Positions 1 through 64,000 of a stretch of DNA of 64,000 nt are shown here, in pieces. The stretch is from Cetorhinus maximus (taxonomy: Eukaryota), in assembly GCF_964194155.1 (NCBI RefSeq), contig NC_135916.1, positions 1,240,001 through 1,304,000 on the forward strand, read 5' to 3'. The stretch's first letter is position 1. Every line of letters starts with the position of its first letter. The notes under the pieces are model-generated. The model was not told where the DNA came from, searched no databases, and saw nothing but the letters and a program-made list of their open reading frames with translations. The position numbers and the translations under genes are program-made.

Positions 1-1691
1 TAAAAGGTGTGGCTATGGGTACCCGCATGGGCCCCAGCTATGCCTGTCTCTTTATGGGGTATGTGGAACATTCCTTGTTCCAGTCCTACTCCGGCCCCCT
101 CCCACAACTCTTTCTCCGGTACATCGATGATTACTTCGGTGCTGCTTCATGCTCTCGTCGGGACCTGGAAAAAATTATTAATTTTGCTTACAATCTCCAC
201 CCCTCCATCATCTTCACATGGTCCATCTCTGACACTTCTCTTCCCTTCCTTGACCTCTGTCTCAATTTCTGATGATAGACTGTCCACCAATATCCATTAC
301 AAGCCTACCGACTCCCACAGCTACCTCGACTACAGCTCCTCACACCCCGCTTCCTGTAAAGACTCCATCCCATTCTCTCAGTTCCTTCGCCTCCGTCGCA
401 TCTGTTCTGATGACGCTACCTTCAAAAACAGCTCCTCTGACATGTCCTCCTTCTTCCTTAACCGAGGTTTTCCATCCACAGTCGTTGACAGGGCCCTCAA
501 CCGTGTCTGGCCCATATCCCGCGCATCCTCCCTCACGCCTTCTCCTCCTTCCCAGAAACATGATAGGGTCCCCCTTGTCCTCACTTATCACCCCACCAGC
601 CTCCGCATTCAAAGGATCATCCTCCGCCATTTCCGCCAACTCCATCATGATGCCACCACCAAACACATCTTCCCTTCACCCCCCTTGACGGCATTCCATA
701 GGGATCGTTCCCTCCGGGACACCCTGGTCCACTCCTCCATCACCCCCTACTCCTCAACCCCCACTTATGGCACCTCCCCATGCCCACGCAGAAGATGCAA
801 CACCTGCCCCTTCACTTCCTCTCTCCTCACCGTCCAAGGGCCCAAACACTCCTTTCAAGTGAAGCAGCATTTCACTTGCATTTCCCCTAACTTAGTCTAC
901 TGCATTCGTTGCTCCCAATGCGGTCTCCTCTACATTGGAGAGACCAAACGCAAACTGGGCGACCGTTTTGCGGAACAACTGCGGTCTGTCCGCAAGAAAG
1001 ACCCAAACCTCCCTGTCGCTTGCCATTTCAACACTCCACCCTGTTCTCTTGCCAACATGTCTGTCCTTGGCTTGCTGCATTGTTCCAGTGAAGCCCAACG
1101 CAAACTGGAGGAACAGCACCTCATCTTCCGACTAGGCACTTTACAGCCCAATGGGCTGAATATTGAATTCAACAACTTTAGATCTTAAACTCCCCCTCCC
1201 CCCATCCCCACCCCGTTTCTTTTCCCCCCCCCACCCGCTTTTTTTTCAATAATTTATATAGATTCTTCTTTCCCCACCTATTTCCATTATTTTTAAATCT
1301 AAAACTAAAACCTTTAGTCTTTCCACCCCACCCCCACTAGAGCTGTACTTTGAATATCCTGTTTTCCATTCTTAATTAGCACTTTTCTCAGACAAAGACC
1401 ACCACCTTCAACACCTCTTTGATCCTTTTGTCTGTGACATCTTTTGATTATCTGCTCACACCACACCCTCAATGTGTCTCTTTCCCCCCCCCACCCCACC
1501 CACCTTAAACCAATTTATATTTCTCCCTTGTTGAAACTATGCTGCAGTTCTGCCGAAGGGCCATGAAGGCTCAAAACGTTAACTGATTTCTTCTCCGCCG
1601 ATGCTGCCATACTTGCTGAGTTTTTCCAGGTAATTCTGTTTTTGTTTTGGATTTCCAGCATCCGCAGTAGCTTTTAGCTTTTTGTTTTTAT
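1..1691 (+). mobile_element. Penelope-like retroelement (Neptune-type), 3' part: RT C-terminus, Cys-rich linker, GIY-YIG endonuclease and 3' pLTR-like tail; frameshifted
   Basis: RT motifs GVAMGTRMGPSYA and RYIDD in ORF 9..272. A frameshift near 254 moves into ORF 7..1188, which has YKPTD, CPRRRCNTC and VYCIRC...YIGETKR. Near-identical to 40847-42545 and followed by the TSD copy CAGTGAATCTATGT at 1692-1705. Confidence 0.92.
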
Positions 1692-2519
1692 CAGTGAATC
1701 TATGTGTTTGCTGTGACCAGGCAGAAGTTAATGTCTGGTCTTAAAAGTCACTGTTTAATATAATCAGTTTGAACCTCTCAGTCACTGAGTGTCAATTCGA
1801 ACATTTTGTGTCCAAAGTTTAAAGAGAGCTCCAGAGGTTATGGATCATTACATTTCGGATACTATTCACCTCACCCACTGGCATTACTTCTGTTTGTGTG
1901 ATAGAAATGTGTCTGCCTTTGGCCCAGTAATAGCTGGAGCTGAATCACGTCATCTCTCACCTCTGTGGGTCTGTCAGTTTTAAATTAGTTTTCCCTATCA
2001 GGTTCAGAATCTTCGGTGTTTCAAAAAGGAAACCTCTCAATCTTCTAAGTTCCAATGATTAAAAGTTCAACTTGTTTATGATTCCCTCATCAGCCCACAG
2101 CATCATTTCAGGAATCTAGTCAGGAAAATTCACTGAATAATTTCAATATAATTATATCCCTCTCTGGTTCTAAAAGATGTTTGGGACAAAATTATTAATT
2201 ATCATATTTTTATAATCTTTTGAAATAATTATAAAATGTATGCCTCTATCCGATGATAGATGCGAGGGCCACTCATTGCTATATTGACACGTGGTAGCAA
2301 TGGAGAGAGCGATTTCTCTGTTTCTCCCTCCCTTGCTCCTTTTATCTCCTTCACTCTTGCTCCCTCCCCCCCCCCCCTATCTCGCGACTTCTGTTACTAA
2401 TGTTAATGATAGGTCAATATACACTGGCAATGTGAACACTCGCCCCGTGTTATGAGTCAGAATGTTACTGTTCCTTCTCCTCTCGGAAATTCAGGCCTGA
2501 CATTTGATCTGATTACTAA

Positions 2520-2670
2520 ATTGATTTCAGGTGAAGAAGAGTCAGACTGACTCGAAAAGTTAACTCTGTCTTCCTCTCCACAGAGGCTCTCAGACCTGCT
2601 GAGTTTTTCCAGCTATTTTTGTTTTTGTTTCAGATTTCCAACACCCGCACTATTTTACTTTTATTTCATC
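2520..2670 (+). mobile_element. Short Penelope-tail/SINE-like fragment
   Basis: GAAGAAGAGTC...GACTCGAAAAGTTAAC...GACCTGCTGAGTTTTTCCAG resembles the Penelope 3' tail at 1550-1670. Absent from the paralogous position near 21755. Confidence 0.7.
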
Positions 2671-2944
2671 GGATCATCTCCAAACAAAAATCAAAACAAA
2701 CTCTGAAAACACCTTTCATTTTCAGGAACGTGACTATGCACGTCTTTGTGTTCATATATAACTGGCCAGCTCTGGTTGTTGAGGTTGGGGTACATTGCAA
2801 ACTGTGAAATTGTGACCTGTCAGTTCAGGAGGAGCAACATAAACAGGGAAGTCTGGAGGGACCAGTTGCAGTAAATTTGTATTGTCACCAGAAATAAACA
2901 TCTTGATGTGAGCTTTTCAGATAATAGCGTGAAATGACATATCA

Positions 2945-3805
2945 CAGAATCACACAAAGTGCAGAAGAGGCCCTTCGGCCCATCGAGTCTGCACTGACAC
3001 GTGAGAAACATCTGACCTACCTACTTAATCACATTTACCAGCACATAGCCCATAGGCCTGAATGTTATGACTTGCCAAGTGCTCATCCAGGCACTTTTAA
3101 AAGGATGTGAGGCAACCCGCCACGACCACCCTCCAAGGCAGTGCATTCCAGACCCTCACCACCCTCTGGGTTAAAAAAGTTATTCCTCACAGTCGCCATG
3201 AACCTCCTGCCCCTCACCTTGAACTTATACCCCCTTGTGACTGACCCTTCAACTAAGGGGAACACCTGCTCCCTATCCATACTGTCTATGTCCCTAATAA
3301 TCTTGTACACCTCGATCAGGTCGCCCATCAGCCCTCTCTGCTCCAACGTAAACAACACAAGAGAATCCAACCTCTTTTCATAATCTAAATGTTTCATACC
3401 AGGCCACATCCTGGTGAATCTCCTCTGCACCACCTCCAGTGCAATCACATCCTTCATATAATGTGGCCACCAGATTGTACTCCAGCTGTAGCCTCACCAA
3501 GGCTCTATACAACTCCAACATGACCTCCCTACTTTTGTAATCTATGCCTCGATTGATTAAGGCAAGTGTCTCATGTGCCTTTCCCCCACCCCACTAACAT
3601 GTCCCTCCACCTTCAGAGATCTAGGGACACACACGCCAAGGTCCCTTTGTTCCTCAGATCTTCCTAGTGTCATGCCGTTCATTGAATACTTCCTTGTCAA
3701 ATTACTCCTTCCATAGTGTATCACCTCACAGTTTTCAGGGTAAAACTCCATCTGCCACTTATCTGCCAGTTGACCATCCCGTCTATATCTTCCTGTAGCC
3801 CAACC
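2945..3805 (-). mobile_element. CR1 LINE 3' fragment, degenerate
   Basis: Minus-strand ORFs 3083..3457 (KDVIALEVVQRRFTRM...GDLIEVYKII) and 3557..3808 (ADKWQMEF...DLGV) match the CR1 ORF2 C-terminus. Short-repeat tail at about 2945. Confidence 0.9.
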
Positions 3806-4056
3806 CACTCAACCTCGCCGTTAAACACCAATTTGCGAATGAGACCATCTACGGCTCCCATGCCTCAGAGAGCTAAACGTTCGCTGAGTTTACAATCGAC
3901 AATATTCTTCATAGAAAAGGGCGCAAAGTACGAAAAAGAGGAGGAATTCACGCCTGAGAGATTCACATTATTGACCGTTGTTGCCTGTAAACATGTACAT
4001 CTGAACATTGTGTAAGAGAGTGTTGGAACTGGGCGGGCGAGTCAGAGGAATTAAAC

Positions 4057-4472
4057 TGTGTTTGTGTGTCCGTTCTGATCATGAGATTTCCGAGTTCTGC
4101 TTGCCTAAACTCAAAATATTTTATATTCAAAAGTTCCCTCTTTTCCCCAGCTTGACGTCAAAGTGAGATTTAAAGACAATTTCTTTGTTGTTATCTAGAT
4201 TTCAGTCGATAAGTAGAGGACATGTCAGAGATCGGGTGAAGGAGCCGCAGTAAATCCGGTTTTAATCGAAATTCGAGTCTTCAGTTCGCGTCAAATCTTT
4301 TCAACAGCGAACATTACAATGTCAGAGATAAGAAGGATTCAGTCTGGGACACTGGAGAGCTGGAATTTCCATGGAATTGGGGAGTTTGTGAGGAGAGAAA
4401 AACACAGAGAGGCAGCAGCAGCCTGGAGCTGACAGCAGCCTGTCTCCGCCCCGTCCGCTCGCTGCCTTTAAG
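4057..4472 (+). promoter_or_regulatory. Histone H1 promoter (TG box, H1/AC box, GC box, weak TATA)
   Basis: TGTGTTT 4057-4063, AAACACA 4400-4406, CTCCGCCCC near 4445, TTTAAG near 4467. No CCAAT box seen. Same layout at 26261/26604 and 44905/45248. Confidence 0.7.
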
Positions 4473-4552
4473 TTGCTCAGTGCCGCCACCAGCGGCTTCA
4501 TTTTTGAGCCCGTTCAGATCGACAGAGACACTTTTGTGCAGAGTCCCGGAAC

Positions 4553-5209
4553 ATGACCGATACTGCAGCCGCCGAAACGGCTCCTCCAGCCACTCCCGCC
4601 GCCCAAGTCAAGACTCCCAAGAAGAAGAAGAAGGCGGCTCCCCGGAGCGGTGCAGCCGGTCCCAAGCTGGGCGAGCAGATCCTCAAGGTTGTGGCGGATT
4701 GCAGCGATCGCAAGGGGATGTCGCTGCCCGCGATCAAGAAGGCGCTGCGCGGCAAAGGGCTGGATGTTGAGAAACTCGGCTCCCAGATCAAGCAAAGCAT
4801 CAAGAGGAATGTGAAGAATGGCTTCCTGGTTCAGGTCAAGGGCACGGGCGCCTCGGGCTCCTTCAAAGTCCCTAAGAACACAACCCCGGGGAAAGTGGGA
4901 AAGAAGGCGAAGGCAGCAGCTGGCAAGAAATCTCCAGTGAAGAAAGCGGCAGCCAAGAAGGTGACAGCAAAGAAAGCAGCGGCCAAGAAGACTCCAGTCA
5001 AGAAAGCAACGGCCAAGAAGACTCCAGTCAAGAAAGCAGCGGCCAAGAAATCCCCAGCGAAGAAAGCAGCGGCCAAGAAACCAGCCAAGAAGGCGGCAAC
5101 TCCCAAAAAGCCGGTGAAAAAAGCAGCCCCCAAGAAAAAGTCTCCGGCCAAGAAGGTGACGGGCGTCAAAAAAGTGGTGATCGGGAGGGCCAAGCCCAAA
5201 ACGAGATAA
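4553..5209 (+). CDS. H1: Histone H1 (replication-dependent), 218 aa
   Basis: Winged-helix globular domain ending KGTGASGSFK, K/A/P-rich tail with S/TPxK motifs, intronless, followed by a stem-loop. Confidence 0.97.
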   Translation: MTDTAAAETAPPATPAAQVKTPKKKKKAAPRSGAAGPKLGEQILKVVADCSDRKGMSLPAIKKALRGKGLDVEKLGSQIKQSIKRNVKNGFLVQVKGTGASGSFKVPKNTTPGKVGKKAKAAAGKKSPVKKAAAKKVTAKKAAAKKTPVKKATAKKTPVKKAAAKKSPAKKAAAKKPAKKAATPKKPVKKAAPKKKSPAKKVTGVKKVVIGRAKPKTR

Positions 5210-5266
5210 GCAAAGACAGGAAAGAAGGGAAAGATCCCGAGCAAATTGTAAACCTCTAAACCCAAA

Positions 5267-5307
5267 GGCTCTTTTCAGAGCCACCCACATTTCACATGAA
5301 AGAGCTG
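5267..5307 (+). terminator. Histone 3' stem-loop and U7 HDE (H1)
   Basis: CCAAA-GGCTCT TTTC AGAGCC-ACCCA (stem-loop 5267-5282), then GAAAGAGCTG. Confidence 0.96.
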
Positions 5308-5729
5308 ATCCCCTGATCATTTGATCCCTGTCTCCGCGCTGGGAGCTGATTTCAGATGGAAATGTTTCTTTATCCTCCCATGTAAATCCAATTTTCCCGC
5401 TCACTCACTGACACACTCTCCACCCATCCCCTCCCGCACTGTGCAATAAGACACAGGGATATCCTTACAGCTCCCTAAACGGGATGTGTCTGAGTGCATT
5501 CAATGTTTGTCTTCGTTCCTTTATTCACATTTTCAGGGTCTGCAATGGAGTGATAATGGAGTAAAACCCCGTCTCACAACTAATAACCATACCTTTATAT
5601 TTTCTCCAATTCTGTTGGATGAGGTGTCAAGCGAATTTCCCAATCCCATTTGGGGGTGTGGAAGGAAGGGTGAGGCTTGAGTCTAGAGATTTGTGTGTAT
5701 AGTATATTACAAGGATTGAAATAGAAGCA

Positions 5730-6160
5730 ATAACAAAAACAAAAATACCTGGAAAAACTCAGCAGGTCTGACAGCATGGGCGGAGAGGAACACAGTTTAC
5801 GTTTCGAGTCCTCATGACCCTTCAACAGAACTAAGTAAAAGTAGAAAAGGGGTGAAATATAAGCTGGTTTAAGGGAGGGGGGTGGGACAAGAAGAGTTAG
5901 GTAGAGGGCCAGTGATACGTGGAGATAACCAAATGATGTCCCAGACAACAGGACAAAGAGGTGTTGAAGGTGGTGATATTATCTAAAGGAATGTGCTAAT
6001 TAAGGGTAGAAAGCAGGACAAGCAAGGTGCAGATAGCCCTAGTGGGGGTGGGGGTGGAGTGAACGAATCGAAACAGGCTAAAAAGTAGAGATAAAACAAT
6101 GGATATAAATACATTTAAGAATATTGGAAATATGTGGGGAAAGAAAAATCTATATACATT
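5730..6160 (-). mobile_element. Penelope 3'-end (pLTR-like) fragment upstream of H4
   Basis: The reverse complement is homologous to 1250-1650. It replaces roughly 150 bp that is present at the equivalent site near 9138-9285. Confidence 0.85.
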
Positions 6161-6280
6161 ATTGGATAAATAAATGCGTTTATGGCAGGCAGGAGGTGGA
6201 GCTGGTTTACCAAAGACGTTAGTTGTGTCTGTCACTCAGTCTCTCCCGCCCCGCCTCTCTCTATCTCTCTCTCCCTTCCT

Positions 6281-6308
6281 CAGTCAGGTCGGGGCGGGCT
6301 GTATAAAA
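6281..6308 (+). promoter_or_regulatory. H4 promoter: site II-like element, GC box and TATA
   Basis: (T)CAGTCAGGTCGGGGCGGG followed by TATAAAA at 6302-6308. Equivalent elements occur before each H4 gene. Confidence 0.75.
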
Positions 6309-6355
6309 GCGGAACGTGAAGCCGCTCCCCACTCATTCAGCAGCGATTTGACTGA

Positions 6356-6676
<321 letters not shown>

Positions 6677-6709
6677 ACAAATCGACCCGACTCTCTAACA
6701 AAACCCAAA

Positions 6710-6725
6710 GGCTCTTCTAAGAGCC
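6710..6725 (+). terminator. Histone 3' stem-loop (H4)
   Basis: GGCTCT TCTA AGAGCC, followed by GCCCA and TTGAGAGCAG. Confidence 0.93.
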
Positions 6726-7779
6726 GCCCACAACCTCACATTGAGAGCAGTGACTTCTGAAGGGGGAGAGGGGAAAACAAATCTTTGTATTTTCTTATTA
6801 AGAGGCACTGCTTTGCCACCAATGCATCCTCTTTTCACAATACCATCGTGAGTCCCAAAAATACCTTGGTTTAATTTAGATCCGTTTTAACGAATTACCG
6901 TCCTTTCTACCCGAGGACCACGGCTCTACCCAATGTAATGTCGAATTTCATCAGGAGTAACTATTCTTAAACCTTTTATTCCCCCATCGACGCTCTAATT
7001 TTATTTTTTTTCCCCATCGGTTTCTGTTCCTGGGTCTTTGACGCATGACAGGACCTGGGAGGTACTAGCTTTATGTGGATCAGCCTGTATCGATTCAGCA
7101 TGTCTGAACAGAGCTTTATCCTGGCCTGCCTCTGAACAATCAGATAAAGAATCCGAATTCAAGACGGGTTATAAGGCAGACATTGACTGTCTCTTGCTGC
7201 CGATTATATTCAGAGCATATTTTACAGCCGGCGTGAATCAGACCAATATCGATTTACAGACTTGAAAAGTAAAACTACCCTTAATCACCTCTATTCTGCA
7301 ACACGGGCCGAACAGAAGGTTTGAACAGATAGATGTTTGATGGCCGCCCAGGACACGATGGACTTTTTCTATGTTGTACAACTTTATTACTCTATCAGAA
7401 GGGAAAACTCTGCTTTTGGCGCTCGGTTTGGACTATACTAAACATGCATTTCTGAATAATTGTGGAAGAGAGTTTGAATGAAAGTGGGGTATTGGATAAA
7501 TCCATTAAATTGAGGTCCGCCGGGCAACGGCACATGGTTGTGATGTACAGTCAAAGGCCAAATGTTATTCAAACCCAACAAATAATGAAGCCGGAATGAG
7601 AGAAGGATCCAATTTCCGCCAGCTCATTTCAGCTAATCCAATAATTAGAACATCAAAGTTCAACAATTTAAATTTCGACAGATACACGGTTTACATAAAC
7701 GGTCTGCAAGCCCCCCTCCCCCATAAAGACCCCACCGCGCACCCATTCACCAGCAGAAACAGGAACCATACCATTTTCT

Positions 7780-8166
7780 CTTAAACATCTATAACGCGTT
7801 GACATGAATAAACCGAGTCGGTTGATGAGGTTTCTGTGTGAGTGCCAAAATTTCCCCCATCAATAGGAGTTTTATTCCAGCCTGTTGCAAACCGATCAGG
7901 GAATGAATTAGAATTTAATCCGAGTTCCAAAGCAGGAAGTCGGAGCTGGGACCGAAATGGGACTTGCAAACATTGAGATATTATGATATTTCTACTTTGA
8001 GATTTATTTTATCTGCCTTCAAACTAGGTTTATTTCAATGTCAGTTACTCGTCACTCTGAAATTGGCGGGCATTTTGAAATTGATGAACTGTCAGTTGCT
8101 GCTCCACCAATCAGGGCCCAGGAATCCATGCAGCCCGCTGCTCTTTTCAAATTTCTCGGCGGGATT
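7780..8166 (+). pseudogene. Truncated H3 upstream/promoter region with no H3 CDS
   Basis: Homologous to 10630-11017 (includes the GGCGG-N4-TTTGAA element and distal CCAAT). It breaks at GGGATT, before the proximal CCAAT and TATA. Confidence 0.85.
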
Positions 8167-8176
8167 CCTTCTTATA

Positions 8177-8639
8177 AATCCTTCTTATCTCTAACACTGT
8201 AATGTTCGCTGTCGAAAATATTTCACGCGAATTGAAGACTCCCATTTCGATTTAAACCTGATTTACTGCGGCTCCTTCACCCGATCTCTGACATCTCCTC
8301 TACTCTTAGACTGAAATATCGAGAACAACAAAGAAATTGTCTTGAAATCTCACTTTGGGGTTAAGCTGGGGAGCAGGGGGTGTATTCCTTTGGAAAATAT
8401 TTTTATCTTACCCAAGCGGGGCTCGGAAATTTCCTGATCAGAGCGGACACACAAACACAGTTTCATTCCTCTGACTCGCCCGCCCACTTCAAACACTCTC
8501 TTACACAAAGTTCACATTTAGAGGTTCATTGGCAACAAGATGAACAATTGTGAATGTCTCGGTAGAGATTTCCTTCTCTTTTCGATCTTTGCTCCGGTTT
8601 CTATTTATTTGCTAACATTAAACACTCTGAGGCATTGGA
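8177..8639 (-). repeat. Inverted copy of the B-type H1 upstream region
   Basis: The reverse complement aligns to about 26062-26543, with a short internal deletion between GCT repeats near 8613. Confidence 0.9.
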
Positions 8640-8640
8640 T

Positions 8641-8725
8641 GAAGGGAAAGATCCCGAGCAAATTGTAAACCTCTAAACTCAAAGGTTCTTCTCAGAGCCA
8701 CCCACATTTCACATGAAAGAATTGA
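8641..8725 (+). pseudogene. Orphan H1 3' UTR with altered stem-loop; H1 CDS absent
   Basis: GAAGGGAAAGATCCCGAGCAAATTG matches the H1 3' UTR. Stem-loop GGTTCT TCTC AGAGCC at 8684-8699; HDE changed to GAAAGAATTG. Confidence 0.9.
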
Positions 8726-9470
8726 TGCCCTGATTATTTGATCCGTGTCTCGGAGCTGGGAGCTGATTTCAGATGGAAATGTTTCGTTTTCCTCCCACGT
8801 AAATCCTATTTTCCCGCTCACTCACTGACACACTCTCCACCCGTCCCCTCCCGCACTGTGCAATAAGACACAGGGATATCCGTACAGCTCCCTAACCGGG
8901 ATGTGTCCCAGTGCATTCAAAGTTTATCTTTTCTTTATTCACATTTTCAGGGTGAGAGTCTGCAATGGAGTAAAACCCCGCCTCACAACTAATACCCATA
9001 CCAGTATATTTTATCTTATTTTGTTGGATGAGGTGTCAGCGAATTTCTCAATCCCTTTTGGCGGTGTGGAGGGAAGGGTGAGGCGTGAGTCTAGAGATGT
9101 GTGAGTATAGAATTTTACAAGGATTGAAATAGAAGCAGGCATCTGACTCTTTATAGAAAGTGTAGTATTGAGGGGGGAATATTGCTGACAGTATTGATTT
9201 TAATACGATTTTCTAAATAGCTGGTTTATGATGTTGGCGTGTTTAAGTTACTTTAACAGCTTTCTGTTCAGCTCTCTTCAAAATTTGATAAATAAATGCG
9301 TTTTTGGCAGGCAGGAGGAGGAGCTGGTTTACCAAAGACGTTAGTTGTGTCTGTCACTCGGTCTCTTCGCCCCGCCTCTCTCTCTCTCCCTTCCTCAGTC
9401 AGGTCGGGGCGGGCTGTATAAAAGCGGAACGTGAAGCAGCTCCCCACTCATTCAGCAGCGATTTGACTGA

Positions 9471-9791
<321 letters not shown>

Positions 9792-9824
9792 ACAAATCGA
9801 CCCGACTCTATAACAAAACCCAAA

Positions 9825-9840
9825 GGCTCTTCTAAGAGCC
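9825..9840 (+). terminator. Histone 3' stem-loop (H4)
   Basis: GGCTCT TCTA AGAGCC. Confidence 0.93.
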
Positions 9841-10915
9841 GCCCACAACCTCACATTGAGAGCAGTGACCTCAGAGCAGGAGAGGAAAAGCGATATGTAG
9901 TTTTATATAAACACAGCGTTTCCATCTGCGCATTCTCCATTAACAATATAATCGTGAGTCACACAAAATTCATGGTTTAATTTAGTTCGGTTTTCAGGAA
10001 TTCGCTTCCTTTATACTTGCCGCATCTCGATTCAAAGCTTGACTGAGGAACACGACAGCTCCCAAACTAACACCGAGTTCACAAGATAAAGGCCATCATT
10101 TATTACACTTTAATCAGGAGTAACTATTTTGAGACATATCATTCTCGCTTCTTCGCCCCATTATCACCCTGTCTTCTTTCTTCGCCATCTGTTCCTGGGT
10201 CGTTGAGACATGACAGGGTCTGGGAGGTACCAGTATACCAGCTTTAAATGGATCAGCCTGTATCCATGCTGCATGTTGTCTGGTTCCGGGGAGCACTGAA
10301 CAGATTTATTCTGGCCTGTATCAGGGCGATCAATGAAATAACCCAAATTTAAACGGGAATGTAAGGCGAATATTGAGAGGCTGATTGAAAAATCTGACTA
10401 CACTTAATCACCTCGATTCTGCAACCCAGGACGGACTGAAGGGTGATGTGGAAGATCTGATTTTGGTGCATGGTTTGCACTGCGAAGATGCATTTACGCA
10501 CATTGTGGAAGATAGTTCAAATATGTAAACTTAGATATTAACTTGATTTACAGAAAGGGTGCGCAATCCGCCCACCCACATCGCCTCCCCCAGCCATAAA
10601 ACACTAGAAACAAGAGCCAAGCCATTCTCTCTATAACATCTATAGGGCTTTGACATGAATAAACCGATAAGGTTGATCAGTTTTATATGTGAGACCCAAA
10701 ATTCCGCCCATCAATAGGAGTTTTATTCCAGCCTGCTGTAAACCGATCAGGGAATGAATGAGAATTTAATCCACGTTCAAAAGCCGGAAGTCGGAGCTGG
10801 GACCGAAATGGGGCTCGCAAACATTGAGACCTTGTGATATTTGTCCATTCAGATTGATTTTATCTGCCTTCAAACTAGGTTTATTTTAATTTCAGTTTCT
10901 CGTCCCTCTGAAATT

Positions 10916-11067
10916 GGCGGGCATTTTGAAATTGATGAACTGTCAGTTTCTGCTCCACCAATCAGGGCCCAGGAATCCATGCAGCCCGCTGCTCTTTTCA
11001 AATTTCTGGGCGGGATTGCGCTGCATCCAATCAGGACAGGAGGGAGGTGACGGAGATGTCTTAAATA
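10916..11067 (+). promoter_or_regulatory. H3 promoter: CDE/E2F-CHR tandem, two CCAAT boxes, TATA-like
   Basis: GGCGG-GCAT-TTTGAA 10916-10930; CCAAT 10958-10962 and 11027-11031; TTAAATA 11061-11067. Confidence 0.75.
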
Positions 11068-11068
11068 G

Positions 11069-11536
<468 letters not shown>

Positions 11537-11578
11537 ACTCACCCTACCCGACTCAAGACTTACACCGAGAACCACAAA

Positions 11579-11620
11579 GGCTCTTTTAAGAGCCAACAAG
11601 TCGGTCAGAGAAAGAGCTGC
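11579..11620 (+). terminator. Histone 3' stem-loop and HDE (H3)
   Basis: GGCTCT TTTA AGAGCC 11579-11594, then GAAAGAGCTG. Confidence 0.95.
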
Positions 11621-12000
11621 GATCCCTTGTTAAAAACTCCAGCACCTAAAACCCTCAAACCTACAATTTATTTTCTTTCCTTCTGTTTACCCGTTTCCCT
11701 CCCTCTGATGCATTTGGGGTTATGAGGTGATTCCGTTTATATTTGTTTGTAATTTTACATCATTTAATTGGAAATGGGATGATTTAATTATTCAAGAACG
11801 TTTCCCTGAACATTGTCAATTGGTCATATATAGATGCAGCACAGACTCCTCATGTCTGGAAAAGGCAACAGCACCAGCGTCTCGTTGTAAGCAGCGCTTT
11901 CACAGATCGCATTAGAAATATAATGTCATTCCGAATCGATAGGGATGTTATCGCACATGCGGATAGACAACAGGTCGCCCCTTTCACTGATTAAGTGAGT

Positions 12001-12016
12001 GGCTCTGAAAAGAGCC
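12001..12016 (-). terminator. Histone 3' stem-loop (H2A)
   Basis: Minus strand reads CCAAA-GGCTCT TTTC AGAGCC-ACTCA, then GAAAGGGGC. Confidence 0.95.
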
Positions 12017-12046
12017 TTTGGGTTCTCAGTTTAAAGAATGGTCGCT

Positions 12047-12490
<444 letters not shown>

Positions 12491-12494
12491 TCAG

Positions 12495-12685
12495 TTCTCT
12501 TATACCCTCAGGAGGAATGGTGGTGCGCTCAGAGCTGATTGGGCAATTATATTATAGCTCATAATATTCTTCATGTTACCAATTAGATTTCTGCCTGACT
12601 CACCAATGCGGGCAAGCAACGTATGAAGTCGGAAGTTAAGGGCGCCAAATCATCAGTTAAACAAACGATTATATATTTCAAACTG
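12495..12685. promoter_or_regulatory. H2A promoter region, possibly bidirectional
   Basis: Minus-strand TATAAG near 12501; ATTGG/CCAAT near 12538, 12579 and 12603; CGGAAGT near 12630; E2F site GGCGCCAAA 12641-12649; TTATATATTT near 12669. Confidence 0.7.
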
Positions 12686-13659
12686 GAAAAGACAGACAAA
12701 AAATTAATCGAAGGAAATATCGCACAGAAATCGTCTTAGCTAAACAAAGGACAATTCCTATACAAATCGTTCTAATGCTTAACATTAAAGCAGTTCTCTT
12801 ACAGAATGTTAGAAGGTTTCTCGCTCTCGTTTCCTCGTCTACAGTTTACCCGTAACTATCAGTTTCTGGTTTTACCTGTGGACAAGAGGACAATAAAGGA
12901 TCCAATTTACCAGAATCCAAACTTATGTTTTTTTCATGTTCGTGAGTGTCAAGAGCGGAGTGCACATTTTTTGGCGTAAATTTGCCAGTATTGAAACAGA
13001 GGCTTCCCACACCGCCAGGGCTGATACGGAATGAATTGATCAAATCAACTTTTATAATGCTGGGGAGGGATAGCATCTTTGAGGGTTCAAAGATAGACTC
13101 TGCTTGATTACATTTATACAACAAGGCAGGGTCTACCCTGAAGCAGCAAACATACATTGTATTCCAATCCAGCAATAAAAATGAAAATCCTCTGCAGGCT
13201 ATGTGATTCTGGGATTAAGCCTAATCATCATTATTTGTTACTTAAATGTAGTTTTCGCTCCCTGAAGCTTTTCTTCCGAAATTGACATCAACGATATATG
13301 TTTTTGTTTTTGTCTCTGTAACATTCAGTTTTAAGTCAGTTTGGATTTTATCTGGTGCATGTCAATCCCTGGAGAAAATTTTATATTTCATTCGACATAT
13401 ATTGCTGCCACCATAAGATTATGCTTCTATTCTCATTTTAATCCCGACATTATCTGTTAAACCCTGCTATGGGTGCATGGAATATCTGTCTGTTCATGAT
13501 AAATAAATGGGAACTTTAATCTGAAATGTATAATTTTCTAAAAAAATAAAGCAGCGTAAAAAACAGGGAATTACAGACTGATTAGCCACCATCAGTGGTA
13601 GACTTAATACGAGAGTCCACTCTGTGATAATAAGAGACTTTGAAAATGTCAAATGGATT

Positions 13660-14530
13660 GGAGAAAGATAGCATGCGTTTATGAAAGGGAAATCATGTTT
13701 GACAAACCTATTGTAGCTTTTTTGGGAATTAAATTGCAAAGTAGATAAGGGAAAACCAGATGATGTGGTCTATTTAGATTTTCAGAAAGCTTTTGTTAAA
13801 TGCCCACTTAACTGGTTTGTGTACCAAATTGAAGTGCATGGGATGGGGGTTTGGATTGGCATGTACTGAGAAAGGATTAGTAAACAGGATAAAGAGAGCA
13901 GGAATAAATCAGTCTTTTTGAGAATGGCAGAAGTTGACAAGTGGTGTGCCACAGGGATCAGTGTTTGGGTCCCAGTATTCAGAATAGACAAGAATGATTG
14001 TGATGAAGGAAGCAAAGATAATATTTCCAAGGTTGCTGATGACACAAATCTAGGAGGGAATGTGAGAGATGAGGAGGAAGTTAAAATTGCCCAAGGAGAT
14101 TTAGATAACTTGAGTGAGTGGGAAAAAAACATGGCAGATGGAGTATAAAGTGGCTAGATATGAATTCATCCACTTTGGTACGAAAAACAGAATGGCAGAG
14201 TATTATTTAAATAGTGATAGGTTGGGAAATGTTGATTTACGAAGAGACCTGCGTGCAGCACATGATCACCAGGCTGATTCATGGGCTGGCAGGATTGTCA
14301 CATGAGGGGAGAATGGGCCGATTCGGACTGTATACACTCAGTGATTGTAGAATGAGAGGGCAAGTATTTGAAATACATGAAATAGTGACAGCGCTGGTCA
14401 GGCTGGGTGCAGGGATGATGTTTCCTCTGGCTGAAAGGCCTAGCACATGTGTTCAATCTCAGGATACGTTGTAGTCCATTTCGGGCTGTGTTGAGGACAA
14501 AGTTGTTGACTCATAGGGTGGTGAACATGT
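13660..14530 (+). mobile_element. Old CR1 LINE RT fragment
   Basis: Translates to FMKGKSCLTNL, YLDFQKAF, ISKVADDTNLGG and WQME motifs with many disruptions. Confidence 0.85.
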
Positions 14531-15469
14531 GATTGAGTTGCATTCATTTTGTAACCTCCAGTATCTTGTATGTGAACGTATATATAATTCCCTCCATGTA
14601 TCCGTGATGTTTGCAAGAGTGGAACTAACTCTATTTTTAATATTTTAATGTGCTATCTCCAAAAGTGAGATTTCGTTCGAATCACTCAAAATCTGGAACC
14701 AAATGTGAAGTTCCAATTGATATTCATATAGTCAACTGCTACAAGTATGTTTTCCTTGTGTGTCGATTGGTGACATATTGCCTGACTGTAGATTTGGCCC
14801 TGTAACATTCGGATTTTCCTCATTGTTATGTTTTTAGTGTATGTTTGTGGTTTTATCCCTGTATTTCATTCACTGGTACTTTGCATCAGATGGGGATAAT
14901 TCATTGCTTCTCAGCGTCTTGTATAATCTGTGAGTTTGGCCATGGTTCTATAATTGTCAGTCTCTCAAACTGAATGTGAGTGTGTAATAATTCAGTCTTT
15001 AAGAGCAACGAGCTGACAATGAGTGTGTGATTCATTCCACTGAACTGTGCATCTGGTTTGTATGGGTATGTTCCACTCTCTGCATATCTCTCATTGTCCT
15101 TTACAGTGCATGATTTGGGGATTAAATTGAACATGACAGTTTCCAATAGACGATGTGATTGTGGGGTTATTTCTGTATTTTTATGGTTTCAGCTATTCTA
15201 TTTGAATGAGATCTTTTCTGCCTCATTCAGATTCAGGTAGTGTAGTGAGTGTGGGATTTATTATAAAGCTTTCAGACTTGGAAATTTGGGTGATTAACAT
15301 CTGCATCATGGATTTTTGCTCCCCAGGCACAGTGTATGTGGGGATAATTATGTAGTTGCCGTTCTCTGGTATGCTTTGAATTTATTTTTGTTCTTATAGC
15401 TGTATTTGATCTGTGTTTGAATGTGTGAGTAATTTTGCACCTGAGAATTCTGCCCATCTAAGTATATAC

Positions 15470-15682
15470 AACTTCTCTCTCCCCCCGCCCCCCCACCTTA
15501 AACCAGCTTATATTTCACCTTTCTCCTAACTATGCTTCAGTTCTGCCGAAGGGTCGTTATGACTCGAAACGTTAACTGATTTCTTCTCCACCGATGCTGC
15601 CAGACCTGCTGAGTTTTTCCAGGTAATTCTGTTTTTGTTTTGGATTTCCAGCATCCGCAGTAGCTTTTAGCTTTTTGTTTTT
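15470..15682 (+). mobile_element. Penelope 3'-terminal fragment
   Basis: Closely similar to 1480-1690 (CCACCTTAAACC...CAGCATCCGCAGTAGCTTTTAGC). Confidence 0.88.
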
Positions 15683-17572
15683 AAGTAGGTATATTATTCA
15701 ATCTGTATCTGTTTTTCTCCACTGTTGCAGGTAAGTGTGAGATAAGACTATATCTGGACTTTTAATGAAACGTGTTGGAATATATTTTTATGAATCCCTC
15801 AACATAGCAGTATTTGTTAACCTTTGGTTTAACCTATAACATTGGCTTCATGTGTTTTGTAGTCACAGGTTATATTCAATAGTTGCCTGGGATTTGTGGA
15901 ATCACATTTGATTTTTAGCTCTGTGAAAACAATTGTGAATATTTAATCAGATACACAGCCTCATATGTAATTTGTTCATTTTGTATAAAGGGATTGCTGT
16001 TGAATCTTTACTGATGCTGCCATTTTTGGTGTGAAATATATAGATATGTCTAAATTCTAAGGGACGGTGCTGCAATTTATTCTGTCCCTTCCAATCAGTT
16101 ATTTCTTGTCTAATGAGGCTCAGAATAATTAATTAATTTCTGACCAACGCAACACAATATAATTAAATCTGATATTTGGTGTGTTTTCTGTGAACATTTT
16201 GATTGATGTATGCTCCTCTCATCTAGGTTACTGGAAATAAAAACAAACAACAACAATAAAATCAGACTCTCCTGCTCAGTTTGTATCTTGCATTGAAAAG
16301 TTGTCACTTCCCTTTGAAACAGTGTGGGAATGAACAATTAATTGGTTGTGACTGTGGACATAATGACCTGGAAGTTTCTCTGCTCTCAGTGAATGGTCCT
16401 GTACCTAGCTAGTGTTGCAGCTAGCTCACTTTTTAACCTTGTTCATTTTGTGACTTTTGAAGTTGTCACTATTATCTACCTTTGTCACTAACATCATCAT
16501 GCAGCAGGAATACCCATAGCACAGCTTGTGAGCTAAGATTTGTTTGTCTCTTTTCATGTTGTACCTTTCAACCATTATTCATTCCTGATATTTCGACTGC
16601 AGATTGATTTATTAATTTGGAGGCCTGTACTATTATTTCAGTAATTTTTCCATGTAGAAATATGAAGGTGAGTTTCACTTTTGGAACACATGGATGAAAA
16701 TAGTATTTTGCCATTTTTATTTGAACAGTGATATCCTTCTTTGCTGGACCACTCCTCTGATTGCATTGACAATCACTGGGATGCATTTAAGTATTTTATT
16801 CTGTATCTATTGTTTTCTGAGATGAAAAGGTGAAAGCTTTGTAACTGTCAATCTTTAAGTCTCATAACAATGCACATGTCGAATTTTGTTTTGTCTGATT
16901 TTTCTCATAAATAGTTAAATGCCAGGTTTGTTGTCATCTAAGGCTGTGTTTCTGTCTCCATCTGCCAGTTTTTTTTATGAGTGTGAGTTTTAAACTGTCG
17001 GGTGTGCTTTCACATATGTGAGTATGATTTCCGTTTCTTAATCTGCTGCTGTATTTATCAGTTTCTGGGATTCTTAATGTGACTGTGACTCAGTAACTTT
17101 CAGGTTCTGGTAAGTGATTGCTGGTGTTAGAATGTCCATGTGAATGTCTTGTTGTTTTACTTTCTAGCACTTCCTTACTTGCTATTGAGCTTTTTTCCCT
17201 CAGTCTCTCCATTAGTTTGTGGCATGTGAATGTGAGTGCTATTCTGTATCTGTCAATAACTGCATTGTGAGCGTGAGTCATAATTGCAATTGCCAGTTTT
17301 AGGTATGTGTCTGGAATGCAAATGTGAATTTTACACTGCAGTTCTCACTTTTGAATGTCTGAATGTATGTTTGAGATTACTTCACTGACTTTGACAATGT
17401 AACTATGATTATTCTCAGTACATTTTCTATGAGTATAGCCTACATTCTTTATCTATTAGTGTCTTATCAGCAAATGTAAGACTTATTCAAAATCTGTCAG
17501 TATTATAGTATTGTCATTGTGCGATTGATGATGTGGCTGTGCATGCCTGCTTTTATCTGTGTTTGGGTCTGT

Positions 17573-17630
17573 GTGAGAGACAGAGAGAGAGAGCATGTCT
17601 GAAGATGTGTGTGTGTGTGTGTGTGTGTGT
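17573..17630. repeat. (GA)n/(TG)n microsatellite
   Basis: Direct inspection; one more TG unit in the copy at about 55345. Confidence 0.9.
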
Positions 17631-18231
17631 TCATGGTGTTTTTTTTGTGTTTTCGTTCCTTCTGTCTCTCTAATGTGTTTATGGACTTATCTTTTTATTT
17701 GTCATTGTTCAATATAGAAATGTGCATGTTGATTGGTACTCATAATTATCTGGCATGATGGCATGGATTCATTCTGTACATGTCCAATTCTTCCCTTTTC
17801 AATTTTGATAGTCTTGGCTGTAAGCAGTAACTGTTAGGTTTGGTGTATGTAAGTTTGCATTTTATCAGTAGTTGACCTTTTCAGATATGAGACTGCGGTA
17901 TTCAATCTACCCGCTCATTTCCAGTTTGTGTTGTGAGCATGTCTTTTACTTTGTTAAAGTGAACATGTAGTTTCTGAGACTCTGCATTTACAGTGAATCT
18001 GTTGTATGAATGCCGATTTTAGTCTGTACCAATTTGATTCAGTTTCTTGTTTTATTTTCGGTGCTCAAATCTCTGTTTTACAAGTGATATATTCCATTCT
18101 GCTTGTGTCAATTTTTGATGAACTGAACAATAGTTTTTGTGAGATTCTGTTGATATTTTGTGTCTGAATATGGGATTTCCTTTGTACATGTCAGATTTTA
18201 GCATGAAGGAATGTTTATCAACTGCAACTAA

Positions 18232-18460
18232 GCAAAGCCAAAATATTCTCGGCTGGATGTTGGAAACCTCAAAAAAAGGGAAGAAAATTGCTGAGAATAC
18301 TGAGCAGGATTGTCAACATCTGTGGAGAAAAAGCTGAACTGCCCGTTATCTGAAATTCCTGATGTGATGGAAGGTCATTTGCCTGTAATGTTCACCCTCA
18401 ATCTTTCTAAACAGTTGTTGCCGTCCCTGCTGAATATTTCCAGCATTGTCGGTGTTTTTT
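18232..18460. mobile_element. Ancient palindromic (Penelope-tail-derived, MITE-like) element
   Basis: GCTGAGAATACTGAGCAGG...CCTGCTGAATATTTCCAGC form imperfect inverted arms. Also present at the orthologous B position 36126-36362. Confidence 0.65.
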
Positions 18461-19306
18461 CCTCCCCCTGTCTGTGTTAATTCCCAGCTGGTAAATATCA
18501 CTCTGCACCTGACAGAGTCTGATACTTACATTTCACTTTTATTCTGACAGAATCTCCAAGTGCATTTTCCTCTGTGACTCTCATTTATGTGTGTGTCTGA
18601 ATCATTGTCGATTTTACGGTGAGCCTGTTAGCCGACAATATTTATGAATGATGGCCACCTTTCAGTTTTCCATTTAGTATGATAGCATGAACCTATTTTC
18701 CATGTCCCTCTCGGTTTATGGAATGGACTGATTTGTTTTGATCAGCAACTTAAAGTTTTTAATGCATGTTCATGTGTGTTTTTACAGTAGCCATCAAGAT
18801 CAGCGATGTGTGTAGCCATGCTTCTCCTATTTTGAAAAGGCTTATAGAAAATTTGGTTTTATTCTGCATCTCTATGTCCCTGGAATGTGTCTGTGGTTTT
18901 ACAATGTAATTGTCTGTCTCTGTTATGGGAATGCAGGATAGTTCCGTGTCGGTCAGACTCTCCTCTGAGAGTGGTGTTATGTTATTCCCTGCTTTGTGAG
19001 TTAAGTTTTAACCATTTTTTGTTTGTAGTGATCTGTCGAAGTGAGTGTTTGTGACAATATTCCTCTGGCATGTCTATGCACGCCTCCATTAACAAAAATA
19101 TACTCTATCTTGATTTCTGATATTGAATAAGATTTTTGGAATGGAATTTAACTTGTTGCTTTGCGAGAACTTTGCATGTATTCATGAATAATTCTGCAAA
19201 CATTAATTGTCTGATATTTAAGTTGTAGCTAATGATCTACTCTTGTGACATGAATGGACTGCCCTTCAATCTGATAATGTTTGCGATTTTGGACTGAAAT
19301 TGGTGC

Positions 19307-19799
19307 TGTTGTGCTTTCTTCTAAGAATCGAATACAGTGACAAAGATACAAGTTTAGGATTGTTTATTAAAGGGAACAACAGGGAGGGTCTGCTCCCTTT
19401 GAATGCCTAAAACAGAACTCTACTGATTACAGGATAACAATCTTTTTTAAACACTAAACCGTTCACGTACACATTACACTATTCTAATTCCAATCTTGGC
19501 AGTACATAATCACATGACAATCAGATGCCGCCAGTCCGCGGAACATACATTTACTTTCCCAAGCAGGGCCTCTTCATCTCGTTCTAGCCTGGCTCTATCC
19601 CTGATACTCTTTGTCATTACACTGATGTGTTTATCTTCATCCCTCTTCTATCTCCTAACCAGTTAATCCCTTATGATCCCAAAGGTCTCCCTAGAGAGAG
19701 CTGCTGATACCAGCCCTTATGGTGTACAAGTTTTCACTGGAGAATTTTGCTGACCTTTGGTTTCACTAAAAACATAGAAATCGCTGCTTACCTCTTACA
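19307..19799 (-). mobile_element. Solo LTR (493 bp)
   Basis: TG...CA termini; flanks GTGC/GTGG (imperfect 4-bp TSD); minus-strand AATAAA near its 3' end. Absent at the paralogous B site near 38705. Confidence 0.75.
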
Positions 19800-20570
19800 G
19801 TGGGTCTACCATTCAGCAGTACCGAGTAGCAGTGTTTTGTGGGGAATATAATTCAGTCTCCCCTGTGTGTTAGCCTACTGGATTGATCATGTGTATCAGG
19901 GTTTGAGTTCAATTCGAGTCTGACTATTTCTGCTCTGGGTGATGGTCACAGTGATGTTCTGTCTGTATCTGTGCACTCTTGGAGTAGGATCGTACCTGCT
20001 GCCAGTTAGAAGGAGATAGCTGCACCTCTGTGTTGGCTGGTGGAACTTGAGATTGAAACTGACCCCTTCATTAACCTGCCAGAGAGGAAGAAAGATATCT
20101 CCAGTAAGGCAAAATCAGCTGAGGTCAGTAAAAGGCAATAGATCAATGTAATATTTCAACTGATAATCAATTTCAAAAATACTGTACATATCATGGCGGA
20201 CAACGAAAAAACTACAGTGTCTGATTCCACTTCTAACTATTGAGTGAGATTCAGAAACAACCCGCATCTGCACTGCTCCAAGTGTGTCACTACGCGGGCC
20301 CAGAGATATTGGTACAGGACAGATTTCAATTTCCAGCTCCCTTTGTAAGAACCGCCAACTCAATCTAACTGTGGAAGGTACAATGTTTCTTTGAGACGCC
20401 TCAGCTGAACAGCTGGTGCCTGCAACACGTGTCGTTAACATTACTGCTCCACTCCTTACTCTCCGTCTGTTTCCACGATTCACTGTCCAAAAGCCAACAC
20501 GTTGTGTGAATCAGCAGCTAAACTTGGAATATGCATTACAGGATTGAGGGGGGATATCCCAATAGTTTTC

Positions 20571-20962
20571 AATTGCAGCTTGCTCAGGTTCTGTCTCCCT
20601 CAGCAGGGCCACACACAGCCCCAGAAAGGCCTCTCCCCGACCACCAGCTCACTCCAAGTTCCGGAACACGTTCCCGCTCCGCTCCGCCTCTTACAAACAG
20701 CCCCCCGGTTCCCCCTGAACTTACCCCGAGTCAATGATGATTTCTGTGCCCACACTGACAAACCGGTGCCCTGCTGGAATCAGAACGCTGTTTACTCGCT
20801 TACCCGGGCCCCAGTATTTCCATTTCCGTCTGTTTGAAACAAAGGTCTTCCGCTCGCTGAGTGAAAGGACGTCAAGGGCAGTGGTTGGTGGGAAGGGAAG
20901 CGCGCATGCGCCCGACTAGTCACCGAGAAATTCCAAAACGCAGGGCTGCAATGCGCATGTGC
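20571..20962 (-). promoter_or_regulatory. Conserved CpG-rich promoter/first-exon-like element (subunit A)
   Basis: NRF1 motifs GCGCATGCGC 20902-20911 and TGCGCATGTGC 20952-20962; minus-strand CCTTTCACTC start near 20868; donors GG|GTAAGC (20803) and GG|GTAAGT (20724). Very high identity to 39456-39842. Confidence 0.6.
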
Positions 20963-22322
20963 TGTTGGAAACTAACTAAGAACAAAACCAGGTCATCTGG
21001 TCCTTCCCCATGTCAATTTCCTCAGCCTTGAGCATAGGAATTGGAATGTGGGGAACGGGCAGAGACGTTACGAGCAGGAGGGCCATCCCTGTATTAAATC
21101 CAAACTGGGCGTCTTTGCTGTTCATTCGACGGTCTCCGCAAATTAATCCACATGTCGAATAGGTCTGTTTGCTGTTATAGCTCAGAACTTAATATCAGAT
21201 CGTAAAAGTCTCAGGTTAATATAATCAGATTGAAAATGTCAGTCACTGACTGTCGTATTCAACAATTTTAGTCGAAGATTTCCCGAGAGTTCCAGAGTTT
21301 ATAGAATGTTATATTTCATTATTATTGCCTCAACACCACTCAGTTTCCTGGACTGTGGGACAGAAATGTATCTGCCTCTCCTCCAATGTTAATGAGAGAT
21401 GAGGCCTGGTATTTCGCACCGCTGGGGGATCTATAAGCCTTATCGATCAGCTTCAGAATATTCAGTGTTTCAAAAAGAAAACCTCTCAATCTTCTAAACT
21501 CCAATGACGATTATTCCAACTTGATCATGATTTCCTCACCAGTCAACAACTGGAAGCTGCTCATGAACATTCCCTGAACTGTATCAAGGGATCGATATTA
21601 TTCAGTTGTCCCCCATCCCTCTACTGCTGTTGATGTGCATGTTACTAATGTTACTGATAGGATTATATAAACTGATACTCACACTCCTCCCATGTGAGGT
21701 GAGGGACTGTCACTGTTCATTCTCCTCTCAGAAATTCAAGTATGACATTTCATTAGATTATCTCCAGTCAAACATCGAATTCTGCTCTGAAAAACTCTGT
21801 CACTGTCGGGAACGTGACGATGGGAGAAGTCATCGCAGCCAACGCGACTCAGGAGGGAATCGAGGAGGACCCACTGTCAAAGAATGGAATAGTCCCAAGC
21901 ATTACATTGCTGTAGTGTTTCCATCCCTCCCTCATCCTCAAACCTAAAAAACAGAGAGAGGGGAAGAGGCAGTGTCTCCAGGAGTGCACCAAATCTGCGA
22001 GGGATACTCTTCTGAAAGTGGAATTTAAAGAAAAAGCAGCTGATTGCTGAGTAAATCCTGGGAGCAGACTCGGAGGGAGGAGAACCGAAGCGGTGAGTGT
22101 AAACCTAGCTTACCTTGAGGATTCGCAGTCTTGTCTCTAGGGAGCAGACTCGGAGGGAGGAGCAGCAGAGTGGTGACCTCGGGGCACAGAGTAACTGAAG
22201 CCAAAACTGAAAAAGTGACGTCACATGAAAGCTGTGACCTGATTGGTTGGTAGGAAATCTGCACCAAATTTGAAAAAAAAAACACGGCAAAGCTAATTAA
22301 TAAATTAATTGTCTAAGTACAG

Positions 22323-23278
22323 ATGGCTGGGCAGGTGATGTGCTGTAGCTGTATGATGTGGGAGCTGGCAGATCCCAATGCGAGCCACAGTGACCACATC
22401 TGCAGCAAGTGTTGTTGCTGGAGGAACTCCGGCTCAGAATTGATGAGCTGGAGTCCGAGTTCTGGACACTGCGGCTCCTTCGGGAGGGGGACAGTTACCT
22501 GGACGCTTTGTATCAGGAGGCGGTCTTACCTGGTAGATTAAGTACCTCAAATCCGGTCAGTGGTCAGGGTCAGCAGGGTGTGACTGCAATTGAGGCAGGT
22601 AGAGGGATCCTGTGTTCAGTAAGTGAGGACCCTCAGCTCTTGACCTTGTCCAACAGGTACGACGTACTTGCTTCCTGTGTGGATGGGGAACAGGGCTGTA
22701 GGGAGGATGAGCCAGCTGACCACGGCACCGTGGCACAGGAGGCCCTTCAAGAGGGGGGAGCACAGAGACAAGTGGTAGTTGTAGGGGATTCTATAATTAG
22801 GGGAATTGATAGATTCCTTTGTAAGCAGGATCGAGGGTCCCGCATTGTATGTTGCCTGCCCTGTGCCAGGATGAAGGACATCTCTGACCGGCTTGAAAGG
22901 ATATTGGAGAGGGAGTGGGAGGATCCAGTTGTTGTGGTCCACGTCGTGACAAATAACATAGTTCAGACTAGGAAACAGGACCTGTTTGGGGATTATCAGG
23001 AACTAGGAACTAAATTAAAGAACAGGTCCTCAAGGGTTATAATCTCTGGATTACTACCCGAGCAACGTGCAATTTGGCATAGGGACACAAGAATAAGGGA
23101 AGTAAACACGTGGCTAAAGGAGTGGTGCGGGAAAGAGGGGTTCCATTTCGTGGGGCACTGGCATCAGTATTGGAACAGGAGGGATCTGTACCATTGGGAC
23201 AGTCTCCACCTGAACCGATCTGGGACCAATGTTCTAGCGAAAAGCGTAAGTAGAGTATTCAACAGGACTTTAAACTAG
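22323..23278 (+). pseudogene. CR1 ORF1 (zinc finger, leucine zipper, SGNH esterase), frameshift near 22410
   Basis: MAGQVMCCSC...HICSKC, then LEELRLRIDELESE, VVVGDSIIRG, HVVTNN and DSLHLN. Confidence 0.88.
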
Positions 23279-23318
23279 AAAGTGGGGGGGGGGAGGGAAG
23301 GGTAAAACTGCAAGAAAT

Positions 23319-25726
23319 ATGACTAATGGGAAACAGAGCAGCAGGTTAGCATGTGGGGTGGTGGATTCAACTTCATGGAAAATTATGAAAAAACTGAAAA
23401 GAAAGGAGAGCCCAGGAGAGGCTATTAAAGTCTCCAGAACACAAAATAGGACAGAGTGTTTGGAAAGGGCTAGGAATCTAACTTCAAGCACATCAGATAA
23501 AGGGACGACAATGAGAAAGGGGACGGGAAATACAGGACTGAAGGTGTTGTATCTGAATGCACACAGTATACGAAATAAGGTAAATGAGCTTGTGGCGCAG
23601 ATTGAAATTGGCAGGTATGATCTGGTGGGCATTACGGAGACATGGCTGCAAGGGGATCAGGGCTGGGAGCTAAATATCCAAAGATATACAACCTATCGAA
23701 AAGATAGGCAGATTGGCAGAGGAGGTGGGGTTGCTTTGTTAGTAAGAAATGAAATTAAATCGATAGCAAGAAATGATGTAGGGTCAGAGGATGTAGAATC
23801 TGTGTGGTTAGAGTTGAGGAACCACAAAGGTAAAAAAAAACATAATGGGATTTATGTACAGGCCTCCGAACAGTAGTCAGGATGTGGGCCACAAGATACA
23901 CCAGGAGATAGAAAAGGCGTGTAAGAAAGGCAAGTTTACAGTGATCATGGAGGATTTCAATATGCAGGTAGAATGGGAAAATCAGCTTGGTAGTGGATCC
24001 CAAGAAAAGGAATTTGTGGAATGTCTACACGATGGCTTTTTGGAGCAGCTTGTGGTGGAGCCCACTAGGGAACAGGCAATTCTAGATTTAGTGATGTGTA
24101 ATGAGGCAGATTTGATAAGGGAGCTAAAGGTGAAGGAACCCTTAGGAGGAAGTGACCATATTATGATAGAATTTACCCTGCAATTTGAGAGGAAAAAGCT
24201 GGAATCAGATGTAACGGTATTACAGTTGAATAAAGGCAACTACAGAGGCATGAGGGAGGAGCTGGCCAGAATTGACTGGGAGATAAGCCTAGCAGGAAAG
24301 ACAGTGGAACATCAATGGTAGGAGTTTCTGGGAGTAATTTGGGAGAAAAAGCAAAAATTCATCCCTAGGAAGAAGAAGCATACTAAAGGGAGGACGAGGA
24401 AACCATGGCTGACAAGGGAAGTCCGGGACAGCATAAAAGCTGAAGAGAAAGCATACAATGCGACGAAGAGCAGTGGGAAACCAGGGGATTGGGAAGCCTA
24501 CAAAGACCAACAGAGGACAACTAAAAAAGAAATAAGGAGGGAGAAGATTAAATATGAGGGTAAACAAACAGTAATATAAAAGAAGATTGCAAAAATTTTT
24601 TTTACATATATAAAGGGCAAGAGAGAGGCAAAAGTGGATATTGGGCCGCTGGAAAATGACGCTGGAGAAGGATTAGTGGGGAACAAAGAAATGGCGGAGG
24701 AACTGAATAGGTACTTTGCGACAGTCTTCACAGTGGAAGACACGAGTGACATGCCCAAAGTTCAAGAGAGTCGGGGGACAGAGGTGAGTATGGTGGCAAT
24801 TAACAATAAGAAGGGGCTAGGAAAACTGAAAGGTCTGAAGGTGGATAAATGACCTGGACCAGATGGATTACACCCCAGAGTTCTGAAGGAGATAGCTGAA
24901 GAGATAGTGGAGGCGTTAGTGGTGATCTTTCAGTAATCACTGGACTCAGGGATGTTCCCAGAGGACTGGAAAATCGCTAATGTAACCCCCTTGTTTAAGA
25001 AGGGAGTGAGGCAAAAGTCGGGAAATTACAGGTTTAATAGCCTGACTTCGGTCATTGGTAAGATTTTAGAGTCCATTATTAAGGATGAGATTTCAGAATA
25101 CTTGGAAGTGCATGGTAAAATCGGGCAAAGTCAGCATGGTTTCATCCAAGGGAGGTCATGCCTGACAAATCTGTTAGAATACTTTGAGGAGGTAACGAGT
25201 AGGTTAGACAAAGGAGAGCCAATGGATGTTATGTACTTGGACTTCCAGAAGCCTTTGACAAGGTGCCACACAGCAATTTTGGGCCCCGTATCTCAGGAAG
25301 GATGTGCTGGCCCTGGAGAGGGTCCAGAGGAGGTTCATGAGGATGATCCCAGGAATGAAAAGCTCAACATATGAGGAACGTTTGAGGACTCTGGGTCAAT
25401 ACTCGATGGAGTTTAGAAGGATGAGGGGGGATCTGATTGAAACTTACAGAATACTGAAAGGCCTGGATAGAATTGACGTGGGGAAGATGTTTCCATTAGT
25501 AGGAGAGACTAGGACCCAAGGGCACAGCCTCAGAGTAAAGGGCAGACCTTTTAGAACAGAAATGATGAAAAACTTCTTTAGCCAGAGAGTGGTGAATCTA
25601 TGGAATTCAATGCCACAGAAGGCTGTGGAGGCCAGGCCACTGAGTGCATTTAAGACCGAGATAGATAGGTTCTTCATTGGTAAGGGAATCAAAGGTTACG
25701 GGGAGAAGGTGGGAGTATGGGGTTGA
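23319..25726 (+). pseudogene. CR1 ORF2 (APE endonuclease and RT), disrupted
   Basis: YLNAHSIRNK, ITETW, (G/E)DFN, SDH, WKIANVTPLFKKG and YLDFQK present. Stops and frameshifts throughout; the FADD region is deleted. Confidence 0.92.
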
Positions 25727-26756
25727 GAAACTTATCAGCCATGATTTAATGCGGGGCAGACTCGATGGGCCGAATGGCCTAATTTCTGCTACTATGTCTT
25801 ATGGTCTTATGATGCGCGAAAGTGCCTCCATACATAACTGGACTTCTCTGGGTGTTGAGATTGGGATAAAAGGCAATTGGTGAAATTGTGACGTCTCAGT
25901 TCAGGAGGAGCAACGTTAAAAGGGAAATCTAGAGCGACTGGGAGCAGATAATTTGTATTGTCACCAGAAATATACATCTTGATGTGAGCTATTCAGACAA
26001 TTACTTGAAATCATATATGATTGGCACTACCGCGGAATCTGCGAATCAGACTCTCTGCGGGTCCAATGCCTCAGAGTGTTTAATGTTAGCTGAATTCACA
26101 ATCGACAGCAAATAAATAGAAACCGGAGCAAGGATCGAAAAGAGAAGGAAATCTCTACCGAGACATTCACAATTGTTCATCTTGTTGCCAATGAACCTTT
26201 AAATGTGAACATTGTGTAAGAGAGTGTTTGAAGTGGGCGGGCGAGTCAGAGGATTGAAACTGTGTTTGTGTGACCGTTCTGATCAGGACATTTCCGAGTC
26301 CCGCTTAGGTAAAATAAAAATAAATTCCAAAGAAATACACCCCCTGCTCCCCAGCTTGACGCCAAAGTGAGATTTCAAGACAATTTCTTTGTTGTTTTCT
26401 AGATTTCAGACTAAATGTAGAGGACATGTCATCGATCGGGTGAAGGAGCCGCAGTTAATCGGGTTTAAATCGAAATTGGAGTCTTCAATTCGAGTGAAAT
26501 ATTTTCGACAGCGAACATTACAGTGTCAGAGATAAGAAGGATTCAGTCTGGGACACTGCAGAGCCGGAATTTCCATGGAATTGGGAAGTTTGTGAGGAGA
26601 GAAAAACACAGAGAGGCAGCAGCAGCCTGGAGCTGACAGCAGCCTGTCTCCGCCCCGTCCGCTCGCTGCCTTTAAGTTGCTCAGTGCCGCCACCAGCGGC
26701 TTCATTTCTCAGCCCGTTCACATTGACAGAGAAACTTTTGTGCAGAGTCCCGGAAC

Positions 26757-27413
26757 ATGACCGATACTGCAGCCGCCGAAACGGCTCCTCCAGCCGCTCC
26801 CGCCGCCCAGGTCAAGACTCCCAAGAAGAAGAAGAAGGCGGCTCCCCGGAGCAGTGCAGCCGGTCCCAAGCTGGGCGAGCAGATCCTCAAGGTTGTGGCG
26901 GATTGCAGCGATCGCAAGGGGATGTCGCTGCCCGCGATCAAGAAGGCGCTGCGCGGCAATGGGGTGGATGTGGAGAAACTCGGCTCCCAGATCAAGCAAA
27001 GCATCAAGAGGAATGTGAAGAATGGCTTCCTGGTTCAGGTCAAGGGCACGGGCGCCTCGGGCTCCTTCAAAGTCCCTAAGAACCCAACCCCGGGGAAAGT
27101 GGGAAAGAAGGCGAAGGCAGCAGCTGGCAAGAAATCTCCAGTGAAGAAAGCGGCAGCCAAGAAGGTGACAGCAAAGAAAGCAACGGCCAAGAAGACTCCA
27201 GTCAAGAAAGCAACGGCCAAGAAATCTCCAGTCAAGAAAGCAGCGGCCAAGAAATCCCCAGCGAAGAAAGCAGCGGCCAAGAAAACAGCCAAGAAGGCGG
27301 CAACTCCCAAAAAGCCGGTGAAGAAAGCAGCCCCCAAGAAAAAGTCTCCGGCCAAGAAGGTGACGGGCGTCAAAAAAGTGGCGATAGGGAGGGCCAAGCC
27401 CAAAACGAGATAA
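26757..27413 (+). CDS. H1: Histone H1, 218 aa (subunit B variant)
   Basis: Same as 4553..5209 apart from a few substitutions; stem-loop 27471-27486. Confidence 0.97.
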   Translation: MTDTAAAETAPPAAPAAQVKTPKKKKKAAPRSSAAGPKLGEQILKVVADCSDRKGMSLPAIKKALRGNGVDVEKLGSQIKQSIKRNVKNGFLVQVKGTGASGSFKVPKNPTPGKVGKKAKAAAGKKSPVKKAAAKKVTAKKATAKKTPVKKATAKKSPVKKAAAKKSPAKKAAAKKTAKKAATPKKPVKKAAPKKKSPAKKVTGVKKVAIGRAKPKTR

Positions 27414-27470
27414 GCAAAGACAGGAAAGAAGGGAAAGATCCCGAGCAAATTGTAAACCTCTGAACCCAAA

Positions 27471-27486
27471 GGCTCTTTTCAGAGCC
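27471..27486 (+). terminator. Histone 3' stem-loop (H1)
   Basis: GGCTCT TTTC AGAGCC ACCCA. Confidence 0.95.
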
Positions 27487-28267
27487 ACCCACATTTCACA
27501 TGAAAGACCTGATCCCCTGATCATTTGATCCCTGTCTCCGCGCCGTGAGCTGATTTCAGGTGGAAATGTTTTATTTTCCTGTAAATCCAGTATTCCCGCT
27601 GAATCACTGAAATGCACTTCAGCCGCACTTCCACTCCCTCCCCCAACTCCGACTCTCATTCCTGCAATAACACACATCGATATCCTTTCCGATTAGTATC
27701 CAAGGTGTGTCCGAGAGCACTTAATGTTTATCTTCCTTTATTCACATTTTCAGGGTGGGAGTCTACAATAGAGAAACCAGGTGTAAAGGAAACTCCTCAC
27801 AGCTGACACCAAAACCCATTATTTTCTCTCATTCGGTTGGGAGAGATGTTGGCAAAATTCCCAATCATAGGAGGGGAGTTGTGGGTGGGGATGGAATTGG
27901 AGCTGGGGTTGAAATCGAAGCAGAATTTGACTCGTATGGAAAGTTTATTATTGAGGCGGAAATGATCCGGACAAGACGATGTTTAATAGATTCGAGTTAG
28001 TAATTAGCTGCTTCATGATATTCAAGTGTGTAAGTTCTGTTCAAAGCGTCTGTTCAATTCCCTTTAGAATTGGACAAAATACAATTCTGTTTCTGGCAGG
28101 CAGGAGGAGGAGCTGGTTTACCAAAGACGTTGTTCTGTCTGTCACTCAGTCTCTCCCGCCCCGCCTCTCTCACACACACTCTCTCCGTTCCTCAGTTAGG
28201 TCGGGGCGGGCTGTATTAAAGCGGAACGTGAAGCAGCTCCCAACTCTTTCAGCAGCGATTTGACTGA

Positions 28268-28588
<321 letters not shown>

Positions 28589-28621
28589 ACAAATCGACCC
28601 GACTCTCTAACAAAACCCAAA

Positions 28622-28637
28622 GGCTCTTCTAAGAGCC
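28622..28637 (+). terminator. Histone 3' stem-loop (H4)
   Basis: GGCTCT TCTA AGAGCC. Confidence 0.93.
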
Positions 28638-29743
28638 GCCCACAACCTCACATTGAGAGCAGTGACTTCTGAAGGGGGAGAGGGGAAAATAAATCTTTGT
28701 ATGTTTTTATTAAGAGGCACTGCTTTGCCACCAATGCATCCTCTTCTCACAATACCATCGTGAGTCCCCAAAATGCCTTGGTTTAATTTAAATCAGTTTT
28801 CACGAATTACCGTTCTTTCTACCCGAGGACCACGGCTGTACCCAATGTAACGTCGAATTTCATCAGGAGAAACTATTCTTAAACCTTTTATTCCCCCTTC
28901 GTCGCTCAAATATTATTCATTTATTTTTCCCCATCGGTTTCTGTTCCTGGGTCTTTGACGCATGACAGGACCTGGGCGGTACCAGCTTTATATGGATCAG
29001 CCTGTATCGATTCAGCATGTCTGAACAGAGCTTTATCCTGGCCTGTCGCTGAACAATCAGATAAAGAATCCGAACTCAAGACGGGTTATAAGGCAGACAT
29101 TGACTGGCTCTTGCTGCCGATTATATTCAGATCAGATTTTACAGCAGCCATGAATCAGACCAATATCGATTTACAGACTTGAAAAATAAAACTACCCTAA
29201 ATCACCTCTATTCTGCAACACGGGCCGAACAGAAGGTTTGAACAGATAGCTGTTTGATGGCCGCCCAGGACACGATGGACTGTTTCTATGTTGTACAACT
29301 TTATTTCTCTATCAGAAGGGAAAACTCTGCTTTTGGCGCTCGGTTTGGACTATACTAAACATGCATTTCGGAATAATTGTGGAAGAGAGTTTGAATGAAA
29401 GTGGGGTATTGGGTAAATCCATTAAATTGAGGTCCACCGGGCAAGGGCACATGGTTGTGATGTACAGTCAAAGGCAAAATGTTATTCAAACGCAACACAT
29501 AATGAAGCCGGAATGAGAGAGGGATGCAGTTTCCGCCAGTTCATTTTACCTAACACGATAATTAGAACATAATCGTTAATCAATGTAAATTTCGACAGAT
29601 ACACGGTTTAAATAAACGGTCGGCAAGCCCTCCTCCCCCATAAAGACCCCACCGCGCACCCTTTCACCAGCAGAAACAGGAATCACACCATTTTCTCTTT
29701 AACATCTATAGCGCGTTGACATTAAAATACCGAGTCGGTTGAT

Positions 29744-30010
29744 GAGGTTTCGATGTGAGTGCCCAAATTTCCCCCATCAATAGGAGTTTAATTCCGCCCT
29801 GTTGTAAACCGATCAGGGAAAGAATGAGAATTTAATCCACGTTCCAAAGCAGGAAGTCGGAGCCTGGTTAATTTAAACCGTTATTGTTCTTGAGGTTTAC
29901 ATGTGTCCGAAAAATTTTCGCCCATCAATAGGAGGCTTATTCCAGCCCGTTATCAACCGAGCAGGGAATGAATGAGAATTTAATCCGAGTTCCAAAGACA
30001 GGAAGTTGTA
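29744..30010 (+). repeat. Local ~148-bp tandem duplication of the H3 upstream conserved block
   Basis: CCATCAATAGGAG...AGAATTTAATCC...GGAAGT at 29774 and 29922; single copy at about 7857, 10708 and 48459. Confidence 0.8.
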
Positions 30011-30278
30011 TCCGGGTGAAAAATGGGGCGCACAGACATCGAGGTTTTATGATATTTTTATATTTTGAGATTGAATTTATCTGCCTTCAAACTCGGTTTA
30101 ATTAATTTCCTTTTTACTTGTTCCGATGAAATTGGCGGGCTTTTTGAAATTGATTGATTGTCAATTACTGCCCCACCAATCAGATTCTTGGCGACCATCC
30201 CTCTATTCGAACGTTGCCAGGGGGAAGTGGAGTTGACCAATCAGGGCAAGTGGGCGTTCCCCATAAGGTCTTAAATAG

Positions 30279-30746
<468 letters not shown>

Positions 30747-30789
30747 ACTGAACCCTACCCGACTCTAGACTTACACCGAAAACCACAAA

Positions 30790-30805
30790 GGCTCTTTTAA
30801 GAGCC
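30790..30805 (+). terminator. Histone 3' stem-loop (H3)
   Basis: GGCTCT TTTA AGAGCC ACCAA, then GAAAGAGCTG. Confidence 0.95.
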
Positions 30806-31063
30806 ACCAAGTCGGTCAGAGAAAGAGCTGCGATCTATTGTTAAAAGACGCCACCTCTTCTGCATATAATTTCCATTTTTTTTCACCCTATACCTTTCCT
30901 TTGCTACCTTTGTTGGGCTTTGGAGAGACGGTCATTTTATTATTCCAGGAACGTTTTCCCAAGTAGTGACAATTAAGGAAAACACACATCCCATTGGCTT
31001 CTGCACATTATCAGTCAGATCTCTGTTTGAGTGACCAATGTGGAGGATCCACGCATTCACTCA

Positions 31064-31250
31064 TTTTATACCTTCGGGAGGAATGGCGGTGCGATCAATG
31101 CTTATTGGTCCATTTTATTACAGCTGCTAATGTTCTTCCTATTACCAATCAGATCCCTGCATGATTCACCAACGTGGAGACGTCACGTGGTTGACGTCCG
31201 AAAGTAATGGCGCCAAATCGTCAGTTACCGACCCATTATATATTTCAAAT
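31064..31250. promoter_or_regulatory. Orphan H2A promoter (H2A CDS and stem-loop absent)
   Basis: Aligns to 12498-12685: TTTTATAC, GGAGGAATGG, ATTGG, CCAAT, GGCGCCAAA 31209-31217, ATTATATATTTCAAA. Confidence 0.8.
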
Positions 31251-33439
31251 TTGCAAGACCGCCAAAAAAATACGGCACAAAAATCGTAATAGCTAATTCC
31301 CTTTTTAAATTATAACAATGCGCGATTCACCCAATTCTCTCCATCTTTTGGACATCCTACAGTTTACCTGTATCTGTTAGTTGCTGACTTTTGAGTGCGG
31401 AGTTTCATGTCTCTGACATGAAGCAGAAATTAAAGGCGCCAATTTTGCAGGAACCGAGCCTTTGTTATATTGAACATTGAAAAGCCCGACGAAACGTGTG
31501 TAAAACGAATAATTAATTTGATACAGAATATTGCCTTAACATATAACACAGTCATTTCCATAGTTTAAAAGATTGGTCTCCCTTATTGCACTATATCATA
31601 TTTGATCACAAGCCCCAAATTGGCTATTAAAATCCGGAATCCATTCGGGTTTAATCTCGGACCGTTTTTCCAGTCCTCTTACTCTATGTTCAACAGATTC
31701 TGGCATGTGAATATGGGTTTTTTTAGGACTCTCTGCACCTTGTATATCATTGTCCATTCTTTGAATATGATGCTCACTTTTCAACTTTTTAATGTAGCAT
31801 GTGAACATGGATTTTAATCAGGACTTATCAGTTGTTGACTGTGTATAAGTGTCATATTCCTTCTGTATGTATCAGCCTCTGGTGCTGTGTATGAATCTTG
31901 CTAACCTTTGTTATGTGCCTGTTGTGGTTCTGGAAATGGCTGCAGAATTAATACTCTAAATGTAAATTTTGGACACTGTGGGCATTGAATTCGTTTTTTT
32001 CTTTCACCATATCTGTTAAGAATTGATGAATTGTGTGTTTTATTATGTGTTTTCACTTAGTTGAGTACTGTGATAGAGTTGAATTAATCCTGTACCCACC
32101 AGTGTGTTGCATTGTATGTGGATGAATACATTTTGCCCTCTGTGTAGGACTCTGTACTGCTATGTATGGAAGAGTGCATTCATTCTATCTGCAATATTTT
32201 CTGGTACTATCCGTGAGAGAGGGATTCCATCTGAATCTGTCAATATCTGGAACTAAATGTGAGAATGAAGTTGATACGGATCCAGCCAAGCTGTTTGTGA
32301 GCAATATTTTTTTGTGTGTCATTCAATCTGGGCAATTTTATGTCATTGTGGGTTTTTGGCTCTGCGTCCTTAAGACTTTTCTAAAAAGATTTGTGTATGT
32401 CTGTGGCTCCTGCTCTCCATTTAATTCCCTGCTACTCTGTATGTGGTTGAATAATGCATTGCTTCCCAATGTATTGTTAGTTTCTTGCTCTATATTTATT
32501 AGTCACTTAAATTGATGGAGTGTGTACTCACTCATTTAGCTGACAGTGAGTGTGATTCATTCAAATTATCCCTGTATCTGCTACTGCATGGGAATGTGCC
32601 ACTCTCTGCATGTCTTTCAGTGCCTGGTACAATGCATGATTTTGGGATTAAATTGTACATGACAGCGTCCGGTAAGGTATGTGTTTGTGGAATTATTTCT
32701 ATAATGTTATGGCCTCTATGATTCTATATGAATGAGATTATTTTGGTATACTTCAGTTTCAGGTAGGCTAAGTGAATGTGGGGTTCATTATTTATCTTTC
32801 AGCCTTGGTGCTTTCCAAGAGTAAGTGCTAAGGGTAAACAAGAAGTGTTCAGAGAACTTACATTATGATTCTTAGTGAGAATATTGATATGGCACGTGTT
32901 GTGTATTAAGGTCTGTATTCATTAAAATTATATTTTACCTTTATTTCAGATATTGTATGAGATCTTTGGTGTGGAATTTAATATGTTGTTCTGTGGGGCG
33001 TCTGGGTACATTCTTAGCTTCACATATACAGCTGATTGAAATGCACAGATTTAATGCTAAGACTCCACTCTTGTGAAAGGAATGGATTGTCTTGCAATCT
33101 GAAAATGTTTTTGGATAAGATTGATGGGCCTACCATTCTGTGACAATCAATGAGTGTGAATTGGGGATAATATTCTGTCTCCCCTGTCGTGTTTGAATGT
33201 TGTATTGAACATGTCTGCCCATTTTTGGTTTAACCTATAACATGGGTTCTACCAATGTTATAGCCATAGGTTATATTCTGTAGTTGCATCGGAGTTCAAG
33301 AATGGTACTCAATTTGTAGCTCTGTGAAAACAATTGTGAATAGCTACATCCCCTTCAATCAACTATATAGCCTCACATGTAATTGATGCAGTTTGTAGTC
33401 AAGGAATTACCATTGTACCTTTATTCATGCAGAGCTTTT

Positions 33440-33920
33440 CATAGAATCACAGAATCACACAGTGCAGAAGAGGTCCTTCAGCCCATCGAGTCTGCAACAA
33501 CACGTGAGAAACACCTGACCTACCTACCTAATCCCATTTACCAGCACTTGGCCCATAGCCTTGAATGTGATGATGTGCCAAGTGCTCATCCAAGTACATT
33601 TTAAAGGATGTGAGGCAACCCGCCTCCACCACCCTCCCAGGCAGCGCATTCCAAACCGTCACCACCCTCTGGGTAAAAATTTGTTCCTCACATCCTTCAT
33701 AAACCTCTTGCCCCTCACCTTGAACTTACGCCCCCTCGTGACTGACTCTTCAGCCAAGGGGAACAGCTGCTCCCTATCCACCCTGTCCATGCCCCTCATA
33801 ATCTTGTACACCTCGATCAGGTCGCCCCTCAGTCTTCTCTGCTCCAACGAAAACAACCCAAGCCTATCCAACCTCTCTTCATAACTTCAATGTTTCATCC
33901 CAGGCAACATCCTGGTGAAT
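33440..33920 (-). mobile_element. CR1 LINE 3' fragment
   Basis: ORF 33659..33871 (DRLGLFSLEQRRLRGDLIEVYKIM); same subfamily as 2945-3420. Confidence 0.9.
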
Positions 33921-35411
33921 ATTTTGTTAGACTGCTATGAAATATATAGCCCTGTCTAAATTCTGAGGCACTGCTTTGCATTTTATTAAGTACCTTACAG
34001 TGAGCTATCTTATTTTCTGTTCTGGCTAAGAGCAGTTAAATAATATCTGATGAGAATGAAAGAGTGAATATGATATTTGTTGTGTATTCTGTTAATCCTT
34101 TGATATTCTGCTGGATTAGATGCTAGATGGATATATAAAGCAAGTTAATGAAGACTCACCGGATCTGTTTGTCTCTTGGATTGAACAGTTGTCTCTTCCC
34201 TTTGAAACAGTGTGGGAATGAATGATTATTTATTTGTGACAGTGGACATAATGACCTGGCAGCATCTCTGTTCTCTGTGAGCGATGCTGCACCTACCTTG
34301 TGTTGGAACAAGCTCACTTTTCATCTTGCTTATGTTATAACTTTTATAGTTATCACTATTATGTATCCACCTTAGTTACTAGCCTCATCTGTCAATGCAT
34401 AGCATTGTTTGTGAGCTGAGATTTGTTCACTTCTTTTTAAATTGATCCTTTCAACCATTTTATGTTTACTATTGTTTCCACTCCATATTAATTTATTAAT
34501 TTGCAGGCCTGTACTATTATTTGAGTAATGTTTCCATTTTAAAAAATGAGGCTGAATTTCACTTTCATAACACATGGGTGATAAGATTATTTTGTCATCT
34601 TATTTGAATTAGGATCCCCTTCTTTTCTGCAATTAATTCTATGAATTGCATGTAAAGTCACTGGGATACATTTAGGTATTTTAACCTGTATCAAATATAT
34701 TTTTTTCTCTGGAATGGAAGTGTGATGTTGGTCTGTAACTCTCAGGCTGTATTTGCAATTACACTGCACGTTAATTTTGTTGTGAGTGAATGACTTTTTA
34801 AAAAATCCATCCATGTCTTTTTTTTTTAGCATAAGATGTGTTTCATTCTCTATTTTCCAGTTTTCTTTTAGATAATGAGTGTAAGTTCTGTATAATTGTG
34901 TGCATTTTCAGGTATGTGAGTATGATTAGTTTTTCTCCTCCAGTTGTATTTATTAATTTCTCAGAGGCTAAAATGTGACTTTGCCATGGTACCTGTCAGT
35001 TACTGGTAAGTGAGTGCTGGTGTTACACTGTCCCTGTGAATATCTGGTGTATGAGCATTACTTTGTAGCACTTCATTACTTGCAAGTGACTTTTTTTTCT
35101 CCCTCTATCTGTCAGTTTGTGGCATGTGAGTTTGAATGTGTGTGTTGGGCTTACTTGGCATTTGACTGTTTTGTTATGTGTCTGCTAAGTTAATGTGAAT
35201 ATACACTTTTTTTTTCAGTTTTTAAAATGTAAACATATGTTTGAGTCTTATTCCCGGTCTCTGACATGAAAATGAGGAAATACCATAAATGTTTCAGATT
35301 TTTTTTCTGTATGTGTCACATATATTCTTTAATCATTCGTCTCTTGTAAAGAAATTCTAAGATTTACTCAGATTCTCTCAGTAAAGTTATGTCATTGTGT
35401 GATTGTTGAAC

Positions 35412-35560
35412 TGTGTGTGAGCCTGTCTGTGTGTGTGCGCCTGTATGTGTGTGTGCACCTGTCTGTGTGTGTGCGTGCCTGTCTGTGTATGCGCCTGTCT
35501 GTGTGTGCACCTGTCTGTGTGTGTGCGCCTGTCTGTATGTATGGGTGTGTGTGCCTGTTT
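35412..35560. repeat. TG-rich minisatellite, ~18-bp unit CCTGTCTGTGTGTGTGCG
   Basis: Direct inspection; occupies the position of the A-subunit microsatellite. Confidence 0.85.
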
Positions 35561-36125
35561 ATGCTCCTTTTGTCTCTCTTATGTGTGAATGGACTTTTCT
35601 CTCTATCTGTCATTTTTCAATATGTACTTGTGCATATTGACTGGCACTCACAAGTATCTGGCATGGTGTTAAAGGCTAATTTTGTACATATCCTGTTTTA
35701 GCCTTTCTCTTAGGATAGCCTTGGCTTTAAGTTGTAATATTCGGCTTCTGGTATGGAAGTGCACATTTTACCTGTACCTGACCCTTTTAGATATGAGATT
35801 CTGGTACTGAAATTGTCTGCTCGTTTCTAGCCTCTGATGTGAGCATGATTTTTACTTTTGTTAAAGTTAGCATTTTTAATGAGACTCTGCATTTACTGTG
35901 AATTTCAGTATCTGATCTACGATTGTGGATTTTAATCAGTCCTGATTTGTTTCTGTTTGGGATTGATATCTCTGTTATAGGAGTGATATATTCCATTCTG
36001 TTATTGTCTCTTTCTAATGAGGTGAACGATCCTTTTTGATCAGAATCTGTTTAATTTGGTGCCTGAATATGGGATTTGCTTTGCAATTGTCAGATTTTGA
36101 CATGAAGGAATGTTTATAATCTGTA

Positions 36126-36362
36126 GCAAAAGCAAAAACAAAATATCTACAGGTGGATTCTTGAAATCTCAAGAAAAAGGAAACACAATTGCTGGGAATA
36201 CTGAGCAGGCCAGACAACATTTGTGGAGACAGGAGCTGAATTACCCTCCACCTGAAAATTCTGATATCTGAAAAGGTCATTGAACTGTCATGTTCACTCT
36301 CATCCTTTCTCCACAGGTGTTGGCTTCCTTGCTGAGTATTTCCTGCATTGTTGGTGTTTCTT
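36126..36362. mobile_element. Ancient palindromic element, orthologous to 18232-18460
   Basis: GCTGGGAATACTGAGCAGG...CTTGCTGAGTATTTCCTGC. Confidence 0.65.
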
Positions 36363-36704
36363 CCTCCCCCTGTACGTGTTAATTTCCAACAAGTGAATAT
36401 GGCATCACTGATCACCTGCCAATGTCTGACAAATATGTTTCACTTCTATTCTGACAGGGTTTCAATGTACAATTTGGTGTGCGTGTGTGCACATGTGCAT
36501 GTTTCTAGAATGGAAGAAATTTATTTTTTCTGCACTTTACATAGAATGCTATGCGAATGTCAGTTCACCCTGTATCTGTCACTTTTTAACATGTTACTAT
36601 GAGTCTTATTCTTTACCTGTCTATGAATGGGGATTTTAAAATGCACCTAGTTATTTGCTGCTGTGTGACTTTTTTCTTTTATAGATGTTTGGAATTAATT
36701 ATGG

Positions 36705-36960
36705 GTTTTTAAAAAAAATATATACTTTATTCAAAAATTATCTGAAAGAACATTTCTAAATCGCCATCACAAAAAGTGCAATCAGATTCAACTTTTACAC
36801 ATGGATCAAGAGTTGCTTCAATACAATCAATGAATATTACAATCAATTCAATATGGTCATTACAGGCAGTCAGACAGCGCAATGATATTGGAGTTATCAA
36901 CATACATCATGTTGCACTTTTGAGGTGTTTCAATACTATTACTATTCAGTGCAGATATTT
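36705..36960 (-). mobile_element. Probable non-LTR (L1/Tx1-like) 3' UTR fragment
   Basis: A/C-rich island that reverses the local strand skew; minus strand ends TGAATAAAGTATATATTTTTTTTAAAAA. Not seen in A. Confidence 0.5.
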
Positions 36961-37886
36961 TTTTGTGAGCCGTACAGCTTTACTCTGGGAATTTAACTCT
37001 CTGTAATGCACTTGTGGCTATTACTCTGCACCTGCCAGTGCCTGACATGTGAGGATGCATTTTGCATTCACTGTTGCTGACATGTAAAGCAAATTTTACT
37101 ACTTAACTCTCAGTTACTGGTATATAGATGTGCAGATTTTATTCTGTATCTGTAATTCTGTGATATGTCAGTTTGATTCATTTTCCTGTTGTTTGGCTCA
37201 GGGTCAGAAATATGAGCATGGAAAAAAAATATGTTGAAACACTTAGGCTATTTTAAATGAATGAGAATTTAATTATTTGCTTTCAATCCCCAGAATGAGA
37301 ATGTGCCCTATGCTTATCATATTCTTGTATGTGAGTATTGTCTTTCCTCCAGGTCTGTATGCACCTTGTAGGTCATGGTCGGTTTTGCTGTGAACATGTC
37401 AGCCTGTATTACTTGATTGTGATGTTCACATTGCAGCTTTCAATTTAGTGTGTGAGCATGGACCATTCGCTCCCTCCCCCCAACCCCTCAACCCAAACCT
37501 ACAGATTTTGATGCATGTTCATGTGTGATTTTACCGTAGCTATCAACGTCTGCTTTCTGGGTATCCATTTTCTTCCTATTTTTAAAATTCTGTTATGGGA
37601 AACTTGATTTTATTCTACACCTCTCTATCGCTGGTATGTGTCTGTGGTTTTACAATGTAAGCATCTGCCCCTGTCATGGGAATTCAGGTTTCTTCTGTAT
37701 CTGTCAGTCTCTCCTACGACAGTGCTGTAATGTTATTTGCCGTACTTGTCAATATCTGCTTTGTCAGTTAAGGTTTAACCTATCTTGTTTGTAGAGATCT
37801 GTTGATATAACTATTAGTGAGTATATTGCCTGGCACGTGATGTGTATGTGTGTCTGTCTTAATGAATATGTACTTTATCATTATCA

Positions 37887-38511
37887 GGGGGAGGCGATGG
37901 TGTTGTGATGTTGTCATTGTTGTCACTATTAATCCAAAGACCTAGGGTAATACTCTGGGGACCCGGGTTCGAATCCTGCCGAGGTTTGGCGGATTGTGAA
38001 TTCAATAAAAATCTGGAATTAAAAGAATAATGGTGACCATTGTCGATTGTTGTAAGAACCCACCTGGTTGACCAATGCCGGAAACCTGTTGTCCTTACTT
38101 AGTCTGGTCTACATGTGGTGTTGTGTTAGACCCACTTGGCCACTCACTTGTAATAAACTGCTAAAAAGTCACAAAAATGGAATGGAATCAGATGGACCAC
38201 CCGACACTGACTGAGGCACCGCAAACAAAAATGACTAAATTCAGCCCTGTCGACCCTGAAGGTAGATGGGAACACCTCCAGCTAGAATTTCCACTCCAAG
38301 TCACTGAACGATCCTGACTTGGAAATATATCCTGTTCCTTCACTGTCGCTGGGGAAAAATTTTGGAACTGCCTCCCTAACAGCAGTGTGGGTGTACCTAC
38401 ACCACGTGGACAGCAGGAGTTCAAGAAAGCAGCTCACCACCACCTTCTCAAGGGCAACTAAATGGTGGCACAGCCAGAAAAGCAAACATCCCGTGAATGA
38501 ATTTAAAAAAA
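37887..38511 (+). mobile_element. tRNA-derived SINE with LINE-like 3' tail
   Basis: GGGGAGGCGATGG A-box-like start; B box GGTTCGAATCC 37966-37976; tail CATCCCGTGAATGAATTTAAAAAAA. Absent in A near 19110. Confidence 0.8.
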
Positions 38512-39455
38512 GATATTATATGGGATCTTTGGTGTTGAATTTATGGTGTTGCTTTATGAATGCTGGGTGCACTCAAGGATTAATTCTGTAAATTTCAATC
38601 AGCTTTAATACCTGGTATTTAAATTACAGGCGATGTTCTACTCTTGTGACATGAAAGGGCTGCCCTTCAATCTGATAATGGCTGTGATTGTTGACTGCAA
38701 TTGGTGGACCTGCAATTCAGCAGTACTGAGTAGGAGTGTACTGTAGTAAAATTATTCCACCTCCCCTGAGTGTCTGACCATTGGATGGAGCATTTGTACC
38801 TGGGTTTGAGATCAATTTGAGCCTGACTATTTCTGTTCTCAGTGATGGTGGAGCTGATGTTCTGTCTGTATCTCTGCACTCTCGGAGTAACATCGTGCCT
38901 GCTGTCAGTTAGAAAGAGGTGGCTAGACGTTTATTTTTCCTGGGATATCATCAGCTTGAAACTGATCCCTTCATTGATTTGCCTGGAGGAAGAAACAAAA
39001 GTCTTGTAACACAAAATCAGCAGAGGACATTGAAAGACAATAGGTCAACATAATCTTTCAACTGACAATAAATAAAAAAATATATATCTAGATGCAAAAC
39101 ATAACGATACAATAAATACTACAGTGTCTGATTCCACGTCAGCAACCTGCTTTGGTAGTTTTCAAGCAAATGAGTGACACTCAGAAACAATCCACATCTG
39201 TCTGGCTCCAAGGGTGACACTCCCCGAGGATACAAAGACAGTTCAGATATCAATATCCAGCTCTCAGCCGGTGCTAAAATGTTTATATCTTAATAGCTGG
39301 TGCTTCCAAAGCGTGACCCCTACGTGGTTACTCTCCTCCTTACTCTCTGCCTGTTACCACTGTTCACTGTCCAAATGCCGACAAGTTGCATGAATCAGCA
39401 GCTATACTTGGAATATGCATTACAGGTTTGAGGGGAGAAAATCCCAATAGTTTAC

Positions 39456-39842
39456 AATTGCAGCTTCCTCAGGTTCTGTCTCCCTCAGCAGGGCCACACA
39501 CAGCCCCAGAAAGGCCTCTCCCCGACCACCCGCTCACTCCAAGTTCCGGAACACGTTCGCGCTCCGCTCCGCCTCTTACAAACAGCCCCCGGTTCCCCCT
39601 GAACTTACCCCGAGTCAATGATGATTTCTGTGTCCACACTGACAAACCGGGGCCCTGCTGGAATCAGAACGCTGTTTACTCGCTTACCCGGGCCCTAAGA
39701 TTTCCATTTCTATCTGTTTGAAACAAAGGTCTCCCGTTCACTGAGTGAAAGGCCCTCAAAGGTCAATTCTTGGGAGAAATGAGGGGCGCATGCGCTCTTC
39801 TAGCCATGTCTGAGAAAACTGAGGGCAGCAATGCGCATGCGC
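39456..39842 (-). promoter_or_regulatory. Conserved CpG-rich promoter/first-exon-like element (subunit B)
   Basis: NRF1 motifs at 39786-39795 and 39832-39842; both GTAAG donors and the MEILGPG micro-ORF (39684-39707) retained. Confidence 0.6.
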
Positions 39843-40056
39843 TTCCCTGGAACCAACGTCACAGAACAGACGTCTTGTGCTCCGCCCCTCAGTCAATGTT
39901 CTCCAGCTTGAGCATCACAATGGGTCTGTGTGGAACGGGCAGAGTTTCAGGCAGGTGGACGATTCCTGTATGAAGCTCAAACTGATATCGCTCCCTGCAG
40001 CATCTTAGCTGTTCATTCACCGGTTTAGCAAATCAATCCGCCCAGTGAATCTATGT

Positions 40057-42545
40057 CAAAAAAAAAACAGAATTACCTGGAAAAACTCAGCAAGTCTGGC
40101 AGCATCGGCGGAGAAGAAATCAGTTAACGTTTCGAGCCGTCTCAATTTCTCTGCTCCTCTCACCCATTCTAATCTGTCTCTCTCTGAACTCACTGCACTC
40201 CGTTCTCTCAGGTCCAACCCCAACATTGTCATCAAACCCTCTGACAAAGGTGGTACTGTTGTTGTCTTGCGCATGGACCTCTACCTCGCGGAGGCTGAGC
40301 GTCAACTCGCAGACGTTTCCTCCTACCTCTCCCTGGACCATGACCCCACCACAGAACATCAAGCCATTGTTTCCAGGACTGTCACTGACCTCATCTCCTC
40401 AGGAGATCTTCCTCCCACAGCTTCCAACTTGATAGTCGCCCAACCTCGGATGGCCTGCTTCTACCTCCTACCCAATATCCACAAACAGAACTGTCCTGGC
40501 AGACCGATCGTGTCAGCCTGTTCCTGCCCCACGGAACTCATTTCTCGTTATCTTGACTCCCTTCTCTCTCCCCTTGTCCAGTCCCTTCCCACCTACATCC
40601 GTGATTCCTCTGACACCTTATGTCACATCAACAATTTCCAGTTCCCTGGCCCCAACCGCTTCCTCTTCACCATGGATGTCCAATCCCTCTACACCTCCAT
40701 CCCCCACCAGGATGGTCTGAGGGCCCTCAGCTTCTTCCTTGAACAGAGGCCCCAACAATCCCCATCCACCACTACTCTCCTCCGTCTGGCTGAACTTGTT
40801 CTCACACTGATCAATTTCTCCTTTAACTCCTCTCACTTCCTCCAAATAAAAGGTGTGGCTATGGGTACCCGCATGGGCCCCAGCTATGCCTGTCTCTTTA
40901 TGGGGTATGTGGAACATTCCTTGTTCCAGTCCTACTCCGGCCCCCTCCCACAACTCTTTCTCCGGTACATCGATGATTACTTCGGTGCTGCTTCATGCTC
41001 TCGTCGGGACCTGGAAAAAATTATTAATTTTGCTTACAATCTCCACCCCTCCATCATCTTCACATGGTCCATCTCTGACACTTCTCTTCCCTTCCTTGAC
41101 CTCTGTCTCAATTTCTGATGATAGACTGTCCACCAATATCCATTACAAGCCTACCGACTCCCACAGCTACCTCGACTACAGCTCCTCACACCCCGCTTCC
41201 TGTAAAGACTCCATCCCATTCTCTCAGTTCCTTCGCCTCCGTCGCATCTGTTCTGATGACGCCACTTTCAAAAACAGCTCCTCTGACATGTCCTCCTTCT
41301 TCCTTAACCGAGGTTTTCCATCCACGGTCGTTGACAGGGCCCTCAACCGTGTCCGGCCCATATCCCGCGCATCCTCCCTCACGCCTTCTCCTCCTTCCCA
41401 GAAACATGATAGGGTCCCCCTTGTCCTCACTTATCACCCCACCAGCCTCCGCATTCAAAGGATCATCCTCCGCCATTTCCGCCAACTCCATCATGATGCC
41501 ACCACCAAACACATCTTCCCTTCACCCCCCTTGACGGCATTCCGTAGGGATCGTTCCCTCCGGGACACCCTGGTCCACTCCTCCATCACCCCCTACTCCT
41601 CAACCCCCATTTATGGCACCTCCCCATGCCCACGCAGAAGATGCAACACCTGCCCCTTCACTTCCTCTCTCCTCACCGTCCAAGGGCCCAAACACTCCTT
41701 TCAAGTGAAGCAGCATTTCACTTGCATTTCCCCTAACTTAGTCTACTGCATTCGTTGCTCCCAATGCGGTCTCCTCTACATTGGAGAGACCAAACGCAAA
41801 CTGGGCGACCGTTTTGCGGAACAACTGCGGTCTGTCCGCAAGAAAGACCCAAACCTCCCTGTCGCTTGCCATTTCAACACTCCACCCTGTTCTCTTGCCA
41901 ACATGTCTGTCCTTGGCTTGCTGCATTGTTCCAGTGAAGCCCAACGCAAACTGGAGGAACAGCACCTCATCTTCCGTCTAGGCACTTTACAGCCCACTGG
42001 GCTGAATATTGAATTCAACAACTTTAGATCTTAAACTACCCCTCCCCCCATCCCCACCCCGTTTCTTTTCCCCCCCCCCCGCCCGCTTTTTTTTCAATAA
42101 TTTATATAGATTCTTCTTTCCCCACCTATTTCCATTATTTTTAAATCTAAAACTAAAACCTTTAGTCTTTCCACCCCACCCCCACTAGAGCTGTACTTTG
42201 AATATCCTGTTTTCCATTCTTAATTAGCACTTTTCTCAGACAAAGACCACCACCTTCAACACCTCTTTGATCCTTTTGTCTGTGACATCTTTTGATTATC
42301 TGCTCACACCACACCCTCAATGTGTCTCTTTCCCCCCCCCCCCCCCACCCCACCCACCTTAAACCAATTTATATTTCTCCCTTGTTGAAACTATGCTGCA
42401 GTTCTGCCGAAGGGCCATGAAGGCTCAAAACGTTAACTGATTTCTTCTCCGCCGATGCTGCCAGACTTGTTGAGTTTTTCCAGGTAATTCTGTTTTTGTT
42501 TTGGATTTCCAGCATCCGCAGTAGCTTTTAGCTTTTTGTTTTTAT
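40057..42545 (+). mobile_element. 5'-truncated Penelope-like (Neptune-type) element with inverted 5' pLTR segment and 14-bp TSD
   Basis: TSD CAGTGAATCTATGT at 40043-40056 and 42546-42559. About 40064-40138 is the reverse complement of 42422-42496. RT (MDVQSLYTSI, RYIDD) and GIY-YIG present; frameshift near 41100. Confidence 0.94.
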
Positions 42546-43369
42546 CAGTGAATCTATGTGTTTGCTGTGACCAGGCAGAAGTTAATGTCTGGTCTTAAAA
42601 GTCACTGTTTAATATAATCAGTTTGAACCTCTCAGTCACTGAGTGTCAATTCGAACATTTTGTGTCCAAAGTTTAAAGAGAGCTCCAGAGGTTATGGATC
42701 ATTACATTTCGGATACTATTCACCTCACCCACTGGCATTACTTCTGTTTGTGTGATAGAAATGTGTCTGCCTTTGGCCCAGTAATAGCTGGAGCTGAATC
42801 ACGTCATCTCTCACCTCTGTGGGTCTGTCAGTTTTAAATTAGTTTTCCCTATCAGGTTCAGAATCTTCGGTGTTTCAAAAAGGAAACCTCTCAATCTTCT
42901 AAGTTCCAATGATTAAAAGTTCAACTTGTTTATGATTCCCTCATCAGCCCACAGCATCATTTCAGGAATCTAGTCAGGAAAATTCACTGAATAATTTCAA
43001 TATAATTATATCCCTCTCTGGTTCTAAAAGATGTTTGGGACAAAATTATTAATTATCATATTTTTATAATCTTTTGAAATAATTATAAAATGTATGCCTC
43101 TATCCGATGATAGATGCGAGGGCCACTCATTGCTATATTGACACGTGGTAGCAATAGAGAGAGCGATTTCTCTGTTTCTCCCTCCCTTGCTCCTTTTATC
43201 TCCTTCACTCTTGCTCCCTCCCCCCCCTATCTCGCGACTTCTGTTACTAATGTTAATGATAGGTCAATATACACTGGCAATGTGAACACTCGCCCCGTGT
43301 TATGAGTCAGAATGTCACTGTTCCTTCTCCTCTCGGAAATTCAGGCCTGACATTTGATCTGATTACTAA

Positions 43370-43520
43370 ATTGATTTCAGGTGAAGAAGAGTCAGACTGA
43401 CTCGAAAAGTTAACTCTGTCTTCCTCTCCACAGAGGCTCTCAGACCTGCTGAGTTTTTCCAGCTATTTTTGTTTTTGTTTCAGATTTCCAACACCCGCAC
43501 TATTTTACTTTTATTTCATC
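43370..43520 (+). mobile_element. Short Penelope-tail/SINE-like fragment (copy of 2520-2670)
   Basis: Near-identical sequence. Confidence 0.7.
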
Positions 43521-43794
43521 GGATCATCTCCAAACAAAAATCAAAACAAACTCTGAAAACACCTTTCATTTTCGGGAACGTGTCTATGCACGTCTTTGTG
43601 TTCATATATAACTGGCCCACTCTGGTTGTTGAGGTAGGGGTACATTGCAAACTGTGAAATTGTGACCTGTCAGTTCAGTAGGAGCAACATAAACAGGGAA
43701 GTCTGGAGGGACCAGTTGCAGTAAATTTGTATTGTCACCAGAAATAAACATCTTGATGTGAGCTTTTCAGATAATAGCGTGAAATGACATATCA

Positions 43795-44655
43795 CAGAAT
43801 CACACAAAGTGCAGAAGAGGCCCTTCGGCCCATCGAGTCTGCACTGACACGTGAGAAACACCTGACCTACCTACTTAATCACATTTACCAGCACATAGCC
43901 CATAGGCCTGAATGTTATGACTTGCCAAGTGCTCATCCAGGCACTTTTAAAATGATGTGAGGCAACCTGCCATGACCACCCTCCAAGGCAGCGCATTCCA
44001 GACCGTCACCACCCTCTGGGTTAAAAAAGTTATTCCTCACAGTCGCCATGAACCACCTGCCCCTCACCTTGAACTTATACCCCCTTGTGACTGACACTTC
44101 AACTAAGGGGAACACCTGCTCCTTATCCATACTGTCTATGTCCCTAATAATCTTGTACACCTCGATCAGGTCGCCCATCAGCCCTCTCTGCTCCAACGTA
44201 AACAACACAAGAGAATCCAACCTCTTTTCATAACCTAAATGTTTCATACCAGGCCACATCCTGGTGAATCTCCTCTGCACCACCTCCAGTGCAATCACAT
44301 CCTTCATATAATGTGGCCACCAGATTGTACTCCAGCTGTAGCCTCACCAAGGCTCTATACAACTCCAACATGACCTCCCTACTTTTGTAATCTATGCCTC
44401 GATTTATTAAGGCAAGTGTCTCATGTGCCTTTCCCCAACCCCACTAACATGCCCCTCCACCTTCAGAGATCTAGGGACACACACGCCAAGGTCCCTTTGT
44501 TCCTCAGATCTTCCTAGTGTCATGCCGTTCATTGAATACTTCCTTGTCAAATTACTCCTTCCATAGTGTATCACCTCACAGTTTTCAGGGTAAAACTCCA
44601 TCTGCCACTTATCTGCCACTTGACCATCCCGTCTATATCTTCCTGTAGCCCAACC
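43795..44655 (-). mobile_element. CR1 LINE 3' fragment (copy of 2945-3805)
   Basis: ORFs 43933..44307 and 44407..44658. Confidence 0.9.
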
Positions 44656-45400
44656 CACTCAACCTCGCCGTTAAACACCAATTTGCGAATGAGACCATCT
44701 ACGGCTCCCATGCCTCAGAGAGCTAAACGTTCGCTGAGTTTACAATCGACAATATTCTTCATAAAAGGGCGCAAAGTACGATAAAGAGGAGGAATTCACG
44801 CCTGAGAGATTCACATTATTGACCGTTGTTGCCTGTAAACATGTACATCTGAACATTGTGTAAGAGAGTGTTGGAACTGGGCGGGCGAGTCAGAGGAATG
44901 AAACTGTGTTTCCGTGTCCGTTCTGATCATGAGATTTCCGAGTTCTGCTTGCCTAAACTAAAAATATTTTATATTCAAAAGTTCCCTCTTTTCCCCAGCT
45001 TGACGCCAAAGTGAGATTTAAAGACAATTTCTTTGTTGTTATCTAGATTTCAGTCGATAAGTAGAGGACATGTCAGAGATCGGGTGAAGGAGCCGCAGTA
45101 AATCCGGTTTTAATCGAAACTCGAGTCTTCAGTTCGCGTCAAATCTTTTCAACAGCGAACATTACAATGTCAGAGATAAGAAGGATTCAGTCTGGGACAC
45201 TGGAGAGCCGGAATTTCCATGGAATTGGGGAGTTTGTGAGGAGAGAAAAACACAGAGAGGCAGCAGCAGCCTGGAGCTGACAGCAGCCTGTCTCCGCCCC
45301 GTCCGCTCGCTGCCTTTAAGTTGCTCAGTGCCGCCACCAGCGGCTTCATTTCTGAGCCCGTTCAGATCGACAGAGACACTTTTGTGCAGCGTCCCGGAAC

Positions 45401-46057
45401 ATGACCGATACTGCAGCCGCCGAAACGGCTCCTCCAGCCGCTCCCGCCGCCCAGGTCAAGACTCCCAAGAAGAAGAAGAAGGCGGCTCCCCGGAGCGGTG
45501 CAGCCGGTCCCAAGCTGGGCGAGCAGATCCTCAAGGTTGTGGCGGATTGCAGCGATCGCAAGGGGATGTCGCTGCCCGCGATCAAGAAGGCGCTGCGCGG
45601 CAAAGGGCTGGATGTCGAGAAACTCGGCTCCCAGATCAAGCAAAGCGTCAAGAGGAATGTGAAGAATGGCTTCCTGGTTCAGGTCAAGGGCACGGGCGCC
45701 TCGGGCTCCTTCAAAGTCCCTAAGAACACAACCCCGGGGAAAGTGGGAAAGAAGGCGAAGGCAGCAGCTGGCAAGAAATCTCCAGTGAAGAAAGCGGCAG
45801 CCAAGAAGGTGACAGCAAAGAAAGCAGCGGCCAAGAAGACTCCAGTCAAGAAAGCAACGGCCAAGAAGACTCCAGTCAAGAAAGCAGCGGCCAAGAAATC
45901 CCCAGCGAAGAAAGCAGCGGCCAAGAAACCAGCCAAGAAGGCGGCAACTCCCAAAAAGCCGGTGAAGAAAGCAGCCCCCAAGAAAAAGTCTCCGGCCAAG
46001 AAGGTGACGGGCGTCAAAAAAGTGGTGATCGGGAGGGCCAAGCCCAAAACGAGATAA
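45401..46057 (+). CDS. H1: Histone H1, 218 aa
   Basis: Near-identical to 4553..5209; stem-loop 46115-46130. Confidence 0.97.
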   Translation: MTDTAAAETAPPAAPAAQVKTPKKKKKAAPRSGAAGPKLGEQILKVVADCSDRKGMSLPAIKKALRGKGLDVEKLGSQIKQSVKRNVKNGFLVQVKGTGASGSFKVPKNTTPGKVGKKAKAAAGKKSPVKKAAAKKVTAKKAAAKKTPVKKATAKKTPVKKAAAKKSPAKKAAAKKPAKKAATPKKPVKKAAPKKKSPAKKVTGVKKVVIGRAKPKTR

Positions 46058-46114
46058 GCAAAGACAGGAAAGAAGGGAAAGATCCCGAGCAAATTGTAAA
46101 CCTCTAAACCCAAA

Positions 46115-46130
46115 GGCTCTTTTCAGAGCC
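46115..46130 (+). terminator. Histone 3' stem-loop (H1)
   Basis: GGCTCT TTTC AGAGCC ACCCA. Confidence 0.95.
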
Positions 46131-46569
46131 ACCCACATTTCACATGAAAGAGCTGATCCCCTGATCATTTGATCCCTGTCTCGGGGCTGGGAGCTGATTT
46201 CAGATGGAAATGTTTCTTTATCCTCCCATGTAAATCCTATTTTCCCGCTCACTCACTGACACACTCTCCACCCGTCCCCTCCCGCACTGTGCAATAAGAC
46301 ACAGGGATATCCTTACAGCTCCCTATGTGTCTGAGTGCATTCAATGTTTATCTTCGTTCCTTTATTCACATTTTCAGGGTCTGCAATGGAGTGATAATGG
46401 AGTAAAACCCCGTCTCACAACTAATAACCATACCTTTATATTTTCTCTAATTCTGTTGGATGAGGTGTCAAGCGAATTTCCCAATCCCATTTGGGGGTGT
46501 GGAAGGAAGGGTGAGGCTTGAGTCTAGAGATTTGTGTGTATAGAATATTACAAGGATTGAAATAGAAGC

Positions 46570-47000
46570 AAAAACAAAAACAAAAATACCTGGAAAAACT
46601 CAGCAGGTCTGACAGCATGGGCGGAGAGGAACACAGTTTACGTTTCGAGTCCTCATGACCCTTCAACAGAACTAAGTAAAAGTAGAAAAGGGGTGAAATA
46701 TAAGCTGGTTTAAGGGACGGGGGTGGGACAAGAAGAGTTAGGTAGAGGGCCAGTGATACGTGGAGATAACCAAATGATGTCCCAGACAACAGGACAAAGA
46801 GGTGTTGAAGGTGGTGATATTATCTAAAGGAATGTGCTAATTAAGGGTAGAAAGCAGGACAAGCAAGGTGCAGATTGCCCTAGTGGGGGTGGGGGTGGAG
46901 TGAACGAATCGAAACAGGCTAAAAGGTAGAGATAAAACAATGGATATAAATACATTTAAGAATATTGGAAATATGTGGGGAAAGAAAAATCTATATACAT
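46570..47000 (-). mobile_element. Penelope 3' fragment (copy of 5730-6160)
   Basis: Near-identical sequence. Confidence 0.85.
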
Positions 47001-47221
47001 TATTGGATAAATAAATGCGTTTATGGCAGGCAGGAGGAGGAGCTGATTTACCAAAGACCTTGTTCTGACTGGTACTCAGTGTCTCCCGCCCCGTCTCTCT
47101 CACACACACACACACACACTCTGTCTCTCTCTCTCTCTCCCTTCCTCAGTCAGGTCGGGGCGGGCTGTATAAAAGCGGAACGTGAAGCCGCTCCCCACTC
47201 ATTCAGCAGCGATTTGACTGA

Positions 47222-47542
<321 letters not shown>

Positions 47543-47575
47543 ACAAATCGACCCGACTCTCTAACAAAACCCAAA

Positions 47576-47591
47576 GGCTCTTCTAAGAGCC
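47576..47591 (+). terminator. Histone 3' stem-loop (H4)
   Basis: GGCTCT TCTA AGAGCC. Confidence 0.93.
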
Positions 47592-48819
47592 GCCCACAAC
47601 CTCACATTGAGAGCAGTGACCTCAGAGCAGGAGAGGAAAAGCGATATGTACTCTTATATAAACACAGCGTATCCATCTGCGCATTCTCCATTAACAATAT
47701 AATCGTGAGTCACACAAAATTCATGGTTTAATTTAGTTCGGTTTTCAGGAATTCGCTTCCTTTATACTTGCCGAATCTCGATTCAAAGCTTGACTGAGGA
47801 ACACGACAGCTCCCAAACTAACACCGAGTTCACAAGATAAATGCCATCATTTATTACACTTTAATCAGGAGTAACTATTTTGAGACACATCATTCTCGCT
47901 TCTTCGCCCCATTATCACCCTGTCTTCTTTCTTCGCCATCTGTTCCTGGGTCGTTGAGACATGACAGGGTCTGGGAGGTACCAGTATACCAGCTTTAAAT
48001 GGATCAGCCTGTATCCATGCTGCATGTTGTCTGGTTCCTGGGAGCACTGAACAGATTTATTCTGGCCTGTATCAGGGCGATCAATGAAATAACCCAAATT
48101 TAAACGGGAATGTAAGGCGAATATTGAGAGGCTGATTGAAAAATCTGACTACACTTAATCACCTCGATTCTGCAACCCAGGACGGACTGAAGGGTGATGT
48201 GGAAGATCTGATTTTGGTGCATGGTTTGGACTGCGAAGATGCATTTACGCACATTGTGGAAGATAGTTCAAATATGTAAACTTAGATATTAACTTGATTT
48301 ACAGAATGGGTGCGCAATCCGCCCACCCACATCGCCTCCCCCAGCCATAAAACACTAGAAACAAGAGCCAAGCCATTCTCTCTATAACATCTATAGGGCT
48401 TTGACCTGAATAAACCGATAATGTTGATCAGTTTTAAATGTGAGACCCAAAATTTCGCCCATCAATAGGAGTTTGATTCCAGCCTGCTGTAAGCCGATCA
48501 GGGAATGAAGGAGAATTTAGTCCGTGTTCGAAAGCAGGAAGTCGGAGCGGGGACCGAAATGGGACTCGCAAACATTCAGACCTTGTGATATTTGTCCATT
48601 CAGATTGATTTTATCTGTCTTCAAACTAGGTTTATTTTATTGTCAGTTACTCGTTCCTCTGAAATTGGCGGGCAATTTGAAATTGATGAACTGTCAGTTT
48701 CTGCTCCACCAATCAGGGCCCAGGAATCCATGCAGCCCGCTGCTCTTTTCAAATTTCTCGGCGGGATTGCGCTGCATCCAATCAGGACAGGAGGGAGGTG
48801 ACGGACATGTCTTAAATAG

Positions 48820-49287
<468 letters not shown>

Positions 49288-49329
49288 ACTCACCCTACCC
49301 GACTCAAGACTTACACCGAGAACCACAAA

Positions 49330-49345
49330 GGCTCTTTTAAGAGCC
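49330..49345 (+). terminator. Histone 3' stem-loop (H3)
   Basis: GGCTCT TTTA AGAGCC. Confidence 0.95.
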
Positions 49346-49750
49346 AACAAGTCGGTCAGAGAAAGAGCTGCGATCCCTTGTTAAAAACTCCAGCACCTAA
49401 AACCCTCAAACCTACAATTTATTTTCTTTCCTTCTGTTTACCCGTTTCCCTCCCTCTGATGCATTTGGGGTTATGAGGTGATTCCGTTTATATTTGTTTG
49501 TAATTTTACATCATTTAATTGGAAATGGGATGATTTAATTATTCAAGAATTTTTCCCTGAACATTGGCAGTTGGTCATATATAGATGCAGCACAGACTCG
49601 TCATGTCTGGAAAAGGCAACAGCGCCAGCGTCTCGTTGTAACCAGCGCTTTCACAGATCGCATTAGAAATATAATGTCATTCGAATCGATAGGGATGTTA
49701 TCGCACATGCGGATAGACAACAGGTCGCCCCTTTCACTGATTAAGTGAGT

Positions 49751-49766
49751 GGCTCTGAAAAGAGCC
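49751..49766 (-). terminator. Histone 3' stem-loop (H2A)
   Basis: Minus strand GGCTCT TTTC AGAGCC. Confidence 0.95.
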
Positions 49767-49796
49767 TTTGGGTTCTCAGTTTAAAGAATGGTCGCT

Positions 49797-50240
<444 letters not shown>

Positions 50241-51409
50241 TCAGTTCTCTTATACCCTCAGGAGGAATGGTGGTGCGCTCAGAGCTGATTGGTCAATTAT
50301 ATTATAGCTCATAATATTCTTCATGTTACCAATTAGATTTCTGCCTGACTCACCAATGCGGGCAAGCAACGTATGAAGTCGGAAGTTAAGGGCGCCAAAT
50401 CATCAGTTAAACAAACGATTATATATTTCAAACTGGAAAAAACAGACAAAAAATTAATCGAAGGAAATATCGCACAGAAATCGTCTTAGCTAAACAAAGG
50501 ACAATTCCTATACAAATCGTTCTAATGCTTAACATTAAAGCAGTTCTCTTACAGAATGTTAGAAGGTTTCTCGCTCTCGTTTCCTCGTCTACAGTTTACC
50601 CGTAACTATCAGTTTCTGGTTTTACCTGTGGACAAGAGGACAATAAAGGAACCAATTTTCCAGAATCCAAACTTATGTTTTTTTCATGTTCGTGAGTGTC
50701 AAAAGCGGAGTGCACATTTTTTGGCGTAAATTTGCCAGTATTGAAACAGAGGCTTCCCACACCGCCAGGGCTGATACGGAATGAATTGATCAAATCAACT
50801 TTTATAATGCTGGGGAGGGATAGCATCTTTGAGGGTTCAAAGATAGACTCTGCTTGATTACATTTATACAACAAGGCAGGGTCTACCCTGAAGCAGCAAA
50901 CATACATTGTATTCCAATCCAGCAATAAAAATGAAAATCCTCTGCAGGCTATGTGATTCTGGGATTAAGCCTAATCATCATTATTTGTTACTTAAATGTA
51001 GTTTTCGCTCCCTGAAGCTTTTCTTCCGAAATTGACATCAACGATATATGTTTTTGTTTTTGTCTCTGTAACATTCAGTTTTAAGTCAGTTTGGATTTTA
51101 TCTGGTGCATGTCAATCCCTGGAGAAAATTTTATATTTCATTCGACATATATTGCTGCCACCATAAGATTATGCTTCTATTCTCATTTTAATCCCGACAT
51201 TATCTGTTAAACCCTGCTATGGGTGCATGGAATATCTGTCTGTTCATGATAAATAAATGGGAACTTTAATCTGAAATGTATAATTTTCTAAAAAAATAAA
51301 GCAGCGTAAAAACAGGGAATTACAGACTGATTAGCCACCATCAGTGGTAGACTTAATACGAGAGTCCACTCTGTGATAATAAGAGACTTTGAAAATGTCA
51401 AATGGATTG

Positions 51410-52280
51410 GAGAAAGATAGCATGCGTTTATGAAAGGGAAATCATGTTTGACAAACCTATTGTAGCTTTTTTGGGAATTAAATTGCAAAGTAGATAAGGG
51501 AAAACCAGATGATGTGGTCTATTTAGATTTTCAGAAAGCTTTTGTTAAATGCCCACTTAACTGGTTTGTGTACCAAATTGAAGTGCATGGGATGGGGGTT
51601 TGGATTGGCATGTACTGAGAAAGGATTAGTAAACAGGATAAAGAGAGCAGGAATAAATCAGTCTTTTTGAGAATGGCAGAAGTTGACAAGTGGTGTGCCA
51701 CAGGGATCAGTGTTTGGGTCCCAGTATTCAGAATAGACAAGAATGATTGTGATGAAGGAAGCAAAGATAATATTTCCAAGGTTGCTGATGACACAAATCT
51801 AGGAGGGAATGTGAGAGATGAGGAGGAAGTTAAAATTGCCCAAGGAGATTTAGATAACTTGAGTGAGTGGGAAAAAAACATGGCAGATGGAGTATAAAGT
51901 GGCTAGATGTGAATTCATCCACTTTGGTACGAAAAACAGAATGGCAGAGTATTATTTAAATAGTGATAGGTTGGGAAATGTTGATTTACGAAGAGACCTG
52001 CGTGCAGCACATGATCACCAGGCTGATTCATGGGCTGGCAGGATTGTCACATGAGGGGAGAATGGGCCGATTCGGACTGTATACACTCAGTGATTGTAGA
52101 ATGAGAGGGCAAGTATTTGAAATACATGAAATAGTGACAGCGCTGGTCAGGCTGGGTGCAGGGATGATGTTTCCTCTGGCTGAAAGGCCTAGCACATGTG
52201 TTCAATCTCAGGATACGTTGTAGTCCATTTCGGGCTGTGTTGAGGACAAAGTTGTTGACTCATAGGGTGGTGAACATGTG
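51410..52280 (+). mobile_element. Old CR1 RT fragment (copy of 13660-14530)
   Basis: Same ORF remnants. Confidence 0.85.
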
Positions 52281-53219
52281 ATTGAGTTGCATTCATTTTG
52301 TAACCTCCAGTATCTTGTATGTGAACGTATATATAATTCCCTCCATGTATCCGTGATGTTTGCAAGAGTGGAACTAACTCTATTTTTAATATTTTAATGT
52401 GCTATCTCCAAAAGTGAGATTTCGTTCGAATCACTCAAAATCTGGAACCAAATGTGAAGTTCCAATTGATATTCATATAGTCAACTGCTACAAGTATGTT
52501 TTCCTTGTGTGTCGATTGGTGACATATTGCCTGACTGTAGATTTGGCCCTGTAACATTCGGATTTTCCTCATTGTTATGTTTTTAGTGTATGTTTGTGGT
52601 TTTATCCCTGTATTTCATTCACTGGTACTTTGCATCAGATGGGGATAATTCATTGCTTCTCAGCGTCTTGTATAATCTGTGAGTTTGGCCATGGTTCTAT
52701 AACTGTCAGTCTCTCAAACTGAATGTGAGTGTGTAATAATTCAGTCTTTAAGAGCAACTAGCTGACAATGAGTGTGTGATTCATTCCACTGAACTGTGCA
52801 TCTGGTTTGTATGGGTATGTTCCACTCCCTGCGTATCTCTCATTGTCCTTTACAGTGCATGATTTGGGGATTAAATTGAACATGACAGTTTCCAATAGAC
52901 GATGTGATTGTGGGGTTATTTCTGTATTTTTATGGTTTCAGCTATTCTATTTGAATGAGATCTTTTCTGTCTCATTCAGATTCAGGTAGTGTAGTGAGTG
53001 TGGGATTTATTATAAAGCTTTCAGACTTGGAAATTTGGGTGATTAACATCTGCATCATGGATTTTTGCTCCCCAGGCACAGTGTATGTGGGGATAATTAT
53101 GTAGTTGCCGTTCTCTGGTATGCTTTGAATTTATTTTTGTTCTTATAGCTGTATTTGATCTATGTTTGAATGTGTGAGTAATTTTGCACCTGAGAATTCT
53201 GCCCATCTAAGTATATACA

Positions 53220-53431
53220 ACTTCTCTCTCCCCCCGCCCCCCCACCTTAAACCAGCTTATATTTCACCTTTCTCCTAACTATGCTTCAGTTCTGCCGAAG
53301 GGTCGTTAAGACTCGAAACGTTAACTGATTTCTTCTCCACCGATGCTGCCAGACCTGCTGAGTTTTTCCAGGTAATTCTGTTTTTGTTTTGGATTTCCAG
53401 CATCCGCAGTAGCTTTTAGCTTTTTGTTTTT
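53220..53431 (+). mobile_element. Penelope 3' fragment (copy of 15470-15682)
   Basis: Near-identical sequence. Confidence 0.88.
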
Positions 53432-56400
53432 AAGTAGGTATATTATTCAATCTGTATCTGTTTTTCTCCACTGTTGCAGGTAAGTGTGAGATAAGACTAT
53501 ATCTGGACTTTTAATGAAACGTGTTGGAATATATTTTTATGAATCCCTCAACATAGCAGTATTTGTTAACCTTTGGTTTAACCTATAACATTGGCTTCAT
53601 GTGTTTTGTAGTCACAGGTTATATTCAATAGTTGCCTGGGATTTGTGGAATCACATTTGATTTTTAGCTCTGTGAAAACAATTGTGAATATTTAATCAGA
53701 TACACAGCCTCATATGTAATTTGTTCATTTTGTATAAAGGGATTGCTGTTGAATCTTTACTGATGCTGCCATTTTTGGTGTGAAATATATAGATATGTCT
53801 AAATTCTAAGGGACGGTGCTGCAATTTATTCTGTCCCTTCCAATCAGTTATTTCTTGTCTAATGAGGCTCAGAATAATTAATTAATTTCTGACCAACGCA
53901 ACACAATATAATTAAATCTGATATTTGGTGTGTTTTCTGTGAACATTTTGATTGATGTATGCTCCTCTCATCTAGGTTACTGGAAATAAAAACAAACAAC
54001 AACAATAAAATCAGACTCTCCTGCTCAGTTTGTATCTTGCATTGAAAAGTTGTCACTTCCCTTTGAAACAGTGTGGGAATGAACAATTAATTGGTTGTGA
54101 CTGTGGACATAATGACCTGGAAGTTTCTCTGCTCTCAGTGAATGGTCCTGTACCTAGCTAGTGTTGCAGCTAGCTCACTTTTTAACCTTGTTCATTTTGT
54201 GACTTTTGAAGTTGTCACTATTATCTACCTTTGTCACTAACATCATCATGCAGCAGGAATACCCATAGCACAGCTTGTGAGCTAAGATTTGTTTGTCTCT
54301 TTTCATGTTGTACCTTTCAACCATTATTCATTCCTGATATTTCGACTGCAGATTGATTTATTAATTTGGAGGCCTGTACTATTATTTCAGTAATTTTTCC
54401 ATGTAGAAATATGAAGGTGAGTTTCACTTTTGGAACACATGGATGAAAATAGTATTTTGCCATTTTTATTTGAACAGTGATATCCTTCTTTGCTGGACCA
54501 CTCCTCTGATTGCATTGACAATCACTGGGATGCATTTAAGTATTTTATTCTGTATCTATTGTTTTCTGAGATGAAAAGGTGAAAGCTTTGTAACTGTCAA
54601 TCTTTAAGTCTCATAACAATGCACATGTCGAATTTTGTTTTGTCTGATTTTTCTCATAAATAGTTAAATGCCAGGTTTGTTGTCATCTAAGGCTGTGTTT
54701 CTGTCTCCATCTGCCAGTTTTTTTTATGAGTGTGAGTTTTAAACTGTCGGGTGTGCTTTCACATATGTGAGTATGATTTCCGTTTCTTAATCTGCTGCTG
54801 TATTTATCAGTTTCTGGGATTCTTAATGTGACTGTGACTCAGTAACTTTCAGGTTCTGGTAAGTGATTGCTGGTGTTAGAATGTCCATGTGAATGTCTTG
54901 TTGTTTTACTTTCTAGCACTTCCTTACTTGCTATTGAGCTTTTTTCCCTCAGTCTCTCCATTAGTTTGTGGCATGTGAATGTGAGTGCTATTCTGTATCT
55001 GTCAATAACTGCATTGTGAGCGTGAGTCATAATTGCAATTGCCAGTTTTAGGTATGTGTCTGGAATGCAAATGTGAATTTTACACTGCAGTTCTCACTTT
55101 TGAATGTCTGAATGTATGTTTGAGATTACTTCACTGACTTTGACAATGTAACTATGATTATTCTCAGTACATTTTCTATGAGTATAGCCTACATTCTTTA
55201 TCTATTAGTGTCTTATCAGCAAATGTAAGACTTATTGAAAATCTGTCAGTATTATAGTATTGTCATTGTGCGATTGATGATGTGGCTGTGCATGCCTGCT
55301 TTTATCTGTGTTTGGGTCTGTGTGAGAGACAGAGAGAGAGAGCATGTCTGAAGATGTGTGTGTGTGTGTGTGTGTGTGTGTTCATGGTGTTTTTTTTGTG
55401 TTTTCGTTCCTTCTGTCTCTCTAATGTGTTTATGGACTTATCTTTTTATTTGTCATTGTTCAATATAGAAATGTGCATGTTGATTGGTACTCATAATTAT
55501 CTGGCATGATGGCATGGATTCATTCTGTACATGTCCAATTCTTCCCTTTTCAATTTTGATAGTCTTGGCTGTAAGCAGTAACTGTTAGGTTTGGTGTATG
55601 TAAGTTTGCATTTTATCAGTAGTTGACCTTTTCAGATATGAGACTGCGGTATTCAATCTACCCGCTCATTTCCAGTTTGTGTTGTGAGCATGTCTTTTAC
55701 TTTGTTAAAGTGAACATGTAGTTTCTGAGACTCTGCATTTACAGTGAATCTGTTGTATGAATGCCGATTTTAGTCTGTACCAATTTGATTCAGTTTCTTG
55801 TTTTATTTTCGGTGCTCAAATCTCTGTTTTACAAGTGATATATTCCATTCTGCTTGTGTCAATTTTTGATGAACTGAACAATAGTTTTTGTGAGATTCTG
55901 TTGATATTTTGTGTCTGAATATGGGATTTCCTTTGTACATGTCAGATTTTAGCATGAAGGAATGTTTATCAACTGCAACTAAGCAAAGCCAAAATATTCT
56001 CGGCTGGATGTTGGAAACCTCAAAAAAAGGGAAGAAAATTGCTGAGAATACTGAGCAGGATTGTCAACATCTGTGGAGAAAAAGCTGAACTGCCCGTTAT
56101 CTGAAATTCCTGATGTGATGGAAGGTCATTTGCCTGTAATGTTCACCCTCAATCTTTCTAAACAGTTGTTGCCGTCCCTGCTGAATATTTCCAGCATTGT
56201 CGGTGTTTTTTCCTCCCCCTGTCTGTGTTAATTCCCAGCTGGTAAATATCACTCTGCACCTGACAGAGTCTGATACTTACATTTCACTTTTATTCTGACA
56301 GAATCTCCAAGTGTATTTTCCTCTGTGACTCTCATTTATGTGTGTGTCTGAATCATTGTCGATTTTACGGTGAGCCTGTTAGCCGACAATATTTATGAAT

Positions 56401-57057
56401 GATGGCCACCTTTCAGTTTTCCATTTAGTATGAAAGCATGAACCTATTTTCCATGTCCCTCTCGGTTTATGGAATGGACTGATTTGTTTTGATCAGCAAC
56501 TTAAAGTTTTTAATGCATGTTCATGTGTGTTTTTACAGTAGCCATCAAGATCAGCGATGTGTGTAGCCATGCTTCTCCTATTTTGAAAAGGCTTATAGAA
56601 AATTTGGTTTTATTCTGCATCTCTATGTCCCTGGAATGTGTCTGTGGTTTTACAATGTAATTGTCTGTCTCTGTTATGGGAATGCAGGATAGTTCCGTGT
56701 CGGTCAGACTCTCCTCTGAGAGTGGTGTTATGTTATTCCCTGCTTTGTGAGTTAAGTTTTAACCATTTTTTGTTTGTAGTGATCTGTCGAAGTGAGTGTT
56801 TGTGACAATATTCCTCTGGCATGTCTATGCACGCCTCCATTAACAAAAATATACTCTATCTTGATTTCTGATATTGAATAAGATTTTTGGAATGGAATTT
56901 AACTTGTTGCTTTGCGAGAACTTTGCATGTATTCATGAATAATTCTGCAAACATTAATTGTCTGATATTTAAGTTGTAGCTAATGATCTACTCTTGTGAC
57001 ATGAATGGACTGCCCTTCAATCTGATAATGTTTGCGATTTTGGACTGAAATTGGTGC

Positions 57058-57550
57058 TGTTGTGCTTTCTTCTAAGAATCGAATACAGTGACAAAGATAC
57101 AAGTTTAGGATTGTTTATTAAAGGGAACAACAGGGAGGGTCTGCTCCCTTTGAATGCCTAAAACAGAACTCTACTGATTACAGGATAACAATCTTTTTTA
57201 AACACTAAACCGTTCACGTACACATTACACTATTCTAATTCCAATCTTGGCAGTACATAATCACATGACAATCAGATGCCGCCAGTCCGCGGAACATACA
57301 TTTACTTTCCCAAGCAGGGCCTCTTCATCTCGTTCTAGCCTGGCTCTATCCCTGATACTCTTTGTCATTACACTGATGTGTTTATCTTCATCCCTCTTCT
57401 ATCTCCTAACCAGTTAATCCCTTATGATCCCAAAGGTCTCCCTAGAGAGAGCTGCTGATACCAGCCCTTATGGTGTACAAGGTTTCACTGGAGAATTTTG
57501 CTGACCTTTGGTTTCACTAAAAACATAGAAATCGCTGCTTACCTCTTACA
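57058..57550 (-). mobile_element. Solo LTR (copy of 19307-19799)
   Basis: TG...CA termini with the same flanks. Confidence 0.75.
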
Positions 57551-58321
57551 GTGGGTCTACCATTCAGCAGTACCGAGTAGCAGTGTTTTGTGGGGAATAT
57601 AATTCAGTCTCCCCTGTGTGTTAGCCTACTGGATTGATCATGTGTATCAGGGTTTGAGTTCAATTCGAGTCTGACTATTTCTGCTCTGGGTGATGGTCAC
57701 AGTGATGTTCTGTCTGTATCTGTGCACTCTTGGAGTAGGATCGTACCTGCTGCCAGTTAGAAGGAGATAGCTGCACCTCTGTGTTGGCTGGTGGAACTTG
57801 AGATTGAAACTGACCCCTTCATTAACCTGCCAGAGAGGAAGAAAGATATCTCCAGTAAGGCAAAATCAGCTGAGGTCAGTAAAAGGCAATAGATCAATGT
57901 AATATTTCAACTGATAATCAATTTCAAAAATACTGTACATATCATGGCGGACAACGAAAAAACTACAGTGTCTGATTCCACTTCTAACTATTGAGTGAGA
58001 TTCAGAAACAACCCGCATCTGCACTGCTCCAAGTGTGTCACTACGCGGGCCCAGAGATATTGGTACAGGACAGATTTCAATTTCCAGCTCCCTTTGTAAG
58101 AACCGCCAACTCAATCTAACTGTGGAAGGTACAATGTTTCTTTGAGACGCCTCAGCTGAACAGCTGGTGCCTGCAACACGTGTCGTTAACATTACTGCTC
58201 CACTCCTTACTCTCCGTCTGTTTCCACGATTCACTGTCCAAAAGCCAACATGTTGTGTGAATCAGCAGCTAAACTTGGAATATGCATTACAGGATTGAGG
58301 GGGGATATCCCAATAGTTTTC

Positions 58322-58713
58322 AATTGCAGCTTGCTCAGGTTCTGTCTCCCTCAGCAGGGCCACACACAGCCCCAGAAAGGCCTCTCCCCGACCACCAGCT
58401 CACTCCAAGTTCCGGAACACGTTCCCGCTCCGCTCCGCCTCTTACAAACAGCCCCCCGGTTCCCCCTGAACTTACCCCGAGTCAATGATGATTTCTGTGC
58501 CCACACTGACAAACCGGTGCCCTGCTGGAATCAGAACGCTGTTTACTCGCTTACCCGGGCCCCAGTATTTCCATTTCCGTCTGTTTGAAACAAAGGTCTT
58601 CCGCTCGCTGAGTGAAAGGACGTCAAGGGCAGTGGTTGGTGGGAAGGGAAGCGCGCATGCGCCCGACTAGTCACCGAGAAATTCCAAAACGCAGGGCTGC
58701 AATGCGCATGTGC
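58322..58713 (-). promoter_or_regulatory. Conserved promoter/first-exon-like element (second A copy)
   Basis: Same sequence as 20571-20962; micro-ORF at 58551-58574. Confidence 0.6.
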
Positions 58714-59573
58714 TGTTGGAAACTAACTAAGAACAAAACCAGGTCATCTGGTCCTTCCCCATGTCAATTTCCTCAGCCTTGAGCATAGGAATTGGAATGT
58801 GGGGAACGGGCAGAGACGTTACGAGCAGGAGGGCCATCCCTGTATTAAATCCAAACTGGGCGTCTTTGCTGTTCATTCGACGGTCTCCGCAAATTAATCC
58901 ACATGTCGAATAGGTCTGTTTGCTGTTATAGCTCAGAACTTAATATCAGATCGTAAAAGTCTCAGGTTAATATAATCAGATTGAAAATGTCAGTCACTGA
59001 CTGTCGTATTCAACAATTTTAGTCGAAGATTTCCCGAGAGTTCCAGAGTTTATAGAATGTTATATTTCATTATTATTGCCTCAACACCACTCAGTTTCCT
59101 GGACTGTGGGACAGAAATGTATCTGCCTCTCCTCCAATGTTAATGAGAGATGAGGCCTGGTATTTCGCACCGCTGGGGGATCTATAAGCCTTATCGATCA
59201 GCTTCAGAATATTCAGTGTTTCAAAAAGAAAACCTCTCAATCTTCTAAACTCCAATGACGATTATTCCAACTTGATCATGATTTCCTCACCAGTCAACAA
59301 CTGGAAGCTGCTCATGAACATTCCCTGAACTGTATCAAGGGATCGATATTATTCAGTTGTCCCCCATCCCTCTACTGCTGTTGATGTGCATGTTACTAAT
59401 GTTACTGATAGGATTATATAAACTGATACTCACACTCCTCCCATGTGAGGTGAGGGACTGTCACTGTTCATTCTCCTCTCAGAAATTCAAGTATGACATT
59501 TCATTAGATTATCTCCAGTCAAACATCGAATTCTGCTCTGAAAAACTCTGTCACTGTCAGGAACGTGACGATG

Positions 59574-62500
59574 GGAGAAGTCATCGCAGCCACCGCGACT
59601 CAGGAGGGAATCGAGGAGGACCCACTGTCAAAGAATGGAATAGCCCCAAGCATTACATTGCTGTAGTGTTTCCATCCCTCCCTCATCCTCAAACCTAAAA
59701 AACAGAGAGAGGGGAAGAGGCAGTGTCTCCAGGAGTGCACCAAATCTGCGAGGGATACTCTTCTGAAAGTGGAATTTAAAGAAAAAGCAGCTGATTGCTG
59801 AGTAAATCCTGGGAGCAGACTCGGAGGGAGGAGAACTGAAGCGGTGATTGTAAACCTAGCTTACCTTGAGGATTCGCAGTCTTGTCTCTAGGGAGCAGAC
59901 TCGGAGGGAGGAGCAGCAGAGTGGTGACCTCGGGGCACAGAGTAACTGAAGCCAAAACTGAAAAAGTGACGTCACATGAAAGCTGTGACCTGATTGGTTG
60001 GTAGGAAATCTGCACCAAATTTGAAAAAAAAAACACGGCAAAGCTAATTAATAAATTAATTGTCTAAGTACAGATGGCTGGGCAGGTGATGTGCTGTAGC
60101 TGTATGATGTGGGAGCTGGCAGATCCCAATGCGAGCCACAGTGACCACATCTGCAGCAAGTGTTGTTGCTGGAGGAATTCCGGCTCAGAATTGATGAGCT
60201 GGAGTCCGAGTTCTGGACACTGCGGCACCTTCGGGAGGGGGACAGTTACCTGGACGCTTTGTATCAGGAGGCGGTCTTACCTGGTAGATTAAGTACCTCA
60301 AATCCGGTCAGTGGTCAGGGTCAGCAGGGTGTGACTGCAATTGAGGCAGGTAGAGGGATCCTGTGTTCAGTAAGTGAGGACCCTCAGCTCTTGACCTTGT
60401 CCAACAGGTACGACGTACTTGCTCCCTGTATGGATGGGGAACAGGGCTGTAGGGAGGATGAGCCAGCTGACCACGGCACCGTGGCACAGGAGGCCATTCA
60501 AGAGGGGGGAGCACAGAGACAAGTGGTAGTTGTAGGGGATTCTATAATTAGGGGAATTGATAGATTCCTTTGTAAGCAGGATCGAGGGTCCCGCATTGTA
60601 TGTTGCCTGCCCTGTGCCAGGATGAAGGACATCTCTGACCGGCTTGAAAGGATATTGGAGAGGGAGTGGGAGGATCCAGTTGTTGTGGTCCACGTCGTGA
60701 CAAATAACATAGTTCAGACTAGGAAACAGGACCTGTTTGGGGATTATCAGGAACTAGGAACTAAATTAAAGAACAGGTCCTCAAGGGTTATAATCTCGGG
60801 ATTACTACCCGAGCAACGTGCAATTTGGCATAGGGACACAAGAATAAGGGAAGTAAACACGTGGCTAAAGGAGTGGTGCGGGAAAGAGGGGTTCCATTTC
60901 GTGGGGCACTGGCATCAGTATTGGAACAGGAGGGATCTGTACCATTGGGACGGTCTCCACCTGAACCGATCTGGGACCAATGTTCTAGCGAAAAGCGTAA
61001 GTAGAGTATTCAACAGGACTTTAAACTAGAAAGTGGGGGGGGGGGAGGGAAGGGTAAAACTGCAAGAAATATGACTAATGGGAAACAGAGCAGCAGGTTA
61101 GCATGTGGGGTGGTGGATTCAACTTCATGGAAAATTATGAAAAAACTGAAAAGAAAGGAGAGCCCAGGAGAGGCTATTAAAGTCTCCAGAACACAAAATA
61201 GGACAGAGTGTTTGGAAAGGGCTAGGAATCTAACTTCAAGCACATCAGATAAAGGGACGACAATGAGAAAGGGGACGGGAAATACAGGACTGAAGGTGTT
61301 GTATCTGAATGCACACAGTATACGAAATAAGGTAAATGAGCTTGTGGCGCAGATTGAAATTGGCAGGTATGATCTGGTGGGCATTACGGAGATATGGCTG
61401 CAAGGGGATCAGGGCTGGGAGCTAAATATCCAAAGATATACAACCTATCGAAAAGATAGGCAGATTGGCAGAGGAGGTGGGGTTGCTTTGTTAGTAAGAA
61501 ATGAAATTAAATCGATAGCAAGAAATGATGTAGGGTCAGAGGATGTAGAATCTGTGTGGTTAGAGTTGAGGAACCACAAAGGTAAAAAAAAACATAATGG
61601 GATTTATGTACAGGCCTCCGAACAGTAGTCAGGATGTGGGCCACAAGATACACCAGGAGATAGAAAAGGCGTGTAAGAAAGGCAAGTTTACAGTGATCAT
61701 GGAGGATTTCAATATGCAGGTAGAATGGGAAAATCAGCTTGGTAGTGGATCCCAAGAAAAGGAATTTGTGGAATGTCTACACGATGGCTTTTTGGAGCAG
61801 CTTGTGGTGGAGCCCACTAGGGAACAGGCAATTCTAGATTTAGTGATGTGTAATGAGGCAGCTAAGGGAGCTAAAGGTGAAGGAACCCTTAGGAGGAAGT
61901 GACCATATTATGATAGAATTTACCCTGCAATTTGAGAGGAAAAAGCTGGAATCAGATGTAACGGTATTACAGTTGAATAAAGGCAACTACAGAGGCATGA
62001 GGGAGGAGCTGGCCAGAATTGACTGGGAGATAAGCCTAGCAGGAAAGACAGTGGAACATCAATGGTAGGAGTTTCTGGGAGTAATTTGGGAGAAAAAGCA
62101 AAAATTCATCCCTAGGAAGAAGAAGCATACTAAAGGGAGGACGAGGAAACCATGGCTGACAAGGGAAGTCCGGGACAGCATAAAAGCTGAAGAGAAAGCA
62201 TACAATGCGACGAAGAGCAGTGGGAAACCAGGGGATTGGGAAGCCTACAAAGACCAACAGAGGACAACTAAAAAAGAAATAAGGAGGGAGAAGATTAAAT
62301 ATGAGGGTAAACAAACAGTAATATAAAAGAAGATTGCAAAAATTTTTTTTACATATATAAAGGGCAAGAGAGAGGCAAAAGTGGATATTGGGCCGCTGGA
62401 AAATGACGCTGGAGAAGGATTAGTGGGGAACAAAGAAATGGCGGAGGAACTGAATAGGTACTTTGCGACAGTCTTCACAGTGGAAGACACGAGTGACATG

Positions 62501-64000
62501 CCCAAAGTTCAAGAGAGTCGGGGGACAGAGGTGAGTATGGTGGCAATTAACAATAAGAAGGGGCTAGGAAAACTGAAAGGTCTGAAGGTGGATAAATGAC
62601 CTGGACCAGATGGATTACACCCCAGAGTTCTGAAGGAGATAGCTGAAGAGATAGTGGAGGCGTTAGTGGTGATCTTTCAGTAATCACTGGACTCAGGGAT
62701 GTTCCCAGAGGACTGGAAAATCGCTAATGTAACCCCCTTGTTTAAGAAGGGAGTGAGGCAAAAGTCGGGAAATTACAGGTTTAATAGCCTGACTTCGGTC
62801 ATTGGTAAGATTTTAGAGTCCATTATTAAGGATGAGATTTCAGAATACTTGGAAGTGCATGGTAAAATCGGGCAAAGTCAGCATGGTTTCATCCAAGGGA
62901 GGTCATGCCTGACAAATCTGTTAGAATACTTTGAGGAGGTAACGAGTAGGTTAGACAAAGGAGAGCCAATGGATGTTATGTACTTGGACTTCCAGAAGGC
63001 CTTTGACAAGGTGCCACACAGGATGCTGATCAGTAAGATAAGAGCCCATGGTGTTAGAGGCAAGGTACTAGCATGGATAGAAGATTGGCTGTCTGGCAGA
63101 AGGCAGAGAATGGGCATAGGGGGGTCCACCCCAGGATGGCGGCCGGTGAGTAGTGGAGTTTTGGAGGGGTCAGTGTTGGGACCATAACTTATCACTTTAT
63201 ATATTAATGATCTAGTTGAAGGAACTGAGGGCATCCTGGCTAAGTTTGCAGATGATATAAAGATAGGTGGAGGGACAGGTAGTATTGAGGAGGCGGGGAG
63301 GTTGCAGAAGGATTTGGACAGGTTAGGAGAATGGGCAAAGAAGTGACAGATGGAATACAACGTGGGGAAGTGTGAGGTCATGCATTTTGGTAGGAAGAAT
63401 AGAGGCATAGACTATTTTCTAAATGGGGAGAGAATTCAGAAATCTGGATTGCAAAGGGACTTGGGAGTGCTAGTCCAGGATTCCCTTAAGGTTAACTGCA
63501 GGTTGAGTCATTAGTTAGGAAGGCAAATGCAATGTTGGCATTTACTTCGAGAGGACTAGAATATAAAAGCAGGGATGTGGTGCTGAGGGTTTCTAAGGCT
63601 CTGGTCAGACCACATTTAGAATATTGTAAGCAATTTTGGGCCCCGTATCTCAGGAAGGATGTGCTGTCCCTGGAGAGGGTCCAGAGGAGGTTCATGAGGA
63701 TGATCCCAGGAATGAAAAGCTCAACATATGAGGAACGTTTGAGGACTCTGGGTCAATACTCGATGGAGTTTAGAAGGATGAGGGGGGATCTGATTGAAAC
63801 TTACAGAATACTGAAAGGCCTGGATAGAATTGACGTGGGGAAGATGTTTCCATTAGTAGGAGAGACTAGGACCCAAGGGCACAGCCTCAGAGTAAAGGGC
63901 AGACCTTTTAGAACAGAAATGATGAAAAACTTCTTTAGCCAGAGAGTGGTGAATCTATGGAATTCAATGCCACAGAAGGCTGTGGAGGCCAGGTCACTGA
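59574..64000 (+). mobile_element. CR1 LINE (second copy, runs off the window), retains RT core
   Basis: Copy of 21823 onward. Keeps 63022-63630 including KFADD near 63242. Extra small deletion near 61860. Confidence 0.93.

Follow-up and report, generated by a model that had tools for sequence, protein, structure and literature searches.

An apparent multicopy lncRNA-type gene family in the histone clusters of Cetorhinus maximus

Why should a stretch of non-coding DNA, repeated among histone genes, be nearly as alike from copy to copy as those genes are, when the spacers around it are diverged, and what might it do there? The question arises from a window of 64,000 nucleotides of the Cetorhinus maximus genome (positions 1240001-1304000 of contig NC_135916.1, hereafter C39; "the window" means this whole stretch, and base-pair coordinates below refer to it), in which alternating units of about 19-22 kb carry the gene set H1, H4 and H3, plus H2A in A units. 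The first-pass annotation had proposed that a spliced non-histone transcript on the minus strand, or else a locus-organising element, is co-amplified with these genes and points into a repeat array and H2A (Table 1). A spliced transcription unit of this kind is supported by 45 copies of the module, by an intron-less contig and by the retention of its splice sites, and the module apparently represents a real, so far undescribed family of lncRNA-type genes that occurs in many copies within histone clusters. It bears on how vertebrate histone clusters are marked as one regulated domain, for which a module repeated in two clusters is a concrete candidate, either as a DNA element or as an RNA.

Table 1. 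Features of the module and its neighbours in the window, in order of position.
Feature	Position	Strand	Remarks
H2A	12050..12439	-	own promoter; downstream of the ~41-bp array, same strand
Degenerate repeat array, units of ~41 bp (~46 bp in the ancestral state)	14000..19970	-	interrupted by LINE/SINE pieces
Exon 2 (X1 contig: 694 nt or longer)	19382..20075	-	predicted only: an 80-nt form with its donor at 19995
Intron 1, 728 nt, GT...AG	20076..20803	-	missing from X1 record 2, length exact
Homogenised core	20571..20810	-	G-skew 0.43 over 20571-20724; RNA fold ordinary
Exon 1 extension to donor 2, predicted	20725..20803	-	GT at 20724 in 45/45 copies
Exon 1, short form	20804..20868	-	donor 1 GT at 20803 in 43/45 copies
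Likely start region	20850..20881	-	TTCACTCAG motif kept in both histone clusters; spliced X1 contig ends at 20881
Proximal NRF1-type palindrome GCGCATGCGC	20902..20911	-	perfect; putative site
Distal NRF1-type palindrome	20953..20962	-	one mismatch in this copy; putative site
H1 of next block	26760..27410	+	head-to-head with the module, LINE in between
Module, B-subfamily copy	39456..39842	-	
Module, second A-subfamily copy	58322..58713	-	

We searched 1.06 Mb of C39 (930-1,994 kb) for copies of the module and found 45, one per unit, between 981 and 1,922 kb, in a single histone array of 0.95 Mb. These copies fall into subfamilies A (13 copies), B (16), C (15) and D (1). H1 is head-to-head with the module, at a distance of 1.9-6.4 kb, in 40 of the 45, and three units that have no histone gene retain both the module and the repeat array. 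The tandem units, at 960-1,935 kb of C39, contain H1, H4, H3 and H2A without H2B, which occurs three times in the 1.06 Mb, always outside these units. A piece of the window (12968-13041) matches the spacer between H2B and H2A in a second histone cluster, on contig C32, suggesting that the ancestral histone unit lost H2B by deletion. Rearrangements were also observed. H4 is duplicated in the first A unit of the window (6161-10016), with an inverted piece from upstream of H1 between the two copies. At 1,655-1,700 kb of C39 the orientation of the array flips across a 40-kb gap containing tRNA-Gly, one H2B and diverged module remnants, and the arms form a large inverted repeat.

Counts over the whole 3.99-Gb genome placed the module in histone clusters. 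A 28-nt donor motif had 44 matches, all of them inside the C39 array, and none for the reversed control; a promoter-plus-start pattern had 121 matches (control 0), and the 100 listed were distributed over C32 (83) and C39 (17). An exact 21-mer from the array matched 56 times, 54 of them on C32 and two on small contigs that also carry the module. The first-pass annotation would have fallen had the element proved to be a dispersed transposon, and here it stands, since every donor-motif match lies in the C39 array and every listed promoter match in one of the two clusters.

The second cluster was located by a search for H4, which placed it at 8.7-21.3 Mb of C32 (best 150 of 663 candidates scored); it spans about 13 Mb (8.7-21.5 Mb). 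The matches listed include no fewer than about 110 perfect H4 genes, intermixed with tRNA and C2H2 zinc-finger genes, and in most of the sampled blocks H2B and H2A are in tandem on one strand, not divergent. A stretch sampled from this cluster contains a distant module with a matching start motif and conserved blocks. When this C32 module was used as query (best 40 of 178 candidates scored), 36 copies were on C32 and four on small contigs. At least 22 of the 36 have H4 head-to-head at 600-618 bp, as judged against 23 H4 rows chosen by eye from the 150 listed. Across seven sampled C32 stretches, a same-strand array follows each of the eight strong promoter hits, which face H4 in four cases (in stretches picked for that), H1 in two, and neither in the remaining two. 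A same-strand array also ends within 2.5 kb upstream of eight out of ten C32 H2B genes; for the other two it is 8 kb off in one and unjudgeable in one. The top 20 C32 copies, selected for likeness over much of the stretch concerned, are almost invariant for about 500 nt past the start. By sequence comparison, then, the module is one member of a family common to two histone clusters, with copies numbering well over 100. A metagenome scan for relatives of the module in other species gave 0 matches. At about 12,199.8-12,201.2 kb of C32 we also observed a separate tandem array of 34-bp repeats, with about 42 copies, beside another NRF1 pair.

Both clusters also contain a young, poly(A)-tailed LINE that sits at the first codons of histone genes and has the orientation of the gene. 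Among 16 blast rows it was found at three H2A sites (a tandem pair with target duplications among them), at one H3 site and at two H2B sites, in places that include about 1,472.3-1,473.8 kb and 1,904.4 kb of C39 and about 13,175 kb of C32. Its 3' ends are 87-98% alike and it has a reverse-transcriptase-like frame, and it is possibly a site-preferring L1/Tx1-like family; our literature search found nothing on a LINE preferring the first codons of histone genes.

The putative promoter of the module was described in the first-pass annotation as having two NRF1 palindromes kept in A and B. We found them in both: the sequence GCGCATGCGC, well established as an NRF1 recognition palindrome, is perfect at 20902 and has one mismatch at 20953, and the two B sites (39786 and 39833) are perfect. 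The spacing of 51 bp between the distal and the proximal site is identical in the C32 relative. The pyrimidine start region is also where it had been placed. Its pyrimidine-start motif is present in A and B and different in C, D and C32 (contigs cannot reveal a start), the start sequence of the C32 family being TCATTCAC. Seven B-type modules (at about 1,022, 1,141, 1,438, 1,540, 1,578, 1,645 and 1,738 kb of C39) are missing about 43 nt, the start motif included, from the interval that separates exon 1 from the proximal NRF1 site, and constitute natural start-less controls.

We compared contigs from four sequencing runs with positions 18700-21300 of the window. One run, X1, comes from another organism and is RNA by guess only. 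Its cover stops at 20881, but run X2, which is DNA-like, also thins there, so that this end need not mark the start; run X3, which is not counted as evidence, has zero cover upstream of 20874. Record 2 of X1 is a 772-nt contig made of two blocks, 20806-20881 and 19382-20073, joined by four letters. Splicing from 20804 to 20075 predicts exactly four letters at this joint, and the length fits; the window has another letter at three of these four places, and the lone D copy shares the first two letters of the contig. A spliced non-histone transcript is therefore likely to be made from the module, as seen in this single contig with its GT-AG intron removed, as in a spliced lncRNA, in a run from another organism that is RNA by guess. 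A further X1 contig (20738-20841) runs across donor 1, which fits the use of donor 2; no donor 2 junction was among the contigs listed. The X1 joint between 19305 and 19982 was ruled out as a splice, as it coincides with a genomic gap of B-type units, and run X6 gave a single 175-nt contig inside exon 2, not counted as evidence.

The positions given earlier for both donors (GT at 20803 and 20724), for the acceptor (AG ending at 20076) and for the exon-2 donor (19995) all proved correct. The splice sites of this second exon had been described as altered in B, which is right for the exon-2 donor, GC in the B copy of the window, and wrong for the acceptor, whose AG is intact 4 nt upstream. Across the 45 copies the exon-2 donor is GT in 39 and GC in six, and an acceptor was found in all 14 copies displayed. 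B, C and D use the AG located 4 nt upstream; A is without that AG and has a new one, a compensating shift of 4 nt. The upstream AG is the ancestral acceptor, which A lost, gaining its own. Splice sites thus persist across subfamilies diverged by 25-30%, and are retained although exon-2 DNA differs by 24% between subfamilies, which lends splicing a support that does not depend on the contig. The C32 relatives have no GT at either of the C39 donors, and have donor-like and acceptor-like sites elsewhere (by eye).

The "40-bp array" of the first-pass annotation is real and strand-specific, its units recurring every 40-41 (and 45-46) bp, but it is highly degenerate. In five C39 units a weight matrix detected 55, 68, 114, 113 and 82 repeats on the transcript strand, against a background of 3-5 on the opposite strand and 6-30 in simulated sequence. 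Spacings are 40-44 bp in 125 of 427 cases on C39, and peak at 46 and 41 bp on C32; array lengths vary twofold. When the hits were called in the other subfamily, the rate of change was 5.7% in the core of the array motif and 6.9% in the rest (nominal p 0.03, from non-independent pairs), so that constraint on the motif is slight at best. The array showed no mutation asymmetry of the type left by transcription, with A>G at 0.034 and T>C at 0.043 (p 0.13). We rejected the array as a decayed zinc-finger gene, its antisense likeness to the neighbouring zinc-finger gene being only marginal (reached by 3.5% of 200 shuffles, with two orientations tried).

The near-identity of the stretch 20571-20810 to its B copy, first judged by eye amid diverged spacers, was borne out by a sliding-window check: 5 of 239 aligned bases differ, with one additional gap column, and the 240-bp identity of the whole B unit to A exceeds 0.83 only at H1, H4 and H3 (0.97-1.00) and at the module (0.96), which is the sole non-histone peak. 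Core identity is 96-97% within C39, versus 67% to C32. We then compared polymorphism among 44 A, B and C copies, with the core represented by 20571-20724. Over its 153 sites there are no fixed differences between subfamilies and nine shared polymorphisms, with divergence of 0.032 within and 0.038 between subfamilies. The distal intron (323 sites) has 98 fixed differences and five shared polymorphisms (0.044 within, 0.269 between), and exon 2 (264 sites) has 72 and one. The core therefore mutates at about the rate of its flanks (within-subfamily diversity 0.032 vs 0.036-0.044), yet its variants are shuffled across subfamilies, which is a signature of gene conversion, and by these sequence counts conversion is likely what keeps the core near-identical. 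Four-fold sites of the histone genes are also mixed across subfamilies (1.0-1.9% both within and between classes). As in macrosatellites and other cases of concerted evolution, copies are closer within than between arrays and variants are common to subfamilies. The first-pass annotation had called the module hyper-conserved, but extreme purifying selection is unsupported as the cause of its near-identity, given a conversion pattern like that of histone silent sites, though constraint does exist at the level of motifs.

Conversion is nevertheless not the whole story. Between the C39 module and its C32 relative the core is alike at 93 of 139 positions (67%), the distal intron at 202 of 363 and exon 2 at 83 of 157 (53-56%), and since the core is the best kept part between clusters, selection contributes. 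The X1 contig over 20493-20745 differs from the window at 25 of 253 positions, and those elsewhere differ at 50 of 494 positions and at 63 of 692. This would agree with conversion, but the comparison is ambiguous, since 78 bases of the first contig lie outside the core and it has no assigned subfamily. Core changes number 7-15 in the seven start-less copies versus 1-9 (median 3) in the 37 others, in few and non-independent lineages. The locus is a natural case of patchy concerted evolution, with a non-coding island of 240 bp homogenised like a histone gene within units diverged by 25-30%, and it warns against taking identity between paralogues as a sign of selection.

What kind of gene might this be? 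A protein-coding gene was rejected, as no reading frame is common to the subfamilies: the first frames of the spliced A, B and C models have 7-29 codons, and the longest non-histone frames, of 58-116 codons, lie in unrelated places; two frames over the module had no match in Pfam. A structured RNA was rejected as well, the fold being no more stable than that of shuffled sequences (z -0.06 and +0.80 for the core, and -1.0 to +1.1 for 14 windows of both families). The module was also rejected as the promoter of H2B or H2A, as both genes have CCAAT/TATA promoters of their own (by eye). The pyrimidine-rich start, the short exons and upstream frames of just 7-29 codons on C39 recall the TOP-type snoRNA host gene at which the first-pass annotation had hinted. 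However, Rfam at gathering thresholds found only histone stem-loops in the window, and E-value scans of 12600-21400 and of four C32 loci found no snoRNA, although an undescribed family would escape such scans; the fold z-scores say the same. The introns thus have no Rfam match, the sister family has TCATTCAC at its start, and the spliced contig extends upstream beyond the start that had been proposed, to 20881. Such a host gene, or else a transposable element, whose dispersed copies are absent among the matches listed, is a reading to which we give almost no credence.

We propose, as a reading that falls a little short of an even chance, that the module comprises a promoter driven by NRF1, together with the first exon and intron of a non-coding spliced RNA gene, which is converted and acts in cis on histone chromatin. 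It presumes that NRF1 binds, that the spliced contig is RNA, that conversion is the cause of near-identity and that the function is exerted in cis. NRF1 would drive transcription from the module independently of the cell cycle, and the transcript would run into several kb of decayed 41-46-bp repeats. The open 5' end would be converted together with the histone genes, perhaps aided by R-loops or breaks, which can seed conversion at an open, G-skewed 5' end. Because the histone genes have CCAAT/TATA promoters of their own, the module would be their always-on neighbour, head-to-head with H1 or H4, and not their promoter; it is close to an even question whether this promoter and its transcription hold the neighbouring histone blocks accessible. 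Against this reading are the three C39 units that keep module and array with no histone gene, an array motif barely better conserved than the rest of the unit, the lack of transcription-type mutation asymmetry in the array, and the absence of GT from both C39 donor positions in the C32 relatives. The module may, instead, be a passenger, that is, an old promoter and a decayed minisatellite trapped early in the histone repeat, then co-amplified and converted without any function. The diversity of the core is near that of its flanks, the array decays almost neutrally and spreads twofold in length, and X1 divergence over the core region is similar to that elsewhere, all of which a passenger would explain; it would not explain why the NRF1 pair, the start motif and several blocks survive between clusters whose surrounding DNA is about 50% alike, why the shifted acceptor of A was compensated, why every copy has GT or GC at the exon-2 donor within DNA diverged by 24%, or why nearly every C39 unit retains the module. 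We consider a passenger unlikely, though well worth keeping in mind.

The working part could also be the RNA itself. It would then be an architectural RNA rich in repeats, binding proteins through its 55-114 A/C-rich units and serving to seed or sustain the histone locus body. An array on the same strand after every strong promoter hit (8/8 on C32, and 5/5 C39 units tested), a unit length that has stayed 41 or 46 bp through heavy decay, splice sites that are kept, and listed matches confined to histone clusters would all agree with this, but the units are very degenerate, with a motif hardly more conserved than the linker, and the spliced contig extends only to 19382, so that we regard the idea as rather improbable. 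At its boldest, and with as little confidence, histone locus bodies would be built on a dedicated multicopy lncRNA, with hundreds of NRF1-driven spliced transcripts, each with 50-110 protein-binding repeats, placed head-to-head with H1 or H4 and evolving in concert with the histone genes; if true, this would be the RNA seed hitherto missing for vertebrate histone locus bodies. Less probable still is a small-RNA precursor, in which an NRF1-driven germline transcript would be processed into piRNAs, which might be antisense to zinc-finger genes and transposons in the clusters. NRF1 is a germ-cell factor, the unit is long, non-coding and contains LINE/SINE pieces, and the array stretch has the weak antisense likeness to the zinc-finger gene described above; yet that likeness is marginal after two orientations, and germline mutation asymmetry is lacking.

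Our literature search found no description of this module family, although supplements and database annotations may name these loci. Several known systems share parts of its arrangement. In newt histone clusters, the satellite 1 spacers are transcribed on lampbrush loops by read-through from histone promoters. There, as here, repeated DNA lies between histone blocks and is transcribed, which at our locus is a prediction; unlike in newts, the array here comes with a predicted promoter and splice sites of its own, and would be read in the direction of the histone block. The GAS5/SNHG snoRNA hosts have a TATA-less promoter, a pyrimidine-rich TOP start, short exons and no long frame, but the module differs in that its introns have no detected snoRNA, it is multicopy and a repeat array follows it. 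Genes for 5S rRNA are linked to histone repeats in some genomes. Like the module, 5S and tRNA genes are non-histone genes co-amplified with histones, and the C32 cluster also carries tRNAs; they are, however, short Pol III genes, whereas the module resembles a spliced Pol II gene.

Co-clustering of tRNA and histone genes is described for a ray in the accessible part of one report (10.1101/2025.06.08.657570), and this and another elasmobranch genome paper (PMC11979771) mention histone clusters but not, in their accessible parts, the module. In Drosophila, according to the portion of the source at hand, the GA repeats of the H3-H4 promoter are bound by CLAMP, giving one cis element per histone repeat, for which a role in opening chromatin and in nucleating the histone locus body was proposed (PMC5588930). 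The CLAMP element lies within a histone promoter and involves no separate RNA, as far as that portion goes, and its likeness to the module is one of arrangement, no likeness in sequence being claimed. The macrosatellites DXZ4 and D4Z4 and the RNU2 array, as presented in the accessible part of PMC5687341, have internal promoters and lncRNAs and resemble our locus in their multi-kb tandem units, a CpG-rich promoter per unit, long non-coding transcripts and concerted evolution. Unlike in macrosatellites, the unit here includes replication-type histone genes, the modelled RNA is spliced and enters a 41-46-bp minisatellite, and homogenisation is restricted to the genes and to one island of 240 bp.
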